This document shows, one piece after another, positions 1 to 64,000 of a stretch of DNA of 64,000 nt. How positions within the stretch are numbered: position 1 is the stretch's first letter; every line of letters begins with the position of its first letter. Below the pieces are notes generated by a model. It ran no database searches, had not been told where the DNA came from, and saw only the letters and a list, made by a program, of their open reading frames with translations. The translations under genes were made by a program, and so were the position numbers. The DNA lies in the NCBI RefSeq assembly GCF_030013205.1, contig NZ_CP122648.1; one strand, written 5' to 3'. The stretch is from Escherichia coli. Lineage in GTDB: Bacteria; Pseudomonadota; Gammaproteobacteria; Enterobacterales; Enterobacteriaceae.

Positions 1-38
1 GTTCAACACTTCAGCTATTTGTAAGGTTGTAATAGCAG

Positions 39-70
39 GTAGATGCCTGAATCTCTATTCAGGCATCTAC
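39..70. repeat. perfect 14-bp inverted repeat (stem-loop) upstream of the transporter gene
   Basis: gtagatgcctgaat-ctct-attcaggcatctac read directly; U-rich stretch follows on + strand. Confidence 0.5.
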
Positions 71-115
71 TTCTCCTGATTCTGATTTATCGCCGTGCAC
101 CTGATGGAGGAAAAA

Positions 116-1396
116 ATGAAGAAAATAAGTTTAACCACGATGATTCTTTTGGCGCTGGTACTTGGAATGATTATCGGCGTAGTGCTCAATAACACTGCTT
201 CACCGGAAACCGCAAAACTCTATGCGCAAGAAATATCGATATTCACGACGATTTTCTTACGACTGATAAAAATGATTATCGCTCCGTTAGTGGTCTCTAC
301 CCTGGTGGTAGGTATAGCTAAAATGGGCGATGCCAAAGCCCTTGGTCGTATTTTTTCTAAAACACTCTTTTTATTTATTTGCGCCTCATTGCTGTCAATT
401 GCCTTAGGCTTGATAACAGTAAATTTCTTCATGCCAGGCACAGGAATTAATTTTGTTGCACACGGAGCCGAAACCACCGGAGTGGTCGCGTCAGAACCCT
501 TTACGCTAAAAGTATTTATTTCGCATGCTTTCCCCACCAGCATTGTCGATGCCATGGCGCACAATGAAATTTTGCAAATCGTGGTGTTCTCAATTTTCCT
601 CGGCTGTAGCCTGACGGCGATTGGCGAGAAAGGCAGCGCCATCGTTCACGCCTTAGATTCACTGGCACATGCCATGTTAAAGCTCACTGGCTACGTCATG
701 CTCTTCGCTCCCCTGACCGTATTCGCTGCTATTTCAGCATTGATTGCTGAACGAGGACTGGCAGTTATGGTGAGCGCCGGGATCTTTATGGGTGAATTTT
801 ATTTCACCATGTTATTACTTTGGGTGCTGCTTATCGGTCTGGCCATCGTTTATGTTGGCCCCTGCATCAGACGCCTGACCCGCGCCCTTTCGGAACCCGC
901 CCTGCTGGCATTTACCACATCCAGTTCTGAAGCGGCTTTTCCGGGAACGCTTGAAAAACTGGAGCAATTTGGCGTTTCCCCAAAAATTGCCAGTTTTGTC
1001 TTACCCATTGGCTACTCATTTAATCTCGTTGGATCAATGGCCTACTGCTCCTTCGCCACAGTTTTCATCGCCCAGGCCTGCAATATCCATTTATCCATCG
1101 GTGAGCAAATCACCATGCTGTTGATCCTGATGTTGACCTCGAAAGGAATGGCTGGCGTACCACGCGCCTCAATGGTGGTTATCGCCGCCACGCTCAACCA
1201 GTTCAATATTCCGGAAGCGGGGCTGATCTTGCTGATGGGCGTTGATCCGTTCCTTGATATGGGGCGTTCAGCGACAAACGTCATGAGCAACGCAATGGGC
1301 GCTGCGATGGTGAGTCGGTGGGAAGGCGAACATTTCGGCGAGGGCTGTCGGGGTAAAGCATTAAAACCCAATGAATCGAACGTTGCTCTGCCCTGA
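116..1396 (+). CDS. dicarboxylate/amino acid:cation symporter (DAACS, DctA/GltP-like)
   Basis: ORF track 95..1396; GGAGG 5 nt upstream of ATG at 116; polytopic hydrophobic protein with serine-rich SSSEAAFPG motif typical of DctA/GltP family. Confidence 0.85.
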   Translation: MKKISLTTMILLALVLGMIIGVVLNNTASPETAKLYAQEISIFTTIFLRLIKMIIAPLVVSTLVVGIAKMGDAKALGRIFSKTLFLFICASLLSIALGLITVNFFMPGTGINFVAHGAETTGVVASEPFTLKVFISHAFPTSIVDAMAHNEILQIVVFSIFLGCSLTAIGEKGSAIVHALDSLAHAMLKLTGYVMLFAPLTVFAAISALIAERGLAVMVSAGIFMGEFYFTMLLLWVLLIGLAIVYVGPCIRRLTRALSEPALLAFTTSSSEAAFPGTLEKLEQFGVSPKIASFVLPIGYSFNLVGSMAYCSFATVFIAQACNIHLSIGEQITMLLILMLTSKGMAGVPRASMVVIAATLNQFNIPEAGLILLMGVDPFLDMGRSATNVMSNAMGAAMVSRWEGEHFGEGCRGKALKPNESNVALP

Positions 1397-1503
1397 GGGG
1401 GATCTTAAGCAATCAGAAGCCAATGACTACGCATTTTTATAAGCCGGATCATGAAGTTAGACGGCAATTAAGTAAAACTAACGTTTAAGGTGAAAAGTGA
1501 AAT

Positions 1504-3156
1504 ATGTCCAAACCATTTATCTGGCAAGAACCGTTTCTACAAAATAAAGACGGTACAGAATATACATTAATTAGCGATCAACATATTACAGTAACGGAAT
1601 TAGACGGCGAAGAAGTAATAAAAATCGCTCCTGAAGCATTAACGCTGCTTGCCCGGCAGGCATTTTATGAAGCCTCTTTTTTCTTACGTTCCGCTCATTT
1701 GCAACAGGTCGCCAGCATTCTTAACGATCCGCAGGCCAGTAGTAATGATAAATACGTTGCGTTGCAGTTATTACGTAATGCTGAAGTCTCAGCAAAAGGG
1801 GTATTACCCAACTGTCAGGATACCGGCACCGCAACTATTGTTGCCAGTAAAGGGCAACAGATATGGACTGGAGGTAACGACGCCAAAGCCTTAAGCAAAG
1901 GCATTTACACCACTTTTCAGGAAAATAATCTGCGCTTTTCACAAAATGCGCCGCTGGATATGTATACCGAAGTCAATACGCAAACCAATCTCCCGGCGCA
2001 GATTGATATCAGCGCTGTCGCTGGTGATGAGTACCATTTTCTCTGTGTTAATAAAGGGGGCGGCTCTGCCAATAAAGCCGCGCTTTATCAGGAAACCAAA
2101 TCCTTATTGCAACCAGAAAAACTGACCGCATTTTTAATCGAAAAAATGAAATCGCTGGGCACCGCTGCCTGCCCGCCTTACCACATCGCCTTTGTCGTCG
2201 GAGGGCTTTCAGCCGATCAAACCTTAAAAGTTGCCAAGCTGGCTTCTACGAAATATTACGACAATTTGCCCACCAGCGGAAACGAGCAGGGACAAGCATT
2301 CCGTGATATTGAGCTGGAAAAAGTGTTGCTCGAGGCCAGTCAGCAATTTGGTATTGGTGCGCAATTTGGGGGTAAATATTTCGCTCATGATATTCGCGTC
2401 ATTCGTCTGCCGCGTCACGGTGGCTCTTGCCCGATAGCTATGGCGCTCTCCTGTTCTGCCGATCGCAATATCAAAGCAAAAATTAACAAGCACGGTATCT
2501 GGCTGGAAAAACTCGAACACAATCCGGGGCAATATATTCCAGCCTCACTGCGGGAAGAAAATCACGCGCAACATGTACAACTGGATCTAAACCGTCCGTT
2601 GCGTGACGTGATGCAGGATCTCGCCAGATTACCGGTAGGCACCCGCGTGTCGTTAAGTGGTCCCATCGTAGTGGCACGCGATATCGCCCACGCCAAAATA
2701 AAAGCGCGGCTGGATAACGCCGAACCGATGCCGGATTACCTGAAGCATCATATTGTCTATTACGCTGGCCCGGCGAAAACACCGGAGAACATGGCCTGCG
2801 GTTCACTGGGTCCAACCACGGGCGGTCGAATGGACGGTTATGTCGATACCTTCCAGGCGGCTGGCGGCAGTCTGGTGATGTTATCGAAAGGTAACCGCAG
2901 CCAGCAGGTCACCGATGCCTGTCACAAACATGGTGGCTTCAATCTGGGTAGTATTGGCGGTGCAGCTGCGTTACTGGCGCAAGAATATGTCAAAAGTCTG
3001 CGTTGCCTGGAATACCCGGAGCTGGGTATGGAAGCGGTGTGGATGATGGAAGTGGAAAATCTGCCCGCATTCATCCTGGTAGATGATAAAGGCAATAATT
3101 TCTTTAGTCAGTTTGAGCAGCAACACCGCTGCGCCAGTTGCCCTGCGGGACATTAA
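1504..3156 (+). CDS. class I (Fe-S) fumarate hydratase family paralog; candidate mesaconase/fumarase
   Basis: 550 aa, colinear with remembered FumA/FumB along the whole length ([36 protein letters not shown] motifs); divergent enough to be a third paralog. Confidence 0.85.
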
Positions 3157-3165
3157 GGAAAATGA

Positions 3166-3768
3166 ATGGAAGCGCGAATTTCAACTGAACGGCATGTGCA
3201 GCGCCAGCAGAAATTGAAGGAACAGGTCGATACGCGCGTCGCGGCGGCGATAGAGAAAAAAGGGATTTTGATTGTTTTCACCGGCAATGGCAAAGGGAAA
3301 TCCACTGCCGCGTTTGGTACTGTGACGCGCGCGGTGGGTCATGGCAAAACGGTGGGGGTTGCGCAGTACATCAAGGGGCAATGGGACAACGGCGAATACA
3401 ACCTTCTCCAGCCGCTGGGGGTTGAGTTTCATATTATGGGAACCGGTTTTACCTGGGAGACACAGAACCGGCAAGCGGATATCGACGCGGCGAAAGAGGT
3501 CTGGTCGGAAAGCAAACGGATGCTGGCTGACAAGCGTTACGACTTAGTGGTGCTTGATGAGCTGACCTATATGCTGGCTTACCATTATCTGGACACCGAA
3601 GAAGTGATCGCTTCTCTGCAAAACCGCCCGGCACAACAAAGTGTCATTGTCACCGGACGCGGTTGCCACAGTCAGATATTAAAAATGGCGGATACGGTCA
3701 GCGAAATCCGCCCCGTCAAACATGCTTTTGATAACGGCATTCAGGCGCAGCCGGGTATCGACTGGTAA
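3166..3768 (+). CDS. cob(I)alamin adenosyltransferase, CobA/BtuR family
   Basis: 200 aa; P-loop FTGNGKGKSTAAFG and overall similarity to remembered BtuR; 9 bp after the fumarase-like gene. Confidence 0.8.
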   Translation: MEARISTERHVQRQQKLKEQVDTRVAAAIEKKGILIVFTGNGKGKSTAAFGTVTRAVGHGKTVGVAQYIKGQWDNGEYNLLQPLGVEFHIMGTGFTWETQNRQADIDAAKEVWSESKRMLADKRYDLVVLDELTYMLAYHYLDTEEVIASLQNRPAQQSVIVTGRGCHSQILKMADTVSEIRPVKHAFDNGIQAQPGIDW

Positions 3769-3801
3769 TAACTGCGCCTGGCATCCCGCCAGGCGCAGGT
3801 T

Positions 3802-4707
3802 TTACATCTCCTGCGGTACGACCGATTTCGCCAGCAACCATTCACGAAATTGCTGCAAGTGCGGCGAGTCAGACTTCTCTTCCTGCCACGTCATAATAAA
3901 ACGATTACCGGTACGAATAGGCACATCACAGGGAATCACCATATCGCCACTATCCAAATCATGTTGAATAGCGAACCGTGGTAACAGCGCCACGCCGAGA
4001 TTAGAGCGCACGGCGGCAATCAGCATTGAAAGCAAATCGAAACGTGGTCCGTTATTGACCAGCGGACTGCTAACGCCAGATAAAGCAAACCACTCTTCCC
4101 AGCCAGTAATACGGGTGCTTTGATGCAGAAGTGGTAACTCAGTAAGCAGTTCTGCCACTGACAGTTTTTGATCGGACATTGCAAGCAAACTGCCGCTGCA
4201 TACCGGCAAAATCTCCTCATCAAAGAGATATTCTACTTCCGCCCAGGGCGCGCAAAAATTTTCGCGCATAATGACAGCATCGTACTCCCGATTAAGAAAA
4301 TCGCCGTTATTAGCTAAAGAATGAATATTAACAATAATATCGGGATGTAACTTTGTGAATTCATGTAAATTTGGGATTAACCAGTGGGTACTAAAAGTAG
4401 GATTAACGGCAAGTTCAATAACCTGAACCGTAGGCTGCCAGGTCATAATGGTATTGGTATCGCGTTCCAGCTTATTTAATGTTTCTTTTACTATCCCCAG
4501 GTAATACTTCCCTGCATCATTAAGAAAAATACGTTTTTTAGAGTGTGAAAATAACGGAGTATGTAAAAATTCCTCCAGCGCACTCACTTGTCTGAATACA
4601 GCACTTTGGGTTAACGCTAACTCCTCTGCCGCTCTGGTATAACTTTCATGACGTGCGACGACCTCAAAAGTCACCAGCAGCTCCGTTTTAGGTATTTTTC
4701 CTCGCAT
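3802..4707 (-). CDS. LysR-type transcriptional regulator
   Basis: 301 aa; N-terminal HTH ...YTRAAEELALTQSAVFRQV...; convergent with the upstream 3-gene cluster. Confidence 0.85.
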   Translation of the reverse strand: MRGKIPKTELLVTFEVVARHESYTRAAEELALTQSAVFRQVSALEEFLHTPLFSHSKKRIFLNDAGKYYLGIVKETLNKLERDTNTIMTWQPTVQVIELAVNPTFSTHWLIPNLHEFTKLHPDIIVNIHSLANNGDFLNREYDAVIMRENFCAPWAEVEYLFDEEILPVCSGSLLAMSDQKLSVAELLTELPLLHQSTRITGWEEWFALSGVSSPLVNNGPRFDLLSMLIAAVRSNLGVALLPRFAIQHDLDSGDMVIPCDVPIRTGNRFIMTWQEEKSDSPHLQQFREWLLAKSVVPQEM

Positions 4708-5272
4708 AATGCCGTCCCTTAAAAATAGTTTAAACCATCAAAAATACATTACTTATTACGAAGTAATGGTAACCAAAGCAGCAATAAATAATTTATAAGA
4801 ATCATGATTGACATTTATAACCCAGTAAGCCTAGCGTGACAAATATCTTAATCAGATAATAATAATCCGAAAAGCACAGCGCCTTTCGAATTATCCGGAA
4901 TCACATTAAGTGAAAATTATTAAATTGATATCATTTATCATATCTGTGGATATTATGATAAACAATCAACAAAGATTTTATTTTTGATTTATAGCATATC
5001 CCTCTAAGAATTTTTGCGATGCTGCAATATCCGGGTAAAGACCCGATCCTGGCTGACAAATGGCACGACTTGACGATAAGCGGTGAACATCGCTTTTGTT
5101 GATTTACTTAACGCTACGGTCAAACGCTGGGAAGCCAGTGCATCAGGTAACGATTCGAAATTCGCCGTCGTTCTTATTCGTGGCTTGCGGTCGGTTGCGG
5201 CAATCCACAGTGGCTGTGGTCATGCAGTCAAGCCAGCGGTCAGATTTCGACCGTGGTTAACATTTAAGGCAT

Positions 5273-5371
5273 AAAAAAGGCCATCATACGATGGCCAACC
5301 ATGTCGAAACCGACAGCCCTTCGCCATTCCTGTAGAGGGAAGCGGCGAGGGCTATTTCTTATTACAGATAT
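5273..5371 (-). ncRNA. sdhX: sucD 3'UTR ending in intrinsic terminator; candidate SdhX-type 3'UTR-derived sRNA
   Basis: about 100 nt between sucD stop and hairpin ggccatc-ata-cgatggcc (5279-5296) followed by U-run on minus strand; SdhX occupies this position in K-12 (memory). Confidence 0.35.
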
Positions 5372-6241
5372 TTATTTCAGAACAGTTTTCAGTGCTTCAC
5401 CGATATCCGCCAGGCTGCGAACGGTTTTCACGCCTGCGGCTTCCAGAGCAGCGAATTTCTCATCCGCAGTCCCTTTCCCACCGGCAATGATGGCACCCGC
5501 GTGGCCCATACGTTTGCCTTTCGGCGCAGTTACACCAGCGATGTAACCTACAACTGGCTTGGTAACGTGCTCTTTGATGTACGCAGCCGCTTCTTCTTCA
5601 GCACTACCGCCGATCTCACCGATCATCACGATCGCTTCGGTCTGCGGATCTTTTTCGAACATTTCGAGGATGTCGATAAAGTTAGAGCCAGGGATCGGGT
5701 CGCCGCCGATACCAACACAGGTCGACTGACCGAAACCGTAATCCGTGGTCTGTTTAACCGCTTCATAGGTCAGTGTACCGGAACGGGAAACGATACCCAC
5801 TTTACCCGGTTTGTGAATGTGACCAGGCTGGATACCGATTTTGCATTCACCCGGAGTGATAACGCCTGGGCAGTTCGGGCCGATCATGCGAACGCCCGCT
5901 TCATCCAGTTTCACCTTCACGGTCAGCATATCCAGCGTCGGGATGCCTTCAGTGATGGTGATAATCAGTTTGATGCCTGCATCGATAGCTTCCAGAATGG
6001 AGTCTTTGCAGAACGGTGCTGGTACGTAGATAACAGAAGCGGTAGCGCCAGTAGCAGCAACAGCTTCACGCACGGTGTTGAACACCGGCAGGCCGAGGTG
6101 GGTGGTGCCGCCTTTACCTGGGGTTACACCGCCAACCATTTTAGTGCCGTATGCAATGGCTTGTTCAGAGTGGAAAGTCCCCTGGCTACCGGTAAAGCCC
6201 TGGCAGATAACCTTGGTGTTTTTATCAATTAAAATGGACAT
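5372..6241 (-). CDS. sucD: succinyl-CoA synthetase alpha subunit
   Basis: 289 aa, recognisable SucD sequence; stop/start overlap with sucC. Confidence 0.97.
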
Positions 6242-7407
6242 TATTTCCCCTCCACTGCGGCAACAACCTGCTGAGCTGCATCCGTCAGACCTTTTGCTGC
6301 AATAATATTCAGGCCGCTGTCAGCCAGTTTCTTCGCGCCGAGTTCGGCGTTGTTACCTTCCAGACGTACCACGACCGGTACGTTAACACCCACTTCCGCT
6401 ACCGCGCCAATGATACCGTCAGCGATCAGGTCGCAACGAACGATACCGCCGAAGATGTTAACCAGAACGGCTTTCACTTTGTCGTCAGAGAGGATGATTT
6501 TGAACGCTTCGGTTACACGTTCTTTGGTTGCGCCGCCGCCAACGTCCAGGAAGTTAGCTGGTTCGCCGCCGTGCAGTTTAACGATGTCCATCGTACCCAT
6601 CGCCAGACCTGCGCCGTTAACCATACAACCGATGTTACCGTCCAGCGCAACGTAGTTCAGTTCCCACTGTGCAGCTTGTGCTTCACGCGGATCTTCCTGC
6701 GACTGGTCACGCATTTCGCGCAGATCAGGCTGGCGGAACAGTGCGTTGCCATCAGCGCCCAGTTTGCCGTCGAGGCAAATCAGATCGCCCTGTTTGGTAA
6801 TGACCAGCGGGTTGATTTCGATCAGCGCCAGGTCGCGCTCCAGGAAAATGGTCGCCAGGCCCATGAAGATTTTGGTGAACTGCTGAACCAGTTTACCTTC
6901 CAGACCCAGTTTAAACGCCAGCTCGCGTCCCTGATACGGCATCGGGCCAGTCAGCGGATCAAGCGCAACTTTATGGATCAGGTGCGGAGTTTCTTCCGCC
7001 ACTTTTTCGATTTCCACGCCGCCTTCGGTGGAGGCCATAAAGACCACACGACGGGAACTACGGTCAACAACGGCACCGAGATACAGCTCTTTAGCGATAT
7101 CGGTCGCTGCTTCAACCAGAATCTGGTTAACCGGTTGGCCATTGGCATCTGTTTGATACGTTACCAGACGCTTGCCCAGCCAGTTTTCTGCAAAAGCACG
7201 GATGTCTTCTTTGCTGTTTACCACTTTCACACCGCCCGCTTTACCGCGGCCACCAGCGTGAACCTGACATTTCACTACCCACGGACCGGCACCGATTTTT
7301 GAAGCGGCTTCTTCTGCTTCGCGCGGAGTAGTACAGGCATAACCCACCGGTGCTGGTAAGCCATAGCGGGCAAAAAGTTGTTTTGCCTGATATTCATGTA
7401 AGTTCAT
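6241..7407 (-). CDS. sucC: succinyl-CoA synthetase beta subunit
   Basis: 388 aa [18 protein letters not shown]... Confidence 0.97.
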
Positions 7408-7500
7408 GTGTTCTGTCCATCCTTCAGTAATCGTTATCTTTTAAACCGTAGACCGACACCCTATCCACGTCGGTCTACAGTGCAGGTGAAGCTTAAACTA

Positions 7501-8718
7501 CTACACGTCCAGCAGCAGACGAGTCGGATCTTCCAGCAACTCTTTGATCGTTACCAGGAAGCCCACGGATTCGCGACCATCGATCAGACGGTGATCGTAG
7601 GACAGCGCCAGGTACATCATCGGCAGGATCTCAACCTGACCATTCACCGCCATCGGACGATCTTTGATAGCGTGCATACCCAGAATTGCGCTCTGCGGCG
7701 GGTTGATGATCGGCGTAGACATCAGGGAACCGAACACACCACCATTGGTGATGGTGAAGTTACCACCGGTCAGATCTTCAACCGTCAGCTTGCCGTCACG
7801 GCCTTTAACTGCCAGCTCTTTGATTTTCTTCTCGATGTCTGCCATGCCTAGGGTATCGACATCACGCAGTACCGGCGTCACCAGGCCGCGCGGCGTAGAA
7901 ACCGCCATGCTGACGTCGAAATAGTTGTGGTAAACCACATCATCGCCGTCGATAGAAGCATTCACTTCCGGGTAACGTTTCAGGGCTTCAACCACCGCTT
8001 TCACGTAGAAGGACATAAAGCCCAGACGGATGCCGTGGCGTTTTTCAAACGCTTCACCGTACTGCTTACGCAGATCCATAATCGGCTTCATATTGACTTC
8101 GTTGAACGTGGTCAGCATGGCGGTGGAGTTTTTCGCTTCCAGCAGACGCTCTGCCACACGCTTACGCAGGCGAGTCATCGGGACACGTTTTTCGCTACGT
8201 GCAGCCAGAGCCGGTTGCGCCGCCGGAGCAGCCGCTGCCGGAGCAGACTCTTTCGCCGGGGCTTTCGCCAGATGTTTTTCCACATCTTCACGAGTCAGAC
8301 GACCACCCACACCGGTGCCTTTAATGGCGCTGGCGTCGAGGTTGTGTTCAGCCAGCAGGCGACGGATCGCCGGGCTTAACGCATCGTTGTTTTGCTCTTC
8401 CAGAGACGCCTGCTGGCGTTGCGCCGGAGTGGACGCTTTCTCTTCAGATTTGGCGCTGGTTTCTTTACCCGCGCTGTTGCCTTCACGCAGGCGACCAAGG
8501 ATCTGACGAGACGTTACCGTTGTACCTTCATCTTCCAGAACCGCATCCAGAATGCCGTCTGCTGATGCCGGTACTTCCAGTACCACTTTGTCAGTTTCGA
8601 TTTCTACCAGCACTTCATCACGTACGACTGCGTCGCCGGGTTTTTTATGCCAGGTTGCGACGGTGGCATCGGCTACGGATTCAGGCAGGTCAGGGACCAG
8701 AATATCTACGCTACTCAT
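7501..8718 (-). CDS. sucB: 2-oxoglutarate dehydrogenase E2 (dihydrolipoyl succinyltransferase)
   Basis: 405 aa; lipoyl domain, Ala/Pro linker, catalytic domain. Confidence 0.97.
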
Positions 8719-8732
8719 TGTGTATCCTTTAT

Positions 8733-11534
8733 TTATTCGACGTTCAGCGCGTCATTAACCAGATCTTGTTGCTGTTTCTGGTGAACGGACATATACCCTA
8801 CCGCCGGAGAGGCGGAGGCCGGGCGGCCTGCATAACGCAGAGAAGCCCCAAACGGAATCACTTCACGGAAATGATGCTGGCTGCAGTACCATGCGCCCTG
8901 GTTGAGCGGCTCTTCCTGGCACCAGACAAAATCCTTGACGTGAGCAAACTGCTGCAACACTTCCTGCATCGCTTTATGCGGGAACGGGTAGAGTTGCTCG
9001 ATACGCACAATGGCGACATCGTGTTGATTGTTCTTACGACGTTGTTCCAGCAGGTCGTAATAAACCTTACCAGAACACATCACTACACGCTTAACACCCT
9101 TCGGATCAAGCTCGTCGATTTCACCGATGGCTGGCAGGAAGGTGCCGTTCGCCAGTTCTTCGAGGCTGGATACCGCCAGCGGATGACGCAGCAGGGATTT
9201 CGGCGACATCACGACCAGTGGACGACGCATCCCGCGCAACGCCTGACGACGCAGCATGTGGTAAACCTGTGCCGGGGTAGACGGTACGCACACCTGCATG
9301 TTTTGCTCAGCGCAAAGTTGCAGATAACGTTCCAGACGCGCGGAGGAGTGCTCCGGTCCCTGCCCTTCGTAACCGTGCGGCAGCAACATCACCAGGCCAC
9401 ACATCCGGCCCCATTTCTGCTCGCCAGAGGAGATGAACTGGTCGATAACCACCTGAGCACCGTTGGCGAAGTCACCGAATTGCGCTTCCCAGATGGTCAG
9501 GGTGCGTGGTTCTGCGGTGGCATAACCGTATTCAAACGCCAGCACGGCTTCTTCTGACAGTACGGAGTCCCAGACACGGAACGCGCCCTGACCGTTATGG
9601 ATGTGTTGCAGCGGCGTGTAAGTGGAACCGTTAGACTGGTTGTGGATCACCGCGTGGCGGTGGAAGAAGGTACCGCGACCGGAGTCTTCACCCGACAGGC
9701 GAACCGGAATGCCTTCATCAACCAGCGTGGCGTAAGCGAGGTTTTCCGCGCCGCCCCAGTCGAACAGTTTCTCACCGGCAGCCATCGCCTGGCGATCGCC
9801 ATAAATCTTGGCAACGCGAGACTGCATTTCAACTGCTTCCGGCACCGTACTGATGCGTTTAGCCAGTTCCTGCAGGCGCTTCATCTCAACTTTGTTCGGG
9901 TACTCTTCGTCCCATTCGTGGTTGAGGTATGGCGACCAGGTGAAAGAGTGCATGTTCATCGGACGCCACTCTGCCACTACGCAATCGCCAGCATCCAGCG
10001 CATCGCGGTACAGGTTAACCATCTCGGTGGCATCTTCCAGTGTCGCGACTTTTTCCTGCTCCAGCTTGTCAGCGTAGATTTTGCGCGGCGTCGGATGTTT
10101 TTTGATTTTCTGATACATCAGCGGCTGGGTTGCGCTCGGCTCGTCGGCTTCGTTGTGGCCATGACGGCGGTAGCACACCAGGTCGATGAAGACATCACGT
10201 TTAAAGGTGTTACGGAAATCGAGCGCCAGACGGGTCACAAAGGCAACGGCTTCCGGATCATCCGCGTTAACGTGGAAAATCGGTGCCTGAACCATCTTAC
10301 CGATATCAGTACAGTACGGCGTCGAACGGGCATCCAGCGGGTTAGAGGTGGTGAAGCCAACCTGGTTGTTGATAACGATACGTACCGTACCGCCAACTTC
10401 ATAGCCACGCGCTTTCGACATGTTCAGGGTTTCCTGAACCACGCCCTGCCCGGTCACTGCGGCGTCACCGTGGATGGTAATTGGCAGCACTTTGTTGCTG
10501 CTCGGCTCATCAAGTCTGTCCAGACGGGCACGAACAGAACCGATAACTACCGGGCTTACAATCTCAAGGTGAGACGGGTTAAACGCCAGCGCCAGGTGCA
10601 CCAGGCCGCCATCGGTCTGGAAGTCAGACGAGAAGCCCATGTGGTATTTCACGTCGCCCGTGCCGAGGTGTTCTTTATGTTTACCGGCAAACTCGTCGAA
10701 CAAGTCTTGCGGTTTTTTACCCAGCACGTTCACCAGCACGTTCAGACGACCACGGTGCGCCATCCCGAGAACCACTTCGCGGGTGCCGCTGTTGCCAGCG
10801 TGGCGGATCATCTCTTTAAGCATCGGGATTAACGCGTCACCGCCTTCCAGCGAGAAGCGTTTTGCGCCAGGGAATTTTGCGCCGAGGTAACGTTCAAGGC
10901 CTTCAGCGGCGGTCAGTTCGCTTAAGAAGCGTTTTTTCTCTTCGCTATTGAAAGTCGCGCGACCAGACTCGATACGCTGTTGGATCCAGCGTTTTTCTTC
11001 GGTGCTGGTAATATGCATATACTCGGCACCAATCGGGCCGCAGTAGGTTTGCTTGAGGGCTTCCAGCAGTTCGCCGAGTTTCATGGTTTCTTTGCCGCTG
11101 GCAAATGAACCGACGTTGAAGGTCTCCTGGAAGTCTGCTTCGGTCAGATCGTGGAAAGACGGATCCAGATCGGCCACTTTATCTTGCTGCCACAGTCCCA
11201 GCGGATCGAGATTCGCATGCTGGTGACCACGGAAGCGGTATGCGTTAATGAGCTGCAGGACTTTAACCTGCTTCACATTGGTGTCAGGGTCGGAGATCGT
11301 TGAAGAGTAACGTGAAGCGTCTTTCGCCAGGCGGCGGAAATATTCACGCGTTTGAGAGTGGAATTGATCCGGTTTGACTCCCGTACCAGGTAACTGCTGG
11401 AACGTCGAACGCCAGTTAGCGTCAACCGAGTCAGGATCGGTTAAGAAGTCTTCATAGAGCTGTTCTATCCAGCTCTGGTTTGCGCCAGAGAGGTAAGAAG
11501 AGTCCAACCAGGCTTTCAAAGCGCTGTTCTGCAT
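8733..11534 (-). CDS. sucA: 2-oxoglutarate dehydrogenase E1
   Basis: 933 aa [17 protein letters not shown]... Confidence 0.97.
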
Positions 11535-11733
11535 CGTGATCCCTTAAGCATCTTTTTTATGCTTACTTCGCCGTGGATACTACCACGCACAGTGATGTGC
11601 GTGCCGGGGTTCACTTGCGAGCTCTTGTCTACGTAGTGGCTCGCGAAGGAACCTTTAAAAACTGTCTTAGTGTCAGGGGCAGTTTTTAAAGATTTCCTGA
11701 ATAGCCGGGGATTTCCCCGGCATCAACATTTAA

Positions 11734-24246: not shown

Positions 24247-24981
24247 TTATGCTGCGACAACAATCCCCTTTTCGGAAAATGTAGAGCGTAGTCGGCGGGC
24301 GAATGCCAGTGCGTGTTCTCCATCGCCATGCAGGCAGACCGTTTGCGCCGTGACCGTTGCCCATTCGCCGTTGATACTTTTGACTCTGCCGTGTTGCACC
24401 ATCTCCAACGTTTGCGCCAGCGCCTGTTCTTCGTTTTCAATCAACGCGCCTGGCTGGCTTCGCGGCACCAGCGAGCCGTCAGCCTGATAACCGCGATCGG
24501 CAAACACTTCCTCGCTCGTTATCAGACCATATCGCTTGCCTGCACGAATCAGCTCGCTTCCCGCCAGCCCGACGAGAATCAATGACGGATCGCAAGCGTA
24601 TACCGCTCTGGCGATGGCGTCTGCCAGTTGTGCCTCTTTCGCCGCCTGGTTGTATAACATGCCGTGCGGTTTGACATGACGCATTACGCCCCCTTGCGCA
24701 CGGGTAATCGCTGCCAGCGCGCCAATTTGATACAGCGTCTGGGCGTAAACGGTTTCTGGCGGCAGCTGCATGGCACTGCGACCAAAATTTTCCCGGTCGG
24801 GAAAACTCGGGTGAGCGCCAATCGCGACACCATTTTTTATTGCTTCACGCACGCAAGCCTGCATGGTTTGCGCATCGCCTGCATGAAATCCACAAGCAAT
24901 ATTGGCAGAGGAAACCAGCGTTAATAGCTCTGCGTCGCTGGCGCAGCCTTCGCCCAGATCGGCGTTAAGGTCAATTTTCAT
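24247..24981 (-). CDS. pxpA: 5-oxoprolinase subunit A (LamB/YcsF family)
   Basis: 244 aa [20 protein letters not shown]... Confidence 0.9.
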
Positions 24982-25903
24982 TGTGCAGCCGCCACGCTAA
25001 TTGTTCGAAATAACGTTGTTGATCTTGCCGCGCTTTCAGTGCCTCTTCCAGTGAACACTGGACAAAATGAATCGGCTGACCGAGCGGAATTTGCGCCAGA
25101 TGGTACATATCAGCCTCAATGATACAGGCAATACGCGGATAACCACCGGTGGTCTGTGCGTCGTTCATCAATACAATCGGCTGACCGTTATGCGGCACTT
25201 GCACCACACCCGGCAACAAACCGTGAGATAACAGTTCGCGATCGGTGGTGCGTTTTAAAATTTGCCCCTGTAAGCGATAGCCCATGCGGTTACTTTGCGG
25301 ACTAAGCTGCCAGGGCGAACGCCAGAATGCATCCTGCGAGGCGCGATCGAACTCATGATATTCCGGCCCCGGCAAGGCGCGAATGCGGTTGCCCCACAGC
25401 AGCTGTTTAACGCCCTGCGCTTCCATAAAATCACGCTTCGATTTACCCATCGGGAGTCGGTCACCATCCTTCAGTAAACGGCCTTCCAGCCCGCCAATCC
25501 CCACTTTGAGATCGGTGCTGCATGACCCCATTACCGGCGGAACATCAATACCACCCGCGACCGCCAGATAACTGCGCATCCCGTGCTGCGGGCGTTTAAG
25601 CGTTAAACGCTGGCCTGCTTTCATCGGTAATCGCCAGCCAGTCCAGACGGCATTATCATCCAGCCGCGCTTCGCAACCTGCCCCCGTCAGGGCAAACCAA
25701 CCATCAGTTTCGAACTCTACCGTTAACTGACCGAGCGTTATCTCCAGCGCGGGGGCATTGGCGTCATTACCCACCAGCAGGTTAGCAATGCGTAACGCAG
25801 GCATATCCAGTGCGCCGCAGTGGCTGATACCCGACTGGCGAAAACCGTGACGACCGCCATCCTGCACAGTGGTATACATGCCCGCACGAATAATCTTCAG
25901 CAT
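24971..25903 (-). CDS. pxpC: 5-oxoprolinase subunit C
   Basis: 310 aa; overlaps pxpA start and pxpB end. Confidence 0.9.
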
Positions 25904-26553
25904 ACTCCCTCCTTCTGCGGTACAAAGCGCACGCTGTCTCCCGGACGTAATAAGATGGGTTCGTCACGCGCCGGATCAAACAGGCTGAGTGAGGTATGAC
26001 CAATCAACTGCCAGCCGCCCGGTGTTGCCAGCGGATAAACACCGGTCTGCGGCCCGCCGATCCCGACAGAACCTGCCGGAACGAGCAAGCGCGGTTCAGC
26101 GCGACGTGGCGTGTGTAGTTGTTCCGGCAAACTCCCGAGATACGGGAAGCCCGGTTGAAAACCTAAAAACCAGACCACGTATTCCACGGAGGAGTGCAAT
26201 TCAACAACCTGTTTTTCGCTCAACCCACAATGCGCCGCGACCACCGCCAAATCCGGTCCGCCTGCGCCACCGTAAACAACCGGAATTTCAATAAAACGAG
26301 ACTCCGGCTCCAGCGCCTCACTCTCCTCCCACCAGCGTTGCAAACGCTCTATGGCATCCAGCGCCAGCGACTCAGGATTACGTAAAATCACCGTGATATT
26401 GTTCATGCCGGGAATGGCTTCAACCACATTCGGCATATCCACCAGACGCTGTGCCAGTCGCCAGATCCGTTTCTGGCTAGCCAGCGTCACCGGCGGTTCC
26501 AGTTCCAGCACTACCGCCGTTTCACCTATCAGATAACAACGCGCTCGTTGCAC
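25897..26553 (-). CDS. pxpB: 5-oxoprolinase subunit B
   Basis: 218 aa. Confidence 0.9.
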
Positions 26554-26575
26554 TTTCGATCCCTCTGATTATTCG

Positions 26576-27319
26576 TTATGCAGGATTAGGAATATCAATA
26601 AAGGTCACATCAAGATCGGTATTTTCATTCAGCCACTCGCTCAACGCGCGAATACCACCACGTTCAGTGGCATGGTGACCCGCAGCATAAAAATGCAATC
26701 CCTGCTCGCGGGCTGAATGAATGGTCTGTTCAGAAACTTCGCCAGTAATAAAAGCATCCACGCCAAAACGCGCGGCGCTATCGATAAAACTTTGCCCGCC
26801 GCCCGTGCACCAGGCAACGCGCTGGACCACCTCAGGTCCGGTATCGCCACACCATAACGGCTTACGTCCCAGACGCGCTTCAATCCAGGAGGCTAGTTCC
26901 AGTCCCGGCACAGGCATGGTCAGTTCTCCCCACGGCACCAACGGCTCAATTTCGCCCATGACCGAGATCCCCAGTAACGCCGCCAGCTGTGCGTTATTGC
27001 CCAGCTCAGGATGTGCGTCAAGCGGCAAATGCCAGCCATACAGGTTGATATCATTTGCCAGCAACGTTTTTAAACGGTTACGCTTCATGCCGCGAATGAC
27101 CGGAGATTCGCCTTTCCAGAAGTAGCCATGATGCACAATGACCGCATCCGCGCCCAGACGCACTGCCTCATCGAGCAAAGCCTGGCTGGCAGTGACACCG
27201 GTAACAATTTTTTGCACCGTCTCTTTGCCTTCCACCTGCAAACCATTCGGCGCGTAATCACTAATCGCCGCGCTGTTCAGTTTTTCGTTAATCAGTTGTT
27301 CCAGTTCGGTGTTTTTCAT
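26576..27319 (-). CDS. ybgI: NIF3-family metal-binding protein (GTP cyclohydrolase 1 type 2 homolog)
   Basis: 247 aa MKNTELEQLINEKLNSAAISDYAPNGLQVEG... Confidence 0.92.
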   Translation of the reverse strand: MKNTELEQLINEKLNSAAISDYAPNGLQVEGKETVQKIVTGVTASQALLDEAVRLGADAVIVHHGYFWKGESPVIRGMKRNRLKTLLANDINLYGWHLPLDAHPELGNNAQLAALLGISVMGEIEPLVPWGELTMPVPGLELASWIEARLGRKPLWCGDTGPEVVQRVAWCTGGGQSFIDSAARFGVDAFITGEVSEQTIHSAREQGLHFYAAGHHATERGGIRALSEWLNENTDLDVTFIDIPNPA

Positions 27320-27406
27320 CTTCGCGCCTTCCGTATTCTGATAGCTACACCGTTAACATAGCGTTACCTCGCCTGTTCGTCGATAGCCAATCTTTTGAGA
27401 TATTAA

Positions 27407-29071
<1,665 letters not shown>

Positions 29072-29087
29072 CAGGCCAGCACCGATG

Positions 29088-29118
29088 CCTGATAAAACGC
29101 TCGCTGCGTTTTATCAGG
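29088..29118. terminator. bidirectional hairpin between convergent dtpD and phr
   Basis: cctgataaaacgc-tcgct-gcgttttatcagg inverted repeat; overlaps phr stop. Confidence 0.5.
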
Positions 29119-30532
29119 CTCCTTTCCTCGCTTCTTCGTACGCTGCCAGCGTTCGCAGCCTTGCCTCTTTGTGATCAACTATCGGTTGCGGATAATCCAG
29201 CGTCACACCTGCTTTCTGCGCCCACTTCCACGGCTCATGCACCACTTTCCCTGGCACATCGCGCAGTTCCGGTAGCCACTGGCGGATAAACTCGCCTTCG
29301 CGGTCAAATTTCTCGCCCTGGGTTGTCGGGTTAAAAATACGAAAATACGGCGCTGCATCGGTTCCGGTTGAAGCGGCCCACTGCCAGCCACCGTTATTAG
29401 CTGCCAAATCACCATCAATCAGCTGCGACATGAAATATCGCTCGCCTTCGCGCCAGTCGATCAATAAATCTTTCACCAGAAAACTGGCTGTAATCATCCG
29501 TAGCCTGTTATGCATCCAGCCAGTGCTGTTAAGCTGACGCATGGCAGCATCGACAATCGGGTATCCCGTTTTGCCTTCCTGCCAGGCCTGTAAATGTGCG
29601 GGATTGCTCTGCCACTGCACACGATCCGTCCAGGCAATAAACGGACAATGTTTACACAACGAGGGGTAATACGTCATCAGATGACGGTAGAACTCGCGCC
29701 AGATCAGCTCACTAAGCCAGACACTACCGGCCCCACCGTCCAGCGCCTGCGGCTGTTCCGCCAACAAGCGATGCAAACACTGGCGAGGCGATAACCCGCC
29801 CGTTGCCAGGCTGGCGGACAAACGACTGGTGCCTTCCACTGCCGGAAAATCTCGTTGTTGCTCATATTCTCCGGCACCGTTCTGGCAAAACTGGCGTAAT
29901 TGCGCAATCGCCGCTTTCTCTTCCACCGGGAAATGCGCAGTATCGAAAGGCTGACGAGGATAATTCAGCGTAATGGATGGCGCGGGCTTTATCGATCCGC
30001 TACTACGAACTTTTGGCGCAGCGACGCACTCCGGCATCCCTTCCCGCAGCCGTTTCAGCCAGGCGTTTTTAAACGGCGTAAAGACTTTGTACATCTCATG
30101 ATTGCCAGTCATCACCGCCCCCGGCGGCAGGATCACGCTGTCGTCAAATCCTTCACACACCACGTTACGCAGCGTTCTCTCAACCTGCGCATCCCGCGCC
30201 CGCTCATTCACCTCATACTGATAGTTATAAAACAGATGGGTAACACGATTTTCCGCGCACACCTGTTTAACTATTTCGACGCTGGCGACAAAGTCATCCA
30301 CTTCATGAAACAGCAAAGGAATGCCTTTTTCCGCCAGCGCGATTTGTAGCCCATTCAGTTGAGCATTGATAAGTTCAGCCTGACGCGGCGACACATTATG
30401 CGCCGCCCACTGGCGTGGGGTAGCGATATACAACGCCAGCACGCGCACAGACGAATTGCGGCAGGCGGCAGCCAGCGCGAGATTATCGTGCTGACGTAAA
30501 TCCTGGCGAAACCAGACCAGATGGGTAGTCAT
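29114..30532 (-). CDS. phr: deoxyribodipyrimidine photolyase
   Basis: 472 aa MTTHLVWFRQDLRQHDNLALAAA... Confidence 0.96.
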   Translation of the reverse strand: MTTHLVWFRQDLRQHDNLALAAACRNSSVRVLALYIATPRQWAAHNVSPRQAELINAQLNGLQIALAEKGIPLLFHEVDDFVASVEIVKQVCAENRVTHLFYNYQYEVNERARDAQVERTLRNVVCEGFDDSVILPPGAVMTGNHEMYKVFTPFKNAWLKRLREGMPECVAAPKVRSSGSIKPAPSITLNYPRQPFDTAHFPVEEKAAIAQLRQFCQNGAGEYEQQRDFPAVEGTSRLSASLATGGLSPRQCLHRLLAEQPQALDGGAGSVWLSELIWREFYRHLMTYYPSLCKHCPFIAWTDRVQWQSNPAHLQAWQEGKTGYPIVDAAMRQLNSTGWMHNRLRMITASFLVKDLLIDWREGERYFMSQLIDGDLAANNGGWQWAASTGTDAAPYFRIFNPTTQGEKFDREGEFIRQWLPELRDVPGKVVHEPWKWAQKAGVTLDYPQPIVDHKEARLRTLAAYEEARKGA

Positions 30533-31038
30533 AAAACTCCTGCATGGCGCAAGTTAATCACACGCGGCCAAAGTTCGAAATAACGCTGCTCTGAAAGCCA
30601 GGCGTCAGGATAAAACGCCATATAGTGTTTGATACGCATCAGCAGCGCAAGAAGCGGTTGCTCGCCACGGCGATAACTGTCGATAAGCGCCGCCAGCTGC
30701 TGGCGTTCTGTGGAATCAATATGTGGGCGAAAATATCCCTGAACGTGCATCAAAACGTTAGTATGATCACGCCGGTTGGCAGGGTGAGAAAGCAAAACAA
30801 TTACGCGTTGGCGGTACTGGTTGTAATAGTCATCCAGATTTTGCCACTGGTGAATATCAGCCACAAACGGGCCAAGTTTGCGGTACTCCGGCTGGGAATG
30901 GGCCAGAAAGACGAGTTTATAGCGGCTGTGATAATCGTTGAGTGCCCCGCGCGTTAAGCCATGTTCTTTCAGTCGATGTAACTCATGAAGGGCGAAGATA
31001 CGGATTAGGGTGCTGTCATCAAATCGTTGCTGATTCAT
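30529..31038 (-). CDS. ybgA: DUF1722 protein cotranscribed with phr
   Basis: 169 aa; 4-bp overlap with phr. Confidence 0.85.
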   Translation of the reverse strand: MNQQRFDDSTLIRIFALHELHRLKEHGLTRGALNDYHSRYKLVFLAHSQPEYRKLGPFVADIHQWQNLDDYYNQYRQRVIVLLSHPANRRDHTNVLMHVQGYFRPHIDSTERQQLAALIDSYRRGEQPLLALLMRIKHYMAFYPDAWLSEQRYFELWPRVINLRHAGVL

Positions 31039-31109
31039 TACTGCTCCTGAACGGTTTACAGGAGTAAGTGTAGACGTTGGGAAATGATATTTGTGAAGTT
31101 AATCCTGTT

Positions 31110-32095
31110 GTAGCAGGGCAAGATTACGAAAGCCCGCTCCCCGCAAGGACTGACGTCAGGTAGTTTCTGTCCATGGCTGCCCTTTCCATTCAAACGTGAA
31201 ATCAATAAGTTCATCAGGGACATCGCAAACAATATGAAGACGGATTTCTTCTCTGCCGTGACTTTTTTCACTAATTGCGTAACTGTCATGCTCTGGATTA
31301 TTTAATTCTTTCAGTGGGAATTTTTCCTCAAAGGCTTTATTAAGCCGCCCCTGATTTCCTTTTACAGCGAATAAATAATCACCGCCCTGTTTTTGTATCT
31401 TCTCTGCGATATCTTTCTGGCAACCCATCGCATCAGTTGTGATAATTTTTCCTTTAATATCCAGCATGTTAAGAAGTTCAGGGATAGCTGTGATCTCATT
31501 GGATTTCTTATCCGTCCTGATCTGTCCGATGACAAGACTGTGCATTGTTGAGAACGCACTAATGACATGAATCGCTCCCCTGCGGCGACTCTTGTCATAA
31601 GAATGCCGGAGCGTTTTTCCATCAATTGCAATAACGTCTTTATCATCTGAAGAATGGCAGTCACGCATCCAGTTAATAAAGCACTCGTGAAATTTTGAAG
31701 GACTGATACAGGATACAACTCTGGCGATGGTATCGTGAACAGGAATACCATTTTAAAAATCACCATATTGTTTTAAAAAATCGAGATGTGTTTCCCCAAA
31801 ATCCTCTATATCTTCCCAACCGTCTGCACAAGAAATAACGGCACAAATAGTCAACAGTAGAATATCCGACAATTTATGTTCCACTTTCCTGGCATGTCTG
31901 TAATCGGAAGTAATAGAAATATGTTCCATCAATTTTTTAAGTTCCATTTTGTTCTCCTTAATTATGTAAGGAGTATTTGATCATGTATAAGCAATAAAAA
32001 AGAGCTTCAGGTAATGAGGAATATCTCAATTTTTAAACATAAAATGCGAATTGTTTAGTACAAAAAAGCAGCGTTACGTGATCTTTCCCTGGTGA
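31110..32095 (-). mobile_element. H-repeat (ISAs1-family) element copy 1, degenerate
   Basis: terminal sequences shared with copy 2 (gcagggNaagattacgaaagcccgc at one end, gatctttccc at the other); internal deletion of about 385 bp plus a TAA nonsense codon. Confidence 0.8.
31156..31947 (-). pseudogene. H-repeat-associated (ISAs1-type) transposase, disrupted
   Basis: ORF track fragments 31753..31947 and 31156..31668 same frame; ...YGDF then TAA where copy 2 has GAA; C-terminus replaced after FTFEWKG by deletion. Confidence 0.8.
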
Positions 32096-32545
32096 CAGTC
32101 ACGGCAGCGGAATCGATCATGTCCTTTTGGGTTCTTCCCGTGACGGTAAACCTGAACGGACTGGCAACGGGGGCAATGAAGGTTAACAGTGACCATGAAG
32201 GAACCTTAAAAGCGAGTATTATACCACTCATTCAACTAATTGGAGGCATTACCCATCCCTTTTAACACGATCTTTTCCATATAAAACAGGAATAAGTTGC
32301 TCCATGTTGTAATTTTTATATTTTTCATGCAAAAACAACTCCCTGCTTTCTTTTCGTCTTTTATTCACATCAATAATTTTCATATCAACTATCTCATTTT
32401 CTTTGCTATCTTATCTTTTGAATGGCGTGAATGCTTGCCCCCCATGCTTTCATTGTGCTTTTTGCCTCTAACGGTGAATATTTACCTTGTGAAATTAATT
32501 CCTCAAGCATCTCACATCTGCTCTAGTAAAGAAATAGTTCATATT

Positions 32546-32995
32546 CTATAGTTTAATGACCTCGCCAAGCTTACCCCCCTCATCGGCATAAAAAGCACTC
32601 AAATACAGATCACCCTTATTTTCTTTTGTAAACTCAAATTCCTCTATTAGAGAGTAATGTTCATATGTAGAGCGATAGGTTAAAACCACAACATTATGAT
32701 TAATTACATTACTCGCCAATAAGTTTATTTTATTTAATCTTCCAAACACCTGTTTTTTTTCTTTCATTATCGTTATAAAAACATCTTCCGATGTTGCTTT
32801 TTTAAATTCACTGCTTGTGTCAGAGTAGATTTTGTCCACTTCATTCTGATTGTATAGTTTTTGAATGATAACAACTTTATCCTGCGCAATTTTTCTAATA
32901 TCAGCATCATTCTTTATTACATTATGACTAATGTCTTTCCCCAAAAACATAAAAACCACTACTGCTACAATAACAATACTCACTTTTATTTTCAT
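32546..32995 (-). CDS. candidate immunity protein for orphan Rhs tip 2; N-terminal signal peptide or membrane anchor
   Basis: 149 aa, MKIKVSIVIVAVVVFMFLG hydrophobic N-terminus; AT-rich; start 4 bp from upstream toxin stop. Confidence 0.55.
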   Translation of the reverse strand: MKIKVSIVIVAVVVFMFLGKDISHNVIKNDADIRKIAQDKVVIIQKLYNQNEVDKIYSDTSSEFKKATSEDVFITIMKEKKQVFGRLNKINLLASNVINHNVVVLTYRSTYEHYSLIEEFEFTKENKGDLYLSAFYADEGGKLGEVIKL

Positions 32996-32998
32996 AAA

Positions 32999-33780
32999 TT
33001 AATATCCTGCCAATTGTGATAAACACCATAAACTTTGCGAACAGGTAAGTTCGCCAACAAAACCACCAAATCCGGGACCAATACTCACTGTGCCTGAATT
33101 TTTTCCGTCTGCATCCCTAACCCCTGCAATGGAATATTTTTTCAAATAACCACCTGTAGATATATAACCTTTAGTAAGATACTCCCCCGGAGAGATTTTT
33201 GCTTGCGATGCTGTACCTGACAAAGAAATACCGATTGCAGAACCAACACCATTATGTTCACACAAAGTATAATACATACAAACATCCAGATTAGCTGGAG
33301 CTCTGTCATTCCCCCCAACTGTTGCTCCCACAGCAAAACTAGCCCCTGTAAATTCGTCACCATTAAAACTTATATCAATAGATCCTGAACCAGGGAAAGG
33401 AGTAGTATAAATTTTAGAAGTCACATCCGAAGGAGCGTTATTATTATACATAGAGTTATTCATAAATTCGCCCCAATTGCTATATAATCCCAAAGCATCT
33501 GTGTATGCAACAGGATTCAACGGATACTGATAAAAATTCCATCCCCACTTCAGCCCAATCGGATCATGAGTGATATACCGCCCCTGCAGCGGGTCATAAT
33601 AGCGGTGGCGGTTGTAATACAGGCCGGACTCCTCATCATACTGCTGCCCCGGCAGGCGGACAAGCTGCTGCAGCTGATGCGGGTTCTCTTCATTCAGCAG
33701 GTTGCCCCACTCATCGTATTCTGCGCACCATTCTGTTGCCCCTTCCGTGCTGATAAGCGCCAGCGGCAGGTTATTCGGTT
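32999..33780 (-). CDS. orphan Rhs C-terminal tip 2 (core-end remnant plus glycine-rich toxin domain), no ATG/GTG start
   Basis: minus-strand frame open from about 33780 to stop at 32999; encodes ...[73 protein letters not shown]...[13 protein letters not shown] then a divergent 160-aa domain; ORF track lists the TTG-initiated part 32999..33520. Confidence 0.75.
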
Positions 33781-33893
33781 TGCGTCGTTGAGTTCACTAC
33801 ACTAAAACTCCGTGCCCATATAACCCAAGTCGGAGGCATGCCTTCCTCTGGTTCGTTCCATCTAAAATGTCTATACATAACATGGTTATTCAA

Positions 33894-34286
33894 TTATTTT
33901 TCTTTGAATTTATTCTCAATCCAGCTGTCTTTATACCTGATGAAAATTTGACACTCACCAATATTATCAATGCCTCCAGAATTTGTATTTGGAATTTGTC
34001 CAACTGCAACTATAGTTGATTCAAAATATTCAACATTGACATTATCTGTAATTATTGAAATTATATAATCATCTGGAATAGAGCCATTAGGAGTTATATT
34101 GAAGAAACTAACACCTGAAAATACCAAATAACCATCTTCTAAGTCTTCATTATCATAAAAATTCCATTCTGTTGTACCATAGGCTATCCTTGAGATTAAA
34201 TTAACCTGAATTCTAATTTGTTTACTCCATAAATCAAATTCAATTTTTTTTATTGCTCGATCACCAAGATATATTCTATCAAACAT
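33894..34286 (-). CDS. candidate immunity protein for orphan Rhs tip 1 (cytoplasmic)
   Basis: 130 aa, no signal peptide, AT-rich, starts 14 bp after upstream toxin stop. Confidence 0.55.
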   Translation of the reverse strand: MFDRIYLGDRAIKKIEFDLWSKQIRIQVNLISRIAYGTTEWNFYDNEDLEDGYLVFSGVSFFNITPNGSIPDDYIISIITDNVNVEYFESTIVAVGQIPNTNSGGIDNIGECQIFIRYKDSWIENKFKEK

Positions 34287-34300
34287 ATTATCCCCCTATT

Positions 34301-35203
34301 CTAAAAATACTCAGGCATTCCGCACATTATATCAGCCTCATCTTGATTGCTTCCCGTTGACATTTCAACATACATAGCATAATAACATTGTCCAAACGTT
34401 CCCTCTCTACATGATCTAAGTGTAAACATATGTAAAACAGAACTAAAAAAGCTTAGTGTACCGAGTGATCTAATACCGATATGTGCGGCACTACTATTCC
34501 ATGGTACAACGCGACCATTAACATCAAGGGATGGACCTTGGCCTTTCATACCGCTACCTGTTCCTGGTAAATGTGCATGTGCATGTGGTGTTGAATTGTT
34601 TGCATGCCCTATTGGATTAAGCCTATAAGCATTTGAATTATTCTGATAAAGAGTGTGAGTATCTGCACTTCCTGGATTACTGGGGGGATACGGGATTGTT
34701 CTGCCACCTACCGGTTCAACCATAATATTGCCTTTAGAATCACCTATAAACCTACCAACAGGTTGTTGAGTTATAGGATCAATAGTACAGGATTGACTTA
34801 CAGGTTTTTGTCTGGGAGAAGGTAATGATAATAGATCTAATCCCAAAGGGTCTATATACTGAACCGGATTCAACGGATACTGATAAAAATTCCATCCCCC
34901 CTTCAGTCCAATCGGATCCTGAGTGATATACCGCCCCTGCAGCGGGTCATAATAGCGGTGGCGGTTGTAATAGAGGCCGGACTCCTCATCATACTGCTGA
35001 CCCGGCAGGCGGATGAGCTGCTGCAGTTGATGCGGGTTCTCTTCATTCAGCAGGTTGCCCCACTCATCGTATTCTGCGCACCATTCTGTTGCCCCTTCCG
35101 TGCTGATAAGCGCCAGCGGCAGGCCGCGATGGTCGCAGTGGTACAGGTGGATTTTTCGCGCCGGCGTGTACACCGGGTCCATCTGGTTTTGCATCTGCGT
35201 CAC
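34301..35203 (-). CDS. orphan Rhs C-terminal tip 1 (core-end remnant plus unclassified toxin domain)
   Basis: 300 aa; first about 115 residues near-identical to rhsC core end up to [13 protein letters not shown], then unique 185 aa; begins with GTG exactly at H-repeat copy 2 boundary. Confidence 0.75.
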
Positions 35204-35204
35204 C

Positions 35205-36495
35205 GCAGGGAAAGATTACGAAAGCCCGCTCCCAGCAAGGACTGACGCCAGATAGTTTCTGTCCATGGCTGCTTTTCGCATCTTACGTCTTAACCCTGCC
35301 TTGAATACCTTATCATTCGTCAAAATATTAATAGCAATGTGCCGTATCCCTGAAAATAATTCTGCTGCATTTCCTCTTCTTATTTTGCAGTCGTCTTCAT
35401 TCATTACCACGTCCAGACGCCAGTGCAGCTTATTCTCCACGTGCCAGTGGTTTCGGATTGCTGTGGCGAACTTTTCTGCGGTTAAATCAGCAGAACTGAT
35501 ATAATATCTGACCGTCATTTCTGGCTCTTTCTTTTGTTCTGCTATTATTGACCGAAAGGAGACTGCCACGCATAATTTCTTCATTCCTTTCCATTCAAAC
35601 GTGAAATCAATAAGTTCATCAGGGACATCGCAAACAATGTGAAGACGGATTTCTTCTTTGCCGTGACTCTTTTCACTTATTTCGTAACTGTCATGCTTTG
35701 GATTATTTAATTCTTTCAGCGGAAATTTTCCCTCAAAGGCTTTATTTAGTCGTCCCTGATTTCCTTTTACAGCGAATACATAATCACCGCCCTGTTTTTG
35801 TATCTTCTCTGCAATATCTTTCTGGCAACCCATCGCATCAGTTGTGATGATTTTTCCTTTAATATCCAACATGTTAAGAAGTTCAGGGATAGCTGTGATT
35901 TCATTGGATTTCTCATCCGTCCTGATCTGTCCGATGACCAGACTGTGCATTGTTGAGAACGCACTAATGACATGAATCGCTCCCCTGCGGCGACTCTTGT
36001 CATAAGAATGCCGGAGCGTTTTTCCATCAATTGCAATAACGTCTTTATCATCTGAAGAATGGCAGTCACGCATCCAGTTAATAAAGCACTCGTGAAATTT
36101 TGCAGGACTGATACAGGATACAACTCTGGCAATGGTATCGTGAACAGGAATACCATTTTCAAAATCACCATATTGCTTCAAAAAATCGAGATGTGTTTCC
36201 CCAAAATCCTCTATATCTTCCCAGCATTCTGCACCAGAAATAACGGCACAAATAGTCAACAGTAGAATATCCGACAATTTATGTTCCACTTTCCAGGCTT
36301 GTCTTTAATCGAGGATAATAGAAATATGTTCCATCAATTTTTTAAGTTCCATTTTGTTCTACTTAATTATGTAAGGAGTATTTGATCATGTATACGCAAT
36401 AAAAAACAGCTTCAGGTAATGAGGAATATCTCAATTTTTAAACATAAAATGCGAATTACTTAGTACAAAAAAGCAGCGTTACGTGATCTTTCCCT
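35205..36495 (-). mobile_element. H-repeat (ISAs1-family) element copy 2
   Basis: about 1.3 kb; same terminal sequences as copy 1; same orientation as copy 1. Confidence 0.8.
35216..36360 (-). pseudogene. H-repeat-associated transposase with in-frame TAA at codon 15 (remaining ORF 357 aa)
   Basis: [19 protein letters not shown], then ORF track 35216..36289 from a GTG; N-terminal segment carries several substitutions relative to copy 1. Confidence 0.7.
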
Positions 36496-36692
36496 GGGGC
36501 TTTAACTTCCCTTTATTCATAAACTCATGGATATGGTGATCAACGGTGGTCTGATGGAGGCGCAGAGCCTGAGTAATCATGACTGAATTTCAGCCTTCAG
36601 AAGCCAGAAAAATGGCTTTAATACAATCGCAGCCCCGCTTTTCACAACATTATGCTTATAATATGAAAAATATCTTGCCTTGCATCTTTGTG

Positions 36693-37171
36693 CCTACGGC
36701 ATTGGATGATCTTTCCCTAACCTTATAGTTTCTTTTAGCCTTTCAAGCCTTAGCAATTCAACCTCGGCTTTAATATAGCCATGTGAGGCAGCCATTTTCA
36801 GCCAATTAATTGCATTATCTAAATTATAATATTTTAAATAGGAATCATCCTCCTCTGAGGATAGAATCATAGCATAATTATATTGCGCTATGATATTTCC
36901 TTGAGATGCAGACCTTGCCAGATATTTAATTTGCTTGGGTATATTAAAGCAAACATATGTATAATATTGATGTAATCGATATGACGCATCACCATCCCCG
37001 CCCTCAGATTTAATATCAAGTTCATATCTTTGATTTTTACTTAAATTAAACGATTCAGATGTTGAGCTTATTTCAATGTTATGGAGCTTAATAGGGGGGG
37101 GATTTCACCTCCATATGAACAACAAGAGAAAAAGAAAACATTTGCAATCAGAATAAATAAAAAGCACTTCA
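36693..37171 (-). pseudogene. frameshifted small lipoprotein with Sel1-like repeats; candidate rhsC cognate immunity gene
   Basis: ATG about 14 bp after rhsC stop; MKCFLFILIANVFFFSCCSYGGEI then an 8-nt homopolymer (G8 on + strand, about 37093-37100) shifts frame; with 9 nt the ORF reads about 155 aa. Confidence 0.6.
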
Positions 37172-37185
37172 TGTTGCCACCTTTG

Positions 37186-40100
37186 TTATTTTATATCACT
37201 TGGTCTCATAACTTTGCCAGGAGTGGAAGAAATGGGTTGACCTGAAGGTCCAAACGTTATCCAGCGGCCCATATTATTACCAGTTATGACATTATTACTT
37301 GTGTCAATTGCCGAGATATTATCCGTAAGTCCTGTTTGGATCGTATTAAAAAGAGGAGTATTATTATCCCACGCCATCCATACTTGCCATTGTGTATCAG
37401 CTCCAGTGACATTTGCATGAAGTGCTCTGGCTAACTTGCTGGCAAAAGATTTATTTCCCTCTCTGGCTGTACCACATGAGAATAACCAAACAGACATTCC
37501 CTTTTTATAGCGTGGATTAGCTCTGATTCTCTTGGCTAATCCCTCAGCGGTCTCATAATTTCCACTTTCATCTGTAATAAAACCAGGATATCCATGTCCT
37601 CCAATAGTAAAAACGCCAGGAATATTTATTTTATCTGTTGCAGCATGCAGTGATACATTTCTGCGTAGACTCTCATCATAGAAATTCATATCAGCTAATC
37701 CAAAAGGGTCTATATACTGAACCGGATTTAACGGGTACTGATAAAAATTCCATCCCCCCTTCTGCCCAATCGGATCCTGAGTGATATACCGCCCCTGCAG
37801 CGGGTCATAATAGCGGTGGCGGTTGTAATAGAGGCCGGACTCCTCATCATACTGCTGACCCGGCAGGCGGATGAGCTGCTGCAGCTGGTGCGGGTTCTCT
37901 TCATTCAGCAGGTTGCCCCATTCATCGTATTCTGCGCACCATTCTGTTGCCCCTTCCGTGCTGATAAGCGCCAGCGGCAGGCCGCGATGGTCGCAGTGGT
38001 ACAGGTGGATTTTTCGCGCCGGCGTGTACACCGGGTCTATCTGGTTTTGCATCTGCTCCACTGTCAGGCCGCACGATGCCAGCCAGCGGCGGCTTTCCTC
38101 ACTCACCCGGTCAGCCAGGATTTCACTTTCCAGCCGATCGAGCATCTGTACCAGCACCGGCGGGAACACCACACTGCCACCGTCTTCACCGCCGGACTGC
38201 TGAAGGGCATCCGCTAGGCTGCGGCGCTGCGTTTTCGCCAGCTCACCGGTGGCGGTTTCGACCCTGATGAGTGGCGTGAAGCTCCCCGGCTGATAAACCG
38301 TCTGGATGCGGGTTCTGTCGTTCTGTATTGTGGTCAGCCGGTCGCCGTCCCAGCCGTACCAGGTCACTTCCGGTTTCCGTGACAGCGACATCCAGCCCGT
38401 CAGGTCCCGTTCACGCCGCCACACCCGTTTTGCCACCCTGCGGCCCAGCGGGTCGTAAAGATAGCGGCTTTCAACCAGCGGCTCTGCATATTGTGTCCGC
38501 GTGTAGTGCACCAGCCGGTGCCGGCTGTCGTAATGGTACCGGTGAGTCCGCTCATCATCCGTGCGGATAACCCCTTCCGGGATGAGGTCGGTTTTCTCCG
38601 TCAGCCTGCCGTGACGGTCATACCGGTAAAGATAGTGCGCGTCACGGGCGATACGGTTATCCGGCCACATGCTGAGGGTGCTGTCCGGGTGCAGCTCCGG
38701 GTCGGGCAGGCGGTTGCCCGCCGGGTCCGTGGCATACGGGATGCGGATATCCAGATTCGCTGCGGTGGTGTGGACGCCGGTCAGCCTGCCGGTGTCGCTG
38801 TAGCTGTAACTCCGGGTCTGGCGCGGGCTGCTGATGCGGATGAGTTCGCCGTTGTCGTTCCAGGTGTAATCGCGGTCATACTGCAGGCTGTTCAGGTGCT
38901 GGCTCTGTAACTGCCCGGCAGGGGTGTAAGCGGTGGTGAGTTCATAACGGCCGAAGCTGCGCAGCGTTTCCCGGTGCAGGCGGTCGCGGGTGTACTCCAC
39001 CAGCGGTGTGTCGCCGAGTTTCATGCCTGACAGCCAGCCGCTGCCGTAGGTCAGCCATTCCACGGCGGGCAGGCTGTCCGGTATACAGCGGTTCGCCAGT
39101 CCCTGCGTGTTGTAAGCGTGTCTGGTTTCATGCTGCCAGAGCAGTGCTTCCGTCTGCGGATGATGCACCGTCTGGCGCTCACCGGTCAGGCGGCCTTTCT
39201 CATCATACCCGTAATGCACCGTCACCCGGTGGCCTTCGCTGAGATGGCTGATGCCTGTCAGCCAGCCGCGTTCGTCATACTGCCACTGCTCTGCAGGTTC
39301 ACCCTTCACGGTGCGGTGAGTGAGGCGGTCTGCTTCGTCATAGTGCCAGTGGGTGACCAGCCCCTCATCCTCGCTGCGGATAAGTTTACCGGTCAGGTCG
39401 TGGTGATAACGCTGTGTGCGGCCGTCAAAGCCGGTTTCCTGTATCAGCCGGTCGAGTACATCGTAACGGAAGGTGGTGTGGCTGCCGTTTTCACTGGTCA
39501 GGCGGATGACCCGTCCGGCAGCATCGTATTCCATACTGCGCGTCAGACCGCCCTGTGTGGTACGGATGGCCTTTCCCCACGCATCGTACTGTGTCCCGTT
39601 TCTGCTGCCGTCCGGGGCAATGACGGCGGTCAGGTCACCGGCGGCGTTGTATTCATACCGCGTTTCATGGCCCTGCGTGTCTTTCACCGCAATTAACTGT
39701 CCACGGCTGTCGTATGCGCGGTACTGACTCAGCCCTTCCTCGCGGTGCACCGCCGTCACCTGACCAAAACGGTCATGGTCATAACGGGTTACATAACCGG
39801 AACAGTCAGTGACGGTCAGCAACTGACCGTAACGGCTCCATGTCATGGTTTTCCGGCTGCCGGTGGCATCTTCCGTTGCGCAGGGTAAGTCACTGTGTGG
39901 ATTATCATAACGGTAGCGGGTGATATCGCCGTTGTGTGCGGTTTCCTGAATCAGACGGCCGGATTCATCATATTTGCGGCGCAACTCCAGCCCGTCAGTC
40001 CCGGTGGCTGACGTTAACTGGTTGTGGTGGTTATAGTAAAATGCCGATGCCCTGCCATCCGGTGTGGTGATGCGCGTGATGAGTCCCGTCACCACATCCG

Positions 40101-41436
40101 GGCTGTACTCAGTCGTCCGGCCTGCGGCATCCGTCTGTGCCTTAAGCCCACCCACCGCGTCAAACTGACTCTGCGTGACGCTGCCGTCCGCGTGTTCCTT
40201 TTTCACCACCCGCTTCAGCCCGCCTTCGCCCTGCGTGTGCAGCACTTCACGGCGGTCCAGACTGTCGGTGATGGTGATGCGGTCTTTCTCATACTGATAC
40301 GTGTAGCTTAAGCCTGCCGGGTTTAGCTGTTCTGTCACCCGCCCGTCGCTGTCGTAACGGTAACGGATTTCCGGCCGGCCCGTGTGACGGTGCGCCACCA
40401 TCCGGCCCCGGTATTTATCATCGTAAGTAAAGCTGCGCACCTGTGTATTGCTGCGGTCATACACCGCCGCCAGTTCGCCGCGTGGCGTCCAGCCATAGCG
40501 CACCAGCGGCGCGGCAGGTAAATTCTCCGGGTATTCCGGGTCGTGCGTCAGCCACACGGCAGACAGACGGATGCCGTTGTCCCGGCCATATTCGGTGTAA
40601 CCCGGCAGGGTATCAGGAAAAGCGGACGGTTCCGTCCCGCCGGAAATGGCCTGCTGCCGGGCCTCTTCTGCCCGCAGCGCCTGCGTGGTCAGTACCAGCC
40701 GGAAGTGACGCCCGGCACCATCCGTCACGCCGGTGATTTCGCCGCTGAATTCGCCGCCAGCCTCACGGTGGAACGTCTGTGTGCGCCCGAAGCGGTCCAC
40801 CAGCCCGGTCAGTACCCGGTACGGCGGCAGCGGCGCAGACAGCACCTCATCCGCCTCCGGCACCCGCTCACACCAGCCGAGTACCCACCACGGCCCCTGC
40901 GGACTGTTCGTCGCCAGATAACGATGCGGACTCAGGCGAAGCTCTTCCGGCAGCGCCTGCCAGAGTGCGGCCAGCCGGTGACCTTCATCCAGTTTCGCCA
41001 CGCCGCCGCGCACCAGCCAGAGTGACTCGCTGCGGCTGTAACCGTCCTCACCGGGAAACAGGTGCTCAAAATACAGGCTTCTGCCGCCGTTATCACTGAG
41101 TATCAGTGTGTTATCGCGCAGCTGTAAGCGGATATCCGCAGGCATTTTCCAGCCGGGGCCGAGGCTCCCCACCGGCGCGGGCGTTTTTGTCCGGTAACTG
41201 CTGTAGGTGCGGGAGAGGATGAACGGCAGCGGGCCGGGCAGGGCAAGGTCGGTTTCGCCGGGAAGGACCTTCGCACCGAGCAGCGGATTGACCGGATGGC
41301 CGGACGTCACCCCGCCGGGGCACACCGAACAGGCCACGCCGGTGGGGGCACCAATACGTACCCCGGCTGAACCCTGAACAATGCTACCGCCATACTGCGT
41401 CATGTCGCCCTGACGCGCCGCCGGTTTTCCGCTCAT
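37186..41436 (-). CDS. rhsC: Rhs family protein, rhsC-type: N-terminal PAAR-like region, YD-repeat core, DPxGL boundary, variable C-terminal toxin domain
   Basis: 1416 aa; [30 protein letters not shown]-terminus, YD repeats, [13 protein letters not shown] then unique 170-aa tip. Confidence 0.95.
37701..38057 (-). repeat. rhs core 3'-end segment repeated at 34843-35203 and about 33515-33770
   Basis: near-identical nucleotide stretches read directly in all three places. Confidence 0.85.
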
Positions 41437-41624
41437 CTGCTCATCCTTGTTTTATCGGGTTATTTGTCTGCTGACAGGCGAAACCCTACAGATTTATAAG
41501 AAAGCCTTAAGTGAGATATCTGTCAGATAAGAACAATTAGGAAAATATTTATATATATTTCATGAATATATGTTTCGATTGGTATAACGGTGTCTAAATA
41601 TTCCTCTGAACATCTTCCTGATAC

Positions 41625-41658
41625 AAAAAAAACCGCCAGCGTTTCCGCTGGCGGTTTT
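41625..41658 (-). terminator. bidirectional intrinsic terminator downstream of ybfA
   Basis: A8-ccgccagcg-tttc-cgctggcgg-T4. Confidence 0.75.
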
Positions 41659-41680
41659 CAATGTATTCAGAACTCAGCAA

Positions 41681-41887
41681 TCAGTAAAAATCACCAGTTG
41701 CCTTTTCGGCCTGATCCATCCACACCGGTTTCTCGCTGGTTTTCGACCAGACGCGGTGCAGGTAGCTGTAAAAGCGGGCGCGGTCTTTCCAGAAAAGCAT
41801 GAAAGGCAGCGCCAGAACGCCCGCTGCAACCGCATAAGTACGGCGTAAAAAGATAAGCCATGCAGGATATTCTCTGTAGAGTTCCAT
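41681..41887 (-). CDS. ybfA: small membrane protein (DUF2517)
   Basis: 68 aa [33 protein letters not shown]... Confidence 0.85.
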
Positions 41888-42199
41888 ACTTTTCTCCCCC
41901 TTTTGTATCTACCCGGTGAATGGCACCGGAAAAATGAATTTGTTTATCTGATGAAAATAGTACCGCCTTTTGTGTAATTTTACTACTCATCCGACCACTT
42001 ATTTTTGCTTATTGATGGTTTATTTACATTCATACCGTAATTAAGTTACACAAAGGTTAAATTAATACTAAACATTAGTTAAATCATGGCTTTTGCCATT
42101 TTTATACTTTTTTTACACCCCGCCCGCAGATTTTTGCGAAATCTTTGCAGCCAGAATTCTACCCTTCCGGTATCACTTTTAGGCCACTGGAGGTGCACT
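41888..42199 (+). promoter_or_regulatory. kdpFABC promoter region (KdpE-dependent)
   Basis: AT-rich region upstream of kdpF; KdpE site not mapped. Confidence 0.5.
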
Positions 42200-42289
42200 G
42201 TGAGTGCAGGCGTGATAGCCGGCGTGTTGCTGGTGTTTTTATTACTGGGTTATCTGGTTTATGCCCTGATCAATGCGGAGGCGTTCTGA
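42200..42289 (+). CDS. kdpF: K+-transporting ATPase small subunit
   Basis: 29 codons from [32 protein letters not shown]; stop overlaps kdpA ATG. Confidence 0.9.
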
Positions 42290-43962
42290 TGGCTGCGCAA
42301 GGGTTCTTACTGATCGCCACGTTTTTACTGGTGTTAATGGTGCTGGCACGTCCTTTAGGCAGCGGGCTGGCGCGGCTGATTAATGACATACCTCTTCCCG
42401 GTACAGCGGGTGTTGAACGCGTACTCTTTCGTTTACCTGGCGTCTCTGACAGTGAGATGAACTGGAAGCAGTATCTCTGTGCCATTCTCGGCCTGAACAT
42501 GCTGGGGCTGGCGGTGCTGTTTTTTATGTTGCTCGGTCAGCACTATCTGCCGCTCAATCCACAGCAGTTGCCAGGGCTGTCATGGGATCTGGCGCTGAAT
42601 ACCGCCGTCAGCTTTGTCACTAATACCAACTGGCAATCTTACAGCGGTGAAACCACGTTGAGCTATTTCAGCCAGATGGCTGGCTTAACGGTGCAAAACT
42701 TTCTTTCTGCCGCCAGCGGGATTGCGGTGATTTTTGCCCTCATACGTGCATTTACCCGCCAGAGCATGAGCACACTCGGGAATGCCTGGGTCGATCTGCT
42801 ACGCATCACGTTATGGGTGCTAGTCCCTGTGGCGTTGTTGATCGCATTGTTTTTTATTCAACAAGGTGCGCTGCAAAACTTTCTGCCCTATCAGGCGGTG
42901 AATACCGTTGAAGGAGCGAAACAGCTGTTACCCATGGGTCCGGTGGCTTCTCAGGAAGCTATCAAGATGCTCGGCACTAACGGTGGTGGCTTCTTTAATG
43001 CCAACTCGTCGCATCCGTTTGAAAACCCAACCGCACTGACCAACTTCGTGCAGATGCTGGCGATCTTTTTGATCCCAACAGCGCTGTGCTTTGCCTTTGG
43101 TGAAGTGGCAGGCGATCGCCGCCAGGGGCGCATGTTGCTGTGGGCGATGTCAGTGATTTTTGTCATCTGCACAGGCGTGGTGATGTGGGCAGAAGTTCAG
43201 GGTAATCCTCATCTGCTGGCGCTGGGTGCGGACAGCAGCATCAATATGGAAGGTAAAGAGAGCCGTTTCGGCGTGCTGGTCAGTAGCCTGTTTGCGGTCG
43301 TGACTACGGCGGCTTCCTGTGGCGCGGTGATTGCGATGCATGATTCGTTTACCGCTCTCGGTGGCATGGTGCCGATGTGGCTGATGCAAATTGGTGAAGT
43401 GGTATTCGGCGGTGTCGGTTCTGGTCTTTACGGCATGATGCTGTTTGTCCTGCTGGCGGTGTTTATTGCCGGGCTGATGATTGGTCGTACACCGGAATAT
43501 CTGGGTAAAAAAATCGACGTACGTGAGATGAAATTGACTGCACTGGCGATTCTGGTTACTCCAACACTGGTGCTGATGGGCGCGGCGCTGGCGATGATGA
43601 CCGACGCCGGACGTAGCGCCATGCTCAACCCTGGCCCGCATGGTTTTAGCGAAGTGCTGTACGCCGTGTCATCCGCCGCTAACAACAACGGCAGCGCCTT
43701 TGCCGGATTAAGCGCCAACTCCCCGTTCTGGAACTGTTTACTGGCGTTCTGCATGTTTGTCGGTCGCTTCGGGGTGATTATCCCGGTGATGGCAATTGCC
43801 GGTTCGCTGGTGAGTAAAAAGAGCCAACCCGCCAGCTCCGGCACGCTGCCAACGCACGGCCCGCTGTTTGTTGGCCTGTTAATCGGCACCGTATTGCTGG
43901 TTGGCGCACTGACCTTTATCCCTGCCCTGGCGCTTGGTCCGGTGGCGGAATATCTCTCCTGA
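42289..43962 (+). CDS. kdpA: K+-transporting ATPase subunit A
   Basis: ORF track 42145..43962; start at [12 protein letters not shown] (557 aa). Confidence 0.96.
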
Positions 43963-43984
43963 TGATATTGAGTGAGCACTGAAT

Positions 43985-46033
43985 ATGAGTCGTAAACAAC
44001 TGGCGCTATTCGAACCAACACTTGTCGTTCAGGCGCTGAAAGAAGCGGTGAAAAAATTAAACCCGCAGGCGCAATGGCGCAATCCGGTGATGTTTATCGT
44101 CTGGATCGGCAGTCTGCTGACCACCTTTATTAGCATCGCAATGGCAAGCGGTGCGATGCCTGGCAATGTGCTGTTTAGCGCGGCAATCAGCGGCTGGCTG
44201 TGGGTCACCGTACTGTTCGCTAATTTCGCCGAGGCGCTGGCAGAAGGCCGCAGTAAAGCGCAGGCCAACAGTCTGAAAGGGGTGAAAAAAACTGCCTTTG
44301 CCCGCAAGCTGCGTGAGCCGAAATATGGCGCTGCGGCGGACAAAGTTCCCGCCGATCAACTGCGTAAAGGCGATATCGTACTGGTGGAAGCTGGCGATAT
44401 TATCCCCTGCGATGGTGAAGTCATTGAAGGGGGCGCATCGGTCGATGAAAGCGCCATCACCGGGGAATCGGCACCGGTGATCCGTGAATCCGGCGGCGAT
44501 TTTGCCTCCGTCACTGGCGGCACGCGTATTCTTTCTGACTGGCTGGTGATTGAGTGCAGCGTTAACCCCGGCGAGACATTTCTGGATCGGATGATCGCGA
44601 TGGTGGAAGGCGCGCAGCGACGCAAAACGCCGAACGAGATTGCCCTGACCATCCTGCTGATTGCCCTGACTATCGTCTTTTTACTGGCAACCGCCACGCT
44701 GTGGCCGTTTTCCGCGTGGGGCGGTAATGCAGTCAGCGTAACGGTACTGGTGGCGCTGCTGGTCTGTCTGATCCCAACGACCATTGGCGGTCTGTTGTCA
44801 GCGATCGGCGTCGCCGGGATGAGTCGGATGCTGGGCGCGAATGTGATTGCCACCAGCGGACGTGCAGTTGAAGCGGCGGGTGACGTTGACGTCCTGCTGC
44901 TGGATAAAACCGGCACAATCACGCTAGGTAACCGTCAGGCATCGGAGTTTATCCCTGCACAGGGCGTAGAGGAAAAAACGCTGGCCGACGCCGCACAACT
45001 GGCTTCGCTGGCTGATGAAACGCCGGAAGGTCGCAGTATTGTGATCCTCGCCAAGCAACGTTTTAACCTGCGCGAGCGCGATGTGCAGTCGCTCCATGCC
45101 ACCTTTGTACCGTTTACTGCGCAAAGCCGGATGAGCGGGATCAACATCGACAACCGCATGATCCGTAAAGGTTCTGTCGATGCCATTCGCCGCCATGTTG
45201 AGGCTAACGGTGGTCACTTCCCTGCCGATGTCGATCAAAAAGTCGATCAGGTTGCGCGTCAGGGGGCCACGCCGCTGGTGGTGGTGGAAGGTTCCCGTGT
45301 GCTTGGCGTTATTGCGCTGAAAGATATCGTCAAAGGCGGTATTAAAGAGCGCTTCGCCCAGCTGCGCAAAATGGGCATTAAAACGGTGATGATTACCGGC
45401 GATAACCGTCTGACTGCCGCCGCGATTGCTGCGGAAGCGGGCGTCGATGATTTCCTCGCCGAAGCGACACCGGAGGCCAAGCTGGCATTGATTCGTCAGT
45501 ATCAGGCAGAAGGCCGTTTAGTGGCGATGACCGGCGATGGCACCAACGATGCTCCGGCGCTGGCGCAGGCAGATGTCGCGGTGGCGATGAACTCCGGTAC
45601 TCAGGCGGCGAAAGAAGCGGGCAATATGGTGGATCTCGACTCTAACCCGACCAAGTTGATCGAGGTGGTACATATTGGCAAACAGATGCTGATGACCCGT
45701 GGCTCGCTGACCACCTTCAGCATTGCCAACGATGTAGCGAAATACTTCGCCATTATTCCGGCGGCGTTCGCGGCAACGTATCCGCAGTTAAATGCGCTGA
45801 ACATCATGCGCCTTCATTCGCCCGACTCCGCCATTCTCAGTGCGGTCATTTTCAACGCCTTGATTATCGTCTTTTTGATTCCTCTGGCGTTAAAAGGCGT
45901 GAGTTATAAACCGCTTACCGCTTCTGCCATGTTGCGCCGTAACTTATGGATTTACGGTCTGGGTGGGCTGCTGGTGCCGTTTATTGGTATCAAAGTCATT
46001 GATTTACTGCTGACCGTTTGCGGTCTGGTGTGA
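43985..46033 (+). CDS. kdpB: K+-transporting P-type ATPase subunit B
   Basis: 682 aa; DKTGT phosphorylation motif, TGDGTND. Confidence 0.97.
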
Positions 46034-46041
46034 GGTTTACC

Positions 46042-46614
46042 ATGCGTGGATTACGTCCGGCATTATCAACATTTATCTTTCTGTTATTGATCACTGGCGG
46101 CGTTTACCCGCTGCTGACCACCGTGCTGGGGCAATGGTGGTTTCCCTGGCAGGCCAACGGTTCGTTGATTCGTGAAGGTGATACGGTGCGCGGTTCGGTA
46201 TTAATCGGGCAGAATTTTACCGGCAACGGCTATTTTCATGGTCGCCCGTCGGCAACGGCAGAAATGCCCTATAATCCACAGGCTTCTGGCGGGAGCAATC
46301 TGGCGGTCAGTAACCCTGAGCTGGATAAACTAATAGCCGCACGCGTTGCTGCATTACGGGCCGCTAACCCGGATGTCAGTGCGAACGTTCCGGTTGAACT
46401 GGTGACGGCATCGGCAAGCGGACTGGACAATAACATCACCCCGCAAGCGGCAGCCTGGCAGATCCCACGCGTGGCGAAAGCGCGTAATCTCAGCGTTGAA
46501 CAGCTCACGCAGCTGATCGCAAAATACAGCCAACAACCGCTGGTGAAATATATCGGCCAGCCGGTCGTCAACATTGTCGAACTCAATCTGGCGCTGGATA
46601 AACTTGATGAATAA
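46042..46614 (+). CDS. kdpC: K+-transporting ATPase subunit C
   Basis: ORF track 46018..46614; start trimmed to [11 protein letters not shown] (190 aa). Confidence 0.93.
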
Positions 46615-49291
46615 CGAACCCTTACGTCCCGACCCCGATCGTCTGCTGGAACAAACTGCCGCGCCGCATCGGGGGAAGCTGAAAGTTTTCTTCGGTGCCT
46701 GTGCGGGCGTCGGAAAGACCTGGGCGATGCTGGCAGAAGCCCAGCGACTGCGGGCGCAAGGGCTGGATATTGTGGTTGGCGTGGTTGAAACCCACGGGCG
46801 GAAAGATACCGCCGCAATACTGGAAGGGCTGGCTGTTCTGCCGCCCAAACGCCAGGCGTACCGTGGGCGGCATATCAGCGAATTTGATCTCGATGCCGCC
46901 CTCGCCCGCCGTCCGGCGCTGATCTTAATGGACGAACTGGCGCACAGTAATGCGCCAGGTTCTCGTCATCCTAAACGCTGGCAGGACATCGAAGAGCTGC
47001 TGGAAGCTGGCATTGATGTTTTCACAACCGTCAACGTTCAGCATCTGGAAAGTCTGAATGATGTGGTCAGCGGCGTCACCGGAATTCAGGTACGGGAAAC
47101 CGTGCCCGATCCTTTTTTCGATGCCGCCGACGACGTGGTGCTGGTGGACTTGCCCCCGGACGATCTGCGTCAACGGCTGAAAGAAGGTAAAGTCTATATT
47201 GCCGGGCAGGCGGAACGCGCCATTGAACATTTTTTTCGTAAAGGTAATCTGATCGCCCTGCGCGAACTGGCACTGCGCCGTACTGCCGATCGCGTTGATG
47301 AGCAAATGCGCGCCTGGCGGGGGCATCCTGGCGAAGAGAAAGTCTGGCACACGCGCGACGCGATCCTTTTATGCATCGGGCATAACACCGGCAGCGAAAA
47401 ACTGGTCCGCGCGGCGGCGCGGCTGGCGTCACGGCTGGGAAGCGTCTGGCACGCGGTGTATGTTGAAACCCCTGCCCTGCACCGCTTACCGGAGAAAAAA
47501 CGTCGGGCAATTCTCAGCGCCTTACGTCTGGCGCAGGAGCTGGGCGCAGAGACGGCAACACTTTCTGATCCAGCGGAAGAGAAAGCGGTAGTGCGTTATG
47601 CCCGTGAACATAATCTCGGCAAGATTATTCTCGGTCGCCCAGCCTCGCGCCGCTGGTGGCGTCGGGAAACGTTTGCTGACCGACTGGCGCGCATCGCCCC
47701 CGATCTCGATCAGGTGCTGGTCGCGCTTGATGAACCACCCGTCCGCACGATTAACAACGCGCCGGATAGCCGCTCTTTTAAAGACAAGTGGCGGGTACAG
47801 ATTCAGGGATGCGTGGTTGCCGCCGCGTTATGCGCCGTTATCACCTTAATTGCCATGCAGTGGCTGATGGCGTTTGATGCCGCCAACCTGGTGATGCTGT
47901 ATCTGCTTGGCGTGGTGGTGGTGGCGCTGTTTTATGGACGCTGGCCTTCGGTGGTTGCTACCGTCATTAATGTGGTGAGTTTCGATCTCTTTTTTATCGC
48001 CCCACGCGGCACGCTCGCCGTCTCTGATGTGCAATATCTGCTGACCTTCGCGGTGATGTTAACCGTCGGGCTGGTGATCGGGAACCTTACTGCGGGCGTG
48101 CGTTATCAGGCGCGGGTAGCCCGTTACCGCGAGCAACGCACACGGCACTTATATGAAATGTCGAAAGCACTGGCGGTGGGCCGCAGTCCGCAGGACATCG
48201 CCGCCACCAGCGAACAATTTATTGCCTCCACGTTTCATGCCCGCAGTCAGGTGCTGTTACCCGATGACAACGGTAAATTGCAGCCGTTAACACATCCGCA
48301 AGGAATGACGCCGTGGGACGATGCCATCGCGCAGTGGAGTTTTGATAAAGGCCTGCCTGCGGGCGCGGGCACCGACACGTTACCCGGTGTACCGTACCAG
48401 ATTTTGCCGCTAAAAAGCGGCGAGAAAACCTACGGGCTGGTGGTGGTGGAACCGGGGAATCTGCGCCAGTTGATGATCCCGGAACAGCAACGCCTGCTGG
48501 AGACGTTTACGCTGTTAGTCGCCAATGCCCTTGAGCGGCTGACACTGACCGCCAGCGAAGAACAGGCGCGGATGGCAAGCGAACGAGAACAGATCCGCAA
48601 CGCCCTGCTGGCGGCGCTTTCGCATGATTTACGCACGCCGCTTACGGTGCTGTTCGGTCAGGCAGAAATCTTAACGCTCGATCTGGCGAGCGAAGGATCG
48701 CCCCACGCCCGCCAGGCCAGCGAGATTCGTCAGCATGTGCTGAACACGACCCGACTGGTGAATAATCTACTGGATATGGCGCGAATTCAGTCCGGCGGCT
48801 TTAATTTGAAGAAAGAGTGGTTAACGCTGGAAGAAGTGGTCGGCAGCGCGCTGCAAATGCTGGAACCGGGTTTATCGTCGCCCATCAATCTTTCTCTGCC
48901 AGAACCGCTGACCTTAATCCACGTTGACGGGCCACTCTTTGAACGGGTGCTGATTAATCTGCTGGAGAACGCGGTGAAATACGCGGGTGCGCAGGCCGAA
49001 ATTGGTATCGATGCCCACGTTGAGGGCGAAAATCTACAACTGGATGTCTGGGATAATGGCCCCGGTCTTCCGCCAGGCCAGGAGCAGACGATATTTGATA
49101 AGTTTGCTCGCGGGAATAAAGAGTCGGCGGTACCGGGTGTAGGGCTTGGGCTGGCAATTTGTCGGGCGATTGTGGATGTACACGGCGGCACCATTACCGC
49201 GTTCAACCGACCGGAAGGTGGTGCCTGTTTTCGTGTTACACTTCCCCAGCAAACTGCCCCTGAACTTGAAGAATTTCATGAGGATATGTGA
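46607..49291 (+). CDS. kdpD: sensor histidine kinase KdpD
   Basis: ORF track 46574..49291; start [16 protein letters not shown] (894 aa); H-box SHDLRTPL. Confidence 0.96.
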
Positions 49292-49965
49292 CAAACGTTC
49301 TGATTGTTGAAGATGAACAGGCTATTCGTCGCTTTCTGCGCACGGCGCTGGAGGGCGATGGGATGCGCGTCTTTGAGGCCGAAACGCTGCAACGCGGCTT
49401 GCTGGAAGCGGCTACCCGTAAGCCAGATTTGATTATTCTCGATCTCGGCCTGCCCGATGGTGATGGGATTGAGTTTATCCGCGACCTGCGCCAGTGGAGC
49501 GCAGTGCCGGTGATTGTGCTTTCCGCACGTAGCGAAGAGAGCGACAAAATCGCCGCGCTGGATGCCGGAGCGGATGATTATCTGAGTAAGCCGTTTGGCA
49601 TTGGCGAATTGCAGGCCCGTCTGCGCGTCGCATTACGCCGCCACTCTGCCACCACCACGCCCGATCCGCTGGTGAAATTTTCCAATGTTACCGTCGATTT
49701 AGCGGCTCGAGTGATCCATCGCGGTGAGGAAGAGGTGCATCTCACCCCGATTGAGTTCCGCCTGCTGGCGGTGTTGCTTAATAATGCGGGAAAAGTGCTC
49801 ACCCAGCGCCAGCTCCTTAACCAGGTGTGGGGGCCAAACGCGGTCGAACACAGTCATTATTTGCGTATTTATATGGGGCATCTGCGACAAAAACTGGAGC
49901 AAGATCCCGCCCGCCCCCGCCACTTCATTACTGAAACCGGTATTGGGTATCGGTTTATGCTTTAG
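49288..49965 (+). CDS. kdpE: response regulator KdpE
   Basis: 225 aa; receiver domain plus OmpR-type winged helix. Confidence 0.96.
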   Translation: MTNVLIVEDEQAIRRFLRTALEGDGMRVFEAETLQRGLLEAATRKPDLIILDLGLPDGDGIEFIRDLRQWSAVPVIVLSARSEESDKIAALDAGADDYLSKPFGIGELQARLRVALRRHSATTTPDPLVKFSNVTVDLAARVIHRGEEEVHLTPIEFRLLAVLLNNAGKVLTQRQLLNQVWGPNAVEHSHYLRIYMGHLRQKLEQDPARPRHFITETGIGYRFML

Positions 49966-49975
49966 GCGGTTAAAT

Positions 49976-50073
49976 GCTGGATCCGGCATGAACGCCTTAT
50001 CCGGCCTACAAAATCTTGTAAATTCAATATATTGCACCATCCTCGCAGGCCTGATAAGCGTAGCGCATCAGGC
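49976..50073. repeat. REP pair (BIME-like) between kdpE and pgm
   Basis: tgctggatccggcatgaacgccttatccggcctaca and inverted gcaggcctgataagcgtagcgcatcaggc match remembered REP consensus. Confidence 0.75.
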
Positions 50074-50085
50074 AGTCATAAGTAA

Positions 50086-50116
50086 AAAAGGGCGATCTTC
50101 CGACCGCCCTTTTTCT
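50086..50116. terminator. intrinsic terminator shared by convergent kdpE and pgm
   Basis: aaaaaagggcg-atcttccgac-cgccctttttc. Confidence 0.7.
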
Positions 50117-50128
50117 TATTTAATGTGT

Positions 50129-51769
50129 TTACGCGTTTTTCAGAACTTCGCTAACAATCTCGACCGCTTCTTTCTCGATCTGCTTGCGATGCTCTTCACC
50201 GAGGAAGCTTTCGCAATAAATCTTGTACGCGTCTTCCGTGCCTGACGGACGCGCGGCGAACCAGCCGTTGTCAGTCATCACTTTCAGACCGCCGATAGAA
50301 GCACCGTTGCCAGGCGCAGCGGTCAGGCGCGCGGTGATCGGGTCACCTGCCAGGGTGCTGGCGCTCACCATTTCCGGAGACAGTTTAGACAGCGCCGCTT
50401 TTTGTGCGGAAGTCGCGGCTGCCTGCAAACGGTTGTAGCTCGGCGCACCAAAGCGTTTTGCCAGTTCGTTGTAGTGTTCCTGCGGGTTCTTACCGGTGAC
50501 CGCGGTGATTTCTGCCGCCAGCAGACACATAATGATACCGTCTTTATCGGTTGACCACGGCGTGCCGTCGAAACGCAGGAAGGAAGCCCCTGCGCTCTCT
50601 TCGCCGCCAAAGCCGAAGCTGCCGTCGAACAGACCATCAACAAACCATTTGAAACCTACCGGGACTTCTACCAGCTTACGGCCCAAGTCATTGACCACAC
50701 GGTCGATCATCGCAGATGAAACCAGCGTTTTACCGACAGCAACATCTTTGCCCCACTGCGGACGGTGCTGGAACAGGTAGTTGATCGCCACCGCCAGGTA
50801 GTGGTTCGGATTCATCAAACCTGCCGGAGTGACGATACCGTGACGGTCATAATCCGGGTCGTTAGCAAACGCCAGATCGAACTTATCACGCAGTGCCAGC
50901 AGACCCGCCATCGCACACTCGGAGGAGCAGTCCATACGGATCGCACCGTCTTTATCGAGGTGCATAAAGCGGAAGGTTTGATCGACCTGATCGTTAACGA
51001 TGGTCAGGTTGAGATTGTAATACTCGCCAATGCGCTTCCAGTATTCGATACCGGAACCACCCAGCGGATCAACGCCCAGCGTCAGGCCCGCTTTCTGAAT
51101 CGCCGCCATATCAACGATATCGGCCAGACCTTCCACAAACGGCTGCACCAGATCCTGCTCTTTCACATGACCGGATGCCATCGCTTCGTCGAGGGAGATA
51201 CGCTTCACGCCTTTCAGGCCATCAGCCATCAGTGCGTTGGCCCTGTCTTCCACCACTTTAGTGACGTTGGTATCAGCCGGGCCACCATTTGGCGGATTGT
51301 ACTTGATACCACCATCTTCCGGCGGGTTATGAGACGGTGTAATCACGATACCGTCTGCCAGCGGGCCACCTTTTTTATTGTGAACCAGGATGGCATTGGA
51401 AACGGCAGGCGTCGGGGTGAAGCCATTGTTTTCCTGCACAATGACATCAACGCCATTCGCTGCCAGCACTTCCAGTACGGAAATGAACGCAGGCTCGGAC
51501 AGGGCGTGAGTATCTTTACCCACATAGCAAGGGCCAGTGATGCCGTTTTTCGCACGTTCTTCAGCAATTGCCTGAGCGATCGCCAGAATGTGCGGCTCGT
51601 TAAAGCTGTGGCGCGCTGCACTGCCACGGTGACCGGAAGTACCGAATTTCACCGCGTGCTCCGCATTCCCTGCTTCTGGTTTCAGTACATAATATTGCGC
51701 CGTCAGTTGGGCGACGTTAATCAAATCACTCTGTTGTGCAGGTTGGCCTGCACGATTGTGGATTGCCAT
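50129..51769 (-). CDS. pgm: phosphoglucomutase
   Basis: ORF track 50129..51820; start trimmed to [16 protein letters not shown] (546 aa). Confidence 0.96.
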
Positions 51770-51794
51770 TGCTTTGTCCTTTGTCTGCAACGTT

Positions 51795-52340
51795 TTAGAT
51801 AGTTCCGCAAACCTTCTCAATCAATTCCGCCGGGAATTGCATCGACTGCATGATGTGTTCGATCATGCTGCATTTACGGCCGGTGTTGGTATTGGTGATC
51901 ACCCAATATGGCGTGCCTGGCACATGTTTCGGCTTGGTCTGATTACCATTTTTCAGCAGCGTTTGTTCATCTGCCGCAAAGTAAACGCGTGTACGACCGT
52001 GCAACGATTCCGTTGCTTCGGCAAACGCCTGGGCGTCAAGAGAATATAGTGTAGACAACAGCAGCATAAAGCGATTGACCGCTCGCTTTTGCTCTGCGTA
52101 TTCATCCGAAAGCAGAAGTTCACGCATTGCGCGAACCTTGTCTTTAATCGTTTTGACCGGCTTCGCTTCGACGATAGCAGGTGACGCAACGCGAACCTCT
52201 TTCGTCACCGGAGCAGCAGGCTGTGATGCGGCGGAAAATTTCAACATACGCCGTAAAATGTCGGATGCGCTCTCGCCGATATGCTTAGTGTGGCTGGCAA
52301 TATAGCTGTAGAGTTCATCATCAACTTCAATCGTTTTCAT
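51795..52340 (-). CDS. seqA: replication initiation negative regulator SeqA
   Basis: ORF track 51795..52475; start trimmed to [17 protein letters not shown] (181 aa). Confidence 0.95.
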
Positions 52341-52524
52341 CTTAATCCAGTGCAGTGTCTTAGCTGAATACAAGTCGCCAGGAGTATATGAATAAATCCC
52401 GGCAGCGGATAGCGTCAAGCCTGGCTTGCAGAAAAACTCGGAATAAACCTTATTTGTTGCAGCCCTGTGGCACAATGGTCAACATAATACCCTAACCCGA
52501 CAACGCGAAAAAAAGAACTTTGCC

Positions 52525-53289
52525 ATGAAATTGAATATCCGCGCGCAAACTGCACAAAACCAGCACAATAATTCTCCCATCGTTCTTGTCCACGGTCTGT
52601 TTGGCAGCCTCGACAACCTTGGCGTACTGGCTCGCGATCTGGTAAACGATCACAATATCATCCAGGTTGATATGCGTAACCACGGTCTTTCACCGAGAGA
52701 TCCGGTGATGAATTACCCGGCGATGGCGCAGGATCTTGTTGATACTCTGGATGCACAGCAGATCGACAAAGCAACATTTATCGGTCACTCCATGGGCGGT
52801 AAAGCGGTAATGGCACTTACTGCACTGGCCCCCGATCGCATCGATAAATTGGTGGCGATTGACATCGCGCCGGTCGACTATCACGTACGCCGTCATGATG
52901 AGATTTTCGCGGCTATCAACGCCGTAAGTGAATCGGACGCACAAACTCGCCAGCAAGCAGCAGCAATAATGCGCCAGCATCTTAATGAAGAAGGGGTGAT
53001 TCAGTTTCTGTTGAAATCTTTTGTTGACGGTGAGTGGCGCTTTAACGTGCCGGTATTGTGGGAACAGTATCCACATATTGTGGGTTGGGAGAAAATCCCG
53101 GCATGGGATCTCCCTGCCCTGTTTATCCCAGGCGGCAACTCTCCGTATGTTAGCGAGCAGTATCGTGATGATTTACTGGCGCAATTTCCACAGGCGCGGG
53201 CACATGTGATTGCTGGCGCGGGTCACTGGGTCCATGCTGAAAAACCGGATGCGGTATTACGCGCTATCCGTCGCTATCTCAATGATTAA
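52525..53289 (+). CDS. ybfF: alpha/beta-hydrolase esterase
   Basis: 254 aa; HGLFGS and GHSMGG motifs. Confidence 0.9.
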   Translation: MKLNIRAQTAQNQHNNSPIVLVHGLFGSLDNLGVLARDLVNDHNIIQVDMRNHGLSPRDPVMNYPAMAQDLVDTLDAQQIDKATFIGHSMGGKAVMALTALAPDRIDKLVAIDIAPVDYHVRRHDEIFAAINAVSESDAQTRQQAAAIMRQHLNEEGVIQFLLKSFVDGEWRFNVPVLWEQYPHIVGWEKIPAWDLPALFIPGGNSPYVSEQYRDDLLAQFPQARAHVIAGAGHWVHAEKPDAVLRAIRRYLND

Positions 53290-53428
53290 CGCAACTGATT
53301 AAAAACCCAGCGTCCGCGTCGCTTTCCGCGCGTGGGCGTTGGCGTGACTCATCGCGCTGATGTATTATGGCGCGCTATCCATCCGGGCAGAGGCCTGGCT
53401 GATTGTTTCCCCCGAAGTCACCAAGATC

Positions 53429-53722
53429 ATGGCCAAAGAACAAACGGACCGTACGACATTAGATCTGTTCGCGCACGAGCGTCGACCGGGACGACCGAAA
53501 ACTAATCCGCTTTCGCGCGATGAACAGCTGCGTATTAATAAACGCAACCAGCTAAAACGCGACAAAGTACGTGGCCTTAAGCGTGTCGAACTGAAGCTGA
53601 ACGCGGAAGCTGTCGAGGCACTGAACGAGCTGGCAGAATCGCGCAATATGAGCCGTAGCGAACTGATCGAAGAGATGTTAATGCAGCAACTGGCGGCGCT
53701 GCGTAGTCAGGGCATCGTTTAA
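53429..53722 (+). CDS. ybfE: small conserved protein (LexA-regulated in K-12)
   Basis: ORF track 53360..53722; start trimmed to [14 protein letters not shown] (97 aa). Confidence 0.85.
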
Positions 53723-53861
53723 ATTTCCACTTTCATGTAGCACAGTGTGCAGTCCTGCTCGTTTGCTGATTCCGCAAGACTGCCTGTTCTGCTATGATTG
53801 CCTTTATCCGTGGGCAATTTTCCACCCCCATTTCAATAAGTTTCAAGAGGTTATTTCACTC

Positions 53862-54392
53862 ATGGCTATCACTGGCATCTTTTTCGGCAGCGACACCGGT
53901 AATACCGAAAATATCGCAAAAATGATTCAAAAACAGCTTGGTAAAGACGTTGCCGATGTCCATGACATTGCAAAAAGCAGCAAAGAAGATCTGGAAGCAT
54001 ATGACATTCTGCTGCTGGGCATCCCAACCTGGTATTACGGCGAAGCGCAGTGTGACTGGGATGACTTCTTTCCGACTCTCGAAGAGATTGATTTCAATGG
54101 CAAACTGGTTGCGCTGTTTGGTTGTGGTGACCAGGAAGATTACGCTGAATACTTCTGTGACGCATTGGGCACCATCCGCGACATCATTGAACCGCGCGGT
54201 GCAACCATTGTTGGTCACTGGCCAACTGCGGGCTATCATTTCGAAGCATCAAAAGGTCTGGCAGATGACGACCACTTTGTCGGTCTGGCTATCGACGAAG
54301 ACCGTCAGCCGGAACTGACCGCTGAACGTGTAGAAAAATGGGTTAAACAGATTTCTGAAGAGTTGCATCTCGACGAAATTCTCAATGCCTGA
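53862..54392 (+). CDS. fldA: flavodoxin 1
   Basis: ORF track 53745..54392; start [20 protein letters not shown] (176 aa). Confidence 0.96.
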
Positions 54393-54398
54393 TGTGAT

Positions 54399-54427
54399 GC
54401 GGCGTAGACTCATGTCTACGCCGTATT
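54399..54427 (+). terminator. hairpin after fldA
   Basis: cggcgtagac-tcat-gtctacgccg; weak U-tail. Confidence 0.5.
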
Positions 54428-54598
54428 AATAGATAATGCCAATCAAAATAATTGCTACAAATTTGTAACTTTTGCTGTTGTACCTGTACAATGTCCCGGT
54501 GTTCAAGTGGCCTTGCCGTTGTAAATGTAAGCAGTGCCACGTTTTTATTAACAATATTTGCCAGGGACTTGTGGTTTTCATTTAGGCGTGGCAATTCT

Positions 54599-54616
54599 AT
54601 AATGATACGCATTATC
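54599..54616. promoter_or_regulatory. Fur box at the uof-fur promoter
   Basis: ataatgatacgcattatc close to consensus GATAATGATAATCATTATC; overlaps uof start codon. Confidence 0.7.
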
Positions 54617-54688
54617 TCAAGAGCAAATTCTGTCACTTCTCCTAATGAAGTGAACCGCTTAGTAACAGGACAGATTCCGCATGACTGA
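54602..54688 (+). CDS. uof: fur leader peptide
   Basis: 28 codons MIRIISRANSVTSPNEVNRLVTGQIPHD; stop overlaps fur start. Confidence 0.75.
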   Translation: MIRIISRANSVTSPNEVNRLVTGQIPHD

Positions 54689-55127
54689 TAACAATACCGC
54701 CCTAAAGAAAGCTGGCCTGAAAGTAACGCTTCCTCGCTTGAAAATCCTGGAAGTTCTTCAGGAGCCGGACAACCATCACGTCAGTGCGGAAGATTTATAC
54801 AAACGTCTGATCGATATGGGTGAAGAAATTGGTCTGGCTACGGTATATCGCGTACTGAACCAGTTTGACGACGCTGGTATCGTCACCCGCCACAATTTTG
54901 AAGGCGGTAAATCCGTATTTGAACTGACACAGCAACATCACCACGATCACCTGATCTGCCTCGACTGCGGCAAGGTAATCGAATTTAGTGATGATTCCAT
55001 CGAAGCGCGTCAGCGTGAAATTGCCGCAAAACATGGCATTCGCCTGACTAACCACAGTCTCTATCTTTACGGTCACTGTGCCGAAGGCGATTGCCGCGAA
55101 GATGAGCACGCGCACGAAGGCAAATAA
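54681..55127 (+). CDS. fur: ferric uptake regulator
   Basis: 148 aa MTDNNTALKKAGLKVTLPRLKILEVLQEP... Confidence 0.98.
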   Translation: MTDNNTALKKAGLKVTLPRLKILEVLQEPDNHHVSAEDLYKRLIDMGEEIGLATVYRVLNQFDDAGIVTRHNFEGGKSVFELTQQHHHDHLICLDCGKVIEFSDDSIEARQREIAAKHGIRLTNHSLYLYGHCAEGDCREDEHAHEGK

Positions 55128-55143
55128 GCCAGCCGGAACGAGA

Positions 55144-55170
55144 AAAGCCAACCTGCGGGTTGGCTTTTTT
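55144..55170 (+). terminator. intrinsic terminator after fur
   Basis: aaaagccaacc-tgcg-ggttggctttttt. Confidence 0.8.
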
Positions 55171-55210
55171 ATACACGGGAAATAAGAAAAGCGAGAGTTA
55201 CAGCTCTCAC

Positions 55211-55537
55211 TTATTTGTTATTACTGCGAATTTCCTGCCAGACCTTATCACAATCGGCTTTTACCGCCTGGTCATTACCGGTTTGCGTTGCGCGCAGACA
55301 CTGCTGATAATCCAGTACGCGTACACTTTCCTGGTCGGCAAAATGCTGATGTTGTTTCTCTTTCTTCAGCACGTTTAACACGCTCTGGCAGGCTTCAATT
55401 TTTTCCGGCGAACCTTGCGCGGTGTTAATACAGGCGCTGTATGCCTCTTTCAGACGACTGTCTTCCTGTGGCGCGGTTGATTGCGCACAAGCTACCAGCC
55501 CCGATGCCATTATGGCGATGAGAATCAGTTTTTTCAT
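55211..55537 (-). CDS. chiQ: lipoprotein ChiQ
   Basis: 108 aa; signal peptide with LVAC lipobox. Confidence 0.9.
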   Translation of the reverse strand: MKKLILIAIMASGLVACAQSTAPQEDSRLKEAYSACINTAQGSPEKIEACQSVLNVLKKEKQHQHFADQESVRVLDYQQCLRATQTGNDQAVKADCDKVWQEIRSNNK

Positions 55538-55586
55538 AGCAAATTCCTCAAACGTGCGGCAGGCACAAAACCTGCCGCGTCGGGCA

Positions 55587-56993
55587 TCAGAAGATGGTGA
55601 ATGGTGCGATTACCATAAATTTCACGTCACGCTCATCCTGGAAAATGTTGCCGTAACCACCGCCCCAGCTTGGGATGTCGGAGTGGTTGTCGTATTCGGT
55701 GAAGTGCAGTTTGAACATCGTGCCTTTGGCGCGACCGTCCTGAATGGTGTAGACCGCATCCAGGCTGTAGGCAGACTCTTCAATAGTCCGGTTTTTGTCG
55801 TAGTACGCATCCGGATTGCTCTGCCAGGTAGCGGGTTTAGCATCCCATGCGTAAACGTAGGAAGCGCCGATGGCGAAGCCTGGAAGATTCCAGTTTTTCA
55901 GGTCATACATCGCACCGAAGAAGACCGCTTTTTCGCCGTTGGCGTTGAAGTCAGAACGGTTATCCCACCAGATATCCAGGCGACCGTTCGAGGAAGCGTA
56001 GGTTGGAGTCATACGTTGCAGGAAGTATCCCTGCTGACCGTCGGCTTTAACCCAGGTGCCTTCCAGACGCAAATCCACTACATCAGCCGCCCGGTAACCA
56101 AAGGTCAACGCTTGCAGCCAGGCAGTGCCGTCGTAAAGGTCGTTGACGCTGCGATCGTCAACTTTATCGCGCGTACCGTAGAACTGGTAGCTGGTGGTTA
56201 ACGGGCTACCGGCGATATCAAATTTGTAGCTGGCTTTGGCAAAGTATTGATCGATATACCCTTCCGCCTGACCAAATGCTGCTTCCAGTACGAAGTTATT
56301 TTTGAAGTCGTATTTCGCACCGATGGAGTGCAGATAATCAACTTTGGTGGTTTTATCGTTCTGATAAAACTCATCCATTTCCAGATGCCACGGTGCTTTG
56401 TATTCGTTGGTCCACATGTAGGAGAAACTCAACGCACCCGCATCGCCGTAATCAAAATTCGCCCCGGCTTCCGCACCCTGATAAGTACCCGGCATAAAGC
56501 TCCAGTGCGGCGCTAACAGCGTCTGACCGGTTGGCTGAATATAACCTGCCCTCGCCCACACCGGACCGTATTTAAATTTGGCCGCTGCTTTATACAGGCT
56601 TATACCGCTTTTGTCGCCGGACCAGTCTTCGTCATAGGCTTTATTGCTTTTTGAAAACGCGATTTCGTTCGGGTGAGAGCTGTCACCGTTTTCCGCCATT
56701 TCAATCGCCGTAAACGCAGCAATATCAAGGCCGAACATATCAGCAGCATAACCAGACTGAAAATCGAGGTTGGCGTTCCAGGTGGAGTGAGAAAGGTTGG
56801 TTTTGTATTTGTCGCCGTCGGTAACATCTTTACGGTCGCGTTCACGCTGCCAGTAATAGATACCGCCGGTTAAGGTTGAATCGTCGATGAATCCTTCGGC
56901 GCGAGCCTCCGGCATTGCCATAAAGCCCGACATTGCTGTAACACCGGCGATAGCCAGCGCCAGCGTACTACGTTTGCCACTAAACGTACGCAT
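55587..56993 (-). CDS. chiP: chitoporin (OprD-family outer-membrane porin)
   Basis: 468 aa; signal peptide, C-terminal aromatic residue. Confidence 0.93.
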
Positions 56994-57359
56994 GGGTTAA
57001 TCCTCTTTGACGTATAAATTGCTGCACCAAAGGTGAACAGCGAAAAAAATAAAAATTAAAAAAGTAGCGTTGAGAAAAGTCTCGCTGACTACAGGAACAG
57101 ACTATTTTTCGCGACGCGAATTATCAATCTCTTTCTGTAACCAGAATGTAAGAACATGAGCAACCGCACATATTTTGATGATTTTTGTTACAAGGCTTAA
57201 GTTTGCAGTTGAAAGGCTTGCAGAAGAATAAAAACGTGAAATTCCAGCAAGATGAAAGCGGTTACATTTTATTTAATTATGTTTTGTGATTTTAAATTTG
57301 TTTTATGGATAAATTGCGAAGCGGAATTAATTCGCGAAGAAAAGCAGAATAAATATCCT

Positions 57360-58060
57360 CCGGCATAGCCGGAGGTTTTTCAAATGCGCCTATAAGGCTC
57401 TCTTACCAGCCGCGCCCTAACAGGCGCACACGATCTGACATTTGCATCCAACTTCGTTACTTACGGCCCGTAAACGGGCTGCCCGGATAGGGAATCGATA
57501 ACTGCTCTCCCATTTTATCCTCTTCAAGCTGGTGCTTTATGTAATCCTGTATCTTCGCCGTGTTCTTACCCACCGTATCGACGTAGTACCCTCTGCACCA
57601 GAACTCTCTGTTCCTGTATTTGAATTTCAAATCACCAAACTGCTCGTAAAGCATCAGACTGCTTTTCCCTTTCAGATATCCCATAAAGCCGGATACGCTC
57701 ATTTTGGGCGGGATCTCCACAAGCATATGGATATGATCTGCACAGCATTCAGCTTCAAGAATCCGTACGCTTTTCCACTCACACAGCTTTCTCAAAATAC
57801 TGCCTATTGCTCTACGCTTCTCTCTGTAGAACACTTGTCTTCGGTATTTTGGCGCAAAAACTATGTGATATTTACAGTTCCATCGGGTGTGCGCTAAGCT
57901 CTTTTCGTTCCCCATTGGGACCCCCTTTTGATTTCTTGTTTGACACTTGCAGTTGCCAGACCGCAAGGTGTTTTAACAAATCAAAAGGGGTTTTAATAAC
58001 TGGCTCAAAGCTGAAAGCTTTCCGGAACCCCCAGCCTAGCTGGGGGTTTTCTGTGCACAA
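57360..58060 (-). mobile_element. IS200 (IS200/IS605 family)
   Basis: Y1 transposase ORF; perfect hairpin cccccagc-cta-gctggggg at 58028-58046 near the tnpA-proximal end; span estimated from canonical about 0.7-kb length. Confidence 0.8.
57457..57915 (-). CDS. tnpA: IS200 transposase TnpA (HUH/Y1)
   Basis: ORF track 57457..57966; start MGNEKSLAHTRWNCKYHIVFAPKYRR (152 aa); HIHMLVEIPP HuH motif. Confidence 0.93.
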   Translation of the reverse strand: MGNEKSLAHTRWNCKYHIVFAPKYRRQVFYREKRRAIGSILRKLCEWKSVRILEAECCADHIHMLVEIPPKMSVSGFMGYLKGKSSLMLYEQFGDLKFKYRNREFWCRGYYVDTVGKNTAKIQDYIKHQLEEDKMGEQLSIPYPGSPFTGRK

Positions 58061-58086
58061 AAAAACGCCGCAGAGCGCGGCGTTTT
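58061..58086 (-). terminator. intrinsic terminator after glnS
   Basis: A5-cgccgc-agagc-gcggcg-T4. Confidence 0.75.
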
Positions 58087-58106
58087 GGATTGTTTGCATG
58101 TTTCAT

Positions 58107-58140
58107 GCCGGATGCGGCGTAAAAGCCTCACCCGGCCTGG
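58107..58140. repeat. REP element
   Basis: tgccggatgcggcgtaaaagcctcacccggcctgg matches remembered REP consensus. Confidence 0.7.
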
Positions 58141-58152
58141 TAGAACTTAAAA

Positions 58153-59817
58153 TTACTCGCCTACTTTCGCCCAGGTATCACGCAGCCCAACGGTGCGGTT
58201 AAATACCGGTTTTTCCGCCGTAGAATGGCGGCTGTCGAGGCAGAAATAACCTTCACGCTCAAACTGGAATGCTTTACCCGCTACCGCGTCTTTCAGAGAC
58301 GGTTCAGCAAAGCCCTGTTTGATCACCAGCGATTCCGGGTTAATCACCGACAGGAAATCATCCGCAGCACCTGGGTTCGGCACGCTGAACAGACGATCAT
58401 ACAGGCGGATTTCAACCGGCAGCGCATGTGCCGCGCTCACCCAGTGAATAACGCCTTTCACTTTACGACCATCTGCCGGATCTTTGCTTAAGGTGTCGGC
58501 GTCATAAGTACAGAAAATGGTGGTGATATTGCCTTCGGCATCTTTCTCCACGCGTTCAGCCTTAATGACGTAAGCATTACGCAGACGCACTTCTTTACCC
58601 AGCACCAGACGTTTGTACTGCTTGTTAGCTTCTTCGCGGAAATCGGCGCGGTCGATCCAAATCTCACCGCTAAACGGCACCTGACGGCTACCCATTTCCG
58701 GTTTGTTCGGATGGTTCGGCATGGTAACAATTTCGCCTTCGCCCTGGTAGTTTTCGATAACCAGTTTCACCGGATCGATAACCGCCATTGCGCGCGGGGC
58801 GTTTTCGTTGAGATCTTCACGGATGCAGGATTCCAGCGACGCCATCTCAATGGTGTTGTCCTGCTTGGTCACGCCGATGCGTTTGCAGAACTCACGAATA
58901 GAAGCCGCAGTGTAACCACGACGACGCAGACCGGAAATGGTCGGCATACGCGGGTCATCCCAGCCTTCAACATGCTTGTCGGTCACCAGCAGGTTCAGCT
59001 TACGCTTGGACATCACGGTGTATTCCAGATTCAGGCGCGAGAATTCGTACTGGCGCGGGTGAACAGGAATGGTGATGTTGTCCAGTACCCAGTCGTACAG
59101 ACGACGGTTGTCCTGGAACTCAAGCGTACACAGAGAGTGCGTAATACCTTCCAGCGCATCGCTGATGCAATGTGTGAAGTCGTACATCGGGTAGATGCAC
59201 CACTTGTTGCCAGTCTGGTGGTGTTCAGCAAATTTAATGCGGTACAGCACCGGATCGCGCATTACGATAAACGGCGACGCCATATCGATTTTCGCACGCA
59301 GGCAGGCTTTACCTTCTTCAAAACCGCCGGCACGCATTTTTTCGAACAGCGCCAGGTTCTCTTCGACGCTACGGTCGCGGTACGGGCTGTTTTTACCCGG
59401 CTGCGTCAGGGTGCCACGGTATTCGCGGATCTGTTCCGGCGTCAGTTCATCAACATACGCCAGGCCTTTATTGATCAGTTCGATCGCATAGGCGTGGAGC
59501 TGATCAAAATAATCGGAGGAGTAACGGACGTTACCAGACCAGTGAAAACCTAACCACTCAACGTCGTTTTTGATCGACTCAACATACTCGATATCTTCTT
59601 TTACCGGGTTAGTGTCGTCGAAACGCAGGTTGCACTGGCCTTTATAGTCCTGGGCGATCCCGAAGTTCAGGCAGATAGATTTCGCATGCCCAATATGCAG
59701 ATAGCCATTCGGCTCCGGCGGGAAACGGGTGTGTACTGTGGTGTGCTTACCACTGGCCAGATCTTCATCGATGATCTGACGGATAAAGTTAGTCGGGCGG
59801 GCTTCTGCCTCACTCAT
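58153..59817 (-). CDS. glnS: glutaminyl-tRNA synthetase
   Basis: 554 aa; HIGH motif as [19 protein letters not shown]. Confidence 0.98.
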
Positions 59818-59937
59818 CGTGGATTCCTCAAAGCGTAAACAACGTATAACGGCGTATGATCTTATAAGCGGGACAGGCTGACAACTGTTAGTTAGTGAAA
59901 ATCGAAAATCTCACTGAGATTATGGGGATGATTGATG

Positions 59938-59968
59938 AAAAAAAAGCGGCAGAGAAGATCTCCACCGC
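59938..59968 (-). terminator. intrinsic terminator after nagE
   Basis: minus strand gcggtggagatcttctctgccgc followed by T8. Confidence 0.75.
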
Positions 59969-60018
59969 TTGTCATTGTTGGATGCGACGCTGCCGTGTCG
60001 CATCAGGTATAAAGCAGA

Positions 60019-64000: not shown

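What the first reader, a model, noticed from the sequence alone, without database searches (positions are those of the whole stretch)
39..70. Perfect 14-bp inverted repeat just upstream of the transporter gene
gtagatgcctgaat/ctct/attcaggcatctac is a perfect 14-bp stem with a 4-nt loop, followed by a U-rich stretch, about 45 bp before the transporter start. It could be a terminator for the gene running off the window start, or an operator for a dimeric regulator such as the nearby LysR protein.
Basis: seen in the sequence. Interest (0 to 1): 0.25.

Follow-up and report, generated by a model that had tools for sequence, protein, structure and literature searches.

The report
Conserved RNA hairpin inside glutamate-fermentation operon
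The perfect 14-bp inverted repeat is real and is a sense-strand RNA hairpin that evolution keeps paired between two genes of the E. coli glutamate-fermentation (methylaspartate) gene cluster; it most likely trims or stabilises the operon's messenger RNA, is not a binding site for the LysR regulator, and is an ordinary kind of element.

Summary
In detail: window 39-52 and 57-70 form a perfect 14-bp inverted repeat with a 4-nt loop. About 0.002 such repeats are expected by chance in 64 kb.

The window starts inside a 160-bp spacer of an E. coli accessory island. The island is in 1124 of 5426 complete genomes, including O157:H7, and encodes the methylaspartate pathway: glmS-glmL-glmE-mal-atuA-DUF4387 | hairpin | gltP-like transporter-fumD-cobA, then LysR.

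A hairpin sits at the same place in Citrobacter, Enterobacter, Lelliottia, Buttiauxella, Trabulsiella and S. arizonae, but with different sequences:
- 14 of 16 pairs show compensatory double changes, and 91% of cells are paired.
- G·U pairs are five times commoner on the sense strand than on the antisense strand.
- Loop length varies from 4 to 11 nt.

These features fit a selected RNA structure and do not fit a protein operator. The LysR DNA-reading head is identical in E. coli and C. amalonaticus, although the arms differ at 7 of 14 positions.

The tail lacks a true U-run, and the orthologues have ACCCUAC instead, so this is not a canonical terminator. The best reading is an operon-internal attenuator or a 3'-end mRNA stabiliser. 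It is a new member of a known kind, and interest is low.

The parts
39..52 (+). 5' arm of the hairpin (GTAGATGCCTGAAT)
53..56 (+). Tetraloop CUCU. It is UUUU in strain VTB96933v, and the loop is 4-11 nt in orthologues.
57..70 (+). 3' arm (ATTCAGGCATCTAC). Its last bases, CTAC, correspond to the CCCTAC box that follows the hairpin in other genera. A61G, which gives a U.G wobble, is a common E. coli allele.
37..72 (+). Extended RNA stem of 16 pairs (adds G38.U71 and A37-U72), dG about -23 kcal/mol
71..90 (+). Pyrimidine-rich tail UUCUCCUGAUUCUGAUUUAU. It is a weak, interrupted U-tract and a possible site of partial termination or RNase E cleavage (inferred).
1..36 (+). Distal part of the 160-bp DUF4387-transporter spacer. 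It is the degenerate E. coli counterpart of the block ATTCATGCGGTTGGTCACAACAGG conserved in the Citrobacter clade.
106..110 (+). Shine-Dalgarno GGAGG of the transporter gene
   Evidence: ATGGAG invariant in 29 orthologues
116..1396 (+). GltP/DctA-like dicarboxylate/amino-acid:cation symporter (Z0888 in EDL933), the first gene downstream of the hairpin

Best explanation
The inverted repeat is a cis-acting RNA stem-loop on the sense (+) transcript. It lies in the 160-nt untranslated spacer between the DUF4387 gene and the gltP-like transporter gene of the E. coli methylaspartate (glutamate fermentation) cluster. Selection maintains the pairing, not the sequence.

Most likely mechanism (inferred): transcription from the glmS end reads into the hairpin. 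There, a fraction of polymerases terminate on the weak UUCUCCUGAUU tail, and/or 3'-to-5' exonucleases trimming the polycistronic mRNA stall at the 14-16-bp stem. The upstream enzyme segment (glmS-glmL-glmE-mal-atuA-DUF4387) would then accumulate above the distal segment (transporter-fumD-cobA). This is an operon-internal attenuator or 3'-end stabiliser, of the type described for REP and other intercistronic hairpins.

Shown here: the hairpin, its conservation through compensatory changes, its strand, and its position.

Inferred: co-transcription, partial termination, and the stabilising effect.
For: The structure is real and stable.

It sits between co-oriented genes of one pathway (PMC4682846 for the pathway and FumD).

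An orthologous hairpin lies 45-53 nt before the transporter ATG in 29 aligned loci from at least 8 genera, with different sequences. In a 16-pair helix, 90.9% of cells are paired and 14 of 16 pairs have changes on both sides. None of 500 shuffles reaches the observed value, and slid controls give 19-47% paired.

G.U cells on the + strand number 62, against 13 A.C cells, which would be G.U on the - strand. The common E. coli polymorphism A61G turns U-A into U.G.

Other spacer types at the same junction also carry a strong hairpin:
- P. vulneris type: GGGGTACGC/GCGTACCCC.
- Yokenella and Enterobacter ENT03: the spacer is only 58-61 nt, leaving little room for a promoter within it, so read-through is the likely route.
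- Yersinia: a canonical terminator.

No sigma-70-like promoter is found on the + strand in the spacer of E. coli, C. braakii or Y. alsatica.

There is weak expression support. In EDL933 RNA-seq over 11 conditions the cluster is nearly silent. Z0890, which by gene order is the DUF4387 gene just 5' of the hairpin, reaches RPKM 18 and 12. Z0888, just 3' of the hairpin, stays at 0-1, and Z0891 stays at 1 or below (PMC4048457 Table S4).
Against: There is no transcript-end or half-life data for this locus. The Term-seq supplement is not held, and the TSS tables are truncated.

The U-tract is poor, and in most orthologues it is absent. Termination therefore cannot be the conserved function, and only the stabiliser or processing part generalises.

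The RNA-seq support rests on very few reads.

A block upstream of the hairpin is well conserved in the Citrobacter clade. It could be an unrecognised activator-dependent promoter, which would place the hairpin in a 5' UTR instead.

The excess of G.U over A.C could be inflated somewhat by strand-biased C-to-T mutation.
Confidence: 0.5

Rival explanations
1. 5'-UTR element of a separate transporter-fumD-cobA transcript. A promoter, perhaps dependent on the LysR activator, lies in the spacer upstream of position 37. The hairpin sits at or near the 5' end of that mRNA. There it protects against 5'-end-dependent RNase E decay, as the ompA 5' stem-loop does, or it modulates translation or sRNA access.
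For: The block immediately 5' of the hairpin (ATTCATGCGGTTGGTCACAACAGG) is more conserved than the hairpin itself in the Citrobacter clade. Yersinia has a canonical terminator after DUF4387, so the transporter there probably needs its own promoter. The hairpin-to-ATG distance is constant at 45-53 nt.
Against: No sigma-70-like + strand promoter is found in any of three spacers scanned. The conserved block is degenerate in E. coli. Spacers of 58-61 nt in Yokenella and ENT03 leave little room for a promoter upstream of their hairpin. No transcription start in this spacer appears in the held part of the EDL933 Cappable-seq tables, though these are truncated.
Confidence: 0.2
2. Efficient canonical Rho-independent terminator that ends the glmS-DUF4387 operon.
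For: It is a strong GC-containing stem-loop downstream of a co-oriented gene. The E. coli tail begins UU and has 6 T in the first 12 nt, more than nearly all of the 28 orthologues (Trabulsiella has 7). The same junction carries a true terminator in Yersinia. RNA-seq signal is seen 5' of the hairpin but not 3' of it.
Against: The hairpin is not called by the terminator scan, with only 4 T in the first 8 nt. The d'Aubenton-Carafa-type score is -10.2, against +14.8 to +22.3 for three clear terminators and +2.9 for the cobA/lysR terminator in the same window. Orthologous hairpins have an ACCCUAC tail. fumD and cobA, which are needed for the same pathway, lie downstream with no recognisable promoter.
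Confidence: 0.15
3. DNA operator for a dimeric regulator such as the LysR-type protein encoded at 3802-4707.
For: It is a perfect dyad close to a gene start. A LysR-family (GcvA-like) regulator is encoded in the cluster. The core CCTGA...TCAGG is fairly conserved.
Against: The arms differ at 7 of 14 positions between E. coli and C. amalonaticus, while LysR residues 1-41 (the HTH) are identical and the whole proteins are 87% identical. The distance between the arms varies from 4 to 11 nt, which rotates the half-sites. There are 62 G.T mismatches at the DNA level on one strand's reading against 13 on the other. An even-length dyad cannot give a symmetric T-N11-A box. The lysR gene is 3.7 kb away and convergent with cobA, not divergent from this site.
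Confidence: 0.03
4. Diverged REP-like or other selfish or neutral palindrome with no role of its own.
For: The location is extragenic. GTAG...CTAC ends and a GCCTGA...TCAGGC core recall REP (GCCTGATG...ATCAGGCCTAC). The GCCTGA-N-TCAGGC motif occurs 4 times in the window against 0.13 expected. Canonical REPs occupy the next spacer in Citrobacter.
Against: There is a single copy per E. coli genome. REP Y, Z1 and Z2 consensus sequences hit true REPs at 49979-50074 and 58106-58138 but not 39-70. No second copy of the Citrobacter version is found in the loci held. The site is orthologous and stable across genera, with RNA-type (G.U) compensation, which argues for selection rather than spread.
Confidence: 0.07

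Closest known systems
Intercistronic stabiliser hairpins, e.g. the REP elements between malE and malF in E. coli and the puf operon hairpins of Rhodobacter (textbook knowledge, cited from memory)
   Same: A stable stem-loop in an untranslated spacer between co-oriented genes of one operon. No good U-tract is present. The expected effect is more upstream than downstream mRNA.
   Different: It is single-copy and locus-specific, not a member of the REP repeat family. It is a perfect stem without the REP bulge. Its function has not been measured.
Rho-independent (intrinsic) terminators and attenuators
   Same: A GC-containing hairpin on the sense strand downstream of a gene. The E. coli version has a UU start and a pyrimidine-rich tail. 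Yersinia has a true terminator at the same junction.
   Different: The U-tract criterion is not met. The tail is C/A-rich in most orthologues.
LysR-type regulator binding sites (T-N11-A interrupted dyads)
   Same: Dyad symmetry near a regulated gene in a cluster that encodes a LysR protein.
   Different: There is no symmetric T-N11-A box. The arms are not conserved although the HTH is identical, and the spacing is variable.
5' stem-loop mRNA stabilisers (ompA type)
   Same: A strong hairpin at a constant distance upstream of a start codon.
   Different: No transcription start is known or predicted just upstream.

Membership tests
Intrinsic (Rho-independent) terminator | Stable GC-containing stem-loop on the transcribed strand downstream of a gene | tested here: met
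   A 14-16-bp stem with dG -21 to -23 kcal/mol, 83 nt after the DUF4387 stop
Intrinsic (Rho-independent) terminator | U-tract directly after the stem (at least 5 U in 8) | tested here: not met
   TTCTCCTG has 4 T in 8, and the scan does not call it. The d score is -10.2, against +15 to +22 for clear terminators in the window.
Intrinsic (Rho-independent) terminator | U-tract conserved in orthologues | tested here: not met
   Most of the 28 orthologues have an ACCCTACAC-type tail with 1-3 T in 12 nt
Intrinsic (Rho-independent) terminator | RNA 3' ends at the site in vivo or in vitro | not testable with these tools
   The Term-seq supplement is not held
LysR-type operator | Symmetric T-N11-A dyad | tested here: not met
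   The dyad centre lies between 54 and 55, so symmetric positions are an even number of bases apart and T-N11-A is impossible (direct reading)
LysR-type operator | Half-site sequence and spacing conserved where the DNA-reading head is conserved | tested here: not met
   LysR residues 1-41 are identical, the arms differ at 7 of 14 positions, and the spacer is 4 nt against 8-10 nt
LysR-type operator | Binding by the protein | not testable with these tools
   A gel shift is needed
REP / BIME repeats | Many copies per genome | tested here: not met
   One place per genome in 1123 E. coli genomes
REP / BIME repeats | Match to the REP Y/Z consensus | tested here: not met
   A blastn-short search with the Y, Z1 and Z2 consensus hits 49979-50074 and 58106-58138, not 39-70
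REP / BIME repeats | Extragenic palindrome with a GTAG/CTAC end | tested here: inconclusive
   GTAG and CTAC are present but form the base of the stem. The CCCTAC box follows the hairpin in other genera.
Known RNA families (Rfam 15, incl. cobalamin riboswitches) | Covariance-model match | tested here: not met
   No relevant hit at E up to 10 in E. coli 1-2000 or in C. braakii L032 2780-3060 (spacer and flanks), and none at gathering score
Conserved intercistronic RNA hairpin (functional class) | Pairing kept by compensatory changes on the sense strand | tested here: met
   14 of 16 pairs have double changes, 90.9% of cells are paired, 0 of 500 shuffles reach this, and G.U outnumbers A.C 62 to 13
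Conserved intercistronic RNA hairpin (functional class) | Co-transcription of the flanking genes and an effect on mRNA level or half-life | not testable with these tools
   Only weak RNA-seq hints are available

The most novel reading that the evidence does not exclude
The hairpin may be the core of an undescribed structured leader. This leader would comprise the hairpin, the conserved CACAACA-containing block 5' of it, and the CCCUAC box 3' of it. It would sense a signal, through a protein, an sRNA such as GcvB, or a metabolite linked to glutamate or B12. It would thereby gate expression of the transporter, mesaconase and cobalamin adenosyltransferase genes in Enterobacterales that ferment glutamate.
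Probability: 0.08. Interest if true: 0.55.

Novelty: new member of a known kind. Interest (0 to 1): 0.25.

Why it matters
The island gives enterohaemorrhagic and other E. coli the B12-dependent methylaspartate route for glutamate breakdown, and nothing is known about how it is regulated. The conserved hairpin splits the cluster into an enzyme part and a transporter/mesaconase/CobA part. It is a defined, mutable handle for testing how the two halves are balanced. Beyond that, it is a textbook-type element and a clean example of RNA-level compensation. It also shows how G.U strand asymmetry and variable arm spacing can separate an RNA hairpin from a protein operator using sequence alone.

Tried and rejected
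- **Rfam.** Searches of E. coli 1-2000, C. braakii L032 2780-3060 (spacer and flanks) and the whole window found nothing at the site.
- **Dispersed-repeat or REP origin.** There is a single copy per genome and no match to the REP Y/Z consensus. The shared GCCTGA...TCAGGC core was judged too short to establish kinship.
- **LysR operator.** Rejected because the HTH is identical while the arms and spacing have diverged.
- **Promoter in the spacer.** No sigma-70-like + strand hit in E. coli, C. braakii or Y. alsatica. The scan is consensus-only, so activator-dependent promoters are not excluded.
- **Outer helix.** RNAalifold predicted GGUUGG/CCARCC around the hairpin. It is almost invariant in the Citrobacter clade and broken in E. 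coli, so it was not adopted.
- **Anti-Shine-Dalgarno pairing.** Pairing of UUCUCC (71-76) with GGAGGA (106-111) gives 6 pairs by eye, is not in the minimum-free-energy fold and is not conserved. It was dropped.
- **Experimental data.** The EHEC Term-seq paper has no held supplements. The EDL933 TSS tables are truncated, and no coordinate in 8465xx-8467xx was found. Locus tags ECs0757-0761 and Z0887-0892 are not discussed in any searchable paper other than the FumD study. The bovine-gut transcriptome supplements do not list the genes.
- **Transporter-fumD spacer (1397-1503).** It is not structured (z = +1.25), so hairpins are not a general feature of this cluster's spacers.

Full report
**Observation**

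Window 39-52 (GTAGATGCCTGAAT) and 57-70 (ATTCAGGCATCTAC) form a perfect 14-bp inverted repeat around a 4-nt loop.
- As RNA on the + strand the helix gains G38.U71 and A37-U72. The 14-bp stem has dG -20.9 kcal/mol and the extended stem -23.2.
- The 116-nt context folds better than all 200 shuffles on both strands, with z about -3.5.
- From the window's composition, about 0.002 perfect stems of at least 14 bp with 3-10-nt loops are expected. Two are present, this one and 29087-29119.
- It is the longest perfect short-loop inverted repeat in the list for the window.
- The stem ends 45 nt before the transporter ATG at 116, which is preceded by GGAGG at 106-110.
- The tail TTCTCCTGATTCTGATTTAT is pyrimidine-rich but has only 4 T in its first 8 bases, and the terminator scan does not call the hairpin.

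**Context**

The exact transporter protein is encoded in tens of thousands of assemblies. The DNA is an E. coli accessory island present in 1124 of 5426 complete genomes, including O157:H7, O55:H7 and O145. In EDL933 it lies between sucD and cydA.

The gene order is glmS (B12-binding), glmL/mutL, glmE, methylaspartate ammonia-lyase, AtuA-family, DUF4387, a 160-bp spacer, a GltP/DctA-like symporter, the class I fumarase FumD, CobA/CobO, and then a convergent GcvA-like LysR gene. This is the methylaspartate pathway cluster described by Kronen and Berg, who showed that FumD (ECs0757) is a mesaconase (PMC4682846).

Window position 1 is L001 position 5886. The DUF4387 stop codon ends at 5840. So the window begins inside the spacer, no gene runs off its start, and the hairpin lies 83 nt after that stop.

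**Comparative evidence**

A scan of one genome per species returned the orthologous junction in about 50 Enterobacterales loci.

A hairpin sits 45-53 nt before the transporter ATG in Escherichia, Citrobacter, Enterobacter, Lelliottia, Pluralibacter, Buttiauxella, Trabulsiella and S. enterica arizonae, but its sequence differs. An example is C. amalonaticus AGCGTGCGCCTGAGC-N10-GCTCAGGCGCACGCT.

On a 29-sequence alignment (A1) a 16-pair helix gives these results:
- 90.9% of cells are paired.
- 14 of 16 pairs have changes on both sides.
- None of 500 shuffles reaches any of the five observed measures.
- Slid controls pair only 19-47% of cells.

RNAalifold recovers the same helix.

The non-Watson-Crick cells are strongly one-sided. 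There are 62 G.U cells on the + strand, against 13 A.C cells, which would be G.U on the - strand. Within E. coli, the common variant A61G converts U48-A61 into U.G. A rare C64G breaks one pair, one strain has a UUUU loop, and one has IS1 inserted in the left arm. Loop length ranges from 4 to 11 nt.

Together these results indicate selection on an RNA helix in the sense transcript, not on a DNA sequence read by a protein.

**Operator hypothesis**

The LysR proteins of E. coli and C. amalonaticus are 87% identical, and residues 1-41, which cover the helix-turn-helix, are identical. Yet the arms differ at 7 of 14 positions and the arm spacing differs by 4-6 bp. The dyad has an even length, so a symmetric T-N11-A box cannot exist. 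The lysR gene is 3.7 kb away and convergent with cobA. I reject the operator reading (probability about 0.03).

**Terminator hypothesis**

A d'Aubenton-Carafa-type score, computed with modern energies and therefore only comparative, gave these values:

| Element | Score |
|---|---|
| This hairpin | -10.2 |
| Three clear terminators in the same window | +14.8 to +22.3 |
| cobA/lysR convergent terminator | +2.9 |
| C. braakii and C. amalonaticus orthologous hairpins | -33 to -35 |

The Citrobacter tails are ACCCTACAC. The conserved role therefore cannot be canonical termination.

E. coli has gained about 10 nt (TTCTCCTGAT) after the stem relative to Escherichia sp. MOD1. This gives it one of the most U-rich tails in its clade (only Trabulsiella has more T), so some termination in E. 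coli is plausible.

**The gene junction in other lineages**

The junction itself is a recurrent site for hairpins:
- The P. vulneris type has GGGGTACGC/GCGTACCCC followed by UGUUCU.
- Yokenella and Enterobacter ENT03 have a hairpin in a spacer of only 58-61 nt, which leaves little room for a promoter within the spacer.
- Yersinia has a hairpin with UUUUUU that the scan calls as a terminator.

No sigma-70-like + strand promoter is seen in the spacer of E. coli, C. braakii or Y. alsatica.

**Mechanism**

I therefore favour an operon-internal RNA hairpin that lowers or decouples expression of the distal genes (transporter, fumD, cobA) relative to the upstream enzyme genes. It would act by partial termination and/or by blocking 3' exonucleases, so that the upstream mRNA segment is stabilised. 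This is what is known for REP and other intercistronic hairpins (textbook knowledge, not tested here).

The only expression data I could reach give weak support. In EDL933 RNA-seq under 11 conditions the cluster is almost silent. Z0890, the DUF4387 gene by gene order, reaches RPKM 18 (15 °C) and 12 (solid LB). Z0888 (the symporter) is 0-1, and Z0891 is 1 or below (PMC4048457). These numbers rest on few reads.

I put about 0.9 on 'selected sense-strand RNA hairpin' and about 0.5 on the attenuator/stabiliser mechanism.

The main rival (0.2) is a 5'-UTR hairpin of a separately promoted transporter mRNA. The well-conserved block 5' of the hairpin in the Citrobacter clade and the Yersinia terminator suggest it.

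**Relation to known families**
- There is no Rfam match, cobalamin riboswitches included.
- It is not a REP. There is one copy per genome and no match to the REP Y/Z1/Z2 consensus, which does find true REPs at 49979-50074 and 58106-58138. The GTAG...CTAC ends and the GCCTGA...TCAGGC core are reminiscent of REP.
- It functionally resembles intercistronic stabiliser or attenuator hairpins. I file it as a new member of that known kind.

**Verdict**

The feature is real, non-random and evolutionarily maintained. It is an RNA hairpin rather than an operator, and it is ordinary in kind. Interest is 0.25.

Noticed in passing
L032 2890-2915 and the aligned orthologues (A1 columns 24-49); the E. coli counterpart is window 12-38: The block ATTCATGCGGTTGGTCACAACAGG just 5' of the hairpin is nearly invariant in Citrobacter, Enterobacter, Buttiauxella and S. 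arizonae, and Yersinia and Hafnia keep (C)ACAACATC. The CACAACA core resembles the GcvB sRNA target consensus (from memory), and the gene downstream is an amino-acid carrier. The block is degenerate in E. coli.
   Followed up: partly
window 64-70; L032 about 2952-2960; Yersinia L056 about 2975-2985: A CCCTAC box follows the hairpin in nearly all lineages, including Yersinia, which lacks this hairpin. In E. coli it has been absorbed into the base of the stem (CATCTAC). Its function is unknown.
   Followed up: partly
window 29087-29119: A second perfect 14-bp hairpin, GCCTGATAAAACGC / GCGTTTTATCAGGC (5-nt loop), lies between convergent ORFs 27590-29071 (+) and 29114-30532 (-). Its arms resemble REP Z1, and it shares GATGCCTGA with the hairpin under study.
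   Followed up: partly
window 3771-3797: The hairpin CTGCGCCTGGC / GCCAGGCGCAG followed by GTTTTAC lies between the convergent cobA and lysR stop codons. It is probably a bidirectional terminator (score +2.9).
   Followed up: partly
window 49979-50074 and 58106-58138: Canonical REP/BIME elements (Y-type and Z2-type) are present. A clear terminator lies at 50085-50120.
   Followed up: partly
window 57925-58048 (-): This is the only Rfam hit at gathering score in the window: the STnc490 Hfq-binding sRNA (146 bits).
   Followed up: no
L089 (E. coli strain 100416), locus 1-400: An IS1 element is inserted inside the left arm of the hairpin (at about window position 45), separating the transporter gene from the upstream genes.
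   Followed up: partly
L001 5793-5812 (inside the DUF4387 gene 3' end): The coding sequence for YGAQQHAPLL forms a terminator-like hairpin, GGTGCA...TGCACC + TTTATT, conserved in several genera. The Yersinia post-gene terminator (GGTGCAT...ATGCACC) looks similar.
   Followed up: no
L032 4431-5432; Citrobacter loci about 4329-4417 and 5400-5470: C. braakii and related Citrobacter species carry an extra gene of about 333 aa (probably the glutaminase noted in PMC4682846) between the transporter gene and fumD. Canonical REPs flank it.
   Followed up: no
L009 (contig JAIJJM010000101.1): A metagenome bin labelled Collinsella sp. carries this E. coli island at 100% identity. This is probably a binning contaminant.
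   Followed up: no

Follow-up and report, generated by a model that had tools for sequence, protein, structure and literature searches.

Which function is encoded by the genes that occupy, in the E. coli contig NZ_CP122648.1, the space beyond sucD in which K-12 carries mngR-mngAB? The window, i.e. the whole stretch of 64,000 nucleotides analysed here, begins inside this region. We consider it likely (probability about 0.85) that positions 1-5264 represent the end nearest to sucD of an accessory island of 14 kb, which encodes all of the methylaspartate (mesaconate) pathway for the catabolism of glutamate.

Table 1. Genes and non-coding elements at the sucD-proximal end of the island (window positions).
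Feature	Positions	Strand	Basis or remark
Perfect stem-loop of 16 bp, downstream of the cmlB (DUF4387) stop and upstream of the transporter start	37-72	+	Centroid fold, z = -3.3
DAACS/SDF-family transporter, 426 aa, named 'GltP' by Kronen and Berg	116-1396	+	PF00375
fumD, class I fumarase, 550 aa	1504-3156	+	NCBIfam NF011921
cobA/cobO paralog, ATP:cob(I)alamin adenosyltransferase, 200 aa	3166-3768	+	TIGR00708
G+C-rich hairpin in the spacer that separates the stops of the convergent genes cobA and LysR	3772-3798		11-bp stem, 9 G-C pairs
LysR-type transcriptional regulator, 301 aa	3802-4707	-	Pfam HTH_1 + LysR_substrate
Non-coding sucD-proximal island end (LysR upstream region)	4708-5264		K-12 alignment + blastn
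sucD	5372-6241	-

The list of open reading frames confirms the four-gene module with a convergent LysR gene that had been outlined in a preliminary description, including the intergenic gaps of 107 bp between the transporter gene and fumD (1397-1503) and of 9 bp between fumD and cobA (3157-3165). The stops of cobA and the LysR gene are separated by a spacer of 33 bp. As listed, the transporter frame covers 95-1396 (+); its start was taken at the ATG at 116, which is the annotated start, is kept across genera, and is preceded by GGAGG at 106-110. All four proteins of this module in the window display strong family matches.

The genes further upstream lie outside the window itself and were read from complete E. 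coli genomes that are 100% identical to window 1-5400. In these genomes, base 1 of the window falls 46 nt past the stop of a DUF4387/cmlB gene, and the six genes directly upstream are glmS, glmL, glmE, a methylaspartate ammonia-lyase gene, and an AtuA-family/DUF4387 pair. Matches to NCBIfam models (Mal TIGR01502, 542 bits; GlmL NF040745, 510 bits) confirm this annotation for the ammonia-lyase and GlmL. Hence, both glutamate mutase subunits (S and E), the GlmL reactivase and the ammonia-lyase of the methylaspartate pathway are encoded together, and fumD is genomically linked to the glutamate mutase and methylaspartase genes. A citramalate-cleaving enzyme is encoded as well, as the AtuA-family and DUF4387 proteins match the chains of PDB entries 9ERQ and 9EVF. 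The preliminary description had held that the window starts inside the module and had named the glutamate mutase/methylaspartate route as the candidate; both suppositions are borne out. Its expectation of a citramalate lyase upstream holds in so far as a CmlA/CmlB-type pair is present, but this two-subunit enzyme is not of the classical CitDEF type which the reader probably had in mind.

The island sits between the SdhX terminator and cydA. In K-12 the order after sucD is sdhX-mngR-mngA-mngB-cydA, as the preliminary description had it, and between sucD and cydA of the genomes identical to the window no mng gene is present. Alignment and blastn against K-12 display that homology picks up again at about position 5265, immediately past the SdhX terminator. 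In Salmonella, the region corresponding to window 4708-5264 holds a gene for a PocR-type regulator, no remnant of which is present in that part of the window. Of 5426 complete E. coli genomes, 1121 carry the island, including O157:H7, swine ETEC, and O139 strains; the best matches to the window are swine ETEC and O139:H1 strains. All ten genes are syntenic in Salmonella, Klebsiella and C. amalonaticus, and a glutaminase gene is placed between the transporter gene and fumD in the latter two.

FumD matches NF011921 over residues 1-550 of 550 with 1282 bits (cut-off 1060), and it stays below the cut-off of the NCBIfam FumA model (927 vs. 1105 bits). It is 68% identical to FumA of K-12 and 99% identical (542/550) to FumD of O157:H7 strain 86-24. 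Residues Cys104, Cys223 and Cys317 (motifs CQDTG, ACPPYH, SCSADR) align with cysteines of the Leishmania fumarate hydratase FH 5L2R, which we take to be the ligands of its catalytic 4Fe-4S cluster. For purified FumD of O157:H7 ATCC 700728 (ECs0757), which required anoxic handling, kcat/Km is 2e6 M-1 s-1 with mesaconate vs. [quoted passage not shown] This order of efficiencies was measured for the O157:H7 enzyme only, and our comparison was made with strain 86-24, not with the assayed ATCC 700728 clone, 8 of 550 residues being different. The sequence similarities support the prediction that the fumD product in the window is a class I (Fe-S) fumarase paralog labile to oxygen and serves as mesaconase, forming (S)-citramalate from mesaconate and H2O, in agreement with the preliminary description. 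The location next to sucD, the similarity to FumA, and the still efficient hydration of fumarate by the O157:H7 enzyme would also fit a plain fourth fumarase, with the three plus-strand genes forming a C4-dicarboxylate accessory to the adjacent sdh-suc TCA operon, yet this appears very improbable: the catalytic efficiency of that enzyme is higher with mesaconate, the island is inserted DNA with the SdhX terminator as a boundary and is missing in about 79% of E. coli, it is followed by a gene other than sucD in Klebsiella and C. amalonaticus, and C4 metabolism would give a B12 adenosyltransferase no role.

This adenosyltransferase, CobA, scores 246.6 bits with TIGR00708 (cut-off 167.75), is 67% identical to BtuR of K-12, and is matched in full length by Salmonella CobA 1G5R (residues 6-200), the P-loop GNGKGKS aligning with GNGKGKT. 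We propose, on the strength of these similarities, that CobA may provide adenosylcobalamin for glutamate mutase. E. coli lacks de novo synthesis of B12 and requires external corrinoids, which would explain why the island brings its own CobA for salvaged cobalamin.

The LysR-type protein contains HTH_1 (PF00126, residues 9-67, E = 9.8e-17) and LysR_substrate (PF03466, residues 96-293, E = 5.8e-28) domains. Its best NCBIfam match is the GcvA subfamily (221.8 bits, cut-off 288), and DsdC scores 147 bits (cut-off 316); by these cut-offs it belongs to neither. Salmonella, Klebsiella and Citrobacter have the gene in an unchanged location and orientation, and it is divergent from no operon. A conserved T-N11-A box upstream of glmS led us to guess its target, and the protein is presumably the regulator of the island. 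Two hairpins add to the regulatory layout. The stem-loop upstream of the transporter gene recurs at the corresponding site in Salmonella, C. amalonaticus and Klebsiella, and 10 of its 23 predicted pairs (stem-loop and outer helix) stay paired through two-sided changes; it is probably an intercistronic terminator/attenuator or an RNA-stabilising hairpin. The one between cobA and the LysR gene (-28.1 kcal/mol, z = -5.1) probably acts as bidirectional terminator.

The transporter is less easily assigned. Its cluster representative P0001 (100% identical) carries PF00375, and the transporter matches GltPh/GltTk-type structures over its full length. With 40% identity to GltP and 34% to DctA of K-12, and with 302 bits for the GltP model NF008440 (cut-off 638) and 312 bits for the DctA model NF002461 (cut-off 513), it stands outside both equivalogs. 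The TM8 motif 'LDMGRSATN' is GltP-like and not DctA-like: it retains the Asp and Arg of GltPh/GltP, which contact the amino group and the side-chain carboxylate, and of which the Asp is missing in DctA. In TM7, on the other hand, the Asp of the NMDGT-type motif is replaced ('YSFNLVGS' vs. 'YSFNLDG(S/T)' in GltP and DctA of K-12). Among the 120 closest homologues, 119 have Val at this position; among more distant representatives, the motif was located in 112, of which 90 have Asp. Judged by its TM8 residues the protein would be a GltP-type carrier, and we propose that it may import glutamate or an acidic amino acid similar to it; substrate and coupling stay putative because of the scores below cut-off and the missing NMDGT Asp. 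This Val, the stem-loop upstream of the transporter gene, and the T-N11-A box are small additions to a known system.

The marginally higher score for DctA than for GltP, both under cut-off, could point to a dicarboxylate or methylaspartate carrier in a module which, with FumD and CmlAB as its core, takes up and breaks down ready-made C5 compounds (mesaconate, citramalate or 3-methylaspartate) and not glutamate. Separate expression would be permitted by the conserved hairpin that splits glmS-cmlB from transporter-fumD-cobA, and Burkholderia xenovorans uses class I fumarases in the utilisation of mesaconate according to a passage of PMC4682846. We nevertheless regard this as quite unlikely, as the transporter retains the Asp of the GltP-type 'LDMGR', its gene adjoins glutaminase in Klebsiella and Citrobacter and is always linked to glmSLE, and cobA, required for the mutase step only, is co-transcribed with fumD over the 9-bp gap.

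With glutamate as starting compound, the pathway would run as follows. Glutamate, the presumed substrate, would be brought in by the DAACS transporter and converted to (2S,3S)-3-methylaspartate by the adenosylcobalamin-dependent glutamate mutase GlmS/GlmE, which GlmL would keep active. Methylaspartate ammonia-lyase would then yield mesaconate and ammonia, and FumD, as an oxygen-sensitive 4Fe-4S class I fumarase paralog, would form (S)-citramalate. CobA would turn salvaged cob(I)alamin into its adenosyl coenzyme form, and the LysR protein presumably activates the genes when it senses a metabolite of the pathway. Overall, the island may confer on E. coli cells a vitamin-B12-dependent route from glutamate to pyruvate and acetate.

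An island that has become silent, cryptic cargo in E. coli, serving its physiology no longer, would be consistent with the well-established reliance of this species on external corrinoids. It would also fit the data for O157:H7 ATCC 700728, in which Kronen and Berg found no condition for expression of the pathway, detected no methylaspartase activity and, whether cobalamins were supplied or not, observed no anaerobic growth on glutamate (PMC4682846). We still consider this unlikely. All four window frames are intact and have the lengths of their O157:H7 counterparts, fumD is 97.5-100% identical across all 1121 carrier genomes, and the regulatory elements are kept across genera. Methylaspartase activity in other enterobacteria was described by Kato and Asano, as cited in a passage of PMC4682846. 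In addition, low dN (0.08-0.14 in cross-genus comparisons) and a dN/dS of at most 0.08 in four of eight comparisons (with Salmonella or Klebsiella), namely those with unsaturated dS and none of them involving fumD, argue that the island genes are kept by selection.

Going beyond the methylaspartate pathway as such, we may speculate that the transporter is a mechanistically distinct DAACS member, and that the island is a tightly gated, B12-dependent niche factor for anaerobic glutamate catabolism, the inducer of which has so far escaped detection. This idea, which we regard as rather doubtful, is based on the altered transporter together with the intercistronic hairpin, which covaries, and the T-N11-A box before glmS, which is invariant. 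As the cation-site Asp of the NMDGT motif is fixed as Val while the residues for acidic amino acids are kept, coupling could differ, with fewer cations, a uniporter, or a glutamate/product exchanger as options.

As a discovery the island matters little: island, gene content and key enzyme have been known since 2015 (PMC4682846), and for the last enzyme, CmlAB, structures have now been deposited. Already described, and correctly guessed beforehand, it is best called ordinary. For annotation it is of use that about one fifth of the complete E. coli genomes encode the whole B12-dependent conversion of glutamate to pyruvate and acetate. The timing of expression, the signal sensed by the LysR protein, and the cargo and mode of the transporter are modest questions, which bear on gut colonisation by pathogenic enterobacteria.

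Among known systems, the clostridial cluster of C. tetanomorphum and C. tetani (glmS-mutL-glmE-mal-mesAB-citDEF) shares with the island the conversion of glutamate to pyruvate and acetate, glutamate mutase, GlmL/MutL, methylaspartase, and a mesaconase of class I fumarase type. This mesaconase consists of two subunits (MesAB) in clostridia, whereas the enterobacterial FumD is a fused protein of 550 amino acids; citramalate lyase is a CitDEF-type acyl-carrier enzyme in clostridia, and an unrelated AtuA/DUF4387 enzyme in the island. The enterobacterial island further has its own CobA, DAACS transporter and LysR regulator. FumA of K-12, which has the Fe-S ligands of FumD, and FumB are paralogs and not orthologs of island proteins, as are BtuR and GltP/DctA. 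The AtuA/DUF4387 pair is orthologous to the solved CmlAB, whose chains (PDB 9ERQ, 9EVF) it matches over their whole length at 965 and 193 bits, the CmlA of these entries being about 92% identical to the AtuA-family protein of the island. The solved proteins are from another enterobacterium, and the assignment as citramalate lyase is based on the PDB molecule names 'cmlA/cmlB' and on a preprint that used the R. planticola enzyme.

The closest system is that of O157:H7. Figure 5 of Kronen and Berg (2015; PMC4682846) draws this exact cluster with GltP, FumD, CobA and LTTR, so that calling the module rare rather than unknown was appropriate. The O157:H7 island has the same gene set, order and cydA-sucD site as that of the window lineage. 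All four counterparts are equal in length, three of them are 99% identical, and CobA is the same protein accession; the differences are allelic only, such as the 8 residues in FumD. Thus, the island of the window is the O157:H7 system in another E. coli lineage.

In E. coli strain K_EC180, the genes glmS, glmL and glmE, followed by those for methylaspartate ammonia-lyase (Mal), an AtuA-family (DUF1446) protein and a DUF4387 protein, lie directly upstream of the window, with 46 nt between the DUF4387 stop and window position 1. Beyond glmS, two hypothetical genes precede cydA. The identical arrangement is found in O157:H7 strain 86-24. Methylaspartase and GlmL score above their NCBIfam equivalog cut-offs. 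The AtuA-family and DUF4387 proteins (L001 13271–14955, in coordinates of the island locus reaching upstream of the window) have no NCBIfam model, and match chains A and B of PDB entries 9ERQ/9EVF end to end. The depositors designate these chains "citramalate lyase, subunit A (cmlA)" and "subunit B (cmlB)"; identity between the AtuA-family protein and CmlA is about 92%. CmlAB of Raoultella planticola (a gift of the Berg laboratory) is described in a 2026 preprint as cleaving citramalate directly to pyruvate and acetate. We had considered the AtuA/DUF4387 pair as a new proposal for the missing citramalate lyase, by analogy with the chemistry of the Atu pathway, but the PDB names show that this assignment is already established. 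RefSeq keeps the generic names "AtuA family protein" and "DUF4387 domain-containing protein"; genome annotation thus lags behind the PDB.

Based on the upstream glm and mal genes and the CmlAB matches, the island encodes the methylaspartate pathway in full. Glutamate would be converted to 3-methylaspartate by GlmSE with adenosylcobalamin, plus GlmL, and 3-methylaspartate to mesaconate by Mal. The fumarase paralog FumD would then form (S)-citramalate, from which CmlAB would yield pyruvate and acetate.

The four ORFs of window 95–4707 are all intact, with intergenic gaps of 107 bp (transporter/fumarase) and 9 bp (fumarase/cobA). These gaps, the four genes and their family identities, as noted in the preliminary description, are borne out by the ORF list, the sequence and NCBIfam/Pfam matches. 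The true start of the transporter is almost certainly the ATG and not the upstream GTG, considering a GGAGG at 106–110, the RefSeq annotation, and the conservation of the GGAG-ATG context in four genera.

Features at the start of the window, with window coordinates
Feature	Position	Strand	Basis or location
16-bp perfect hairpin	37–72	+	between cmlB (DUF4387) and transporter
DAACS transporter	ORF opens at GTG 95; ATG 116; end 1396	+	ORF list, sequence
Class I fumarase, 550 aa	1504–3156	+	ORF list
CobA-type adenosyltransferase, 200 aa	3166–3768	+	ORF list
G+C-rich hairpin, 11-bp	3772–3798		within the 33 bp separating the convergent stops
LysR-type regulator, 301 aa	3802–4707	−	ORF list
sucD	5372–6241	−	beyond the LysR gene

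The gene order following sucD in K-12 is sdhX-mngR-mngA-mngB-cydA, which agrees with the preliminary description in placing mngR-mngAB here. K-12 homology stops directly past the SdhX terminator (window ~5265) and picks up again ~370 bp ahead of the cydA start. The island that fills this interval measures 13.96 kb (L001 6301–20264) and takes the place of the 5.9-kb mng segment. The SdhX sRNA, located in the sucD 3′ UTR (window 5271–5371, minus strand) and placed by alignment to K-12, matches K-12 at every base through its terminator except one in the terminator's T-run, and forms the exact island boundary. The two hypothetical genes at the cydA-proximal end (L001 6730–7674, 314 aa; 7755–8177, 140 aa) have no NCBIfam match, and the island versions examined in Klebsiella, Salmonella and Citrobacter lack them. 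For the regions corresponding to window ~17961–20419 and ~49285–49961, the annotation of K_EC180, the closest complete genome, lists ybgQ (fimbrial usher), ybgO and kdpE as frameshifted pseudogenes; that genome also has an Rhs element with IS fragments between ybgA and ybfA.

Megablast analysis of window 1–5400 against 5426 complete E. coli genomes found at least 80% of the query in 1121 of them, and fumD alone likewise in 1121, at 97.5–100% identity. The 100% identical copies belong to swine ETEC and O139:H1 strains. Since 3884 of these genomes carry mngA, the two counts add up to 5005 of 5426, so that the sucD–cydA site must take on other states as well, with neither gene or with both. For each of the two genes, a single copy is plasmid-borne.

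Island versions in other genera carry additional genes. A glutaminase gene is located between transporter and fumD in Klebsiella (L008) and C. amalonaticus (L012), a PocR-domain AraC regulator adjoins the LysR gene in Salmonella (L010) and Citrobacter (L012), and the Citrobacter island also holds a TP_methylase (SumT). In C. amalonaticus the island stands beside mngR-mngAB instead of replacing it. No remnant of the Salmonella PocR/AraC regulator, whose gene is situated between those of LysR and sucD there, was detected in window 4601–5400 (tblastn, E up to 10).

The fumarase exceeds the cut-off of NCBIfam NF011921 (1282 bits, cut-off 1060) and shares 68% identity with K-12 FumA. Its residues Cys104, Cys223 and Cys317 line up with the three cluster cysteines in 5L2R, a class I fumarase structure from Leishmania. 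In K-12 databases the name FumD also stands for YdhZ, an unrelated protein. The adenosyltransferase scores 246.6 bits with TIGR00708 (cut-off 167.75), is 67% identical to K-12 BtuR, and aligns over its full length, P-loop included, with Salmonella CobA (1G5R); it is a dedicated second copy placed right behind fumD. This linked B12 gene, the insertion boundaries of the island relative to K-12, and the other neighbours in Klebsiella and Citrobacter contradict the idea of an extra ordinary fumarase that serves the adjacent TCA operon. So do the kinetics of O157:H7 FumD (ECs0757), which was purified anoxically and displays a kcat/Km of 2 × 10^6 M−1 s−1 for mesaconate versus 7.5 × 10^5 M−1 s−1 for fumarate (Kronen and Berg, 2015). 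The preliminary description had anticipated more module genes upstream and had suggested a glutamate mutase/methylaspartate route with the fumarase paralog as mesaconase. The first is confirmed by the six pathway genes that lie upstream in K_EC180, glutamate mutase, methylaspartate ammonia-lyase and citramalate lyase genes among them, and gene content together with the FumD kinetics supports the second.

The transporter scores ~300 bits with each of the NCBIfam DctA and GltP models, under both cut-offs, and shares 40% identity with GltP and 34% with DctA. Its TM8 motif (LDMGRSATN) resembles that of GltP (LDMARTALN) rather than that of DctA (FMSEARALTN). In GltPh structures, the TM8 Asp binds the amino group of the substrate, and its side-chain carboxylate is bound by the Arg. 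Retention of both residues makes an acidic amino acid a more probable substrate than a plain dicarboxylate, and the glutaminase gene directly after the transporter in Klebsiella and C. amalonaticus fits glutamate as the entry metabolite. These GltP-like residues, the adjacent glutaminase gene and the co-transcription of cobA make a module for utilisation of C5-dicarboxylates less likely. Unexpectedly, the NMDGT-type motif (residues ~303–310) holds Val in the transporter (YSFNLVGS) versus Asp in K-12 GltP/DctA (YSFNLDG). In GltPh, the Asp of this motif contributes to a cation site. Across six enterobacterial genera (Escherichia, Shigella, Klebsiella, Salmonella, Citrobacter, Enterobacter), Val occupies this position in 119 of the 120 nearest homologues. 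Among 150 representatives at 50% clustering, the motif was recognisable in 112, with Asp in 90 and Val in 11, several of the latter being fragments of the transporter's own orthogroup; Asp is the rule in the more distant relatives. By its motifs, the protein appears to be an atypical DAACS member.

The LysR regulator (Pfam HTH_1 and LysR_substrate) falls outside the named equivalogs, with 221.8 bits for the GcvA subfamily (cut-off 288); position and orientation of its gene are kept in all four genera. Outside the window, ~100 nt ahead of the glmS ATG, a block, ATTTTGAAAATAGATCAATTGC (L001 8589–8610), shows no change between E. coli, Salmonella, Citrobacter and Klebsiella, although the DNA around it is otherwise poorly conserved. 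Its core TGA-N7-TCA fits the LysR-box form T-N11-A, and a TATTAA follows ~47 nt downstream. We regard ATTTTGAAAATAGATCAATTGC as a candidate operator for the island regulator. A scan for additional occurrences of TTGAAAATAGATCAA, the box upstream of glmS, returned one relative with three mismatches, TTAAAAATAGTTTAA (window 4719–4733), just before the LysR ATG; as the match count is no better than that of shuffles, 16 of 100 doing equally well, no autoregulatory site is claimed.

The hairpin ahead of the transporter recurs at the equivalent place in Salmonella, C. amalonaticus and Klebsiella, where 10 of 23 predicted pairs keep pairing via two-sided changes. Transporter, fumD and cobA may therefore form a separately controlled segment, the hairpin being a possible divide between two parts of the island that differ in expression. 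No Rfam family, cobalamin riboswitches included, was found in window 1–6500 at E up to 0.1, a search that also missed SdhX. A consensus promoter scan of window 1–5400 gave 5 sites versus a shuffle mean of 8.0, none usefully placed.

In comparisons with Salmonella and Klebsiella, dN is 0.08–0.14; dS is saturated in four of eight comparisons, both of fumD included, and dN/dS is at most 0.08 in the other four. These values indicate purifying selection and, together with the intact ORFs, argue against a cryptic, decaying island. It is possible that the island is silent in E. coli as a physiological state in laboratory conditions, since neither expression nor methylaspartase activity nor anaerobic growth on glutamate was found in one O157:H7 strain, ATCC 700728 (Kronen and Berg, 2015).

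The system as such is already known. Glutamate mutase and methylaspartase genes were reported in 26.5% of E. coli genomes and in 90.6% of those of O157:H7 (Kronen and Berg, PLoS One 2015, PMC4682846); the gene co-localised with them encodes a fourth class I fumarase, which that paper named FumD. The legend of Fig. 5 in that paper lists GltP, FumD, CobA and LTTR, and a DUF1446 gene downstream of mal; the former are the four genes of window 95–4707. Enterobacterial methylaspartase activity has been known since the 1990s, according to the citation of Kato and Asano therein. Searches of the literature, by whole words for DUF1446, DUF4387 and AtuA and by Sakai locus tags, yielded only this paper as relevant. 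In 2015 the fate of citramalate was unresolved, and AtuA/DUF4387-type genes were left as "unknown function" (Kronen and Berg, 2015); the CmlAB structures close this gap. The cluster and FumD have thus been known since 2015, and CmlAB through recent PDB entries. Relative to O157:H7 86-24, FumD of the window is identical at 542 of 550 residues, the transporter at 425 of 426 and the regulator at 298 of 301, and CobA is the same protein accession.

What the first reader, a model, noticed from the sequence alone, without database searches (positions are those of the whole stretch)
5273..5371. sucD 3'UTR with a strong terminator is retained although the downstream neighbourhood differs from K-12
The 100 nt after the sucD stop end in a clean hairpin plus U-run. 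In K-12 this position gives rise to the sRNA SdhX. Whether the body of the sRNA is the same here I cannot verify from memory.
Basis: partly seen in the sequence, partly recalled or inferred. Interest (0 to 1): 0.25.

Follow-up and report, generated by a model that had tools for sequence, protein, structure and literature searches.

The report
Known sRNA SdhX after sucD
The stretch after the sucD stop codon is the already well-studied E. coli small regulatory RNA SdhX, base-for-base identical to the K-12 copy up to the end of its terminator, so it is an ordinary, known feature sitting next to a known variable gene island.

Summary
sucD lies on the minus strand (5372..6241). The 99 nt after its stop (5371→5273, minus strand) match K-12 sdhX (b4764) at every position. 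The only difference within the 101-nt K-12 annotation is position 100, the first base after the U-run. All described functional parts are present: the seed UUCGACAUGGU, the E. coli-specific G62 (fdoG) and C34 (katG) positions, the GUUU at the 5' end of the 38-nt form, a 7-bp GC-rich terminator hairpin and U6. Similarity to K-12 stops exactly at the end of the U-run. Here mngRAB is replaced by the published FumD/methylaspartate (glutamate fermentation) island, an arrangement shared by about 15% of complete E. coli genomes, including O157:H7. sdhX itself is present in 5424 of 5426 genomes. The ackA target site is essentially invariant in E. coli and pairs with the seed across the start codon. 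Rfam has no SdhX model and PGAP leaves it unannotated, which is why it looks unlabelled. Nothing here is new. The minor side observations are that the sdhX terminator is the fixed edge of a four-allele replacement region, that an rtcB-family gene remnant abuts it, and that one strain has IS1 inside the seed.

The parts
5372..6241 (-). sucD coding sequence, the last gene of sdhCDAB-sucABCD and the parental mRNA of the sRNA
   Evidence: 289-aa ORF. Annotated as sucD in identical strains.
5273..5371 (-). SdhX (RybD) long form: the sucD 3' UTR from the first base after the stop to the last U of the terminator. The K-12 annotation of 101 nt would be 5271..5371.
   Evidence: 99/99 identical to K-12 b4764. 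Present in 5424 of 5426 complete E. coli genomes.
5315..5353 (-). Upstream hairpin of the variable 5' part (UTR positions 19-57). It contains the CUUCCCUCU stretch with C34 (window 5338) that pairs with the katG Shine-Dalgarno in E. coli.
   Evidence: Fold. C34 confirmed. Role of C34 taken from PMC6393394.
5273..5310 (-). Equivalent of the 38-nt short form (SdhX2): GUUUCGACAUGGUU followed by the terminator. The RNase E processing site is inferred to lie next to G62/UUU (window 5310..5307).
   Evidence: Sequence, fold. The 38-nt form and the UUU processing site come from PMC6393394. The exact cleavage position in E. coli is inferred, not shown here.
5298..5308 (-). Conserved seed UUCGACAUGGU (UTR positions 64-74). 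G62 (window 5310), needed for fdoG repression, lies just upstream.
   Evidence: Exact match. Seed defined in PMC6393394. It forms 10 contiguous pairs with ackA -2..+8, at -15.3 kcal/mol against a background of -8.0 ± 2.2.
5279..5296 (-). Rho-independent terminator stem-loop GGCCAUC-GUAU-GAUGGCC
   Evidence: E. coli variants differ only at the first loop base.
5273..5278 (-). U6 run: the transcript's 3' end and the expected Hfq-binding tail
   Evidence: 3'-terminal uridine contacts with Hfq are reported in PMC6393394.
5174..5272 (+). Not part of the sRNA. This is a decayed remnant of the 3' end of a convergent rtcB-family gene (5233-5272 and 5174-5230, with an internal deletion). It starts where similarity to K-12 stops.
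   Evidence: blastn against strain 806883-9-2019, where the intact rtcB stop codon overlaps the sdhX U-run.
3802..4707 (-). Not part of the sRNA. This is the first intact downstream gene, the LysR-type regulator of the FumD/methylaspartate island, running in the same direction as sucD.
   Evidence: Island described in PMC4682846.

Best explanation
This is sdhX, the gene segment for the Hfq-dependent small RNA SdhX (formerly RybD). It has no promoter of its own. It is transcribed as the 3' end of the roughly 10-kb sdhCDAB-sucABCD mRNA, ends at the hairpin plus U6 terminator, and is released by RNase E as a roughly 101-nt form and then a 38-nt form. The single-stranded seed UUCGACAUGGU pairs across the ackA start codon and blocks translation of acetate kinase, which ties acetate/acetyl-phosphate metabolism to TCA-cycle operon expression. 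In E. coli, G62 and the C34 region additionally repress fdoG and katG. What is shown here: sequence identity to the K-12 sRNA, the structure, the position, and the presence and complementarity of the ackA site across E. coli. What is inferred from published K-12 and Salmonella experiments: the processing, the Hfq binding and the repression in this particular strain.
For: The window is 99/99 identical to the annotated K-12 sdhX, starting at the base after the sucD stop. The seed, G62, C34 and GUUU are all present. There is a terminator hairpin plus U6, and the seed is unpaired in the 38-nt form. The element is found in 5424 of 5426 complete E. coli genomes, 4225 of them at ≥99% identity. The ackA -80..+60 region is ≥99% identical to K-12 in 5399 of 5424 genomes. 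The seed-ackA duplex is 10 contiguous pairs over the start codon at -15.3 kcal/mol, beyond the 1st percentile (-14.2) of 2054 pseudo-start sites, and only 4 of 1000 seed shuffles match it. Biogenesis, seed, targets and the 38-nt form are documented in PMC6393394, the review PMC9438474, and by Hfq-CLASH recovery of SdhX-ackA and SdhX-katG in PMC7213987.
Against: There are no expression, processing or Hfq-binding data for this strain or for any strain with this downstream arrangement; my literature search for SdhX in EHEC found nothing specific. The base right after the U-run differs (A instead of G) and the convergent mngR gene is absent, so terminator efficiency or read-through could differ slightly. 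The ackA, fdoG and katG sites were not read from this strain's own genome; only the species-wide conservation of ackA was checked. De Mets et al. 2019, the primary E. coli paper, is not held in the library.
Confidence: 0.95

Rival explanations
1. It is only the transcription terminator of the suc operon. In this strain the 3' fragment is not a working regulator, for example because it is not stably released or not bound by Hfq.
For: The hairpin plus U-run would end the operon transcript in any case. No strain-specific RNA data were available.
Against: Every base of the validated K-12 sRNA is the same, and the ackA target site is invariant in E. coli. Processing and Hfq binding depend on the RNA sequence and on core proteins. 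The sequence is kept nearly unchanged in 5424 genomes across four different downstream contexts.
Confidence: 0.03
2. The sRNA is made from its own promoter inside the 3' end of sucD rather than by processing of the operon mRNA.
For: Two weak promoter-like sites lie on the minus strand inside sucD (6167-6138 and 5817-5790, 9 of 12 matches each).
Against: The number of promoter-like sites is at the chance level (5 found, 4.0 expected), and both lie more than 400 nt upstream of the UTR. PMC6393394 reports no transcription start site or conserved promoter, and loss of both SdhX species when RNase E is inactivated.
Confidence: 0.02
3. The hairpin is a leftover of, or shared with, the convergent gene (rtcB-family here, mngR in K-12) and serves as its terminator on the plus strand.
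For: The stop codon of the intact rtcB-family gene overlaps the U-run in another strain, and its remnant abuts the hairpin here. In K-12 the mngR stop lies 2 nt from sdhX.
Against: On the plus strand the hairpin is followed by AACCATG, not a T-run, so it is not an intrinsic terminator in that direction. The hairpin is kept where there is no convergent gene at all, as in this window, and in all four downstream alleles.
Confidence: 0.02

Closest known systems
SdhX (RybD) of E. coli K-12, ncRNA b4764, NC_000913.3 765050..765150
   Same: Same position directly after the sucD stop. Positions 1-99 are identical, including the katG-pairing region (C34), G62, the seed, the terminator hairpin and U6.
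   Different: Position 100 is A instead of G, and everything beyond differs. K-12 has the convergent mngR gene 2 nt away. The window has an rtcB-gene remnant and, 565 nt further on, a co-directional LysR-type gene.
SdhX of Salmonella Typhimurium (SdhX1 87 nt, SdhX2 38 nt), PMC6393394
   Same: Same parental operon, the same seed UUCGACAUGGU just before the terminator, the same conserved ackA target, and RNase E-dependent release.
   Different: According to the paper, Salmonella has U where E. coli and the window have G62, lacks the katG-pairing region, and targets fumB and yfbV instead of fdoG and katG. The window carries the E. coli version.
Other 3' UTR-derived, RNase E-processed Hfq sRNAs (CpxQ, SroC, NarS, MalH)
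   Same: Same general design: a seed just upstream of the parental mRNA's own Rho-independent terminator, with release by RNase E (review PMC9438474).
   Different: Different parental genes, seeds and targets, and no sequence relation.

Membership tests
SdhX (RybD) sRNA | Lies immediately 3' of the sucD stop codon at the end of sdhCDAB-sucABCD | tested here: met
   The sdhB-sucA-sucB-sucC-sucD order is on the minus strand and the UTR starts at 5371.
SdhX (RybD) sRNA | Conserved seed UUCGACAUGGU directly upstream of the terminator stem-loop | tested here: met
   Exact match at UTR positions 64-74, window 5308..5298. Seed as defined in PMC6393394.
SdhX (RybD) sRNA | Rho-independent terminator (GC-rich hairpin plus U-run) forming the 3' end and Hfq-binding tail | tested here: met
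   7-bp stem with 5 G-C pairs, a 4-nt loop and U6. Hfq binding itself was not tested.
SdhX (RybD) sRNA | Sequence identity to the experimentally characterised E. coli RNA, including G62 (fdoG) and C34 (katG) | tested here: met
   99/99 identical to b4764, with C at position 34 and G at position 62. Roles of these bases.
SdhX (RybD) sRNA | Seed complementarity to the ackA translation initiation region | tested here: met
   10 contiguous pairs over ackA -2..+8 at -15.3 kcal/mol, beyond the 1st percentile of the background. The ackA region is ≥99% identical to K-12 in 5399 of 5424 E. coli genomes. The strain's own ackA was not read.
SdhX (RybD) sRNA | Release from the operon mRNA by RNase E into ~101-nt and 38-nt species, and association with Hfq | not testable with these tools
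   Only the sequence at the processing site (G62-UUU) could be compared, and it is identical to K-12. Experiments are reported in PMC6393394.
Rfam-curated sRNA family | Match to a covariance model at the gathering score | tested here: not met
   No Rfam 15 family matches the locus even at E ≤ 10, apart from a chance terminator-only hit to isrD (17 bits, E = 1.5). Rfam appears to have no SdhX model, so this says nothing against membership.

The most novel reading that the evidence does not exclude
The 3' end of sdhX is the fixed left edge of a recombination hot spot between sucD and cydA that carries at least four alternative cassettes in E. coli: mngRAB, an rtcB remnant plus the FumD/methylaspartate island, a TPR gene, and an intact rtcB plus hut genes. 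Homology between alleles ends 0-3 nt after the last U, and the rtcB remnant shows that cassettes replaced one another in series. Under this reading, selection on the sRNA's terminator and Hfq tail sets where exchange can end. In the window's allele the next gene is co-directional, so terminator read-through could couple expression of the island's LysR regulator to TCA-operon transcription.
Probability: 0.25. Interest if true: 0.25.

Novelty: already known. Interest (0 to 1): 0.08.

Why it matters
It matters little as a discovery. SdhX has been characterised since 2018-2019, and the neighbouring FumD/methylaspartate island was described in 2015. The practical value is for annotation. PGAP-annotated genomes and Rfam do not label sdhX, so the sRNA looks like unannotated intergenic sequence in thousands of E. 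coli genomes. This check shows it can be transferred safely from K-12, including in pathogenic lineages (porcine ETEC/O139:H1, O157:H7) whose downstream genes differ.

Tried and rejected
1. Rfam at the gathering score on the whole window, and at E ≤ 10 on 4700-5700, found no SdhX family and only chance-level hits.
2. I tested whether the retained sRNA might target its new neighbours, because Salmonella SdhX represses the class I fumarase fumB and the island encodes the class I fumarase FumD. Seed duplexes with the start regions were fumD -8.4, LTTR -7.9, symporter -7.8 and cobO -11.8 kcal/mol. All lie within the background (-8.0 ± 2.2; 5th percentile -11.9), against -15.3 for ackA. Rejected.
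3. An own promoter for sdhX: promoter-like sites are at the chance level and far upstream.
4. A bidirectional terminator: there is no T-run on the plus-strand side.
5. De Mets et al. 2019 (PNAS) could not be read by DOI or PMC id. A literature search for SdhX in EHEC/O157 and one for a described sucD-mngR-cydA hot spot returned nothing specific.
6. I ran no further search on cross-species conservation. It is already published for eight enterobacterial species (Fig. 1A of PMC6393394) and would not change the verdict.

Full report
**What is there**

The window carries sdhB-sucA-sucB-sucC-sucD on the minus strand, and sucD is 5372..6241 with its stop at 5374..5372. The reported interval 5273..5371, read on the minus strand, is therefore the sucD 3' UTR. 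It ends in the hairpin GGCCAUC-GUAU-GAUGGCC (5296→5279) followed by six U (5278→5273).

- The 101-nt stretch folds at -41.3 kcal/mol, against -25 ± 3.5 for dinucleotide shuffles (z = -4.67).
- The last 38 nt fold as a 14-nt single-stranded 5' part plus the terminator hairpin.
- The generic terminator scan is not significant by itself (5 sites against 3.2 expected).

Its significance comes from the comparison below, not from the scan.

**Identity with K-12 sdhX**

The K-12 MG1655 record annotates the ncRNA sdhX (b4764) at 765050..765150, the 101 nt directly after sucD. The convergent mngR stop codon lies 2 nt further on. In the alignment, the window is identical to K-12 through the end of sucD and through sdhX positions 1-99. 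The single difference is position 100 (G in K-12, A here), the first base after the U-run, and the sequences are unrelated beyond that point.

All elements described for the E. coli RNA are present:

- the seed UUCGACAUGGU (UTR positions 64-74, window 5308..5298);
- G62, required for fdoG repression;
- C34, in the katG-pairing stretch;
- GUUU at the start of the 38-nt form (definitions from PMC6393394).

**How it works (published knowledge applied to an identical sequence)**

SdhX is an Hfq-dependent sRNA with no promoter of its own. It is cut by RNase E from the 3' end of the ~10-kb sdhCDAB-sucABCD mRNA into a long and a 38-nt form. Through its seed it represses translation of ackA, and in E. 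coli also fdoG and katG (PMC6393394; review PMC9438474; Hfq-CLASH PMC7213987).

I tested the one step that can be tested in silico:

- The ackA -80..+60 region is ≥99% identical to K-12 in 5399 of 5424 complete E. coli genomes.
- The window's seed forms 10 contiguous pairs over ackA -2..+8 at -15.3 kcal/mol.
- That is beyond the 1st percentile (-14.2) of 2054 pseudo-start sites, whose mean is -8.0 ± 2.2.

Processing, Hfq binding and repression in this strain are inferred, not shown.

**The neighbourhood**

The window is 100% identical over 25 kb to porcine ETEC and O139:H1 strains. Between sucD and cydA these strains lack mngRAB. Reading from cydA towards sucD they carry two hypothetical genes, glmS-glmL-glmE, methylaspartate ammonia-lyase, an AtuA-family gene, DUF4387, a dicarboxylate symporter, a class I fumarate hydratase, cobO and a LysR-type regulator. 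This is the FumD/methylaspartate glutamate-fermentation cluster described by Kronen and Berg in O157:H7 and other enterobacteria (PMC4682846). The different neighbourhood is therefore real, but it is also already known.

**Population view**

sdhX is found in 5424 of 5426 complete E. coli genomes, 4225 of them at ≥99% identity. PGAP annotates nothing under it, and Rfam 15 has no model that matches it.

I searched with 229-nt probes that span the terminator and about 200 nt beyond it. Counting genomes covered at ≥80% gives:

| Downstream allele | Genomes |
|---|---|
| K-12 mngR junction | 3883 |
| Window junction | 834 |
| TPR-gene junction (F11, Nissle) | 547 |
| Intact rtcB-family gene next to sdhX | about 160 (994 minus 834) |

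The total is about 5424. In an alignment of all alleles, homology ends 0-3 nt after the last U. The few sdhX differences between alleles lie in the upstream hairpin and the first loop base of the terminator, not in the seed or the stems.

**Remnant next to the sRNA**

Window 5233-5272 and 5174-5230 match two pieces of the 3' end of the rtcB-family gene of strain 806883-9-2019 (97.6% and 91% identity). In that strain the gene's stop codon overlaps the sdhX U-run. The window allele therefore seems to derive from an rtcB-type allele by replacement or deletion that left the sRNA untouched.

**Rivals**

- A terminator with no regulatory role is unlikely, given full identity to a validated regulator and conservation across four contexts.
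- An own promoter is not supported.
- A plus-strand terminator function is excluded, because there is no T-run on that side.
- The idea that the sRNA might regulate its new neighbours, notably fumD by analogy with Salmonella fumB, found no above-background complementarity.

**Verdict**

This is a correct, careful observation of an already known sRNA next to an already known island. Its value is for annotation transfer only. The most that remains open is whether the sRNA's 3' end defines the boundary of a replacement hot spot, and whether read-through reaches the co-directional LysR gene.

Noticed in passing
window 57925-58048 (-): This is the only Rfam gathering-score hit in the window: STnc490 Hfq-binding RNA (146 bits). 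In the identical strain ETEC1748 it lies at the 5' end of an IS200C tnpA inserted between glnS and chiP, so it is the IS200 leader region and not a chromosomal sRNA gene.
   Followed up: partly
window 5174-5272 (+): Two fragments (5233-5272 and 5174-5230) of the 3' end of an rtcB-family gene abut the sdhX terminator. In strain 806883-9-2019 the intact gene's stop codon overlaps the sdhX U-run.
   Followed up: yes
window 1-5272, continuing beyond the window start; L003, L009: The sucD-cydA interval is multi-allelic in E. coli: mngRAB in 3883 genomes, the FumD/methylaspartate island with an rtcB remnant in 834, a TPR gene in 547, and intact rtcB plus hutU in about 160. All alleles break within 0-3 nt of the sdhX U-run.
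   Followed up: partly
L005 4122-4930 (E. coli FDAARGOS_944, NZ_CP065613.1): An IS1 is inserted inside the sdhX seed with a 9-bp target duplication, TCGACATGG (UTR positions 65-73). It separates the suc operon from the seed and terminator, making this a natural sdhX disruption.
   Followed up: partly
window 4708-5173: This is an AT-rich, roughly 465-nt spacer between the rtcB remnant and the LysR-type gene. PGAP annotates nothing there. It contains a plus-strand terminator-like hairpin at 5078-5095 and weak chance-level Rfam hits (RsaOG, MicX).
   Followed up: no
E. coli collection: Two matches to sdhX and the sucD 3' end lie on records labelled as plasmids, and one of the 5426 genomes has no match at all.
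   Followed up: no

Follow-up and report, generated by a model that had tools for sequence, protein, structure and literature searches.

Two decayed H-repeat (H-rpt) elements lie as direct repeats at the rhsC locus of a swine E. coli clone, where they bracket 3.1 kb of Rhs orphan toxin/immunity cassettes. These elements very probably act as directly repeated homology, and recombination between the two copies very probably deleted the cassette block in one member of the clone, CFSAN018748. The DNA analysed, referred to here as the window, is a stretch of 64,000 nt containing the rhsC locus (kdp-ybfA-rhsC ... ybgA-phrB), and the only two H-rpts in this 64-kb window are named copy 1 and copy 2. 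Gene calls at the locus were taken from RefSeq, where K_EC180 is a record of 100% identity, and 5,426 complete genomes were used for the population survey. The two-copy layout was found in 17 of them, every one from swine.

Both copies are identified, by alignment and profile search, as ISAs1-family H-rpt/ISEc1 elements. They align in the same orientation over 68 bp at 94.1% and 912 bp at 95.6% (40 mismatches), with an overall identity of 95-96%, and chance is a negligible explanation for the 912-bp match. Perfect identity extends over 25 bp or more in fourteen tracts, the longest being 163 bp. The transposase frames are both on the minus strand. The NCBIfam ISAs1 transposase model NF033564 (cutoff 70) scored 410.5 bits on the copy 2 ORF; for copy 1, whose ORF is in two fragments, the scores were 193 and 34 bits. 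Terminal inverted repeats are retained by both copies, with the perfect 11-bp end CAGGGAAAGAT; the inverted arms of copy 2 (35203-35230 and 36472-36499) show 79% complementarity across 28 nt, the terminal 11 bp being perfect. The common terminal sequence, orientation and family proposed in a preliminary description of this DNA were therefore borne out by the alignment and by the NF033564 matches. No target-site duplications were found at either copy when the flanks of the ends were compared, and these flanks are unrelated, which speaks against an undisturbed simple insertion for either copy; the preliminary description had not remarked on this. The lack of target-site duplications is no argument against membership of the ISAs1 family.

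Copy 1 is located at 31113-32092 (980 bp, minus strand), which refines the H-rpt described earlier at about 31110-32095. The conserved chromosomal flank on its side is ybgA (30529..31038, minus strand; RefSeq annotation of K_EC180 and ORF list). The alignment runs unbroken from phr and ybgA into K-12 H-rptC3, through an identical deletion junction, and copy 1 is recognised from these alignments as the old, widely conserved ybgA-proximal H-rpt, the orthologue of K-12 ybfD. It keeps both element ends and is 313 bp short of full length. The premature stop E65* (GAA to TAA at 31753-31755, codon 65) is present as described. The internal deletion is exactly 313 bp, not about 385 bp as first estimated (an error of about 70 bp); it corresponds to 35273-35585 of copy 2 and has its junction at 31180|31181. 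This puts the reading out of frame beyond residue 256 and removes residues 257-378, so that the transposase C-terminus, the last 122 of 378 residues, is missing as had been claimed, and the C-terminal third of the DDE domain (Pfam) is absent. An IS1 fragment (IS1 family transposase, partial; 32093..32242, minus strand; annotation) abuts the right end of copy 1, and strain AST215 carries IS256 sequence at this position.

Copy 2 is of full length by alignment (35205-36497, minus strand; 35205-36495 is equally defensible), that is 1,291-1,293 bp. Its ORF of 378 codons runs from 36352 to 35216 on the minus strand and contains the Pfam domains DDE_Tnp_1_assoc (residues 8-94) and DDE_Tnp_1 (residues 102-343). 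The frame is interrupted by Y16* (TAC to TAA at 36305-36307), inside a substitution patch at 36295-36315; the TAA had been correctly placed in a cluster of substitutions, at codon 15 instead of codon 16. No uninterrupted full-length frame exists in copy 2, since Y16* intervenes. Neither copy is predicted to encode an intact transposase, copy 1 having E65* and the loss of residues 257-378 and copy 2 having Y16*. The description of both genes as damaged holds clearly for copy 1 and less strongly for copy 2, in which a 357-aa ORF that starts from a GTG (codon 22) spans positions 1-314 of the 314-position ISAs1 model (410 bits). To the left of copy 2 lies Rhs core and to the right an IS630-family fragment (36500..36628, minus strand; annotation), which is joined to its right end. 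The joint between the IS630 fragment and H-rpt also occurs at the rhsB locus in other strains, and the joint between core and H-rpt at 35204/35205 was found in its exact form only in the 17 two-copy genomes among the 5,426 surveyed.

Restart at this GTG might give a working or partly working transposase, in which case enzymatic moves or rearrangements would be possible. Y16* is the sole lesion of an otherwise open frame, and although it is old, being common to the KE55-type loci described below, the 362 codons that remain are free of a second one. However, the stop and restart would drop residues 8-21 of the N-terminal DDE_Tnp_1_assoc domain, a convincing ribosome-binding site is missing upstream of the GTG, and PGAP labels the gene a pseudogene. 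The two copies differ at 16 codons synonymously and at 16 non-synonymously, so constraint has not been strong, and the rearrangement documented below shows homologous exchange inside the element, not at its ends. We consider an active copy 2 unlikely.

The cassette block lies on the minus strand throughout. At its distal end is a small hypothetical ORF, WP_001389504.1 (32249..32383; ORF list and annotation), followed by a DUF3887 protein gene (32546..32995; RefSeq annotation), which its position makes a putative immunity gene for the tip of the distal orphan. The distal orphan (32999..33783; repeat family D1 and annotation) is a Rhs core fragment fused to a variable tip, consisting of a core stub at about 33485-33783 (direct-repeat family D1) and a tip ORF at 32999-33520. 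Next comes the DUF6258 protein gene (33894..34286; annotation), in the putative role of immunity gene to the proximal orphan (34301..35203; NCBIfam and Pfam). This orphan consists of the final 300 codons of an older rhsC ('A-type') and breaks off at 35204, where the left end of copy 2 cuts it. Both the DUF6258 and the DUF3887 ORF follow an orphan tip in a position and orientation fitting putative immunity genes, and an NCBIfam search of the two proteins gave no match. In AST215 and O55:H7 the DUF6258 gene likewise comes immediately after full-length Rhs genes, and in O55:H7 and others the DUF6258-linked tip is on a full-length Rhs at another locus. The proximal orphan matches positions 1141-1261 of 1261 in the NCBIfam model RHS_core, and also TIGR03696 and Pfam RHS; in AST215, at the same locus, its sequence forms the 3' terminus of an rhsC that is intact and 4,278 nt long. 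Of the features that mark a Rhs orphan, a core-end fragment fused to a variable tip and a tip that elsewhere ends a full-length rhs gene were found, and the small downstream genes are candidates for the cognate immunity genes. The GC content is 35-37% in the tips and 62% in the Rhs core.

On the other side of copy 2 lies the main rhsC (37186..41436, minus strand; ORF list, annotation and profile search), whose product of 1,416 aa carries the current ('B-type') tip at its C-terminus. A sel1-repeat gene (36694..37174, minus strand; sequence comparison with EC556) is the putative immunity gene for this tip and is frameshifted in the window by a G8 tract at 37094-37101 and intact in EC556, with G9 and 159 aa. 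The module made up here of core end, tip, sel1, IS630 fragment and H-rpt end is also found at rhsB in about 235 genomes. The rhsC core segment at 37695..38056 (minus strand) is a direct repeat of 34837-35198 (362 bp, 97.5%) and a second recombination substrate; core-core recombination is therefore an open route, whose product was not seen in the population.

The preliminary description had proposed to look in population data for deletions with endpoints in both copies, and one was found in CFSAN018748, whose record is a closed chromosome. Its locus reads ybgA, a single H-rpt, IS630 fragment, sel1 and rhsC. The single H-rpt is a chimera that follows copy 1 as far as 31233 and, from 35639, copy 2. 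Left of 35586 it agrees with copy 1 at 7/7 informative positions, including the 313-bp deletion, and from 35639 on with copy 2 at 39/40 informative sites; the allele switch therefore places the crossover in the 53-bp identical tract 31181-31233. Length bookkeeping shows that exactly 4,405 bp between homologous points are missing. The elements would no longer act as transposons here and would serve as 0.9 kb of directly repeated homology. RecA-type homologous recombination between copy 1 and copy 2 would remove 4,405 bp, equal to the 3.1-kb block plus one H-rpt equivalent, and would leave one chimeric H-rpt. We infer host homologous recombination as the enzyme system, RecA dependence being assumed. 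The allele pattern indicates that an H-rpt-mediated deletion has occurred at least once in the clone. CFSAN018748 is the one genome that documents the recent deletion.

The direction of the event was read from the flanks. Over 53 kb, at most about 30 SNPs were found among the window, CFSAN018748, EC556 and W13-16; one unites CFSAN018748 with EC556 and none conflicts. An IS200C insertion at window position 41624-41632 is common to CFSAN018748 and the two-copy strains EC556, EC571 and EC581, and is absent in K-12, KE55, AST215, O157 and strain 7/2. Because of this common insertion and the one flank SNP, CFSAN018748 is nested among two-copy strains, and its single-copy state is therefore a deletion. 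Campbell-type integration, in which a circle with one H-rpt and the cassettes entered an ancestral CFSAN018748-like locus by a single crossover, mirrors the allele pattern of the deletion, and SNPs in the H-rpt alone cannot discriminate between the two. The IS200C insertion and the one SNP nevertheless make CFSAN018748 sister to two-copy strains within the clone, the circle itself would need a two-copy source locus, and the cassettes are native to the rhsC locus in AST215. Such a reverse polarity is very unlikely.

The expected instability was documented in the form of deletion. The block had been described as prone to deletion or duplication, and neither a duplication variant nor an excised-circle joint was seen in the 5,426 genomes. 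'Prone' may overstate the frequency of deletion as well, because the copies differ by 4.4% and 17/18 clone members retain the block. A divergence of 4.4% should cut homeologous exchange well below the rate for identical repeats.

A second H-rpt chimera with a different crossover was found in four human isolates (KE55, NRZ14408, OW967178 and LT599825). These KE55-type loci (n=4) carry the 313-bp deletion and the Y16* stop of copy 2 together, and their H-rpt changes from copy-1-like to copy-2-like alleles at 35850-35869, with mosaic sites at 35753, 35900, 36226 and 36361. KE55-type loci show 6 differences from the window in 1.8 kb, only from the interior of the H-rpt to the interior of the rhs core, and outside this near-identical segment the background is 2-3% diverged. 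Another H-rpt x H-rpt deletion probably occurred in the lineage that led to the KE55-type locus. Deletion and the reverse event would leave the same allele pattern in KE55-type loci.

These four independently sequenced genomes, each with a similar single chimeric H-rpt, also bear on whether the assembly of CFSAN018748 could have collapsed two repeats of 95% identity into one, with no natural deletion. Repeats are a classic site of assembly error, and in CFSAN018748 private differences are in excess, at 25 over 53 kb, and a LysR gene is frameshifted. Against this, its H-rpt has one clean switch within a 53-bp identical tract, with no consensus blur and 39/40 sites purely of copy 2, and the record is closed. 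We regard a collapse as highly improbable.

The two H-rpts of the window, as their flanks and distribution indicate, are recombination joints and not simple insertions, because direct repeats are absent at their ends, the cassette block of AST215 is continuous with an intact rhsC, and the joint is confined to 17 genomes. Copy 2 is the joint where an incoming tip/sel1-immunity module displaced the older rhsC tip. The incoming module (core end, toxin tip, sel1 immunity gene, IS630 fragment and H-rpt) would have been placed ahead of the resident rhsC tip, and the old tip and a further orphan would thereby have been stranded between two H-rpts. We infer the step by which copy 2 first came to abut the truncated core. 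It is conceivable, though doubtful, that H-rpt is no mere passenger of Rhs loci and acted as a portable second homology arm, the rhs core being the first, by which tip-plus-immunity modules pass between Rhs loci and between strains, in this case from rhsB to rhsC; the window would then be an unresolved intermediate, its old tips displaced yet still present, that H-rpt recombination trimmed, and the trimmed module would have spread horizontally into the KE55 lineage with endpoints in H-rpt and core. If true, the C-terminal displacement model would gain a step that depends on an insertion sequence. That both H-rpts and the cassettes formed a composite transposon which moved into the rhsC locus as one unit is barely credible and largely refuted: a same-family IS pair with intact terminal inverted repeats and a 3.1-kb cargo does invite it, but the outer flanks carry no matching direct repeats (GTTAATCCTGTTGTA versus GGCTTTAACTTCCCT), copy 1 is orthologous to K-12 ybfD including the ybgA joint and the 313-bp deletion, the cargo is resident and contiguous with intact rhsC at the equivalent locus of AST215, the unit occurs at one locus in 17 clonal genomes and nowhere else in 5,426, both transposase genes contain stops with copy 1 also lacking the C-terminal third of its DDE domain, and transposition of H-rpt has not been observed (PMC3032704).

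The H-rpt deletion is a real yet ordinary case of genome instability; its mechanism and the element family are already known, and the understanding of such elements is unchanged. Its value is that of a documented example and a PCR-testable system, a clean, natural before/after pair within one clone in which toxin and immunity genes of Rhs orphans were lost through insertion sequences. Long-dead H-repeats still influence which toxin/immunity pairs are retained by an E. coli strain. Loss of the block removes two putative orphan immunity genes and therefore possibly protection against neighbours deploying those tips. There are hints that H-repeats mark the outer boundary of exchanged tip modules, and current models of Rhs diversification leave them out.

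In K-12, all H-rpt sequence adjoins ybgA, as the preliminary description had stated, in three head-to-tail pieces: a 381-bp partial, a full-length element and a copy with the same 313-bp deletion (ybfD). These pieces, H-rptC1-C3 of the RhsC element (ybfQ, ybfL and ybfD), were reportedly described by Hill and co-workers (J Bacteriol, 1993). The window shares with them the locus and the family, and the K-12 copies too are all defective and in one orientation; copy 1 has the identical 313-bp deletion and ybgA joint of H-rptC3/ybfD, and unlike ybfD it also has E65*. However, the K-12 pieces have nothing between them and are all distal to the cassettes, whereas in the window a full-length H-rpt separates the tip module of the main rhsC from the orphans, with 3.1 kb of cassettes bracketed. 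The mechanism and the one hybrid IS are as expected for generic deletion between direct IS copies, with no substantive difference, although the H-rpt copies are unusually diverged (4.4%) and both pseudogenised. Recombination between main rhs and orphan in Salmonella Typhimurium is said to have been reported by Koskiniemi et al. (PLoS Genet, 2014). There too direct repeats in the Rhs locus recombine, tip/immunity genes are deleted and the repertoire changes, but the repeats are rhs core and the orphan toxin is activated, while in the window they are insertion sequences and the orphans are discarded.

In the group D2 O-antigen gene cluster of Salmonella enterica, an H-repeat remnant lies at the D1/E junction, and in the model proposed for it H-repeat transposition gives a cointegrate, which homologous recombination within homologous genes on its flanks then resolves (PMC3715488). 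As in that cluster, the H-repeat here stands exactly where gene blocks of different ancestry meet, and the same model with rhs core as the flanking homology would also yield the copy 2 joint, the cointegrate being hypothetical in both cases. The window differs in locus and cargo, in having a second H-rpt nearby and in the documented later homologous deletion. Rhs C-terminal displacement and orphan tips were explained by Jackson et al. 2009 (PMC2935791) by core homology only, and that paper contains no mention of H-rpt, transposases or insertion sequences. As in their model, the main rhs of the window has a new tip and immunity gene, and the previous tip with its core stub has been pushed downstream; unlike in their model, the distal boundary of the incoming module here is an H-rpt.

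By annotation, the region lies between kdpF-ybfA-rhsC and ybgA-phrB-dtpD; it is therefore the rhsC locus, in the orientation opposite to the K-12 map. Two H-repeat (H-rpt; ISEc1, ISAs1-family) elements in direct orientation bracket the Rhs orphan cassettes, as the preliminary description held, with small numerical corrections. By self-comparison, copy 1 is located at 31113-32092 and copy 2 at 35205-36497, both with the reading frame on the minus strand, and the 64-kb window contains no further similar sequence. The 13 kb around the pair is 100% identical to chromosomes of swine E. coli (K_EC180 and a series of ETEC isolates). The copies align over 68 bp at 94.1% and 912 bp at 95.6% identity (40 mismatches), and both keep the terminal inverted repeats. 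Positions 35273-35585 of copy 2 have no counterpart in copy 1, a clean deletion of 313 bp (junction 31180|31181) where about 385 bp had been estimated.

The copy 2 ORF starts with ATG at 36352 and spans 378 codons; its sole TAA is codon 16 on translation (Y16*), not codon 15 as earlier counted, and the remaining description of the pair stands. With the NCBIfam model for ISAs1 transposases (cutoff 70), the ORF scored 410 bits. In copy 1, codon 65 is TAA against GAA at the equivalent copy 2 site, and the frame is lost after residue 256 with a stop 7 codons further on. Pfam assigns residues 8-94 to DDE_Tnp_1_assoc and residues 102-343 to DDE_Tnp_1, so about 90 residues of the catalytic domain are gone from copy 1; both stops lie in the N-terminal domain. 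A 357-aa ORF from the GTG at copy 2 codon 22 covers the entire ISAs1 family model. Since this predicted frame spans the model, copy 2 is less certainly dead than copy 1.

In MG1655 the annotated order is ybfC, then ybfQ, ybfL and ybfD, then ybgA, in agreement with the preliminary description, which placed K-12 H-rpt sequence only on the ybgA side. BLAST against the window resolved the K-12 sequence into three parts: 381 bp from the right end, one full-length element and a copy bearing the same 313-bp deletion. This deleted copy aligns unbroken with copy 1 and onward through ybgA and phr. At the sequence level, copy 1 is the orthologue of ybfD. In O157:H7 EDL933 the ybgA-proximal slot is occupied by a full-length H-rpt that is interrupted by an internal stop (L010 2795-3931), and the slot itself therefore differs among lineages. 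In strain 7/2 (L009 9282-10741) and many human isolates, the 313-bp-deleted H-rpt directly abuts an Rhs orphan; the right-end neighbour of the ybgA-proximal H-rpt was different in each layout examined.

The direct repeats had been predicted to delete the block by homologous recombination, and a survey of 5,426 complete E. coli genomes, with the H-rpt|IS630 joint as marker, yielded such a product. The joint was found in 22 genomes. Seventeen of these, every one from pig or wild boar, have the two-copy layout, and some have later acquired ISCro1 (in copy 1) or IS1 (in the DUF3887 gene, the putative immunity gene of the distal orphan); in the other five, only one H-rpt separates ybgA from the IS630 fragment. 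ISCro1 (IS66-family), at ~31860-31868, is common to the swine strains EC556, EC571 and EC581. An inversion breaking in copy 1 of EC581, suspected from 78% opposite-strand coverage, was rejected, as the annotation there is the ISCro1 insertion.

The single H-rpt of CFSAN018748 (swine, Denmark; GCF_003030245.1) is a chimera. Its left end, with the 313-bp deletion, is that of copy 1, as are the alleles at 7/7 informative positions, while from 35639 to the right end it carries copy 2 alleles at 39/40 sites, Y16* included. After the deleted left end, the diagnostic chimera alleles are G at 35639 and T at 35658. The alleles switch within a 53-bp identical tract (31181-31233), and the absent DNA is exactly 4,405 bp, the offset between the copies. 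There is a small residual possibility that the single-copy locus reflects assembly collapse, which is disfavoured by the clean single allele switch.

Deletion and Campbell-type insertion give mirror-image allele patterns, so independent markers were required to polarise the event. The right half of copy 1 has no derived alleles in common with K-12 H-rptC3 or with the copy of AST215, a human isolate; 14 of its alleles are private to the swine lineage, and this comparison therefore gives no polarisation. An IS200C insertion and flank SNPs were used instead. The 53-kb flanks contain at most ~30 SNPs among the window, CFSAN018748, EC556 and the O139:H1 strain W13-16; one SNP unites CFSAN018748 with EC556 and none conflicts. 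IS200C at window 41624-41632, between rhsC and ybfA, is common to CFSAN018748 and the two-copy strains EC556, EC571 and EC581, and the site is empty in K-12, KE55, AST215, O157 and strain 7/2. The common IS200C and flank SNP thus nest CFSAN018748 among two-copy strains and, as read from these sequence markers, the event is a deletion. Another IS200C, annotated at ~57400-58100 between chiP and glnS in CFSAN018748, EC556 and W13-16, aligns to the window without gaps and is therefore common to the whole clone, unlike the rhsC-adjacent one.

The human isolates KE55, NRZ14408, OW967178 and LT599825 have a different single H-rpt, which combines the 313-bp deletion, Y16* and two more copy-2-specific alleles with copy-1-specific alleles at 35720, 35723, 35813 and 35849, the switch falling at 35850-35869. 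KE55 differs from the window at only 6 positions between 35860 and 37660, while its ybgA and kdp sides are 2-3% diverged. The near-identity starts inside the H-rpt (~31321, copy 1 coordinates) and stops inside the rhs core. A chimeric deletion product may have formed in a window-like ancestor, with a crossover point differing from that of CFSAN018748, and its later horizontal transfer would have had endpoints in H-rpt and core. We regard the KE55-type locus as a probable second deletion event, with only moderate confidence because a few sites are mosaic and deletion and insertion are symmetrical.

The H-rpt direct repeats provide 0.9-kb segments, 95.6% identical, in which numerous tracts of 25-163 bp match perfectly, and a single deletion product, precise and of reciprocal type, is documented. 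By the general rules of bacterial recombination, this exchange would depend on RecA, the 4.4% divergence and mismatch repair would restrict it, and the excised circle would be lost. Neither a duplication joint nor a circle joint was found among the 5,426 complete genomes. A competing substrate pairs 34837-35198, in the core stub that belongs to the proximal orphan, with 37695-38056 in the main gene (362 bp, 97.5% identity); the core direct-repeat set also includes 33484-33783. Core-core exchange would connect 38056 to 35198, remove 2,858 bp (copy 2, the IS630 fragment, sel1 and the current tip) and rejoin the old tip to rhsC, giving an AST215-like gene and locus. The 5,426 genomes contained no recent instance of this deletion.

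Neighbouring sequence also varies among near-identical strains. The sel1-repeat gene (36694-37174, minus strand) has a poly-G tract of variable length close to its 5′ end (37094-37101). The tract is G8 in the window and 8 other strains, where the gene is frameshifted and unannotated, and G9 in EC556, EC571, EC581, ETEC1748, ETEC4070, ETEC4071 and the rhsB locus of strain 746, where the 159-aa protein is intact and its N-terminus lipoprotein-like; other strains have G7 or G10 and use an alternative start. In EC556 sel1 is in frame and rhsC is annotated as frameshifted. Either phase variation or sequencing error in the homopolymer could account for these differences. Of the 39 rhsC-side differences between the window and CFSAN018748, about 30 fall in 1.4 kb of the rhsC core (39108-40531), against ~0.05% difference in the 53-kb flanks, and EC556 shows a similar number of core differences; the cluster has the appearance of gene conversion, with another rhs core as donor. 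In O139:H1 the DUF3887 gene contains IS1 at ~32887-32894, and ETEC1701, ETEC6333 and ETEC6334 have an IS1-sized insertion somewhere inside the cassette block. The rhsC locus is gathering IS damage.

No target-site duplication was present at either H-rpt copy, and the four flanks are mutually unrelated. An IS1 fragment adjoins the copy 1 right end; the copy 2 left end cuts the Rhs core at 35204 and its right end adjoins an IS630 fragment. The elements are joints rather than simple insertions. At the same locus AST215 has, in order, ybgA, the H-rpt with the deletion, IS256 sequence, and the small ORF and both tip/immunity pairs of the window, and the pairs run uninterrupted into an intact 4,278-nt rhsC. 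Because the block is contiguous with intact rhsC there, the "orphan" at 34301-35203 (300 codons) can be identified as the end of an older rhsC allele that has been displaced.

Tip, sel1-repeat gene (the putative immunity gene of the tip) and IS630 fragment make up the module that closes the main rhsC, and an H-rpt right end adjoins it. This module is present in 257 genomes (~235 at rhsB vs 22 at rhsC); in most it forms the final orphan at rhsB, where it lies between nikR-rhsB and yhhJ and is collinear with window 35966-38176. The collinear stretch in the strain 746 rhsB locus (L011 8479-10677) also takes in the core end, and KE55-type genomes have the module at two places. The distribution suggests that the module was swapped between Rhs loci. 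The rhsB-locus H-rpt was considered as the source of Y16* and its linked copy 2 alleles and rejected, as strain 746 is without them. The H-rpt/IS630 joint is shared with the rhsB locus, but Y16* dates from after the arrival of the module at rhsC.

The exact core|H-rpt joint (35204/35205) is limited to 17 genomes. No simple-insertion precursor of copy 2, with rhs core flanking an H-rpt on both sides at the same site, was found, and the only other core/H-rpt neighbours are at an RhsF-type locus (yiiX-rpmE), with the joint 219 bp away. In ETEC6335 this locus (L012 6405-9108) has ISEc1/H-rpt between 393-nt N-terminal and 1,035-nt C-terminal rhs fragments; most of the gene is missing, and the H-rpt lies at the core truncation point in ~59 genomes. 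The contact of the copy 2 left end with the truncated core may have arisen by transposition into the core and subsequent homologous replacement, or alternatively from a cointegrate resolved in the core. Rhs tip displacement bounded distally by an H-rpt is the simplest reading of the joints.

That RhsC carries H-repeats, and that these are defective and IS-like, has long been known, and IS-mediated deletion is textbook; the biology of the H-rpt-mediated block loss is ordinary. Literature searches found no description of the two-H-rpt/cassette layout. The interpretation in the preliminary description, including its testable prediction, is supported. The E. coli W genome paper reports that H-repeat transposition is unobserved (PMC3032704), the paper on the Rhs displacement model does not mention H-rpt elements (PMC2935791), and a mobilome preprint touching Rhs and ISAs1 found no circular DNA from these regions in K-12. 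Exchanged tip modules appear to be bounded by H-rpts, a modest addition over known H-rpt biology. An H-repeat joint similar to the copy 2 boundary of the tip displacement has been proposed in the Salmonella D2 O-antigen cluster (PMC3715488).

What the first reader, a model, noticed from the sequence alone, without database searches (positions are those of the whole stretch)
32096..32545. AT-rich non-coding stretch between H-repeat copy 1 and the tip-2 immunity gene
About 450 bp of low-GC sequence with no ORF of 60 codons or more on either strand, between two coding blocks. In Rhs loci such stretches are often eroded remains of older cassettes, or carry promoters/terminators for the immunity genes.
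Basis: inference. Interest (0 to 1): 0.25.

Follow-up and report, generated by a model that had tools for sequence, protein, structure and literature searches.

The report
Dead toxin, immunity and IS1 stumps
This 450-bp gap in an E. coli Rhs toxin locus is genomic debris: the tail of an old toxin gene, the first 43 codons of its immunity gene, and a broken piece of an IS1 insertion sequence, so it is ordinary.

Summary
The window is the rhsC locus of a porcine ETEC/O139 E. coli lineage, next to ybgA-phrB-dtpD. The stretch is real but is not one uniform AT-rich spacer.

Read on the minus strand, downstream of the 149-aa DUF3887-like immunity gene, it contains:
- 23 bp of spacer.
- 32522-32389: the last 44 codons of an Ntox34-type Rhs toxin gene, frameshifted at a G6 run. 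It is 79% identical to the C-terminus of a Salmonella Rhs-Ntox34 protein, and the Pfam Ntox34 score is above the cut-off.
- A 5-nt gap.
- 32383-32254: the first 43 codons of a YibA-like HEAT-repeat immunity gene.
- 32253-32088: the left end of an IS1-family element (terminal inverted repeat plus the InsA zinc ribbon). The terminus of H-repeat copy 1 (32092) cuts it off.

Homology to E. albertii, Escherichia sp. E4742 and a metagenome contig (94-96%) stops exactly at the IS1 end. In those relatives the sequence continues into a frameshifted ~286-aa HEAT gene and then ybgA.

I found no excess of promoter-like or terminator-like sites and no Rfam match. Both families and the process are already known. 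Interest is low.

The parts
31181..32092 (-). Context: H-repeat copy 1, an ISAs1/ISEc1-type element with a ybfD-like transposase pseudogene. Its outer terminus is at 32092.
   Evidence: Aligns at 94.5% to the K-12 ybfL/ybfD H-rpt copies. It ends at the same base as H-rpt copy 2 (36498) and the K-12 copy. PGAP annotates it as an ISAs1 family transposase pseudogene.
32088..32253 (-). Left-end fragment of an IS1-family insertion sequence. The terminal inverted repeat starts GGTAATGCC at 32253, followed by the first ~36 codons of insA (ATG at 32196). The H-rpt terminus truncates it, and both sequences share the 5 bp CCTGG (32088-32092).
   Evidence: Pfam Zn_ribbon_InsA gives E 6.7e-22 and 77.4 bits. 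The fragment is 93-94% identical to the left end of intact IS1-family copies, e.g. in strain SWHEFF_58. It aligns base-for-base with that copy and with the K-12 IS1A inverted repeat. Matches occur in 5014 of 5426 E. coli genomes, median 4 places per genome. PGAP calls it an IS1 family transposase pseudogene.
32254..32383 (-). 5' stump (43 codons) of a YibA-like HEAT-repeat immunity gene (Imm-HEAT). The annotated 44-aa ORF (32383->32249) takes its last codon and its stop codon from the IS1 inverted repeat.
   Evidence: 55% identical over 44 aa to the N-terminus of Salmonella Imm-HEAT P0005 (E 2e-16). It aligns to residues 1-43 of P0004, P0005 and YibA. Homology to E. albertii, E4742 and L006 ends exactly at 32254. 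In those relatives it continues into a ~286-aa HEAT gene, which is 37% identical over 266 aa to K-12 YibA (E 8e-58) and matches Pfam HEAT_2 at 6.6e-15.
32384..32388 (-). 5-nt toxin/immunity intergenic spacer (TTGAT).
   Evidence: An intact Salmonella Rhs-Ntox34/Imm-HEAT pair has the same 5-nt spacing (L019). The sequence is read directly.
32389..32522 (-). 3' stump of an Ntox34-type Rhs toxin domain gene: the last 44 codons plus the stop. It reads SRCEMLEELISQGKYSPLEAKSTMKAWG|GKHSRHSKDKIAKKMR*, where | marks a -1 frameshift.
   Evidence: The frame-corrected peptide is 79% identical over 42 aa to the C-terminus of Salmonella Rhs-Ntox34 (E 3e-23). It is 57% identical over 37 aa to the K-12 RhsA C-terminus (E 8e-12). 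Pfam PF15606 Ntox34 scores 26.4 bits (cut-off 25) over model positions 42-80 of 80. tblastn places the two frames at 32522-32412 and 32472-32392. At DNA level it is 73% identical over 242 bp to L019, running across the toxin end, the spacer and the immunity start.
32438..32443 (-). Homopolymer run (G6 on the minus strand) where the toxin stump changes frame. The run has 7 G in L006 (in frame) and 8 G in E. albertii and E4742.
   Evidence: Gap columns occur only in the relic, at 32444, 32318 and 32401.
32523..32545 (-). 23 bp between the stop codon of the DUF3887-like immunity gene and the first base with homology to Ntox34. The junction between the newer tip-2 cassette and the older cassette lies here.
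   Evidence: Translations: homology to the Salmonella toxin begins at 'SRCEM', directly after an in-frame stop codon.
32546..32995 (-). Context: 149-aa DUF3887-like gene with a signal-peptide-like N-terminus, the presumed immunity gene of tip 2.
   Evidence: Weak Pfam DUF3887 match (5.9e-5, below the cut-off). PGAP names it a DUF3887 domain-containing protein. Homologues in Buttiauxella and metagenome contigs travel with the tip-2 toxin but without the relic.

Best explanation
The stretch has no function of its own. It is a mosaic of three dead gene fragments that record the history of this rhsC locus.

Shown by the analysis:
(1) 32522-32389 (minus strand) is the 3' end of an Ntox34-type Rhs toxin gene.
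(2) 32383-32254 is the start of that toxin's cognate YibA-like HEAT-repeat immunity gene, 5 nt downstream as in intact pairs.
(3) 32253-32088 is the left end of an IS1-family element. It sits exactly where homology to the uninterrupted relatives stops.
(4) That IS1 piece is itself cut off at the terminus of H-repeat copy 1.

Inferred history:
- An ancestral Escherichia Rhs at this locus carried an RhsA-like Ntox34 tip. Its Imm-HEAT gene was the last gene before ybgA.
- A newer tip (tip 2) and its DUF3887-like immunity gene replaced the Ntox34 domain. The left crossover was in the conserved Rhs core. The right junction was an illegitimate one, 134 bp before the end of the old toxin gene. This left the old immunity gene without a toxin.
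- The unused immunity gene then decayed by frameshifts. It is broken in every close relative examined.
- In the porcine ETEC lineage an IS1-family element inserted at codon 43/44.
- The rest of IS1 and the rest of the HEAT gene were then deleted up to the H-repeat. This happened either by H-rpt insertion followed by recombination between H-rpt copies, or by illegitimate joining at the shared CCTGG.

The 44-aa ORF that PGAP annotates is the truncated immunity start, closed by a stop codon from the IS1 inverted repeat.
For: - Locus identity and annotation.
- Homology at 96% (E. albertii L008/L010; E4742 L018) and 94.7% (metagenome contig L006) runs from the Rhs core through tip 2, the immunity gene and the AT-rich stretch. 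It ends at 32254, next to the IS1 inverted repeat.
- In those relatives the sequence continues into a frameshifted HEAT gene and then ybgA.
- Toxin stump.
- Immunity stump.
- Intact Ntox34/Imm-HEAT pairs with the same layout: K-12 rhsA-yibA and Salmonella L019. Zhang et al. 2012 (PMC3482391) list Imm-HEAT as the immunity partner of Ntox34 on RHS proteins.
- IS1 end.
- H-rpt junction.
- Against E. albertii and E4742, indels fall only in the relic: 3 gap columns in 292 bp against 0 in 1052 bp of tip plus immunity.
- The tip-2/immunity pair occurs elsewhere (Buttiauxella L023, L026) without the relic, so the relic is not part of that cassette.
- 36 other complete E. coli genomes keep only the 3' ~280 bp of the same HEAT gene, between ISEc1 and ybgA. 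This supports an ancestral position of the gene next to ybgA.
Against: - The order and mechanism of the events are inferred, not observed. No E. coli genome with the allele before the IS1 insertion was found among 5426 complete genomes.
- No target-site duplication can be checked, because the other IS1 end is gone.
- Substitution identity is about the same in the relic (96.6%) as in the flanking genes (95.8-96.8%). Only the indels argue for relaxed constraint.
- The Ntox34 Pfam score uses a frame-corrected translation, is only just above the cut-off, and covers only half of the model.
- Absence of expression was not tested.
Confidence: 0.9

Rival explanations
1. The stretch is a regulatory region carrying a promoter or terminator that serves the neighbouring immunity gene or genes.
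For: It is AT-rich and lies between coding blocks. One weak promoter-like site (9 of 12 matches) sits at 32092-32120 on the + strand.
Against: - All neighbouring genes are on the minus strand, and the stretch lies downstream of the tip-2 immunity gene. It therefore cannot hold that gene's promoter.
- Over 31900-33100 the scan found 2 promoter-like sites against 5.0 +/- 2.0 in shuffles.
- No terminator-like site lies inside the stretch.
- There is no Rfam match at E <= 1.
- The whole AT-rich part is accounted for by homology to coding sequence.
Confidence: 0.05
2. The annotated 44-aa ORF (32383->32249, WP_001389504.1) is a genuine small-protein gene.
For: PGAP annotates it. It is 100% conserved in 17 ETEC genomes, and AST215 has the same protein accession. 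It keeps the start codon of the ancestral immunity gene.
Against: - It is 15% of a ~286-aa repeat protein.
- Its last codon and its stop codon come from the IS1 inverted repeat.
- It has no Pfam match.
- The homologous ORFs in relatives have different lengths (56 and 69 aa) because of different frameshifts.
- Its conservation only reflects the clonal relatedness of the 18 genomes.
Confidence: 0.04
3. The 84-aa ORF on the + strand (32297..32551) is a real gene, so the stretch is coding.
For: It is the longest ORF touching the interval. It is intact in the window, in AST215 and in L006.
Against: - It has no family match.
- It lies antisense to recognisable toxin and immunity coding sequence.
- It is hydrophobic and of low complexity, as expected from reading AT-rich DNA.
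- In E. albertii and E4742 it is broken by a frameshift and stop codons.
- 25% of shuffles of the interval give an ORF of 60 aa or more.
Confidence: 0.01

Closest known systems
E. coli K-12 rhsA-yibA (Rhs with an Ntox34 C-terminal toxin domain plus a HEAT-repeat protein, YibA)
   Same: The gene order is the same: toxin C-terminus, then a short gap, then a HEAT-repeat gene. The window's toxin stump is 57% identical over 37 aa to the RhsA C-terminus. The reconstructed HEAT gene of the relatives is 37% identical over 266 aa to YibA.
   Different: Only the last 44 codons of the toxin (frameshifted) and the first 43 codons of the immunity gene survive here. The locus is rhsC, not rhsA.
Salmonella enterica VgrG-Rhs(Ntox34)-Imm-HEAT locus (L019; protein P0005)
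   Same: This is the closest intact pair found. Identity is 79% over 42 aa for the toxin end and 55% over 44 aa for the immunity start. The 5-nt spacer is identical in length, and DNA identity is 73% across the junction.
   Different: The Salmonella pair is intact and linked to T6SS (vgrG upstream). The window copy is a stump.
Orphan rhs-CT/rhsI modules (Poole et al. 2011, PMC3150448)
   Same: Both are displaced toxin/immunity material lying downstream of the current tip, interspersed with IS elements.
   Different: Typical orphan modules begin with retained core sequence encoding the DPxGL motif and keep a complete CT and immunity gene. This relic lacks the core and the N-terminal ~2/3 of the toxin domain, and it lacks 85% of the immunity gene.
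IS1-family insertion sequences
   Same: It has the terminal inverted repeat and the InsA zinc-ribbon N-terminus. It is 93-94% identical to intact copies in other E. coli strains.
   Different: Only ~166 bp are present, against the 768 bp of K-12 IS1A. It has no insB and no right end. Its sequence is clearly diverged from K-12 IS1A.

Membership tests
Ntox34 toxin domain (Pfam PF15606) | Match to the family profile above the curated cut-off | tested here: met
   The frame-corrected 44-aa peptide scores 26.4 bits against a cut-off of 25 (E 7.9e-6), but covers only model positions 42-80 of 80.
Ntox34 toxin domain (Pfam PF15606) | Complete domain in an intact reading frame at the C-terminus of an Rhs (or other carrier) protein | tested here: not met
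   Only the last 44 codons are present. An in-frame stop lies directly upstream at 32525-32523, and there is a frameshift at the G-run at 32438-32443. It is derived from the family but is not a functional member.
Ntox34 toxin domain (Pfam PF15606) | Conserved WxCxH motif (Zhang et al. 2012, PMC3482391) | tested here: not met
   The Salmonella toxin has AWGCKHS and RhsA has AWNCRHS. The window reads AWG|GKHS after frame correction, so Gly replaces the Cys and the motif spans the frameshift.
Imm-HEAT / YibA-like immunity protein | HEAT-repeat domain detectable by profile (Pfam HEAT_2/HEAT) | tested here: not met
   The window's 44-aa product has no Pfam match. The gene reconstructed from relative L006 does match HEAT_2 at 6.6e-15.
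Imm-HEAT / YibA-like immunity protein | Sequence homology to proteins encoded directly after Ntox34 toxins | tested here: met
   55% identical over 44 aa to P0005 (E 2e-16). It aligns to residues 1-43 of P0004, P0005 and YibA. The 5-nt spacing after the toxin stop is preserved.
Imm-HEAT / YibA-like immunity protein | Full-length protein (~280-290 aa) able to neutralise the toxin | tested here: not met
   Length was tested: only 43 codons remain before the IS1 end. Neutralising activity cannot be tested with these tools.
IS1-family insertion sequence | Terminal inverted repeat and InsA zinc-ribbon N-terminus | tested here: met
   PF03811 scores 77.4 bits. The inverted repeat aligns with K-12 IS1A and with an intact IS1-family copy.
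IS1-family insertion sequence | Complete element (insA-insB, both inverted repeats, target-site duplication) | tested here: not met
   Homology to the intact copy stops at 32088-32092, where the H-rpt terminus begins. No second end exists, so a target-site duplication cannot be assessed.
Orphan rhs-CT/rhsI module | Begins with retained Rhs core-end sequence (DPxGL-encoding) followed by a complete CT and immunity gene | tested here: not met
   No core sequence lies between 32546 and 32522. Only 23 bp separate the preceding immunity gene from the toxin stump.
Sigma-70 promoter / intrinsic terminator region | Excess of consensus sites in the appropriate orientation | tested here: not met
   Over 31900-33100 there are 2 promoter-like sites against 5.0 expected. 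No terminator-like site lies inside 32096-32545. Actual transcription cannot be tested here.

The most novel reading that the evidence does not exclude
The truncated 44-aa ORF may still be translated. It is the N-terminal HEAT helix pair of the old immunity protein, with a stop codon supplied by the IS1 inverted repeat. The product could act as a micro-protein, for example by binding Ntox34-type toxins or their partners, rather than being inert. More generally, the retained toxin-less immunity gene may once have been selected because it protected against kin still armed with Ntox34.
Probability: 0.03. Interest if true: 0.35.

Novelty: already known. Interest (0 to 1): 0.08.

Why it matters
It matters little in itself. 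The stretch is a clean, fully resolved example of how Rhs loci accumulate debris. One tip replacement left behind the tail of the old toxin gene and its immunity gene. Frameshift decay, an IS1 insertion and an H-repeat-associated deletion followed.

It has practical value for annotation. The PGAP 'hypothetical protein' WP_001389504.1 and the related 56-, 69- and 85-aa 'hypothetical proteins' in E. albertii and other E. coli strains are fragments of one YibA-like Imm-HEAT pseudogene.

It also suggests that the ancestral Escherichia rhsC-locus Rhs carried an RhsA-like Ntox34 tip.

Tried and rejected
- My first guess from memory was that the zinc-ribbon ORF was K-12 ybfQ. This was wrong. K-12 ybfQ overlaps a partial H-rpt copy, and the K-12 rhsC locus has no counterpart of 32093-32545.
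- Pfam scans of the raw small ORFs (44, 34+44 concatenated, and 84 aa) found nothing. The toxin stump became recognisable only after intact homologues showed the correct frame.
- A distant DNA search of E. coli with the AT-rich part alone found only the same 18 genomes.
- The promoter/terminator scan and the Rfam search were negative.
- The repeat search gave only short matches at chance level.
- I compared substitution rates between the relic and the flanking genes to look for relaxed constraint. Identities are indistinguishable, and only the indels differ.
- I looked for an E. coli allele from before the IS1 insertion. None exists among 5426 complete genomes.
- I tested whether the relic belongs to the tip-2 cassette. 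It does not, because the cassette occurs without the relic in Buttiauxella and metagenome contigs.

Full report
**Where the window comes from.** The 601 bp around the finding are 100% identical to 17 complete E. coli genomes, all from pigs (ETEC, O139:H1). They are 99.6% identical, over the 75% of the query that is covered, to one human isolate, AST215. The neighbouring genes are dtpD, phrB and ybgA, followed by an Rhs element, so this is the rhsC locus of K-12 read in reverse orientation. All genes of the Rhs element lie on the minus strand, so the stretch is read from 32545 down to 32096.

**Checking the observation.**
- The boundaries are accurate. Position 32545 abuts the stop codon of a 149-aa DUF3887-like gene (32546-32995). 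Position 32096 lies 4 bp beyond the outer terminus of H-repeat copy 1 at 32092. H-repeat copy 2 (ending at 36498) and the K-12 copies share that same end.
- GC is 38.2% against 50.9% for the window, but the stretch has two parts. GC is 47.1% in 32096-32265 and 32.9% in 32266-32545.
- No ORF of 60 codons or more lies wholly inside the interval. However, an 84-aa ORF on the + strand (74 aa from its first ATG) spans 32297..32551.
- The lack of long ORFs is what shuffled sequence gives. The median longest ORF in shuffles is 48 aa, the same as observed.
- PGAP already annotates an IS1-family pseudogene and a 44-aa hypothetical protein here.

**The GC-richer third is an IS1 fragment.** The 40-aa ORF at 32196->32074 matches the InsA zinc ribbon (PF03811, E 6.7e-22). 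The segment 32087-32255 matches 5014 of 5426 E. coli genomes at 90-95% identity, with a median of 4 places per genome. One such match is the left end of an intact IS1-family element with a programmed frameshift. Alignment with that copy and with K-12 IS1A places the terminal inverted repeat (GGTAATGCC...) at 32253. Homology to IS1 stops at ...CACCAGG, where the H-repeat terminus begins. The five bases CCTGG (32088-32092) are shared by both sequences.

**The AT-rich two thirds are the stump of an older toxin/immunity pair.** The AT-rich part occurs in only 18 of 5426 E. coli genomes. A protein search with its conceptual translation found short ORFs in E. albertii and in a metagenome contig. In E. 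albertii, a full-length Rhs carries the same tip 2 and the same 149-aa immunity gene. These are followed by this stretch, a 154-160-aa HEAT_2 protein, and then ybgA. Escherichia sp. E4742 has the same arrangement as an orphan module. DNA homology between the window and these loci (94.7-96.1%) runs from the Rhs core to 32254 and stops there, one base from the IS1 inverted repeat.

Three-frame translation of the relatives shows one decayed gene of about 286 codons broken by different frameshifts. The version reconstructed from L006:
- matches Pfam HEAT_2 (6.6e-15);
- is 37% identical over 266 aa to K-12 YibA, the gene that follows rhsA (E 8e-58);
- has intact homologues in E. fergusonii (P0004, 57%) and Salmonella (P0005, 51%).

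The window's 44-aa ORF corresponds to residues 1-43 of these proteins. It is 55% identical to P0005 (E 2e-16). Its last codon and its stop codon come from the IS1 repeat.

In Salmonella, P0005 starts 5 nt after an Rhs protein that ends in an Ntox34 domain. The last residues of that toxin are SRCEMLEELIANGKFTALEAKSTMKAWGCKHSRQSKDKITKR. The window reads SRCEMLEELISQGKYSPLEAKSTMKAWG, then shifts frame at a G6 run (32438-32443) and continues GKHSRHSKDKIAKKMR, stop, 5 nt, ATG. The evidence for the frame-corrected peptide is:
- 79% identity over 42 aa to the Salmonella toxin (E 3e-23);
- 57% identity over 37 aa to the K-12 RhsA C-terminus (E 8e-12);
- a Pfam Ntox34 score of 26.4 bits (cut-off 25) over model positions 42-80 of 80;
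- 73% DNA identity to the Salmonella locus over 242 bp, running across the toxin end, the spacer and the immunity start.

Zhang et al. 2012 list Imm-HEAT as the immunity partner of Ntox34 on RHS proteins (PMC3482391). Homology to the toxin starts directly after an in-frame stop codon, 23 bp downstream of the DUF3887-like gene. No Rhs core sequence precedes it.

**Signs of decay and of history.**
- Against E. albertii and E4742, the 1052 bp of tip 2 plus immunity gene contain no indels. The 292-bp relic contains 3 gap columns. The G-run has 6, 7 or 8 G in different lineages. Substitution identity does not differ between the segments.
- The tip-2/immunity pair occurs in Buttiauxella and in metagenome contigs without any Ntox34 or HEAT sequence downstream. 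The relic is therefore a residue of the previous occupant of the locus, not part of the incoming cassette.
- No complete E. coli genome has the whole HEAT gene. 36 genomes keep only its 3' ~280 bp, between an intact ISEc1 and ybgA. This fits an ancestral position as the last gene before ybgA.
- In AST215 only 11 bp of the IS1 repeat remain, followed by an IS256-family segment.

**Interpretation.**
- Shown: the stretch is an Ntox34 3' stump, then an Imm-HEAT 5' stump, then an IS1 left-end stump, ending at the H-repeat terminus.
- Inferred: tip 2 and its immunity gene replaced an RhsA-like Ntox34 tip through an illegitimate right-hand junction inside the old toxin gene. The orphaned immunity gene decayed. 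An IS1-family element then inserted at codon 43/44. The rest was deleted up to the H-repeat, either by H-rpt insertion followed by recombination between H-rpt copies, or by joining at the shared CCTGG.

**Rivals.**
- A regulatory role is unsupported. The stretch lies downstream of the immunity gene, there is no excess of promoter-like or terminator-like sites, and there is no Rfam match.
- The 84-aa ORF on the + strand is antisense to recognisable coding sequence, has no homologues, and is broken in E. albertii and E4742.
- The 44-aa ORF is a truncation product.

**Verdict.** The Ntox34, Imm-HEAT, IS1 and ISAs1/H-rpt families are known, and so is the process of tip displacement and IS-mediated erosion in Rhs loci (Poole et al. 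2011, PMC3150448). Interest is low.

Noticed in passing
L022 5001-5281 (E. coli 88-3493), and 35 other complete E. coli genomes: These genomes keep only the 3' ~280 bp of the same YibA-like HEAT gene, annotated as an 85-aa hypothetical protein. It is wedged between an intact ISEc1 (H-rpt) and ybgA. No complete E. coli genome has the whole gene. Different lineages keep different stumps of one ancestral gene.
   Followed up: partly
L014 6001-6867 (E. fergusonii-type metagenome scaffold): An intact 288-aa Imm-HEAT gene (P0004) stands alone between nikR and a GntR-family regulator gene. From memory, rhsB follows nikR in K-12; this was not checked here. No Rhs gene is present in the locus shown. 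It looks like an orphan immunity gene kept without a toxin.
   Followed up: no
L002 4037-4770 (E. coli AST215), equivalent to window 32093-32242: In the human isolate AST215 the IS1 fragment is reduced to 11 bp of its inverted repeat. About 680 bp annotated as an IS256-family transposase replace it. The IS1 insertion therefore predates the split between AST215 and the ETEC lineage.
   Followed up: partly
window 32438-32443: The length of this homopolymer G/C run differs between lineages: 6 here, 7 in L006, 8 in E. albertii and E4742. Each length puts the toxin stump in a different frame, as expected for slippage in unconstrained DNA.
   Followed up: yes
window ~36500-36628 (L001 10501-10629): H-repeat copy 2 is also flanked by a fragment of another insertion sequence, annotated as an IS630-family transposase pseudogene. 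Both H-repeat copies in this locus therefore abut IS debris.
   Followed up: no
L003 8303-8682 (K-12 ybfQ region): K-12 ybfQ ('inactive transposase') overlaps a 380-bp partial duplicate of the H-repeat 5' end. This duplicate is 91.6% identical to window 31711-32091. It is unrelated to the IS1 fragment found here.
   Followed up: no
L023 2757-3185 (Buttiauxella sp.): In Buttiauxella a second, diverged paralogue (30% identity) directly follows the tip-2-type immunity gene. This gives a tandem pair of DUF3887-like immunity genes.
   Followed up: no

Follow-up and report, generated by a model that had tools for sequence, protein, structure and literature searches.

The rhsC locus in a 64-kb stretch of Escherichia coli DNA (64,000 nucleotides, referred to here as the window) was very probably built by successive C-terminal displacement, a process that recombination between repeated copies of the rhs core 3' end could reverse. 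Full-length rhsC is followed by two orphan toxin/immunity modules, each headed by a short repeat of the core 3' end, and each of the three repeat copies leads into a different AT-rich toxin tip with its own small immunity gene. The recombination scheme is the published model of C-terminal displacement and orphan activation, and is not new; the locus is a clean worked example that adds nothing conceptually beyond that model. Rhs tips set both the neighbours that a cell kills and those against which it is protected, so tip exchange would reshape competition among gut E. coli, pig ETEC included.

Anatomy of the rhsC locus

Swine ETEC genomes match the window at 100% identity, and the locus, in the order kdp-ybfA-rhsC...ybgA-phrB, is the rhsC element of swine ETEC E. 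coli, otherwise ordinary for rhsC. It is arranged identically in 17 complete genomes, each assembled independently, whose origins include Korea, Belgium and Japan. The features are as follows.

37186-41436, minus strand: full-length rhsC, 1,416 aa, clade I Rhs core with C-terminal tip CT_C (ORF, NCBIfam, Pfam, K_EC180 annotation)
37695-38056, minus strand: repeat copy 1, rhsC core 3' end, up to DPFGL (BLASTN and MAFFT)
37186-37694, minus strand: CT_C, the tip now joined to rhsC; 169 aa past DPFGL; GC 0.395
36694-37172, minus strand: Sel1-repeat immunity gene cognate to CT_C, out of frame in the window
36500-36628, minus strand: IS630-family transposase fragment that moves with the CT_C/sel1 module (K_EC180 annotation mapped onto the window)
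35205-36497, minus strand: H-rpt copy A, ISAs1-family (Pfam DDE_Tnp_1 and DDE_Tnp_1_assoc); transposase ORF 35216-36352 with an internal stop
34837-35198, minus strand: repeat copy 2, truncated core fragment heading orphan 1, up to DPLGL (BLASTN and MAFFT)
34301-34836, minus strand: orphan tip 1 toxin, intact; 178 aa past DPLGL; GC 0.399
33894-34286, minus strand: tip 1 immunity gene, DUF6258, 130 aa (Pfam E = 6.7e-26)
33485-33770, minus strand: repeat copy 3, shorter core fragment heading orphan 2, up to DALGL (BLASTN and MAFFT)
32999-33484, minus strand: orphan tip 2 toxin, 161 aa, in frame with its own core fragment; GC 0.393
32546-32995, minus strand: putative tip 2 immunity gene, 149 aa, with an N-terminal hydrophobic segment and a weak DUF3887 match
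31113-32092, minus strand: H-rpt copy B, ybfD pseudogene adjoining ybgA, with a 313-bp internal deletion; direct repeat of copy A

Judged by its domain profile, rhsC is a Rhs polymorphic toxin, the E. coli clade I RHS element core protein. It scored 2631.8 bits against NCBIfam RHS_core (cut-off 2000), matched YD_repeat_2x in 7 stretches and Rhs_assc_core at residues 1170-1247, and matched Pfam RHS_repeat in 10 stretches together with DUF6531 and RHS; its counterpart in K_EC180 is annotated 'RHS element core protein'. The PxxxxDPxGL motif closes the RHS-associated core domain in rhsC and also in orphan 1, and orphan 2 departs from it. Past this point each copy continues into a variable, low-GC tip and then a small immunity ORF (sel1-type, DUF6258 and DUF3887-like, respectively). 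None of the three tips matched a known toxin family or solved structure in searches of Pfam (E up to 10), NCBIfam and PDB sequences. The abrupt change to AT-rich sequence that the first-pass annotation had described at the boundary is borne out: GC content is 0.54-0.55 in the repeat copies and 0.39-0.40 in the tips, compared with 0.625 in the core, 0.28-0.34 in the immunity genes and a window mean of 0.509.

The sel1 immunity gene contains a poly-C tract (37094-37101) that is C8 in the window versus C9 or C10 in relatives, and the ORF appears frameshifted in this assembly. The module of CT_C, sel1, IS630 fragment and H-rpt is present in 257 genomes and forms the colinear terminal orphan at the rhsB locus of RIVM_C036569; the IS630 fragment lies 3' of the CT_C/sel1 module at the rhsB locus as well.

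Both downstream modules are built like the orphan rhs-CT/rhsI modules already described (Jackson 2009; Poole 2011; Koskiniemi 2014): each consists of a 5'-truncated core stub in the same orientation as rhsC, its own distinct tip and its own immunity gene. The reading frames of both orphans and of both their immunity genes are intact. Both stubs lack the N-terminal delivery region and are immediately preceded by stop codons.

Full-length Rhs genes at other loci carry a tip 99.6% identical to tip 1, which serves as the main toxin at rhsA in CB9615 and at rhsB in D8. The chimera of core and tip 1 was matched in one piece in CB9615, D8 and AST215, and in all three the DUF6258 immunity gene lies 3' of the tip 1 toxin. 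Tip 2 was found in 18 of 5,426 complete E. coli genomes, and on a full-length Rhs gene or core fusion in none of the 5,426 genomes and none of five protein clusters (short, 106-256 aa). The DALGL sequence in place of DPxGL, together with the 93% identity of its core fragment, suggests that tip 2 may be a decaying relic. The orphan 2 stub shares its left junction (20/20 nt) and core fragment (252/263) with an rhsA-locus orphan of CB9615 that carries another tip, indicating that exchange has happened inside the stub; the same truncated core fragment bears different tips in different strains.

Possible recombination between copies of the core 3' end

The first-pass annotation had proposed that the rhs core 3' end occurs three times, in rhsC, at the head of tip 1 and, shortened, at the head of tip 2. 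BLASTN and MAFFT alignment of the three segments recovered all three, in direct orientation on the minus strand and with the peptides it had given, and a search across the 64-kb window for further copies returned none beyond these. Its placement of the copies held, with ends that needed adjusting: two copies were about 6 bp off, and the lower end of the orphan 2 copy, given as 33515, lies at 33485, so that this copy had been drawn 30 bp short. The rhsC copy (37695-38056) and the orphan 1 copy (34837-35198) align over 362 bp with 0 gaps and 9 mismatches (97.5%), their longest perfect runs being 119 and 116 bp. The orphan 2 copy (33485-33770; 286 bp) is 93.0% identical to the rhsC copy, with longest perfect runs of 60 and 53 bp, and 94.4% identical to the orphan 1 copy. 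A match of 362 bp at 97.5% lies well outside chance expectation, and 17 independent genomes show the same arrangement.

Homology between the rhsC and orphan 1 copies ends one base past the Leu codon of DPFGL/DPLGL. The proposal that every copy ends at DPxGL thus stands for these two and fails for orphan 2, where the boundary motif is DALGL and the last 24 nt before the boundary have already diverged (16/24 matching rhsC). The copies differ from one another at fixed positions, and the four SNPs closest to the boundary (repeat positions 294-355) go with the tip.

The minimal segment for RecA-dependent exchange is about 25 bp. Perfect blocks of 119 and 116 bp for tip 1, and of 60 and 53 bp for tip 2, are far above this minimum, so the lengths and identities of the repeats should be sufficient for a RecA-dependent crossover; copies too short or too diverged for such exchange, which the first-pass annotation had named as grounds for abandoning the idea, were not what we found. 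Hypothetical fusions of rhsC to tip 1 and to tip 2 are both in frame (1,425 and 1,408 aa, respectively). The predicted deletions are 2,858 bp for the tip 1 fusion and 4,211 bp for the tip 2 fusion, and in each case the cognate orphan immunity gene would stay downstream.

We propose that the three core 3' ends are footprints of successive C-terminal displacement events. An incoming segment, made up of a core fragment, a new tip and an immunity gene, would recombine with the resident core; the new tip would become the expressed one, and the former tip would be pushed downstream, left with only a core stub (362 or 286 bp) and without a delivery domain. The newest arrival would be the 2,858-bp unit of core stub, CT_C, sel1 immunity gene, IS630 fragment and H-rpt, a unit that occurs as an rhsB-locus orphan in many other strains. 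Tip 1 would then be the former main tip of rhsC, and tip 2 an older orphan. Because the copies are direct repeats, displacement would be undone by RecA-dependent crossover of the rhsC copy with either orphan copy, which would generate a core-tip 1 or core-tip 2 gene and release the 2.9 or 4.2 kb in between as a circle. We infer this direction of historical events, and suppose that exchange may still occur in this strain.

At this locus AST215 has the layout of the window, lacking precisely the 2,858 bp that separate the rhsC copy from the orphan 1 copy. Its core-tip 1 fusion is a CDS of 4,278 bp (1,425 aa), followed by DUF6258 and then orphan 2. Since AST215 belongs to a diverged lineage (its flanks are 96-97.5% identical to the window), it is probably the ancestral state that received the present tip later, rather than a recombinant; insertion of the present tip into such an ancestor is the more likely course, and would be the reverse reaction of the same recombination mechanism. 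Within the AST215 repeat, SNPs follow rhsC at positions 136-292 and tip 1 at 294-355. This mosaic was considered as an arbiter between recombinant and ancestor and set aside: it fits either direction, and with 2.5-4% overall divergence and private changes it is not diagnostic. Among the 5,426 complete genomes, we found no core-tip 1 fusion at rhsC in close relatives (at least 99% identity). Shuffling of these modules at the population level is plain, with tips occupying the main or the orphan position at differing loci, depending on the strain. The proposal that recombination between rhsC and an orphan would replace the expressed toxin and delete the intervening DNA is therefore supported by the length and identity of the repeats, the in-frame fusions, AST215 and tip shuffling.

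Alternative accounts of the repeats and orphans

It is possible, though we doubt it, that the repeats are passive scars of past insertions, that the orphans are silent and decaying, and that the rearrangement actually taking place is orphan loss through the H-rpt repeats. H-rpt copies A and B, direct repeats with 95.7% identity over 913 bp and a longest perfect run of 163 bp, exceed every rhs core repeat in length. Copy A directly abuts the core fragment of orphan 1, a junction unique to the 17 genomes. The close relative CFSAN018748 lacks both orphans and has a single, chimeric H-rpt that matches copy A at 39/40 diagnostic sites and then carries the copy B deletion junction; from this pattern, the H-rpt direct repeat most probably deleted both orphans in that strain. 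A similar A/B chimera in KE55 was dropped, since the KE55 pattern is close to that of the ordinary ybfD allele in AST215, and the chimera claim is kept for CFSAN018748 only. The absence of a core-tip 2 fusion from everything searched (5,426 genomes, 5 protein clusters) also fits passive scars, as do the 553 genomes that keep merely a 58-bp relic of tip 1, indicating that such modules decay. However, both orphan frames and both immunity genes are intact here, tip 1 shares 99.6% identity with full-length alleles that look functional, one stub bears different tips across strains, and such recombination has been seen experimentally in Salmonella (PMC3967940). Moreover, passive scars would share their origin with the displacement that we favor, and differ from it in present-day activity alone.

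Rather doubtful, too, is the idea that the orphans are kept mainly for immunity against neighbors deploying the tip 1 and tip 2 toxins, with the core stubs as hitch-hikers. Both orphan immunity ORFs are intact and the orphan toxins have no delivery domain, other E. coli deploy tip 1 as a main tip, and orphan immunity against non-self effectors is described for Rhs systems (PMC10539506). Nevertheless, immunity leaves unexplained the intact toxin parts that are in frame with the stubs, and tip 2, being on no known full-length Rhs protein, has no known attacker; a role in immunity is in any case compatible with exchange, and not exclusive of it. We consider it improbable that the orphans are translated independently from internal starts (GTG at 35203, TTG at 33520) as intracellular toxin-antitoxin-like modules. 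ORFs with these GTG or TTG starts do exist, and such a role of main and orphan Rhs proteins is reported for S. Typhimurium (PMC7043789), but the orphan 1 start lies directly after the stop of the transposase pseudogene, and a scan of 32400-38200 for promoters and terminators gave a number of sites equal to the shuffle expectation (18 versus 16.9), which shows no promoter enrichment and makes the scan uninformative on orphan expression. Finally, misassembly of repeats, conceivable in principle and with nothing else in its favor, can be rejected as the source of the triplication with near certainty, as 17 independently assembled genomes share the arrangement and the copies carry fixed differences.

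Beyond reversible displacement, the locus in this ETEC lineage might be an actively used variation system, not a fossil, in which a slippage-prone poly-C tract (C8, C9 or C10 among nearly identical sequences) turns the main immunity gene on and off and subpopulations swap to tip 1 or tip 2. We regard this as very improbable. If true, interbacterial weapons would be exchanged here by a cassette system akin to pilE/pilS, and the swaps would include the tip 2 toxin, known in Escherichia only as a silent cassette.

Comparison with known rhs loci

In S. Typhimurium LT2, recombination between main and orphan rhs has been demonstrated experimentally over 522 bp at 95% identity (PMC3967940). [quoted passage not shown] Recombination in LT2 yields an in-frame chimera expressing the orphan toxin; the predicted chimera here would likewise be in frame. 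By contrast with LT2, which has one orphan, the present locus has two, with the ISAs1 H-rpt between the main gene and the first of them, and the E. coli clade I rhs gene does not adjoin a T6SS cluster. As the main immunity gene is apparently frameshifted here, the need in Salmonella for a prior duplication that keeps rhsI-main may not apply.

The K-12 RhsC element (rhsC-ybfB-ybfO-ybfC-ybfQ/ybfL/ybfD) occupies the same ybfA/ybgA chromosomal site and is laid out alike: the main gene and its immunity gene come first, then an orphan core fragment with its tip and immunity gene, with H-rpt copies lying distally. It differs in its tips and immunity genes; its single orphan is the ybfO pseudogene (1,434 bp), and no H-rpt separates this orphan from the main gene.

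In orphan cdiA-CT/cdiI and rhs-CT/rhsI modules, upstream coding sequence is kept to DPxGL and the cognate immunity gene follows; other bacteria have such modules fused to full-length genes (Poole et al. 2011, PMC3150448). Tip 1 fits this description, whereas tip 2 differs in its DALGL motif and in the lack of a full-length fusion among those searched.

The displacement model invokes homologous recombination through an excised circular intermediate, and its authors drew an analogy to Neisseria pilE/pilS (Jackson et al. 2009, PMC2935791). The likeness lies in one expressed gene with silent partial copies, and in RecA-dependent exchange that alters the variable part. It need not extend to a programmed, high-frequency mechanism; exchange would be deletion or insertion, not non-reciprocal gene conversion, and would change a toxin, not an antigen. 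The locus shares with the Jackson model a GC-rich core, AT-rich tips, dissociated tips with variable core fragments and tips common to several loci, and the 2,858-bp repeat-bounded unit fits the model's circle exactly. The clade I locus here has two orphans, and many rhsB loci hold long arrays. Across loci, CT_C is the main tip here and an orphan elsewhere, and tip 1 is an orphan here and the main tip at three different loci elsewhere.

Core repeats at the rhsC locus

Positions 31000–41500 of the window match swine ETEC genomes, K_EC180 among them, at 100% identity, and 17 of the 5,426 complete E. coli genomes have the whole arrangement. The gene order (kdpFAB – ybfA – rhsC – ... – ybgA – phrB) is that of the classical RhsC site. 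The rhsC product scored 2,631 bits against NCBIfam RHS_core and contains YD repeats and an Rhs-associated core domain. The gene and the three copies of its core 3' end are as follows.

37186–41436, minus strand: rhs gene (rhsC), 4,251 bp, 1,416 aa
37695–38056, minus strand: repeat copy 1 (rhsC), final 362 bp of the core ahead of the DPFGL codons
34837–35198, minus strand: repeat copy 2 (orphan 1), 362 bp, ungapped, 9 mismatches, 97.5% identity to copy 1
33485–33770, minus strand: repeat copy 3 (orphan 2), final 286 bp, 93.0% identity to the rhsC copy and 94.4% to the middle copy

The longest perfect blocks are 119 and 116 bp between copies 1 and 2, and 60 and 53 bp for copy 3; no further copies of the core 3' end were found within the 64-kb window. 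All three copies have the same orientation, and each is in frame with its downstream sequence, which is AT-rich and unrelated between copies. GC content is 0.625 in the core, 0.54–0.55 in the copies, 0.39–0.40 in the three tips and 0.28–0.34 in the small ORFs behind the tips. The alignments and GC figures thus bear out the first-pass annotation, which had described three core copies with an abrupt switch to AT-rich sequence after each; the observation needs only small corrections. The coordinates it gave located the copies but were ~6 bp off for two of them, and copy 3, present as described, has its true end at 33485, 30 bp beyond the end proposed. The DPxGL boundary assigned to every copy is DPFGL in rhsC, but copy 3 ends in DALGL, with its last 24 nt already diverged.

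Annotation and our own scans gave the following elements, listed outward from rhsC, where a stub is a truncated core fragment heading an orphan toxin/immunity module.

Within rhsC, first outward: CT_C, the toxin tip now attached to rhsC, 169 aa
36694–37172, minus strand: sel1-repeat immunity gene, after CT_C
36500–36628: IS630 transposase fragment, after the sel1 gene
35205–36497: ISAs1-family H-rpt (copy A), full-length, with an internal stop
Orphan 1: 362-bp core stub and 178-aa tip (tip 1)
After orphan 1: DUF6258 immunity gene (Pfam E = 6.7e-26)
Orphan 2: 286-bp core stub and 161-aa tip (tip 2)
After orphan 2: 149-aa DUF3887-like ORF
After the DUF3887-like ORF: small hypothetical ORF
32089–32196: IS1 transposase fragment, between the small hypothetical ORF and the ybfD pseudogene
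31113–32092: ybfD H-rpt pseudogene (copy B), last outward element

None of the three tips matched a known toxin family or solved structure. The two H-rpt homology blocks are marked at their outer edges by the small IS1 and IS630 fragments, and some relatives of the window carry extra IS1 or IS66 insertions at the locus.

Predicted products of exchange

We joined core–tip 1 and core–tip 2 chimeras in silico at the repeat. Both were in frame, encoding 1,425 aa and 1,408 aa, respectively. From the spacing of the copies, crossover would delete 2,858 bp (tip 1) or 4,211 bp (tip 2), and each deletion would keep the cognate orphan immunity gene directly downstream. RecA-dependent exchange needs far less homology than the rhsC and orphan repeats offer. 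In S. Typhimurium LT2, rhs-main and rhs-orphan recombine over 522 bp at 95% identity (PMC3967940), a homology comparable to that in the window. Given these lengths, identities and the LT2 comparison, the objection that the repeats are too short or too diverged for RecA-mediated exchange is ruled out. The proposal that recombination would swap the expressed toxin and delete the intervening DNA is therefore supported as a statement of potential for exchange in the window strain, with in-frame predicted chimeras and a match to the module history of the species. It is already known: the same model has been published for this familiar type of locus.

Toxin modules in other genomes

Both chimeras served as queries against the complete E. 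coli genomes. Core plus tip 1 matched end to end in ~40 genomes, including AST215, where the match lies at the same ybfA–ybgA locus. There, DUF6258, orphan 2 and the orphan 2 immunity gene come after an RHS gene of 4,278 bp (1,425 aa) that ends in tip 1; by pairwise BLAST, removing precisely the DNA between repeat copies 1 and 2 from the window gives the AST215 arrangement. Two other loci also have tip 1 in the main position: rhsA in O55:H7 CB9615 and rhsB in strain D8. CT_C is carried by 257 complete genomes, where the usual annotation is partial RHS. In RIVM_C036569 the rhsB locus, adjoining yhhJ, holds a long array with CT_C as its terminal orphan, and this array (locus positions 6480–8730) is colinear with window 35205–38056, starting at the core stub and continuing past CT_C, sel1 and the IS630 fragment to enter H-rpt. 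The orphan 2 stub and an orphan at the CB9615 rhsA locus agree in the non-core left junction (20/20 nt) and in the core fragment (252/263), but the CB9615 orphan has a different tip behind it; tips have therefore been exchanged within the orphan 2 stub itself. In addition, the four boundary-nearest SNPs (repeat positions 294–355) segregate with the tip and not with the locus. Taken together, these comparisons show modules shifting between main and orphan positions at the population level via recombination in the conserved 3' core, as described by Jackson et al. (PMC2935791) and Poole et al. (PMC3150448). A 58-bp 3'-end relic of tip 1 (window 34301–34358), the footprint of an older and mostly deleted tip 1 module, is alone retained in 553 genomes, including O157:H7, REL606 and BL21.

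The weak part of the proposed model is tip 2. Its toxin domain (32999–33484) is very rare: among the 5,426 complete E. coli genomes only 18 have it (the 17 window-type genomes and AST215), and we found no fusion of tip 2 to core in that set. When 5.8 billion proteins were searched, tip 2 gave five clusters of 106–256 aa, from E. coli and E. albertii; none is a full-length Rhs. The DALGL motif is conserved in AST215, indicating that it is not a recent lesion. The lone core–tip 2 chimera hit at at least 80% coverage was a two-piece join across AST215 and was rejected as a fusion.

Direction of events and probable H-rpt recombination

The flanks of AST215 are just 96–97.5% identical to those of the window, so AST215 did not derive recently from the window lineage. 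Only the 17 window-type genomes have the H-rpt/core-stub junction (35204/35205), and the SNP mosaic of the AST215 repeat is compatible with both directions of events, so it is not decisive. It is more parsimonious that an AST215-like locus (core–tip 1, orphan 2) is ancestral to the window arrangement. Tip 1 would then have been displaced when a 2,858-bp unit, made up of core stub, CT_C, sel1, IS630 fragment and H-rpt, inserted into this locus; the unit has exactly the structure that the Jackson model (PMC2935791) gives to its excised circle. Only a few bases separate the start of the orphan 1 core stub from the end of H-rpt (window 35199–35209), suggesting that the length of the stub was set by H-rpt insertion into the core or by recombination with H-rpt as the right-hand homology.

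The two H-rpt copies, which bracket both orphan modules, are direct repeats: they share 913 bp at 95.7% identity, including a perfect block of 163 bp, and are longer than the core repeats. In CFSAN018748, a close swine relative lacking both orphans, rhsC–CT_C, sel1 and the IS630 fragment are followed by a single H-rpt adjoining ybgA. This H-rpt matches copy A at 39/40 diagnostic sites and then has the internal-deletion junction of copy B. The CFSAN018748 locus is best explained by a crossover between H-rpt copies that deleted both orphan modules (4,405 bp). Because this relative has a chimeric H-rpt without orphans, direct-repeat recombination has most probably acted in the window lineage, with orphans removed rather than activated.

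A poly-C tract inside the sel1 immunity gene (37094–37101) varies in length, which may reflect slipped-strand (phase) variation of this Rhs immunity gene or an error in sequencing the homopolymer. The window has C8, which puts the gene out of frame and leaves only ORFs of 34 aa and 58 aa. ETEC4070 and RIVM_C036569 have C9 and encode a 159-aa protein with a signal-peptide/lipobox-like N-terminus, and KE55 has C10 and encodes a 149-aa protein from a different start. Spans of C8 and C9 length are both frequent among the 257 module-carrying genomes, and ~15 of 40 sampled genomes had a C8-length span without sel1 annotation.

Follow-up and report, generated by a model that had tools for sequence, protein, structure and literature searches.

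Downstream of the rhsC gene of Escherichia coli (GCF_030013205.1, NZ_CP122648.1), a 300-codon reading frame opens at the very edge of an H-repeat element, encodes the end of an Rhs core and a divergent tail, and is followed by a small gene of very low GC content. What such a beheaded Rhs fragment encodes, and whether it can be of any use to the cell that carries it, are the questions raised by this locus. We analyzed it within a window of 64,000 nucleotides, by which we mean the whole stretch of DNA under study, with the focus on positions 33,894-35,203. As a type, the orphan Rhs locus is ordinary and already known in enterobacteria. The reading we favor, with a probability of roughly 0.65, is an orphan Rhs toxin/immunity cassette in which a PT7-like DNase is paired with a DUF6258 immunity protein and which is most likely held as a silent reserve.

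Results

An orphan Rhs tip begins where an H-repeat element ends

All genes of the region lie on the minus strand (Table 1), a point left unstated in the sequence-only reading. Over 33700..35300 the sequence is 100% identical to that of a porcine O139:H1 strain of E. coli, in whose chromosome the flanking genes, kdp/ybfA on one side and ybgA/phrB on the other, place the segment at the rhsC site. The main Rhs gene of the locus, whose equivalent is named "RHS element core protein" in RefSeq, matches the NCBIfam model RHS_core at its N-terminus (E 2.9e-95) and ends in a tip of its own. The orphan frame is fully open over 300 codons and matches Pfam RHS with E 4.8e-15. Its Rhs homology begins at 35198, next to the end of the H-repeat at 35205, and the stretch 35198..34837 repeats rhsC 38056..37695 with 97.5% identity over 362 nt, corresponding to 122 residues of the Rhs core end. 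The two repeats are direct and offset by 2858 nt, and their reading frames stay in register. The orphan also keeps the PxxxxDPxGL motif together with 336 nt of core upstream of it. In Rhs and Tc proteins this motif marks the end of the core and the site at which the toxin is released by autoproteolysis. It is a conserved landmark in Rhs proteins (PMC7043789). The rhsC core has 62% GC, the tail only 40% and the small gene behind it 28%.

The sequence-only reading had taken this frame for an orphan Rhs tip that repeats about 115 residues of the core end, continues into a 185-aa toxin domain, opens with GTG exactly where the second H-repeat copy ends, and is followed 14 bp downstream by an AT-rich 130-aa frame without a signal peptide. 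The orphan assignment agrees with the retained core end and PxxxxDPxGL motif and with a full-length rhsC that lies upstream of the fragment and reads in the same direction. The repeat is likewise real, although its length had been underestimated, and the divergent tail is 178 aa rather than 185 aa. The junction was described correctly, since the homology between copies 2 and 1 of the H-repeat reaches as far as 35205 and the GTG lies two bases further on; so was the small downstream frame, which has 28% GC and an N-terminus that is not hydrophobic.

Both H-repeat copies of the window are damaged: copy 1 (31113..32092) is broken, and the transposase ORF of copy 2 (35216..36289, minus strand) is a pseudogene, annotated in RefSeq as "ISAs1 family transposase, internal stop". 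The frames of this transposase and of the tip coincide, with one stop and five codons between them. No Shine-Dalgarno sequence was seen before the orphan GTG, and the orphan has neither an Rhs shell nor a PAAR-like N-terminus nor a convincing start signal. The orphan is closely followed by another Rhs remnant, a shorter one. A literature search on H-repeats, ISAs1 and Rhs brought up nothing useful.

The rhsC locus of E. coli B, recorded in BLR(DE3) with Rhs fragments, ybfC and H-repeats (ISEc1, ybfD), occupies the same chromosomal site from kdp/ybfA to ybgA/phrB and contains the same mix of a main rhs gene, downstream core-end fragments and H-repeat copies. Its tips are different, however: BLR(DE3) does not have the toxin and carries only a frameshifted remnant of the immunity gene.

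Table 1 Features of the orphan Rhs locus and its surroundings (window positions)
Feature	Coordinates	Strand	Basis and remarks
H-repeat / ISAs1-family element, copy 2	35205..36497	-	95.7% match to copy 1 at 31181..32092 and 31113..31180
Main full-length Rhs gene (rhsC locus), 1416 aa, own different C-terminal tip	37186..41436	-	ORF
rhsC core-end block repeated in the orphan; recombination substrate	37695..38056	-	97.5% over 362 nt to 34837..35198
Orphan Rhs tip, 300 aa, GTG start	34301..35203	-	ORF; RefSeq Rhs pseudogene "missing N-terminus"
PxxxxDPxGL motif codons, end of Rhs core	34838..34867	-	Sequence
PT7-like toxin core, tail residues 17-121	34475..34789	-	Conserved H61, R72, N74, H78, H85, H87, H89, H119
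57-aa helical Cys-containing C-terminal extension	34304..34474	-	Alignment; four helices in the AlphaFold2 model, pLDDT about 67-76
Cys-to-Tyr change, C275Y, relative to O55:H7 and D8 copies	34379..34381	-	Sequence comparison
14-nt spacer TAGAATAGGGGGATAATATG with ribosome-binding site AGGGGGA	34287..34300	-	Sequence
Immunity gene, 130 aa, Pfam DUF6258, all-beta, no signal peptide	33894..34286	-	ORF and Pfam
A8 run, immunity codons 12-15	34244..34251	-	Alignment

The tail belongs to a widespread family of C-terminal toxin domains

The 178-aa tail found no match in Pfam, NCBIfam or the PDB sequences. It had been described as a unique domain with a His-rich stretch and several cysteines; the His-rich stretch is there, as are five cysteines, four of them near the C-terminus, but the domain is not unique. 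A word-indexed search returned 22 relatives, and a profile search of 1.84 billion proteins returned 216 cluster representatives, 110 of them below 1e-30. In nearly all of these a domain of ~105 aa forms the extreme C-terminus of the protein, which can be up to 2880 aa long and can carry RHS repeats, SpvB/TcdB (Tc-type), PT-HINT or DUF637 (CdiA-like) regions and, in one case, DUF4157/eCIS. Such C-terminal placement on varied carriers implies that the domain is a polymorphic-toxin tip. The 57-aa extension that follows it here is present, among the aligned proteins, in E. coli, Rahnella and one metagenome protein, and partially in Diaphorobacter; a Salmonella Rhs protein runs ~55 aa past the toxin domain.

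The same tip stands on complete Rhs proteins elsewhere. At rhsA of O55:H7 strain RM12579, a 1425-aa Rhs protein ends in the same tail and is followed by a DUF6258 gene; at the rhsB site of strain D8, a frameshifted Rhs gene ends in this tail as well; and in Salmonella enterica a 1414-aa Rhs protein ends in the same toxin. Among 5426 complete E. coli genomes, the tail and immunity gene occur together at no less than 98.5% identity in 56, and 17 genomes, all of them from swine and 100% identical in arrangement, share the exact junction of H-repeat and tip. The orphan tail differs from the D8 tail by one nucleotide, which changes Cys to Tyr at codon 275 (counted along the 300-aa ORF, whereas H61 to H119 are numbered from the tail), with zero synonymous differences. 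Cys275 is conserved in the full-length copies, in Rahnella and in a metagenome homologue, and only the orphan has Tyr; judged from this comparison, C275Y might inactivate the orphan toxin. In the immunity gene of the orphan, three residues differ, and a 1-nt indel shortens the C-terminus by three residues.

DUF6258 genes follow the toxin domain across phyla

The immunity ORF matches Pfam DUF6258 (PF19772) with E 6.9e-26 over residues 4-89, and RefSeq also names it "DUF6258 family protein"; this match and the 216 relatives of the tail show that the two frames are not there by chance. Pfam lists the family without an assigned function, and a literature search found no papers that mention it. In Rahnella, Diaphorobacter and a metagenome contig the toxin is immediately followed by a DUF6258 gene. 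In the reverse test, starting from DUF6258 genes of Leptospira, Variovorax and Salmonella, the protein encoded directly upstream ended in the toxin domain (E about 1e-50). Scanning one genome per species then yielded 33 loci, from Proteobacteria, Bacillota, Bacteroidota, Chloroflexi, Acidobacteria, TM6 and Actinobacteria. A DUF6258 ORF was present in 28 of the 33, and in 27 it was directly downstream on the same strand, a pairing that spans the first six of these groups; one locus was too short downstream to judge. DUF6258 is thus tied to one toxin domain, and its function is probably immunity to that specific domain. Because Salmonella has close DUF6258 genes, we also checked the "new nuclease Rhs effector" of Salmonella Tennessee (2026), which turned out to be an HNHc domain and unrelated.

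About 790 E. coli genomes keep the immunity gene only. The A8 run near its start is intact in the present genome; in the two immunity-only remnants examined, those of BLR(DE3) and O157:H7, it is shortened to A7, and both genes are frameshifted. The idea that immunity genes are generally retained for protection was not upheld, as these two remnants are broken.

Toxin and immunity models both match the PT7/PIM7 complex

A template-free AlphaFold2 model of the tail, built on a shallow alignment of 21 sequences (pLDDT 80.8), shows a beta core at residues 26-89 followed by four C-terminal helices. When the template-free models of the toxin and of the immunity protein were compared with known structures, the first match of each was 8OWU, a crystal structure of PT7 with PIM7; for the toxin model, Foldseek ranked PT7 first with a probability of 1.00. 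The entry 8OWU was released in 2024, presumably after the structure cut-off of the AlphaFold2 weights that we used. Nothing argues more strongly for the homology of the pair than the match of two independent models to the two chains of one complex.

At the level of sequence, the family profile matches a profile of 13 Bacillus PT7 sequences with 93.3% probability and E 2.8e-7, an alignment that covers only about 56 of the 105 core residues. The same profile reached only E 0.18 against the 8owu sequence, and phmmer with the tail found nothing among the PDB sequences at E <= 10. Nachmias et al. delimit the PT7 family by DIAMOND E <= 0.001 and at least 80% coverage; our toxin is a relative at the level of the superfamily, by fold and profile, and not a strict family member. 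DUF6258 profiles built from 4 and 40 sequences matched neither the PDB nor, by hhalign, PIM7, and PIM7 has no match in Pfam, so that on the immunity side the link is one of fold only. The earlier view that neither domain could be assigned thus stands for the toxin as regards its absence from Pfam and NCBIfam, and gives way in two respects, the toxin being a remote PT7 relative and the immunity protein a member of DUF6258. The toxin/immunity architecture it had proposed is supported: the tail ends full-length Rhs proteins, DUF6258 follows in 27 of the 33 loci, and both proteins resemble a solved complex.

PT7 of Bacillus cereus, which has a new fold, is a non-specific endo-DNase that depends on a metal and does not cleave tRNA; its activity is lost with EDTA, and its pocket was modeled with a Mg ion (10.1101/2021.10.19.465003). 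The substitutions D37A, H47A and H73A abolish its toxicity (Table S11 of that study), and PT7 mutants had no RNase activity (10.1101/2021.10.19.465003). PIM7 occludes the PT7 pocket, and purified PIM7 failed to block mutant PT7 in vitro (10.1101/2021.10.19.465003). In our alignments D37 corresponds to N74, H47 to H87 and H73 to H119. Counted over 166 family members, H87 is conserved in 100%, H119, H78 and H85 in 99% each, R72 in 95%, H89 in 93% and H61 in 86%, while position 74 is Asn in 85% and Asp in 10%.

The two families share the motifs H..R.[DN]P, H.H, LD.NGN.V and S..AH, the C-terminal position of the toxin on polymorphic toxins, and an immunity gene directly downstream. They differ in several respects. 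PT7 has 78 aa, is free-standing or fused to LXG (T7SS) and occurs mainly in Firmicutes, whereas the toxin domain here has about 105 aa, with two loop insertions that bear the extra invariant H78 and H85, Asn in place of Asp37, the 57-aa helical Cys-containing tail in enterobacteria, and Rhs, Tc-type, HINT, CdiA-like and eCIS carriers. Pairwise sequence searches miss the similarity of the toxin to PT7, and between DUF6258 and PIM7 there is none at the level of sequence. Taken from the models, the toxin is probably a distant relative of PT7 that cuts DNA. By analogy with PT7, it may act in the cytoplasm as a metal-dependent nuclease with DNase activity, which would fit an immunity protein that does not have a signal peptide. 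PT6 (Nachmias et al.; Moraxella canis WP_078255899.1) resembles our domain in its DUF4157/eCIS fusions and its spread over many phyla, but its description argues against identity, with 85 aa in total, action in the periplasm only and no partner immunity gene, as against about 105 aa and a cytoplasmic partner here.

Discussion

A cassette probably held in reserve

In the reading we favor, the histidine cluster together with the Asn/Asp residue would most likely hold a divalent metal and cut DNA in the cytoplasm of a target cell, and the DUF6258 beta protein most likely binds the toxin and covers its active site, as PIM7 does on PT7. The orphan is undeliverable as it stands, having no shell, no PAAR-like N-terminus and no start signal. 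Homologous recombination over the 362-nt core repeat would graft the tip onto rhsC and give a deliverable Rhs protein; when we simulated the crossover between rhsC and the orphan, the product was in frame, had 1425 aa and was 96.8% identical to the O55:H7 Rhs protein. Meanwhile the immunity gene would protect against E. coli and Salmonella that carry the toxin on a full-length Rhs protein. In this reading we infer DNase activity, delivery by the T6SS, the mode of inhibition, the silence of the toxin and the expression of the immunity gene.

A close known parallel in layout is the orphan rhs-CT/rhsI of Salmonella Typhimurium LT2 (PMC3967940, PMC7043789). [quoted passage not shown] In Salmonella, recombinants between main and orphan rhs arise and are selected (Koskiniemi et al., PMC3967940), whereas in our case recombination was simulated. 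The toxin and immunity families are different ones, and in our E. coli the main gene and the orphan are parted by an ISAs1/H-repeat element, which sets the 5' end of the orphan.

Other readings of the locus

The chemistry assumed above could be wrong. A PT7-like fold might catalyze another reaction, such as RNA cleavage or another metal-dependent hydrolysis, with Zn or Ni instead of Mg; we regard this as unlikely, though worth keeping in mind. It would account for the replacement of the essential Asp37 by Asn here and in 85% of the family, for the invariant H78 and H85 on an insertion that PT7 does not have, and for the Cys-containing helical extension of the enterobacterial branch, and the limited alignment to PT7 (about 56 of 105 core residues) leaves room for it. 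However, all three residues essential in PT7 map to conserved positions, with Asp itself retained in 10% of the family, the immunity fold also matches PIM7, suggesting a conserved toxin surface, and the PT7 mutants had no RNase activity. The Asn-for-Asp exchange at the metal site, the two added histidines and the Cys-bearing helical tail can be carried further, to a branch of the PT7 fold that has shifted in function, with DUF6258 as a widespread, multi-phylum immunity family whose sequence is no longer recognizable as related to PIM7, and with the orphan perhaps acting as a toxin-antitoxin-like pair in the cell. We consider this doubtful; if it were true, a different metal, substrate or entry requirement would be possible.

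A more skeptical reading concerns the orphan itself, as the toxin fragment may be a non-functional leftover of tip replacement and H-repeat rearrangement, of which the immunity gene at most still matters. The RefSeq pseudogene call, the missing Shine-Dalgarno sequence, promoter signals that do not rise above chance, the Cys-to-Tyr change confined to the orphan, the neighboring transposase pseudogene and shorter Rhs remnant, and the roughly 790 genomes with the immunity gene only, frameshifted in the two examined, all point that way. Against decay stand a frame that is open over all 300 codons, a tail one nucleotide away from that of D8 without synonymous drift, an intact immunity gene with a strong ribosome-binding site, and an arrangement that is 100% identical in 17 swine isolates; moreover, Salmonella orphans of this kind are recoverable (PMC3967940). 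We hold a decaying relic to be possible but not probable. Silence of the toxin could also be only apparent. In Salmonella Typhimurium, Starsta et al. located a promoter in main and orphan rhs genes, 89 nt ahead of the codons for PxxxxDPxGL, and showed a toxic product made from a CTG start as well as binding between toxin and immunity protein (PMC7043789). With 336 nt of core kept upstream of the motif, the E. coli orphan might likewise use a promoter within the core end and a non-ATG start, and form a type II toxin-antitoxin pair that modulates the growth of its own cell. This seems improbable to us, as no consensus-like promoter stands at the corresponding place and a DNase would be a harsh toxin for such a module; inspection by eye of the E. 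coli sequence alone, around the position some 89 nt ahead of the motif, found no convincing match to a promoter of the Salmonella type. The sequence-only reading had instead suggested an outward promoter in the H-repeat, from which read-out of the ISAs1 element would yield a free 300-aa tip starting at the junction GTG. The GTG two bases beyond the element, the coinciding transposase and tip frames, and the absence of a terminator-like site on the minus strand from 36289 to 35203 in a consensus scan speak for it. The scan lent the promoter no support, however: it showed no promoter-like site on the minus strand in the last 600 nt of copy 2, and over 33400..37400 promoter-like sites were no commoner than in shuffled sequence (16 against 12.8 +/- 4.1). 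As no Shine-Dalgarno sequence precedes the GTG, the transposase gene is broken and a free tip without shell and PAAR has no export route, we regard H-repeat-driven expression as very improbable.

Implications

A C-terminal toxin domain that had no name is recognized here in about 216 cluster representatives from at least seven phyla, and with it the PT7 fold reaches beyond the LXG toxins of Gram-positive bacteria to Rhs, Tc-type and eCIS carriers. Laboratory strains of the B lineage and O157:H7 carry a frameshifted copy of its DUF6258 immunity gene, and other E. coli and Salmonella already deploy the toxin. In the pig-pathogenic E. coli case described here, rhsC would acquire it through the loss of 2858 nt or through the corresponding duplication.

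The toxin tail and its partners

In Escherichia coli, Salmonella, Rahnella and a small number of proteins from metagenomes (the window, L002 and L016), the toxin continues into a helical extension with conserved cysteines, while most members of the family lack it and end in AHWP. The DUF6258 partner is found beside toxins of both kinds. Exceptions to the pairing were observed: in a Bacillota metagenome-assembled genome, the ORF that comes after the toxin domain (L004, 4468..4752) encodes 94 aa, has no Pfam match and is possibly a different immunity family, and the fusion of the toxin domain to an eCIS-type DUF4157 protein (L006) has no immunity gene 3' of the toxin.

At its other end, the orphan tip shares one reading frame with the ISAs1 transposase (junction 35199..35218, minus strand), and the two are set apart by nothing more than the stop codon of the transposase and five codons (SFPAV).

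Features of the Rhs region in the window
Feature	Coordinates	Strand	Remark
Second, shorter orphan	32546..33770	-	immediately 3' of the first orphan cassette
149-aa ORF	32546..32995	-	follows the 173-aa ORF
173-aa ORF	32999..33520	-	within the second orphan; Gly/Ser-rich tail
57-aa extension of the toxin	34304..34474	-	helical; SC...QC[FY]C...C
Main rhsC tip and stretch up to the H-repeat	36498..37701	-	

Neighboring Rhs remnants and the main rhsC tip

The second orphan repeats the Rhs core end at 33770..33482 with 94-96% identity, in a disrupted reading frame. Neither of its two ORFs has a match in NCBIfam, and the counterpart of the 149-aa ORF is a DUF3887 protein in RefSeq. In strain W13-16, an IS1, absent from the window copy, is inserted in this stretch.

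The tip of the main rhsC (its final ~170 aa) has no match in Pfam or NCBIfam. In the 690 nt separating it from the H-repeat, the only ORFs are fragments (34, 45 and 58 aa), one of which looks like a lipoprotein signal and another Sel1-like. The RefSeq annotation of this interval further includes an IS630 remnant. The immunity gene belonging to the main toxin may be broken.

The immunity gene in other E. coli genomes

Compared with the copies adjoining full-length Rhs genes (L010 and L011), the orphan immunity gene (33894..34286) carries three non-synonymous changes (G58D, G105D and D120H) and no synonymous ones. The gene with ~58 nt of the toxin 3' end, and nothing more, is present in ~790 of 5426 E. 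coli genomes, among them O157:H7 and, from the B lineage, BLR(DE3) and further strains. In the two immunity-only remnants examined (L012 and L013), the A8 run at codons 12-15 (34244..34251 in the window) is shortened to A7 with a frameshift, possibly reflecting decay or else a slippage-prone switch.
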